Virus record (IMG/VR): IMGVR_UViG_2974723840_000001
Span: 1-15,328 of that record
Length of the DNA: 15,328 nucleotides
Reading direction: 5' to 3' (one strand)
DNA from: Exceevirus Xc38
Taxonomy: Duplodnaviria > Heunggongvirae > Uroviricota > Caudoviricetes > Schitoviridae
This document shows positions 1-15,328 of the stretch, piece after piece; within the stretch, counting starts at the first letter, position 1; each line of letters starts with the position of its first letter. The translations under genes were made by a program, and so were the position numbers. Below the pieces are notes generated by a model. It was given only the letters and a program-made list of their open reading frames with translations. It made no database searches and was not told the DNA's origin.

Positions 1-24
1 ATGTTTAGTACTTATCTCTCTTAC

Positions 25-46
25 TCCCTATATAAGCGTAGCTATT
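25..46 (-). promoter_or_regulatory. Candidate N4-type hairpin promoter, copy 1 (TCCCTATATAAGC-GTA-GCTATT); would drive leftward transcription out of the window
   Basis: GC-GTA-GC mini-hairpin (C-GNA-G triloop) on the + strand, the template for leftward transcription. Matches 848-869 at 19 of 22 nt. N4 spacing (loop centre about -11) puts +1 on C28, giving a G start. The perfect stem is only 3 bp. Confidence 0.5.
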
Positions 47-109
47 CATAACCTATGGTTAGATGATTCATAACTAAAAGTTTGATCATTCATAACTATA
101 AGTAATTAG
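44..109. repeat. Three tandem imperfect 22-bp repeats starting ATTCATAAC
   Basis: ATTCATAAC at 44, 66 and 88 (exact 22-bp period). Units 1 and 2 match at 16/22, units 2 and 3 at 15/22. Each unit has an internal inverted repeat around a 3-nt spacer. Confidence 0.8.
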
Positions 110-220
110 ACAGTTCAGAATATACTGGTACACTGCGCTTAAGGTGCCAAGCAAAGTGTAAACCTATAATATAAGTAATATATAAGTATTATATATACAT
201 ACATACTACTCATCATTAAA

Positions 221-237
221 ACTGTACGGAGTACAGT
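221..237 (-). promoter_or_regulatory. Perfect 7-bp-stem GGA-triloop DNA hairpin; candidate virion-RNAP promoter
   Basis: ACTGTAC-GGA-GTACAGT, closed by C:G, with an A-run on its 5' side. This matches the architecture of N4 early promoter hairpins on the template strand. Confidence 0.55.
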
Positions 238-362
238 GAATTTAGGTAATTAGTTATAAACTAAATGACCTATGGTTTATTAGTATAAAGTGATATCGCT
301 ATTCACAAAATTTACTGTTTTTCCAGATAGTTTGCCACTGTCAAGCGCGCCTTACTGTCACA

Positions 363-391
363 TGTGTATTGTGTAATGTGTAATATGTGTA
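363..391. repeat. Four short direct repeats of TGTGTA
   Basis: TGTGTA at 363, 370, 377 and 386 (spacings 7, 7, 9). Confidence 0.7.
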
Positions 392-427
392 AAACAAAAT
401 GGATACACGCTAAGAGCGCATATCCAT
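391..427 (-). terminator. Rho-independent terminator closing the minus-strand two-gene unit
   Basis: Minus-strand RNA reads AUGGAUA-UG-CGCU-cuu-AGCG-UG-UAUCCAU followed by UUUGUUUU. The 13-bp stem is continuous only on this strand (two G.U wobbles; C/A mismatches on the other strand). Confidence 0.85.
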
Positions 428-490
428 AACGATTAAGATAATGAGTAGTATAAATACACCAGCCCACATAAGTTCATAGATGTGATTCAT
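410..490 (-). CDS. 26-aa single-pass hydrophobic peptide MNHIYELMWAGVFILLIILIVMDMRS (not in ORF track)
   Basis: AGGAG (502-498) lies 7 nt before the ATG (490-488). The stop TAG at 412-410 sits inside the terminator. Uncharged core LMWAGVFILLIILIVM. Confidence 0.7.
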   Translation of the reverse strand: MNHIYELMWAGVFILLIILIVMDMRS

Positions 491-513
491 CTCACAACTC
501 CTATTGATTAAGA

Positions 514-533
514 AGAGTGAGATAACTCACTCT
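514..533. other. 8-bp intercistronic stem-loop between the 92-aa ORF and the peptide ORF
   Basis: AGAGTGAG-ataa-CTCACTCT begins 5 nt after the stop at 539. The minus-strand tail (UCUUAAU) is weakly U-rich, so it may be a partial terminator or stabiliser. Confidence 0.65.
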
Positions 534-538
534 ATTGA

Positions 539-817
539 TTAGTCAAATGACATAACACCATCTGCATTAACAGACACACCTAACTCTTTCATCTTATCTG
601 CTAACTCTTTCTTAGCTATCACTAGCTTAAGAGTATCAGCAGTATCAGAGATCTCTGCTAGATTAGATGCCTTTGATTCAGCTATGTATGTGATGCGTTC
701 AACAGCACCAATGCCTTGCTCTGCAGCTTGGAAGGTACGATCTATCATCTTAAGACCACGCATAGCTGTACCAGTTAATGCACCTACTAATGTTTGAGGT
801 TGTTGTGCTTGAGACAT
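539..817 (-). CDS. Hypothetical 92-aa helical protein (start revised from 847 to 817, MSQAQQPQTL...)
   Basis: Long ORF on the strand opposite the late genes. AGGAG (829-825) is 7 nt before the ATG at 817, whereas the ATG at 847 has no suitably spaced RBS. No recognisable family. Confidence 0.75.
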   Translation of the reverse strand: MSQAQQPQTLVGALTGTAMRGLKMIDRTFQAAEQGIGAVERITYIAESKASNLAEISDTADTLKLVIAKKELADKMKELGVSVNADGVMSFD

Positions 818-847
818 GGAAATACTCCTGATTGGTTGATTGAACAT

Positions 848-869
848 TCCATCTATAAGCGTAGCGATT
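848..869 (-). promoter_or_regulatory. Candidate N4-type hairpin promoter, copy 2 (TCCATCTATAAGC-GTA-GCGATT), upstream of the 92-aa ORF
   Basis: Matches 25-46 at 19/22. Predicted +1 at 850-851 gives a ~34-nt leader containing the AGGAG. Confidence 0.5.
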
Positions 870-1002
870 ACCTCTTGAGTAAGAATCCTTTTTCTAACGA
901 GACATAGGGGGGAGGGTACTAAGATAGATCGAAGGGGGAGTAGATAGACCTACTACTGTACTAAAATATAAAAAATATGAAAAAGTTGAAGACCTTCTAG
1001 TT

Positions 1003-1031
1003 TTGACTATACCTAAACTTACCTATATCCT
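1003..1031 (+). promoter_or_regulatory. Sigma70-type late promoter for the terminase operon
   Basis: TTGACT (1003-1008), 17 nt, TATCCT (1026-1031). A-tracts at 963-984; AGGA RBS at 1049-1052 before ATG 1060. N4 late genes use host sigma70 RNAP. Confidence 0.6.
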
Positions 1032-1059
1032 ATCTGCAAATGAACACTAGGACTTAAAC

Positions 1060-1743
1060 ATGTTAACTAAAGACGAACTCATAGAAGCCTTACCTCCTTC
1101 TGTGCAAGGAGGAGTATCAGATGCGTTGGTTAATGAGCTTAACCAGGTAATCACTGATCCTGATTTCAGAGAAGCATTCAGAGACAACATGATCTCTTAT
1201 AACAGAGTACTTCAAGAAGGTAAGTTCAAACTATCTTCATACTTGAATGCTGTTATGTATGTATCCTACAAGTTGATGGGATATAACAACATGGATGCTT
1301 ACTCTCTTACATTCCCTCAGAAGTTTAAACAATGGGTAACTTCAGGTAAGACTAATCAAACCATCTCTGCTTCAGTAGCAATGTATAACAAGTCTAAGCT
1401 TGTTAACTTGGTTTACGCTCAAGCGGTTATTCCTACTCATGTACTTAATCAGGATAAGTTCCAAGAAGCTATTAATCATCAATACTACTTGATGAAGAAT
1501 GCTGCTAGTGAGAAGGTTCAATCTGATGCAGCTAACTCTTTGCTTATTCATCTTAAGCCACCTGAAGAGAAGAACATCAACCTTAATGTTGGTATTGAAG
1601 AGACAGACTCAATTAAAGAGTTGTATGCAGCAATTGGTAACTTGGCTGAAGCGCAGGTTAAATCAATTAAAGATAAACATTGGGATGCAGGAGCTATGGC
1701 AGCATCTCGTATTATTGAAGCAGAGGTTGTAGATGTTAGCTAA
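1060..1743 (+). CDS. Putative terminase small subunit (N4 gp69-like position)
   Basis: 227-aa helical protein with an RBS, immediately upstream of terL and overlapping it by 11 nt. Function inferred from position only. Confidence 0.6.
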   Translation: MLTKDELIEALPPSVQGGVSDALVNELNQVITDPDFREAFRDNMISYNRVLQEGKFKLSSYLNAVMYVSYKLMGYNNMDAYSLTFPQKFKQWVTSGKTNQTISASVAMYNKSKLVNLVYAQAVIPTHVLNQDKFQEAINHQYYLMKNAASEKVQSDAANSLLIHLKPPEEKNINLNVGIEETDSIKELYAAIGNLAEAQVKSIKDKHWDAGAMAASRIIEAEVVDVS

Positions 1744-3382
1744 TCCAGAACTGTTGTTAGAAGATGATGACAACACCTTTACTGATGACCTTGGTTTAGA
1801 AGTAAAGACAGTAGAAGAGTGGTTGAATACAGTATCGTATGCGCCTGATCCAAACTATGTACCAAGTAAGTTTGCAACTATGTTTGTTAACTTTATTAAG
1901 TTGGTTAATGGTGGACAAGGTGAAGAGAACGTAACACCTACTCTACACTTAAAGATGCTTGATCAAATTGATCAACCTAACTCACGTAAGATTGCAAACA
2001 TGGTACATCGTGGTGCAGCTAAGACAACTGTACTAGGTGAGTACTTGATTCTTTACTTGGCTACCTTTGGTGAGTTACCTACCTTCGGTAGAGTGGACTT
2101 TGCATTGTATGTATCGGACTCTATCGATAACGGTGTGAAGAACATGCGTAAGAACTTAGAGTATCGTTGGGAGAACTCAGACTTCTTGAAGAAGTATGTA
2201 CCTATGGCTAAGTTCACGGACATTCATTGGCACTTTAAGAACAAGGAAGGTAAAGAGTTTATTGTTAAAGGTTATGGTGCTAAGACAGGTGTTCGTGGTA
2301 CTAAGGCCAATGGTAAGCGACCACAGTTAGCTATCCTAGATGACTTGGTATCGGATGAGGATGCTCGTTCTAAGACAATGATTGCTGCTATTGAAGATAC
2401 AGTTCATAAAGCAATTGACCATGCGATGCATCCAACTAGAAGTAAGATCATCTGGTCAGGTACTCCCTTTAATGCGAGTGATCCTTTGTATAAAGCATTA
2501 GAGTCTGGTGCATGGGCAGTTAACTGTTATCCAGTATGTGAGCGATTCCCTTGTACACGTGCAGAGTTCAGAGGATCATGGGAAGATCGCTTTACTTATG
2601 ACTATGTGAAGCGTAAGTACTTAGAAGCAATGAAGTCAGGTACTATTCATACGTTTAACCAGGAGCTTATGCTTCGTATTATGTCTGATGAAGATCGTCT
2701 AGTTCATGATGGGGATATCAACTGGTATAAGCGTGGTGATGTACTTAAGGAGATGCATAAGTACAACTTCTACATCACTACTGACTATGCAACTACAGAA
2801 GATCAGTCTGGTGACTTTGCCTTTACTTCAGTATGGGCTGTTAACTCTAGTGGTCACAAGTTCTGGGTAGATGGTGTATGTGCTCGTCAATCAATGGATA
2901 AGAACGTAGATGATCTGTTCCGGTTTGCTCAGCGATATAAACCAATGAGTGTTGGTATTGAGGTCACTGGTCAACAAGAAGGATTCATTTCATGGATTCG
3001 TGCAGAGATGGGAAGACGCAAAGTTTACTTCAATCTGGCAAGTAGCGGAAACTCATCACGTGCAGGTATCAGACCTAACACAAATAAATTACAGCGATTC
3101 ATGACTGTTGTTCCTTGGTTTAAGTTAGGTGAGATGTTCTTCCCTGAAGAATGTAGAAATGATCCTACTATGATTGAGATGATGGAAGAATTGAAGTTAG
3201 CATCTGCCAATGGTCTTAAGTCTAAGCATGATGACGCTATTGATACTATCAGTATGCTAGGTTTAATGAATATACTGTTGCCTGGAGAAGAAGCTCCTAT
3301 GCAATACAATGAGTCCTCTGGTGTGTTTGAAGCTTATGTTTCACATGACGAGGTTACTACTTTCTCAACATATACGGTGTAA
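1733..3382 (+). CDS. terL: Terminase large subunit (N4 gp68-like)
   Basis: Walker A-like HRGAAKTT, Walker B LAILDD, coupling motif WSGTP, and RNase H-like nuclease acidic motifs ITTDYA and KHDDAIDTISM. 549 aa. Confidence 0.95.
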   Translation: MLANPELLLEDDDNTFTDDLGLEVKTVEEWLNTVSYAPDPNYVPSKFATMFVNFIKLVNGGQGEENVTPTLHLKMLDQIDQPNSRKIANMVHRGAAKTTVLGEYLILYLATFGELPTFGRVDFALYVSDSIDNGVKNMRKNLEYRWENSDFLKKYVPMAKFTDIHWHFKNKEGKEFIVKGYGAKTGVRGTKANGKRPQLAILDDLVSDEDARSKTMIAAIEDTVHKAIDHAMHPTRSKIIWSGTPFNASDPLYKALESGAWAVNCYPVCERFPCTRAEFRGSWEDRFTYDYVKRKYLEAMKSGTIHTFNQELMLRIMSDEDRLVHDGDINWYKRGDVLKEMHKYNFYITTDYATTEDQSGDFAFTSVWAVNSSGHKFWVDGVCARQSMDKNVDDLFRFAQRYKPMSVGIEVTGQQEGFISWIRAEMGRRKVYFNLASSGNSSRAGIRPNTNKLQRFMTVVPWFKLGEMFFPEECRNDPTMIEMMEELKLASANGLKSKHDDAIDTISMLGLMNILLPGEEAPMQYNESSGVFEAYVSHDEVTTFSTYTV

Positions 3383-3385
3383 TCT

Positions 3386-4138
3386 ATGTTCCTACAAGAT
3401 GTATACGATGCGCTATGCGCTGCAGAGTTCCAACTATCATCCATTGGTGATACTGGTGAAATTAAACCAGAGAAGAGAGCTTTAGTTAATACTATTATCC
3501 AATCTGGTATTACTGATATTAATAAGTACTTCACTCTTAAAGAGGGTGAGCTATTACTTCGTACGAAGAATGGTAAGAACAAGTACGAGTTAGTGCCGGA
3601 GAATGCTGTATCTACTGGTAATCAGTTTGGGTTTATTATTGATAGTGTAGATGATCCTTTTATTGGGGATATTCTGCAGATTACTCAGATACATGACTCA
3701 AAAGGTAAGTCTCTTTGGCTGAATGCTGACACTACTCATCGTGTTGATACTGATGATATCTTTGGGTATCACCCAGGATTAGTACAGAAGAGTGGTATCA
3801 ATATGGTGAATTATAATACCCTTAAGTTCCCTGAAGGCCATGAAGCTGATGATTACTTGGTGAAGTATAAGGCCAAGCTTAAACCAGTAGAAAGAAACTC
3901 AGATCCTACTACTACATTCTTGGAATTACCTGATGTTTACTTAGGTGCATTGTGTAACTACGTTGCGTCACGTTTCTTCAACCCTAAGGGTGCAGAGACT
4001 ATTGGTCGTGGTATGTTCCATGGTGGTAATAACTACTGGACTAAGTATAAAGAGGACATTGAAACTCTACGTGCTAACATGGCAAGTATTAGTTCATTAG
4101 GTGAAACTACCAAGTTTGAAACTGGTGGATGGGTATAA
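3386..4138 (+). CDS. Probable head-to-tail adaptor / virion protein (N4 gp67-like)
   Basis: 250 aa directly after terL, matching the size and position in N4-like phages. Helical N- and C-terminal blocks (LQDVYDALCAAEF; YLGALCNYVASRFF). Confidence 0.7.
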   Translation: MFLQDVYDALCAAEFQLSSIGDTGEIKPEKRALVNTIIQSGITDINKYFTLKEGELLLRTKNGKNKYELVPENAVSTGNQFGFIIDSVDDPFIGDILQITQIHDSKGKSLWLNADTTHRVDTDDIFGYHPGLVQKSGINMVNYNTLKFPEGHEADDYLVKYKAKLKPVERNSDPTTTFLELPDVYLGALCNYVASRFFNPKGAETIGRGMFHGGNNYWTKYKEDIETLRANMASISSLGETTKFETGGWV

Positions 4139-4147
4139 ACCCTAGAT

Positions 4148-4182
4148 ACAAAGAAGCCCTCAATTAAGAGGGCTTTTTGTTT
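4148..4182. terminator. Bidirectional Rho-independent terminator
   Basis: GCCCTC-aattaa-GAGGGC, followed by TTTTTGTTT on + and by UUCUUUGU on the minus-strand RNA. Confidence 0.85.
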
Positions 4183-4205
4183 CGGAATGACAACCAATCA
4201 GGCTT
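4148..4205 (-). ncRNA. Candidate ~58-nt small RNA AAGCCUGAUUGGUUGUCAUUCCGAAACAAAAAGCCCUCUUAAUUGAGGGCUUCUUUGU
   Basis: Lies between a minus-strand sigma70 promoter and the minus face of the terminator and contains no ORF. Its 5' segment is complementary to the leader at 827-851. Confidence 0.5.
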
Positions 4206-4211
4206 GACTTG

Positions 4212-4240
4212 ATATTAGTTATCTTAAGGATAGAAGTCAA
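4212..4240 (-). promoter_or_regulatory. Leftward sigma70-type promoter
   Basis: TTGACT (4240-4235), 17 nt, TAATAT (4217-4212). Predicted +1 is the A at 4205. The -35 hexamer is the same as in the terminase promoter. Confidence 0.6.
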
Positions 4241-4286
4241 CACTTAATTTAATGTAGACTTGCTACATCTTAAATAGGAATGCGTT

Positions 4287-6491
4287 ATGGAAATTAATTT
4301 AAACCAACCTGTTCAGGTTCAGGGTAAGTTAACGAACTGGAAAAATGAACCAGATATTCGTGATCTTAAACAGGATCTGACAGAAGCAACTAGCTACTAC
4401 TCTACCCAAACCGGGAAGATTGAACGCTGGCTAAACGTGCTTCACATGGAAGGTAGTGCTAAACCAGTTACAGCTGATGGTAAGAGTAAGGTTGCTCCTA
4501 AGCTTGTGCGTACACAAGCAGAGTGGCGTTATTCAGCCTTGTCAGAAGTATTCTTGTCTAGTACTGACTTGTTTAATGTGAATCCTGTTACATGGGAAGA
4601 CGTTAAGGCAGCAGAACAGAATGAGCTAATTCTGAATAATCAGTTTGATACTAAGATTGATAAGGTTGCTTTCATCGATAAGATGATTCGTACTTGTGTC
4701 AATGAAGGTACTGCTATTCTCCGTACTGGATGGAACCACAAAGTAGAGAAGGTTACTCAAGAAGTACCTAACTTTATGATGTATGAAGATCCTTCTTTTA
4801 TGCCTGAATTACAGCAGCATCTACAGATGATGCAACAGCAACCAGATTATTTAGAAGATCAACCTGAAGAAATCAAATTAGCTGTAGAGCAATCACAAAT
4901 TCAAGGTGTACCTATTCGTGTATTCAAACAAGGTACTCGAATGGAGACTACTGAGAAGGTAATTGCAAACCACCCAACAGTAGAAGTAGTAGACTTCACT
5001 TCAATCTATGTTGACCCTACTTGCCAAGGCGATTTAAGTAGGGCCAATTTCATTATTCATAAGTTCGAGACTTCTATGTCTGACCTAAAGAGAGATGGTC
5101 GATATAAGAACCTTGATAAAATTGTTGTTCAGAATGCAACAGTAACATCCGATATAGGAAGCCAATATGACTCATCAAACCCACCAGGTTCATTCACCTT
5201 CAAAGATGAAGCGCGTAAAAAAATGTATGCATACGAGTACTGGGGATATTACGATTTTGACGATTCTGGCATTGCTCGCCCTATGGTATGCACTTGGGTT
5301 GGTGACACGATAATCCGATTAGAAGAGAACCCTTATCCTGATAAGCAGTTCCCTTTTGTATTCATTCCATTCATGCCTGTTAAGGGATCTTTGTATGGCG
5401 AACCTGATGCTGAGTTACTGGAAGATAACCAGAAGATTAAAGGTGCTGTAACACGAGGCATCATTGATCTGTTAGCTAAGACTTCTGCAGGTCAGACTGG
5501 ATTCATGAAAGGAGCTATGGATTCTGTAAACATGCATAAGTTCCGTACTGGTCAAGACTTCGAGTTCAATCCTGGACAACACCCACAGTATGCCATTCAA
5601 ACTCAGACCTTTGCTGATATTCCAGAGTCTGCTCCATTTATGTTGCAGATGGTGAATACGGATTCTGAATCATTGACTGGTGTGCGTGCCTTTGCAGGAA
5701 CAGGTGTTACTGGTGTTAACTTAGGACAAACAGCAGAAGCTGTACGTACTGCTACAGATGCAGCAACCAAACGTGAGATTGGTATTGTTCGTAGACTTGG
5801 TAATGGTATGGTTCAAGTAGCACGTAAGTTCTTAACCATGAATGCTATGTTCTTGGAAGAGGAAGAAGTAGTACGTGTTACTAATGACAACTTTGTTCCT
5901 GTTAAACGTGATGACTTAGCAGGTAACTTTGATCTACGTATTAATATCTCTACTCCAGAGGAAGACGTAAGTAGATCTCAACAGCTTAGCTTTATGATGC
6001 AAACTCTAGGTAATAACTTACCTCCTGAATTGCCTATTAAGATTATGGCTAAGATTGCTAAGTTGCATAAGATGCCTGATCTAGCTAACTACTTGGATAA
6101 CTGGCAACCTCAGCCTGATCCAATGCAAGAAGCTCTTAAACAACTTGAGATTGCTAAGATCCAAGCAGAAACTGCATTGCTTAATGCTCAAGCTCGTGAA
6201 GCAGATGCTAAGTCATTTGTACAAGGTGCTAAGGTTGGTGTTGAACAAGCTCGTGCAGGTCAGATGCAAAGTCAGACTGACAAGAACAACTTGGACTTCT
6301 ACAACAAAGCCAATGGCATTGATCATGCAAATGCTAAAGACTTGCAACAACAGAAGTTGGATACTGATATTGTTAAGGATACCCTTAAGAATCAGAACAA
6401 CCTTGACTTGGCTAACAAGCAACATAACACTGCTTTGTTGTTAGAGCATGCTAAGGCAAGTTTGCAACCAAAAGAAAAATCTGTATCATAG
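4287..6491 (+). CDS. Portal protein (N4 gp59-like)
   Basis: 734 aa with N4-portal-type segments (KLTNWKNEP, PKLVRTQAEWRY, EQNELILNNQF) and a long Q/A-rich coiled-coil C-terminus (portal barrel). AGGAA RBS. Confidence 0.92.
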   Translation: MEINLNQPVQVQGKLTNWKNEPDIRDLKQDLTEATSYYSTQTGKIERWLNVLHMEGSAKPVTADGKSKVAPKLVRTQAEWRYSALSEVFLSSTDLFNVNPVTWEDVKAAEQNELILNNQFDTKIDKVAFIDKMIRTCVNEGTAILRTGWNHKVEKVTQEVPNFMMYEDPSFMPELQQHLQMMQQQPDYLEDQPEEIKLAVEQSQIQGVPIRVFKQGTRMETTEKVIANHPTVEVVDFTSIYVDPTCQGDLSRANFIIHKFETSMSDLKRDGRYKNLDKIVVQNATVTSDIGSQYDSSNPPGSFTFKDEARKKMYAYEYWGYYDFDDSGIARPMVCTWVGDTIIRLEENPYPDKQFPFVFIPFMPVKGSLYGEPDAELLEDNQKIKGAVTRGIIDLLAKTSAGQTGFMKGAMDSVNMHKFRTGQDFEFNPGQHPQYAIQTQTFADIPESAPFMLQMVNTDSESLTGVRAFAGTGVTGVNLGQTAEAVRTATDAATKREIGIVRRLGNGMVQVARKFLTMNAMFLEEEEVVRVTNDNFVPVKRDDLAGNFDLRINISTPEEDVSRSQQLSFMMQTLGNNLPPELPIKIMAKIAKLHKMPDLANYLDNWQPQPDPMQEALKQLEIAKIQAETALLNAQAREADAKSFVQGAKVGVEQARAGQMQSQTDKNNLDFYNKANGIDHANAKDLQQQKLDTDIVKDTLKNQNNLDLANKQHNTALLLEHAKASLQPKEKSVS

Positions 6492-6499
6492 GCCACAAC

Positions 6500-6526
6500 A
6501 GGGTTAGGTAACTAACCCTTTACTTT
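6500..6526 (+). terminator. Stem-loop after portal (weak terminator or mRNA stabiliser)
   Basis: AGGGTTAG-gtaa-CTAACCCT (GNRA loop) followed by TTACTTT, just before the next RBS. Confidence 0.55.
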
Positions 6527-6536
6527 AGGAAGAGCA

Positions 6537-6851
6537 ATGAACAAGTTAGACCAAGATATCCTAGACCTCCAAGAACTAAAGAAGACGTTAGTGTCTTTAG
6601 AGAGACTCAATCGTAATCCAGACTTTCAAAGAGTAATCTTAAAGAACTTCTTGGAAGAACACCCTCTTGCACTTGTGAAGAGTAAAGGTACATTAGGAAT
6701 CAAACCAGAAACCATTGTAGACATAGAAAGACAACTCGATTGTGTAGCACTGTTTAATATGTATCTACAGAACTTAAATGCTCAGATAGCTGACATTGAC
6801 TTAAGAATAGTTGAAGCAGAAACCTTAAGAGCAAACGAAACAAGGAACTAA
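6537..6851 (+). CDS. Small coiled-coil hypothetical protein (N4 gp58-like position)
   Basis: 104 aa, AGGA RBS, leucine heptads; lies between portal and the gp57-like gene. Confidence 0.8.
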   Translation: MNKLDQDILDLQELKKTLVSLERLNRNPDFQRVILKNFLEEHPLALVKSKGTLGIKPETIVDIERQLDCVALFNMYLQNLNAQIADIDLRIVEAETLRANETRN

Positions 6852-6853
6852 AT

Positions 6854-8098
6854 ATGTCTATCGACTACGCAAACTTAACACTTGAGCAATTGGAATCTAT
6901 GTCAGATGAAGACTTTGCTAAGTTAGATCCATCTAAGTTAGGTGAAGCAACTCCATCTACAGAAGAACAACCTCCAGTAGAAGCGCCAGTAGATACTCCT
7001 CCAGTAGCTGATGAACCACCTCCTGTAGAGCAGGAACCAGAACAACAACCACAACCTGATCCTGAGCCTGCGAGTGAAGACACAGCAAATGGGACTGCGA
7101 GCGAAGCGGAGCAGACCCAAGCAGCTGATGTCGTAACGGAGCAAGGCGAAGGTATTAACCCAACACAAGAACAGCAACCTCAAGAACAACAGCCTACTAC
7201 CGTAGCTGATTCACCTGAGAAAGCTTTCTATGACAAGGTTACTGCAGGGTTTAAAGCCAATGGTAAGACCTACAAGATTGATAACCCTGATGACTTAATT
7301 GCATTAGCTCAACAAGGTCTTAACTACAATCAGAAGATGGCAGCTATTAAACCATCATTAAAGATTGTACGTGCTTTACAAGAACGTGGTATTGAATCAC
7401 TTGAACAGTTAGGTGAATTGTTTGACTTACATGACAGAAAGCCTGAAGCAATTGCTGCTTTAGTACAGAAGTCAGGTATTGATACATATCAACTGGAAGA
7501 ACAAGCTAAGGCTTATGTTCCGTCAGTACCTCAAGTCAATGATCAACTCTTTGAGTTTGAACAAGCTGCTAAAGCATTAGAGGGTAATCCTCACTTTGGT
7601 ACAGTGGTTCAAAACTTACAGACGTATGATGATCAAACACGACAAGAGATCTTTACTAAACCACACTTGTTGAATGTATTAACAGACCATGTAGCTAATG
7701 GTTATTATGATCAGATTATGGCTCGTCTTGAAATTGAACAAGCAACAGGTCGTACTCGTGGTATGTCATTCCTACAAGCTTATGATGCAATTGGACAGCA
7801 AATGTTTGGTCAGCCACAGCAGCAACCAGTTAATGTACCACCTGCTAACTACCAGAGTAACATCTCTGCTCACGGTAACCCACCTGTTCAATTAGCAACC
7901 CAATCTGCTCCTGTGCAAGTAGTTGCTAAACCAGTACATGTTGCACAAAAACAAAATACAAGTAATAATGCAGCACGAAAGGCTGCTGCTAGTACAACTG
8001 GCACAGCTACAACAGTTCAGAAGATAGTAATGACCCCCGATGAGTTATGGGCACTATCTGATGAAGAGTTTGCAAAGATTAATCCGAAATACCTTTAA
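6854..8098 (+). CDS. Probable capsid scaffolding protein (N4 gp57-like; often annotated tape measure)
   Basis: 414 aa immediately upstream of the MCP gene. Acidic, with P/E/Q-rich disordered tracts flanking a helical core. Confidence 0.7.
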   Translation: MSIDYANLTLEQLESMSDEDFAKLDPSKLGEATPSTEEQPPVEAPVDTPPVADEPPPVEQEPEQQPQPDPEPASEDTANGTASEAEQTQAADVVTEQGEGINPTQEQQPQEQQPTTVADSPEKAFYDKVTAGFKANGKTYKIDNPDDLIALAQQGLNYNQKMAAIKPSLKIVRALQERGIESLEQLGELFDLHDRKPEAIAALVQKSGIDTYQLEEQAKAYVPSVPQVNDQLFEFEQAAKALEGNPHFGTVVQNLQTYDDQTRQEIFTKPHLLNVLTDHVANGYYDQIMARLEIEQATGRTRGMSFLQAYDAIGQQMFGQPQQQPVNVPPANYQSNISAHGNPPVQLATQSAPVQVVAKPVHVAQKQNTSNNAARKAAASTTGTATTVQKIVMTPDELWALSDEEFAKINPKYL

Positions 8099-8112
8099 AG
8101 GAAATTTAAACT

Positions 8113-9282
8113 ATGGCACATTTTTATAATGATCCTACAGGTGGTAACCCATCTACAGTTGGTACTCAATTACGCGACTTCTACTATGCTCGTGATGCAA
8201 TCACAGAAGTAGCAAAAGAACAGTACTTCTCTCAACTTGCTTCTGTTACAGATATGCCTAAGCATTATGGTAAGCGTATTAAACGTTATATCTATGTGCC
8301 TTTACTTGATGACCGTAACAAAAACGATCAGGGTATTGACGCTACTGGTGTTGCGATTAAAGACGGTAACCTTTACGGCTCTAGTAAAGACGTAGGCTTT
8401 ATTGCAGGCAAGATGCCAGTATTATCTGAAACAGGTGGTCGTGTTAACCGTGTAGGTTTCGTACGTAAAACTCTTGAAGGTACGTTCCAGAACTACGGTT
8501 ACTTCATGGAATACTCAGAAGACTCATTGAACTTCGATACAGATGAACAGTTGATGCAACACATTAACCGCGAAATGTTGAAAGGTGCAAACGAAATCTC
8601 TGAAGCTCTTATCCAGTTAGACTTGCTTAACAACGCAGGCGTTACTAAATATGCAGGTGTTGCTACTTCAGCTGCTGAAATTGGTAAAGACAGTATCGTT
8701 ACTTTTGAAGACCTTGTTAACCTCGTTACTGACCTGGACAACAACCGTACTCCAAAAGATACGAAGATCATCTCTGGTTCTACAAATATCGATACTAAAA
8801 CCATTAACGCTGCTCGCTTAATGTATATCGGTTCTGAACTTAAGAACACTCTTCGTAAACAAACAGACTTCTTCAATAACCCTGCATTTGTTGGTGTTCA
8901 ACACTACGCTGCTGCAACCAAACCTCTTCGTGGTGAAATTGGTTCTATCGATGAGTTCCGTATCATCGTAGTTCCTGAAATGATGAAGTGGGCAGGTGCT
9001 GGTCAAGCTGCAACTACTGGTGATGGCGTACACGTTACTGACGGTAAAGTAGACGTATTCCCAATGTTGGTTGTTGGTTCTGAATCATTCACTACTATCG
9101 GCTTCCAATCAGATGCCAAGTCTGTGAAGTTCAAGATCATCCACAAAAAGCCTGGGCCTGAGATGGCTACTCCTGCAGATCCATACGGTAAGATGGGCTT
9201 TATGTCTATTCAATGGTGGTATGGCTTCATGGTAATCCGTCCAGAGCGTATTGCCTTGATCAAAACTGCTGCATTAATCTAA
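8113..9282 (+). CDS. Major capsid protein (N4 gp56-like)
   Basis: 389 aa with the N4-MCP signature KEQYF..LASVT.MPKHYGK..K.Y.YVPLLDDRN.NDQGIDA. Strong codon bias (GGT, CGT, AAC, ATC), AAGGA RBS, followed by a terminator. Confidence 0.95.
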   Translation: MAHFYNDPTGGNPSTVGTQLRDFYYARDAITEVAKEQYFSQLASVTDMPKHYGKRIKRYIYVPLLDDRNKNDQGIDATGVAIKDGNLYGSSKDVGFIAGKMPVLSETGGRVNRVGFVRKTLEGTFQNYGYFMEYSEDSLNFDTDEQLMQHINREMLKGANEISEALIQLDLLNNAGVTKYAGVATSAAEIGKDSIVTFEDLVNLVTDLDNNRTPKDTKIISGSTNIDTKTINAARLMYIGSELKNTLRKQTDFFNNPAFVGVQHYAAATKPLRGEIGSIDEFRIIVVPEMMKWAGAGQAATTGDGVHVTDGKVDVFPMLVVGSESFTTIGFQSDAKSVKFKIIHKKPGPEMATPADPYGKMGFMSIQWWYGFMVIRPERIALIKTAALI

Positions 9283-9289
9283 TATCACT

Positions 9290-9318
9290 AAAGGGGAGCT
9301 AAGCCTCCCCTTTATTTT
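9290..9318 (+). terminator. Rho-independent terminator after MCP
   Basis: AAAGGGGAG-ctaagc-CTCCCCTTT followed by ATTTT. Confidence 0.85.
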
Positions 9319-9345
9319 CAGCTTAATATTCGTAAAGGAAATCCC

Positions 9346-9936
9346 ATGTCAGATGTTCAACAAACTCAAAACACTCTTAGTGAAGAACAGCAAGTTCAAG
9401 CAATTGCATCTCTTAAGAAACAAGCAGATCGCTTGGGTGTTACATATAAATCAAACGTATCAGTGGCAACATTGCAAAAAGCTATTCAAGCTAAGCTTGA
9501 TGGCGAACCAGACGAAAGTGAGGGTAATACAGAAGTGGATACTAAATCGAAACGCCAATCAGAAGCAGAACAGCTTGAAGCTCTCCACGACAAGGCTATG
9601 AAGCTTGTACGTGTAATCGTTACACCTATGGAAGCGACTAAAGCAGCTAACCTTGAATCAGAAATCTTCTGTGCAGGTAACTCTAAACTAGGTACAGTTA
9701 AACGCTTAGTAGTATTTGGTGAACCATGGCACGTAGAGCAAATCCTTCTTAACTCTATTAAAGAGAAGAAGTACCAAATGTTTACAACTAAGAAGAATGC
9801 TCGTGGTATCGAGATTACTTCTGCAAAATTAGTCCCTGCTTATGCGATTAACGTTCTTCCTGACTTAACAGAAGAAGAATTAAAAGAGCTTGCAGATCAC
9901 CAAGTTCGTACACGCTCATTAGCTGACGAAGATTAA
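9346..9936 (+). CDS. Conserved hypothetical protein (N4 gp55-like position) with an N-terminal HeH/LEM-like motif
   Basis: 196 aa, AAGGA RBS. Residues 23-51 (LKKQADRLGVTYKSNVSVATLQKAIQAKL) have a helix-extension-helix pattern. Confidence 0.7.
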   Translation: MSDVQQTQNTLSEEQQVQAIASLKKQADRLGVTYKSNVSVATLQKAIQAKLDGEPDESEGNTEVDTKSKRQSEAEQLEALHDKAMKLVRVIVTPMEATKAANLESEIFCAGNSKLGTVKRLVVFGEPWHVEQILLNSIKEKKYQMFTTKKNARGIEITSAKLVPAYAINVLPDLTEEELKELADHQVRTRSLADED

Positions 9937-9947
9937 GGATAAACATC

Positions 9948-11390
9948 ATGGCTAGTACTAACATTGATTTAACATTAGCTCAGTTAGATAACTTAGATAT
10001 TAAGGAACTAACTACAGCTACTATTGGTGGTACTGGTGTATTTGATGTCTTGATGAAAACCACTGCCTTACATATCCGTGCTGAATATGATGCTAACCGG
10101 ATTACAGGCCCTGAGTATTCACAAGTTTATCTGGGTGGCCTACAAGCCACCCTTGCTACTTCTGTACAGTACTTAAACGAAGCTAAGCTTCTAGGTATTC
10201 GTATCAAGAATGAAGAAAAGCAAGGTGAGTTAATTGCTGCTCAAACCAAACTTGCCGAAGCACAAGCGAATCAAGTTAAGTTAGAGACTGAGCTTAAGCT
10301 TCCTGTAGAAGTAGCCAACATCGAAGCATCAACTGCATTATCTGCCGCTAATAAGGAACAGGTTGTAACTACAACTACCACTATGCTTCCAGCACAGGTA
10401 GCAAACGTACAAGCAACAACCTTACTTACTGACACTAACCGTGATCGTGTTAAAGAAGAGATTACTCTCATCCCTAAACAAGGTGAGATGCTTACAGCAC
10501 AGATAGGTCAAACAGCTAAGCAGACTGAGTTAGTAAATGTACAGATTGATCAGTTAACTCAAGAGCTTGCTAAGATCCCTGTAGAAGTACAGATCTTAGA
10601 GAAACAGCTTGAAGGTCAAATGGCTCAGATTAGTCTTACTAATGCACAAACTGAAGGTGTTGAACTTAGTAATACTAAGATCCCTAAAGAAATTGTTTTA
10701 CTTGAGAAGCAGTCACTACAGGCAGATTCAGCTATTGCATTAACTACCGCTCAGAAAGATCAAATCACTGCAGAGACTACTACTCGTTTGCCAGTAGAAG
10801 TAGCTAACTTGACTAAGCAAGGTGAGAACTTAGCTAAGCAAGTATTAATGACAGACGCTCAAACCAATCAAGTAATTGAACAAACTAAGCGCTTCCCTTA
10901 TGACATTGAAGAGATTCAAGCTCGTATTACTAGCATGACCAAGCAAACACTCAGTACTGAAAAAGATATTGAATTGAAGCAAGGTCAGTTAGAACTTCAA
11001 GAGAAACAGTTACTCTTATCTCAAGCAGAACTTGAAGTTAAGAAACAGGAACTTGAAGTACAGCGTGCTGCTATTGATTCTCAGAAGGCTCAAGCAGAGT
11101 TATATGGTCAAAAGGTTAAGACAGAGAAAGCTCAGACTGAAGGTTCTGTTGCACAACCAGGTTCTGTACTTGGTGCTAACGTAGCAGTTCTTATGGCTCA
11201 GGCTGATGGTTATACTTCTGATAAGCTACAGAAAGCTACTAAGATCTTAGTTGATACTTGGAATGCTAGACGTAGTACAGATGACGGTACTGAAGCTAAC
11301 GTCACTAACCAATTGCATGATGCCAACATTGGTGTTGTAGTAAAAGGTTTAATGACTGATGCAGGCTTACAGCCAAACATCTCAGGCTAA
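9948..11390 (+). CDS. Virion structural protein, probable tail tube (N4 gp54-like), with an expanded segmented coiled coil
   Basis: 480 aa. N-terminal GTGVFDVLM...RITGPEYSQVYLG and C-terminal KILVDTWNAR blocks flank heptad repeats. Gene order MCP, gp55, gp54. Confidence 0.7.
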   Translation: MASTNIDLTLAQLDNLDIKELTTATIGGTGVFDVLMKTTALHIRAEYDANRITGPEYSQVYLGGLQATLATSVQYLNEAKLLGIRIKNEEKQGELIAAQTKLAEAQANQVKLETELKLPVEVANIEASTALSAANKEQVVTTTTTMLPAQVANVQATTLLTDTNRDRVKEEITLIPKQGEMLTAQIGQTAKQTELVNVQIDQLTQELAKIPVEVQILEKQLEGQMAQISLTNAQTEGVELSNTKIPKEIVLLEKQSLQADSAIALTTAQKDQITAETTTRLPVEVANLTKQGENLAKQVLMTDAQTNQVIEQTKRFPYDIEEIQARITSMTKQTLSTEKDIELKQGQLELQEKQLLLSQAELEVKKQELEVQRAAIDSQKAQAELYGQKVKTEKAQTEGSVAQPGSVLGANVAVLMAQADGYTSDKLQKATKILVDTWNARRSTDDGTEANVTNQLHDANIGVVVKGLMTDAGLQPNISG

Positions 11391-11407
11391 GTAACTTAGT
11401 ATAGAAT

Positions 11408-11434
11408 AGGGAGCAAATAGCTCCCTTTCTTTTT
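11408..11434 (+). terminator. Rho-independent terminator
   Basis: AGGGAGC-aaata-GCTCCCT followed by TTCTTTTT. Confidence 0.85.
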
Positions 11435-11445
11435 AGGAATATATT

Positions 11446-13833
11446 ATGGGTTTACTCAAAACAAAGAAGAAGACCTACGTTAATACATCAGTGTCTCGTA
11501 TGGTTGCTGATGAAGATATCGTACCTTCTCATCGTATGGCAGTACTAGACTATGCTATGTCTCAGTCTTCTTCGTCTGTACGTTTAAGTGCTGCATCCCT
11601 ATCAGATTACTTAATCCGTGCTACTACTAATAACATCGTAGCTCGTGCACGTAAGACGCGTAGAATGGCTAAACGTGATAACTATGTGTTTGGTTTACCT
11701 GAATCTACTATGTATCAAGATGATGGTATAGATATCAAAGCAGCAGTTACTGAAGTTCTAGAAACTATGTATCCAGGTGGTGTAATAGTTAAGGATGCTT
11801 ACTTTGGGCCAATGAATAACTTCTATTTTTTACGTCCTATTCTTAATCGTAAATATGGTTATAACTATGACACTAACGAACTAGTAGAAGAATCTAGACG
11901 TATTGGTTTTAAGTGTTATATGGAATCTGCTCGTATTGAATATAGTATCTATACCGATACAGCTTTAATTGATCCAGATACTCTTATGCAATATGGGGAA
12001 TCTGCAGAAGCAGGATATACACCATTCAGAGCAGCTAATCCTAATGCAGCTCAAGTACCTTGGTCTAAAGCAGGTATATCTGATTATGATGTAGCTAAGG
12101 TAAAGGTTGTATATGCAGATGCTGAAGGTAAGAAACAAACCTATACTTTGACTATTGATTATCTAGAGTATGAAAACAGTTCCAAACCCCCTGTTAATGG
12201 TTTAGACGATAGCGATACTAATAATATTGACCCAGATGCTCAGGCTCCTATAGTAGACCAGACTCTTGATGGTCAGCATTATTACCAAGCTAACTATGAA
12301 TACATTGATAACGGTGTAGCCCATAAGGATACCTTTATATATCTATATGGTTCTGGTTTAAATACTAAGCTTGATAACCTATTTAAAGTAGGTGATAAGT
12401 TTGGTGAGTACATTCCTCGTATCTATGCTCGTTTAGGTGGTAAGAAGCTCAACGAAGATAAGGATACAGATGAGTACAAATCAATGACTCGTATCTGTAG
12501 AACTCAAGGAATGAACTGGACTAACTGGGTAGATGAAGTACATAAATCTGTAGGCTCTCTAGAGTACGTGACTCAGATTTATATGACCTACTCTGCTCCG
12601 GCTAATACTCAGGATCAGACTATTCTAGATTACCTCTTCAGGTATTTTGAAGGTATGTATGGTCAGCTTCCTGATAAAAGACCTACTACAAACTTTGGTG
12701 ATTTAAATAGGGAGTTCTTAAAGGGAGGAACTAAGTTAGGTCAGACCTATGAGATCAAGGATAACTATTACACTCAACGTATGAACCTTGATGCTCTTGG
12801 TTATGAAGATATTGTAGGTAGTATCGGTGAGGTAGGTACACTTAATTCTGAACTTAAAACCAATGTAGTTACTATAGGCAGACCCGGCAGTACTTCATCC
12901 TTCCGACCTAAATCTACAGTTAAGTGTCACTACTATCGTAAGCAGTTAACCCCTACTGTATACCGTGAATACCGAGTATACGGTTTATCTATTGTTGAGG
13001 TTGTAGCAGGTGGTAACTATACCACTGCAGCAGGTGGCGATGAAAATTTACTTATACCTTTAGACTTATCTATTGATCACGGTATATCTCCTCGTAAGAT
13101 GGAGGAACTCTACACTAAGTGTATGTATATTGTTCTTAATACACTTCAAGTAGTTAAAACTAAGTGGTATCAGACAGGTATATTCAAAGCTATTATGTTT
13201 ATTGTTGCTGTGGTGGTTTCCTATTTCTTCCCTCCCGCAGGTGTAGCAATGTGGACATGGATGGCAGCAGCTTATGCTGTTATTCAAGCTGTAGTGATAG
13301 GTTTACTGATCCAAGTTGCAGTAAAGCTATTAGTTAAACTTGGGGTAGATGTAGGTACGGCTGCAGCTGTTATTGCAGCAGTGGCTCTTGTTTATGGTGG
13401 TTTTACAGCACTTTCTAAAACTACTGGTTTAGGTGGTATGTCTACCATTCAACTTTTACAGTTATCTTCTCAAGCATTTTCTGCATCCTCGCAAGGTTAT
13501 GCATTACAAACTAAGAATGCTATTAAAGAGTTCAACTCATTAATGACTGAACTAAGCGAAGAAAACAAGGAAATTCAACGTAAAGCTAGAGAGTTAGGTA
13601 TGGGTAACCATGGGCCACTCTTATTATATGAACAACCTTATGACATTGGAATACGTATTGGTGAGTCACCAGATGACTACATTGAAAGATCGATACATAC
13701 TACAAACGTAGCTAGTACTGTATACTCGCTAATTGAAATGAACGTAGATATGGGATTACAACTCCCAACTACTACAGGAATCTTACGAAATCTTCAGGAG
13801 CAAACTGATGAACTATCCATTCTTGGGATATAA
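11446..13833 (+). CDS. Large structural protein (N4 gp53-like; probable tail tip/plug) with a C-terminal hydrophobic block
   Basis: 795 aa, AGGAA RBS, positioned between the gp54-like and gp52-like genes. About 78 mostly hydrophobic residues at 13180-13413. Confidence 0.7.
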   Translation: MGLLKTKKKTYVNTSVSRMVADEDIVPSHRMAVLDYAMSQSSSSVRLSAASLSDYLIRATTNNIVARARKTRRMAKRDNYVFGLPESTMYQDDGIDIKAAVTEVLETMYPGGVIVKDAYFGPMNNFYFLRPILNRKYGYNYDTNELVEESRRIGFKCYMESARIEYSIYTDTALIDPDTLMQYGESAEAGYTPFRAANPNAAQVPWSKAGISDYDVAKVKVVYADAEGKKQTYTLTIDYLEYENSSKPPVNGLDDSDTNNIDPDAQAPIVDQTLDGQHYYQANYEYIDNGVAHKDTFIYLYGSGLNTKLDNLFKVGDKFGEYIPRIYARLGGKKLNEDKDTDEYKSMTRICRTQGMNWTNWVDEVHKSVGSLEYVTQIYMTYSAPANTQDQTILDYLFRYFEGMYGQLPDKRPTTNFGDLNREFLKGGTKLGQTYEIKDNYYTQRMNLDALGYEDIVGSIGEVGTLNSELKTNVVTIGRPGSTSSFRPKSTVKCHYYRKQLTPTVYREYRVYGLSIVEVVAGGNYTTAAGGDENLLIPLDLSIDHGISPRKMEELYTKCMYIVLNTLQVVKTKWYQTGIFKAIMFIVAVVVSYFFPPAGVAMWTWMAAAYAVIQAVVIGLLIQVAVKLLVKLGVDVGTAAAVIAAVALVYGGFTALSKTTGLGGMSTIQLLQLSSQAFSASSQGYALQTKNAIKEFNSLMTELSEENKEIQRKARELGMGNHGPLLLYEQPYDIGIRIGESPDDYIERSIHTTNVASTVYSLIEMNVDMGLQLPTTTGILRNLQEQTDELSILGI

Positions 13834-14308
13834 CACTCCTGGCCTTCAACTAGGTCAGGATAGCTGGATGACTGCAGCCACACCTGCATATCAACCTTTA
13901 ACTACAACCCCTACTCCTTTTGCTAATGCTGTACAGCCTTGGCAGAGTGATCTAAGTTCAGCTATGCAGAACAACACGTATAGCGCATTAGGTCTTAATA
14001 GCGATGGTTTATACACCCCTTCACCCTCTAGCGGAGGCTTAGCTAATTGGTTATCAGGTAATACAGAATTGGTTAAAGCAGGTGTTGGTTTACTAACAGG
14101 AGGTATGAGCGCATGGAATGGTTTCCAACAAAACAGACTGCTTAAGTCCAACATGAACATGCAGGCTAACCAGTTCCGTGAACAAATGGACTTATCTAAG
14201 TCTAACTACAACTCTAAGCTTGAGGACAGACAGCGTGCACGTGTAGCATCTAACCCTACAGCCTATGAGTCAGTAGATTCATACATGAAGAAATATGGAG
14301 CTAAGTAA
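13808..14308 (+). CDS. Probable small ejection protein (N4 gp52-like)
   Basis: 166 aa, AGGAG RBS 7 nt upstream, 26-nt overlap with the preceding gene. Contains a Gly-rich amphipathic/hydrophobic segment followed by a coiled coil. Confidence 0.7.
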   Translation: MNYPFLGYNTPGLQLGQDSWMTAATPAYQPLTTTPTPFANAVQPWQSDLSSAMQNNTYSALGLNSDGLYTPSPSSGGLANWLSGNTELVKAGVGLLTGGMSAWNGFQQNRLLKSNMNMQANQFREQMDLSKSNYNSKLEDRQRARVASNPTAYESVDSYMKKYGAK

Positions 14309-15328
14309 TGGCACAAATTGATTGGCGGTTCATGCAACCACTAGATCAGTCTAACCAAATCGCTGCTATGGCGGCAGGGAACCAGCAAATCAATGCTGGC
14401 CTTGCTGCTATGGGTGGAGCAGTTACAGGTTATGCTGATGCACTTAAACAACGAAATACAGATGAGATACTTAATGCGTTATATCAAGCACAAAACACTG
14501 ATCAGCTTCCTGATGCTATGGCTGCTGTTGCTAATCTACAAAAACAGTACGGCAGGGGGTTTGACCAAGCTGCTGTAAGAAATGCCGTTGATGCTCGTGG
14601 TTCTACGTTAATGCAACGTGACCTACAAGGTATCAACTTACAGCAGGCCCAAGCAGCACAAGCTGCTATTCCTCAATTAAACCAGATGGCTCTAGCTCAG
14701 GCTAAAGCTCGTGGTGTGGATGTATCAGGCTTTGAAAACGCAGCGAATCTAGGTATTGATACATCAAGCCAAATTAATAGTTTTGCTAATCAAATGGTGA
14801 ATGACACTCGTGATACGAGAGACTTTAACTACCGTAGTGAGAAAGATGCTCGTGATTTTAATTACCGTAAAGAACGAGATTTAACATTAGATGAACAATG
14901 GAAAGCAGCAAATGATAGAGCAAACATGGATTCAGCTTACCGTTACGCAGAGGGTTTTACTACACCTGCTCAAAGTGGGTATAGTGTTAACCCTGATGGA
15001 ACTATCAGTACATATTCCACTCCTGGGGTAACAAGAGGTAATGCATTTGCTGCTTTAATGCCTTCTTTGTTCCAACAAGAGTCTGGTAATAGACATCGTG
15101 ATGCCAATGGTAATTTAATTACTTCTCCTAAAGGAGCATCAGGTATTGCACAGATTATGCCTAATACTGCAGCTAAACCCGGCTATGGTATGAAGCCTAT
15201 TAACTTACAGACTTCTACTCCAGAACAGCAGATGCAGTGGGCTACTGAGTATATTGGACGTATTGCAGATCACCATAAGTTTACTGTACCTCAAGCTCTG
15301 GCTGCTTATAACGCAGGGCCTGGAGCAG
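14308..15328 (+). CDS. Probable ejection protein (N4 gp51-like) with a soluble lytic transglycosylase domain; truncated by the window edge and absent from the ORF track
   Basis: TAATG stop/start overlap at 14306-14310; open for 340 codons (MAQIDWRFMQP...). SLT motifs: QQES (Glu258, 15079-15081), KGASGIAQIMPNTA, and LAAYNAGPG (15304-15318 for AYNAG). Confidence 0.9.
   Translation, partial: MAQIDWRFMQPLDQSNQIAAMAAGNQQINAGLAAMGGAVTGYADALKQRNTDEILNALYQAQNTDQLPDAMAAVANLQKQYGRGFDQAAVRNAVDARGSTLMQRDLQGINLQQAQAAQAAIPQLNQMALAQAKARGVDVSGFENAANLGIDTSSQINSFANQMVNDTRDTRDFNYRSEKDARDFNYRKERDLTLDEQWKAANDRANMDSAYRYAEGFTTPAQSGYSVNPDGTISTYSTPGVTRGNAFAALMPSLFQQESGNRHRDANGNLITSPKGASGIAQIMPNTAAKPGYGMKPINLQTSTPEQQMQWATEYIGRIADHHKFTVPQALAAYNAGPGA

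Follow-up and report, generated by a model that had tools for sequence, protein, structure and literature searches.

The interval between the gp67-like and portal genes of the N4-like phage XC38 probably contains a leftward gene for a phage small RNA. The unit is laid out like a small RNA gene: its promoter hexamers are preserved, a 5′ stretch does not vary and the terminator shows compensatory changes. The comparison of related phages supports this reading well. The 5′ stretch is complementary to the first early leader of the same phage, and we tentatively propose that the RNA represses the gene behind that leader.

The stretch of DNA analysed here (the window; 15,328 nt) covers the initial 15.3 kb of a genome of 79,328 bp. 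In the phage collection it is closest to the Acinetobacter phages nACB1 and At2 (~78% nucleotide identity) and then to Presley; all four are N4-like members of the Schitoviridae. XC38 was described as the closest relative of nACB1, which has a terminal repeat of 973 bp (PMC10057805). The phage or close relatives of it also occur in 24 public sequencing runs from wastewater, food-production, faecal and sludge samples. In the window, the late genes lie on the plus strand in the order gp69-like, large terminase subunit, gp67-like, portal, major capsid and others. The minus-strand genes at 1-850 fall within the terminal repeat, and their second copies lie at the other genome end, where the early genes begin.

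Our comparison within the clade covers 11 phages: the window, nACB1, At2, two IMG/VR contigs and six metagenome contigs, with four window-type and four At2-type loci among the latter eight. The portal proteins of the ten further phages share ~78-97% identity with that of the window, and coding genes among the 11 phages are ~80% identical. Portal homologues at 45-50% identity lie in a different synteny and were therefore unable to extend the comparison. The locus contains the following elements, in window coordinates:

3386-4138, plus strand: gp67-like virion protein gene
4136-4153, minus strand: U-rich tail CUUUGUAUCUAGGGUUUA, which contains the stop codon of the gp67-like gene (plus strand)
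4175-4154, both strands: bidirectional intrinsic terminator hairpin of 8 bp, five of them G-C, followed by CTTTGTATCT on the minus strand
4183-4176, minus strand: A-rich linker from seed to hairpin; on the plus strand, the T-run of the rightward terminator
4202-4184, minus strand: invariant 5′ seed block of 19 nt (RNA, CCUGAUUGGUUGUCAUUCC; DNA, CCTGATTGGTTGTCATTCC)
4203-4205, minus strand: predicted start of the small RNA, placed by geometry ~7 nt past the −10 hexamer
4187-4216, plus strand: rightward promoter-like site ATGACA-18-GATATT, overlapping with the block and having its −10 region in common with the leftward site
4217-4212, minus strand: −10 hexamer TAATAT
4240-4235, minus strand: sigma70-type −35 hexamer TTGACT, with T or A as the sixth base in the clade
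4287-6491, plus strand: portal gene

An earlier reading of this DNA, made from the sequence alone, had proposed a leftward promoter, TTGACT-17-TAATAT, at 4240-4212, and this is where we find it. The site scores 9/12; comparable promoter-like sites number 22 in the window against a mean of 41.5 in its shuffles, so that the window has fewer of them. Both GTTGAC at −35 and TAnTATC at −10 are unchanged in 11/11 phages. The −10 hexamer of the relatives reads TATTAT or TACTAT, and A2 and T6 are therefore kept throughout. All 11 phages have a spacer of 17 nt, just two columns of which are invariant, and a gap of 8 nt from the −10 hexamer to the block, variable in sequence. The near-consensus −35 hexamer suggests that a late activator is perhaps dispensable for transcription of the RNA, and the late expression assumed in the sequence-only reading is not supported.

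The bidirectional terminator likewise lies where it had been described, with a predicted fold of −22.7 kcal/mol (z −4.7). Compensatory changes preserve the hairpin within the clade, as CCCTC/GAGGG, CCCAC/GTGGG and GCCCCT/AGGGGC. RNAalifold called three hairpin pairs on the alignment of 11 sequences, in which MAFFT had misaligned the two hairpin subtypes; hairpins were for this reason assessed sequence by sequence. Leftward T-runs are present in all subtypes. At2-type loci carry a better one, TTTTTTGTA, on the leftward strand, and in these loci and in Presley a good T-run is found leftward only; of the two directions of termination, it is the leftward one that has been preserved. A scan of the whole window with Rfam covariance models gave no match at E up to 1. 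We also considered and rejected a coding function for the leftward transcript: the sole minus-strand ORF (4197-4033, TTG start) crosses the hairpin, and the hairpin indels of the relatives would break its frame. An 11-codon ORF in Presley was discarded as a coding product as well, being missing from L057, a relative of Presley.

On the minus strand, the seed block is made up of CCTGATTGGTTG (4202-4191), a T and CATTCC (4189-4184). A run of 17 nt within it, TGATTGGTTGTCATTCC, is identical in 11/11 phages, and its 5′ edge occurs in two variants, CC-TG and CCTTG/ACTTG. Across the four complete genomes, 52 segments of at least 15 nt are invariant, ~6 of them non-coding; two of these are the block (4184-4200) and the tail that follows the hairpin (4136-4152). 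The seed segment is mostly unpaired in the predicted fold of the RNA. None of the four complete genomes contains a convincing further copy of the block. The exact 17-mer has 43 scattered matches in ~185,000 prokaryote species genomes, which is about the chance level, and none of these is in Acinetobacter; a search of IMG/VR added one duplicate of contig L050 and two unrelated chance matches beside a tRNA.

This conservation bears on whether the unit is a relic, that is, a promoter and terminator left behind when a leftward MazG/dUTPase gene was lost, with the match to the leader produced by chance and shared ancestry. A leftward MazG-like or dUTPase gene lies between the gp67-like and portal genes in FBKp27, CB1, Kc283, SABI and LUZ7, and its presence in these five Schitoviridae implies that the leftward promoter next to the portal gene is an ancestral feature; inverted 12-mer matches, moreover, are common in the window. 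A relic would be expected to decay, yet 17 nt are invariant in 11 phages despite the divergence of their coding genes, the promoter hexamers persist around a drifting spacer, and an independent 11-mer relationship is found in Presley (p ~0.003; see below). We regard a mere relic as very improbable. The unit may nevertheless have originated from the promoter and leader of the lost MazG/dUTPase gene and then been recruited as an RNA gene.

The proposed target of this candidate small RNA lies at the left end of the window, which contains the following elements:

1-944: exact direct terminal repeat of 944 bp, present at both genome ends
539-817, minus strand: early gene 1, of 92 codons, with its ATG at 817; first gene in the terminal repeat
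818-850, minus strand: predicted 5′ untranslated region of early gene 1, a leader of 33 nt
851-865, minus strand: early promoter motif GCTACGCTTATAGAT, of the virion RNA polymerase type, with a second copy at 42-25

The view that the target is an early-type gene fits its place as the first gene in the terminal repeat, behind what appears to be an N4-type promoter. The GCTACGCTTATAGAT motif is found upstream of the orthologous early gene 1 in every relative. Within the leader, GGAAUG (850-845) is followed by TTCAAT, by CAACCAATCAGG (RNA, CAACCAAUCAGG; 838-827) and by the AGGAG Shine-Dalgarno sequence (829-825). The G of GGAATG lies 12-13 nt past the centre of the mini-hairpin. Mapped early starts in the N4-like phage LUZ7 are at a G, 13-14 nt past the hairpin centre (PMC9163698), and this matching spacing makes it reasonable to take GGAAUG as the 5′ end of the mRNA. 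On its own the leader is unstructured (−2.8 kcal/mol). It is present twice in the genome because it lies inside the 944-bp terminal repeat, with the second copy at 79211-79222. The 92-residue protein belongs to no Pfam family, has a weak PHROG match (E 0.0025) and is rich in charged residues. It is a weak, distant homologue of Presley_95 (E 4e-4), the product of the first gene in the terminal repeat of Presley. The cistron downstream of early gene 1 encodes a hydrophobic peptide of 26 residues.

The 12-nt and 6-nt complementarities between the block and this leader are present as the sequence-only reading had claimed. They are separated by an internal loop of 6 nt on the mRNA side and 1 nt on the RNA side, so that the bulge of ~5 nt it had described is roughly right, and the duplex of leader and RNA is predicted at −26.1 kcal/mol. 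The same reading held that the extra 6-mer and the placement of both matches made chance much less likely. Judged on the window alone, the complementarity does not exceed chance: exact inverted 12-mer pairs number 14 in the window, against 7 expected at uniform composition, and an inverted-repeat search of it returned 43 inverted pairs. Targeted tests against the genome give a stronger signal. An exact match of at least 12 nt to the 148-nt intergenic region occurs in 0.14% of 75-nt genome windows, and of 10,551 genome windows just 5 equal the leader in pairing with the 5′ part of the RNA.

The corresponding leaders of seven phages, each from the predicted 5′ end to the start codon, are as follows:

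Window: GGAATG-TTCAAT-CAACCAATCAGG-AG
nACB1: GGAATGA-TCATCAAC-CAACTAATCAGG-AG
L053: GGAATGAC-TAACAAACTT-ATCAGG-AG
G001: GGAATGA-T-CAACTAA-CTTA-AGG-AA
At2: GGAATGA-TTAAT-CAACC-T-AT-AGG-AG
L051: GGAATGA-T-CAATCAAT-AGG-AG
L050: GGAAT-CAAT-CAACTAATCAAG-GAG

The leader varies far more than the block across these phages. Even so, the best duplex of each leader with the RNA of its own phage spans from the first base of the leader to the AGG of the Shine-Dalgarno sequence in 7/7 cases, with cognate energies of −18.8 to −26.1 kcal/mol and z-scores of −3.6 to −7.1 against shuffled leaders. GGAATG may also be conserved as the start of the early transcript and AGG as the Shine-Dalgarno sequence, which are other possible causes of shared conservation. 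When just the stretch between the first six leader bases and the Shine-Dalgarno sequence was shuffled, the pairing had p<0.02 in five of the seven phages; At2 (p 0.32) and G001 (p 0.13) have lost complementarity in this middle part without compensation. Ranked among all potential partners in the respective genome, the leader is best or near best in XC38 and nACB1, and in the top 1.1% in At2 and G001. The seven phages are related and do not amount to seven independent tests. In nACB1, L050, G001 and L051, differences that set a C in the block against a U in the leader keep a G·U pair, and in L050 CAAG stands at corresponding positions of block and leader. Taken together, these comparisons make pairing with the leader of early gene 1 plausible and support it in part. 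Covariation of the two sites in relatives, which the sequence-only reading had looked to as a check, is not strict: the potential to pair is kept, but the block itself is invariant while the leader drifts, sometimes uncompensated (At2, G001 and the Presley relative L057).

An invariant block facing a variable leader is the pattern of a seed that is constrained by something else than this one target. The small RNA may accordingly be real and have its main target elsewhere, either as a cis antisense RNA to late transcripts that read through into the portal gene, for instance by way of RNase III processing or interference with the facing promoter, or against host mRNAs; the match to the leader would then be secondary or decaying. 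Besides the invariance of the block in 11 phages next to a variable leader, the plus-strand sequence of the locus is necessarily a full complement of the RNA (top match −48 kcal/mol), and the facing promoter-like sites share a −10 region both here and in Presley. Contigs from RNA libraries that bridge the terminator into the portal gene are a weak hint of read-through, as they are strandless and could stem from DNA carry-over. A different main target leaves unexplained, however, why another 11-mer links the same two places in Presley and why the pairing constantly runs from the predicted +1 to the Shine-Dalgarno sequence. As to host targets, the exact 17-nt block is missing from Acinetobacter in the search of ~185,000 species genomes, the reach of which ends short of brief seed targets. 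We consider it unlikely that the main target lies elsewhere.

Presley belongs to a second genus, and the pairing hypothesis was set before this phage was examined. Its portal protein is ~50% identical to that of the window, and the gene order is the same. The intergenic region between its gp67-like and portal genes contains a hairpin with a T-run, TTTTTTCTTTT, on the leftward strand only, as well as a leftward promoter-like site, TTGAAA-17-TGTAAT, that abuts a rightward one, TTGAAT-17-GATAAT. An 11-mer, GGCTTATATCA, lies 8-9 nt from this hairpin. Apart from the intergenic region, the only place in the 77.8-kb genome of Presley where it occurs is the early gene 1 leader, on the other strand; as a leader sequence it is present twice because of the terminal repeat. 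Within the leader, GGCTTATATCA begins at the predicted +1. A match of at least 11 nt to the intergenic region is found in 0.3% of 75-nt genome windows (p ~0.003). We relied on exact matches in Presley because long queries inflate the background of duplex energies; ranked by energy, the 76-nt 5′ part of the Presley RNA gives no significant result, with 24% of windows as good. Pairing between clades is specific, with −18 to −26 kcal/mol for cognate and −7 to −16 kcal/mol for non-cognate combinations. Three observations temper the parallel. In L057, the one available relative of Presley, a U-U mismatch within the 11-mer is left uncompensated; the predicted 112-nt RNA of Presley folds so that the 11-mer pairs with the 5′ part of the same molecule; and the two genomes are too alike in the promoter region to tell hexamers from spacer.

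The block might instead act as DNA, being the −35 region and operator of a rightward promoter of the portal operon, with the same phage protein binding the similar sequence at the start of early gene 1. A single regulator would then lower expression of the early gene and raise or lower that of the portal operon, and a small RNA would have no role. The sequence-only reading had itself raised a shared protein-binding site as an alternative. Both hexamers of the rightward site, ATGACA and GATATT, are conserved. The two sites are also oriented alike relative to their downstream genes, and identity at the DNA level predicts the same co-variation as pairing of RNA. The block is without dyad symmetry, however, and its conservation extends over 10 nt of the would-be spacer, an uncommon feature in promoters. 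An A inserted in At2-type loci brings the rightward spacer to 19 nt in four phages, with no effect on the leftward promoter. No similar sequence was found upstream of any other late operon. In Presley, ~30 nt separate the 11-mer from the rightward −35-like hexamer downstream of it, but its short distance to the hairpin is kept; since that distance matters for an RNA only, its constancy argues for an RNA rather than an operator. L057 lacks the rightward −35 hexamer of Presley and retains the leftward promoter. Finally, the leader differences that keep a G·U pair weakly favour RNA over a shared DNA site, perhaps representing two independent events. A purely DNA-level role of the block thus appears improbable, and it is conceivable that both promoters are active and compete.

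On the preferred reading, that of a small RNA directed at early gene 1, host sigma70 RNA polymerase would start at ~4205 and stop at the bidirectional terminator at ~4148, yielding a non-coding RNA of ~58-63 nt with an unpaired, invariant 5′ stretch. The target, early gene 1 in the terminal repeat, would be transcribed by the virion RNA polymerase. CAUUCC would pair with the first bases of this mRNA and CCUGAUUGGUUG with the stretch that runs into the Shine-Dalgarno sequence, the likeliest effect being occlusion of the ribosome-binding site, possibly with quickened decay of the message. The first early gene would be switched off once the end of the genome that carries the RNA gene has entered the cell and host polymerase reads that end. 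We infer the transcription of the RNA, its timing and its repressive action from sequence features and their conservation, and put the probability that the whole mechanism operates as proposed at a little under even. A wider proposal is possible but more doubtful, namely that in two genera of Acinetobacter phages the small RNA has co-evolved with the opening bases of the first mRNA, the product of the injected virion RNA polymerase, and serves these strictly lytic phages as a timer that silences the earliest gene after injection. Its rationale is the position of the RNA gene, at the end of the genome that would enter last and be read by host polymerase, so that the earliest gene would be silenced when injection is complete.

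A split type I toxin-antitoxin module had also been suggested for this pair of loci. We do not retain this idea, as the gene that is paired encodes the 92-residue protein and the hydrophobic 26-residue peptide belongs to the next cistron. A type I toxin-antitoxin layout was rejected in view of the 3.3 kb, with three late genes, that separate the RNA unit from its target, and a second pairing site at the ribosome-binding site of the peptide was dismissed when the complementarity turned out not to be consistent in relatives.

Small RNAs have been observed before in this phage family. In the N4-like Pseudomonas phage LUZ7, putative intergenic small RNAs were seen late in infection, and about a fifth of the late starts lie on the early strand (PMC9163698). 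The likeness to our unit lies in the family and in the small, non-coding, intergenic nature of the transcripts, whereas the LUZ7 RNAs are located between orf69 and orf70 in the replication region and not beside the portal gene, and have no apparent homology to the unit. If the proposed silencing of the first early message is real, it would add a post-transcriptional layer to the temporal programme of N4-like phages and make the RNA one of a handful known to act in trans, on a defined phage target, in virulent phages. The temporal programme of N4-like phages, run by three polymerases, is a textbook one, and to our knowledge all control described in it is transcriptional. The invariant 17-nt seed would also offer a handle for a search for host targets, and the silencing would draw attention to the highly conserved first early gene of N4-like Acinetobacter phages.

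The unit fits a trans-encoded small RNA with a 5′ seed, and no described family has it as a member. RybB, OmrA/B and MicC are trans-encoded chromosomal RNAs with 5′-terminal seeds that depend on Hfq and act on many host targets. The XC38 unit resembles them in its sigma70-type promoter, its unpaired and invariant 5′ seed near +1, its A/U-rich linker and its intrinsic terminator, as well as in the greater variability of target than of seed. Those RNAs differ from the phage-borne candidate in being chromosomal, and dependence on Hfq and many host targets are features known for them. Among phage RNAs, P22 sar and lambda OOP are ~70-nt, cis-encoded transcripts with their own promoter and an intrinsic terminator, bidirectional in P22. 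The sar RNA pairs with the ribosome-binding site of ant, and both RNAs are fully complementary to the targets that they overlap. Like them, the candidate described here would be a short phage RNA with its own promoter and intrinsic terminator that pairs with a phage mRNA; in contrast, its proposed target is distant and partly complementary, and its full complement would be the late RNA that reads through the locus.

In its logic, the nearest phage RNA appears to be the c4 antisense RNA of P1 and P7, which acts in trans on the icd-ant mRNA through two short blocks over the ribosome-binding region. c4 arises by processing of a longer transcript from the same operon and has a role in prophage immunity, whereas the unit described here carries a promoter and a terminator of its own, is 3.3 kb away from its proposed target in a strictly lytic N4-like phage and shares no sequence or Rfam similarity with c4. 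What the two systems would have in common is an RNA of a phage directed against a transcript of that same phage, pairing through two separate short blocks and a resulting block of translation.

The first early operon lies entirely within the exact direct terminal repeat of 944 bp (window 1-944, identical to genome 78385-79328). Promoter, 92-codon early gene 1, 26-codon peptide gene, terminator and second promoter copy are all contained in this repeat, and each element is therefore present in two copies per genome. An indel hotspot of the repeat is located at window 45-214, where relatives' contigs from three public runs have about 165 nt exchanged for 34-37 other letters. The operon and its upstream region carry the following features.

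Window 878-892, minus strand: 15-nt invariant stretch AAAAGGATTCTTACT, identical in four genomes.
Window 514-541, minus strand: A(A/T)CCAATAGAG, placed between the early gene 1 stop codon, which it follows immediately, and an intercistronic hairpin; kept in five of six phages.
Window 411-490, minus strand: gene of a hydrophobic 26-codon peptide, conserved in six clade members.
Window 427-399, minus strand: 13-bp terminator behind the peptide gene.

The ATG within the GGAATG at the predicted start of the early gene 1 leader (window 845-847) is in frame in the window, lengthening the open reading frame to 102 codons in the ORF listing. Because the same ATG is out of frame with early gene 1 in nACB1, position 817 is the likely start of the gene.

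The stretch at 878-892, with the early promoter motif following 13 nt downstream, is among the few ultra-conserved non-coding stretches and may be an upstream promoter element. Comparison of the four complete genomes gave further invariant segments.

Window 4136-4152, plus strand: TAAACCCTAGATACAAA, with the 14 nt that follow the gp67-like gene's stop codon invariant.
Genome 50839-50890, outside the window: two non-coding segments of 15 and 19 nt.

The segment at 4136-4152 could form the tail of the candidate leftward RNA; alternatively, it could be a 3' UTR element conserved in the late mRNA.

Downstream of early gene 1, the window's own version of the element at 514-541 reads AATCAATAGAG. 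It resembles CAACCAATCAGG, the partner of the block (the invariant 5' seed of the candidate RNA), and could serve as a further pairing site or as a protein site. The peptide ends in ...IIMDM or similar across the six clade members. Seed complementarity at the ribosome-binding site of its gene is not kept across the clade members, although G001 has ATCAGGAG at this site.

In Presley, of a second Acinetobacter phage genus, a candidate leftward RNA (locus L033, 4548-4659) has a 5' part similar to the early leader (TATAACAACGCC versus TATATCAACGTC). Fold prediction pairs this 5' part with the 11-mer of the same RNA, which may mean either that the stem is self-sequestering or that the start was predicted wrongly. 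The Acinetobacter clades have no MazG-like or dUTPase gene between the gp67-like and portal genes; in other Schitoviridae genera (L043-L046 and L061; FBKp27, CB1, Kc283, SABI and LUZ7), this interval holds such a gene in leftward orientation, often with tRNA genes behind it.
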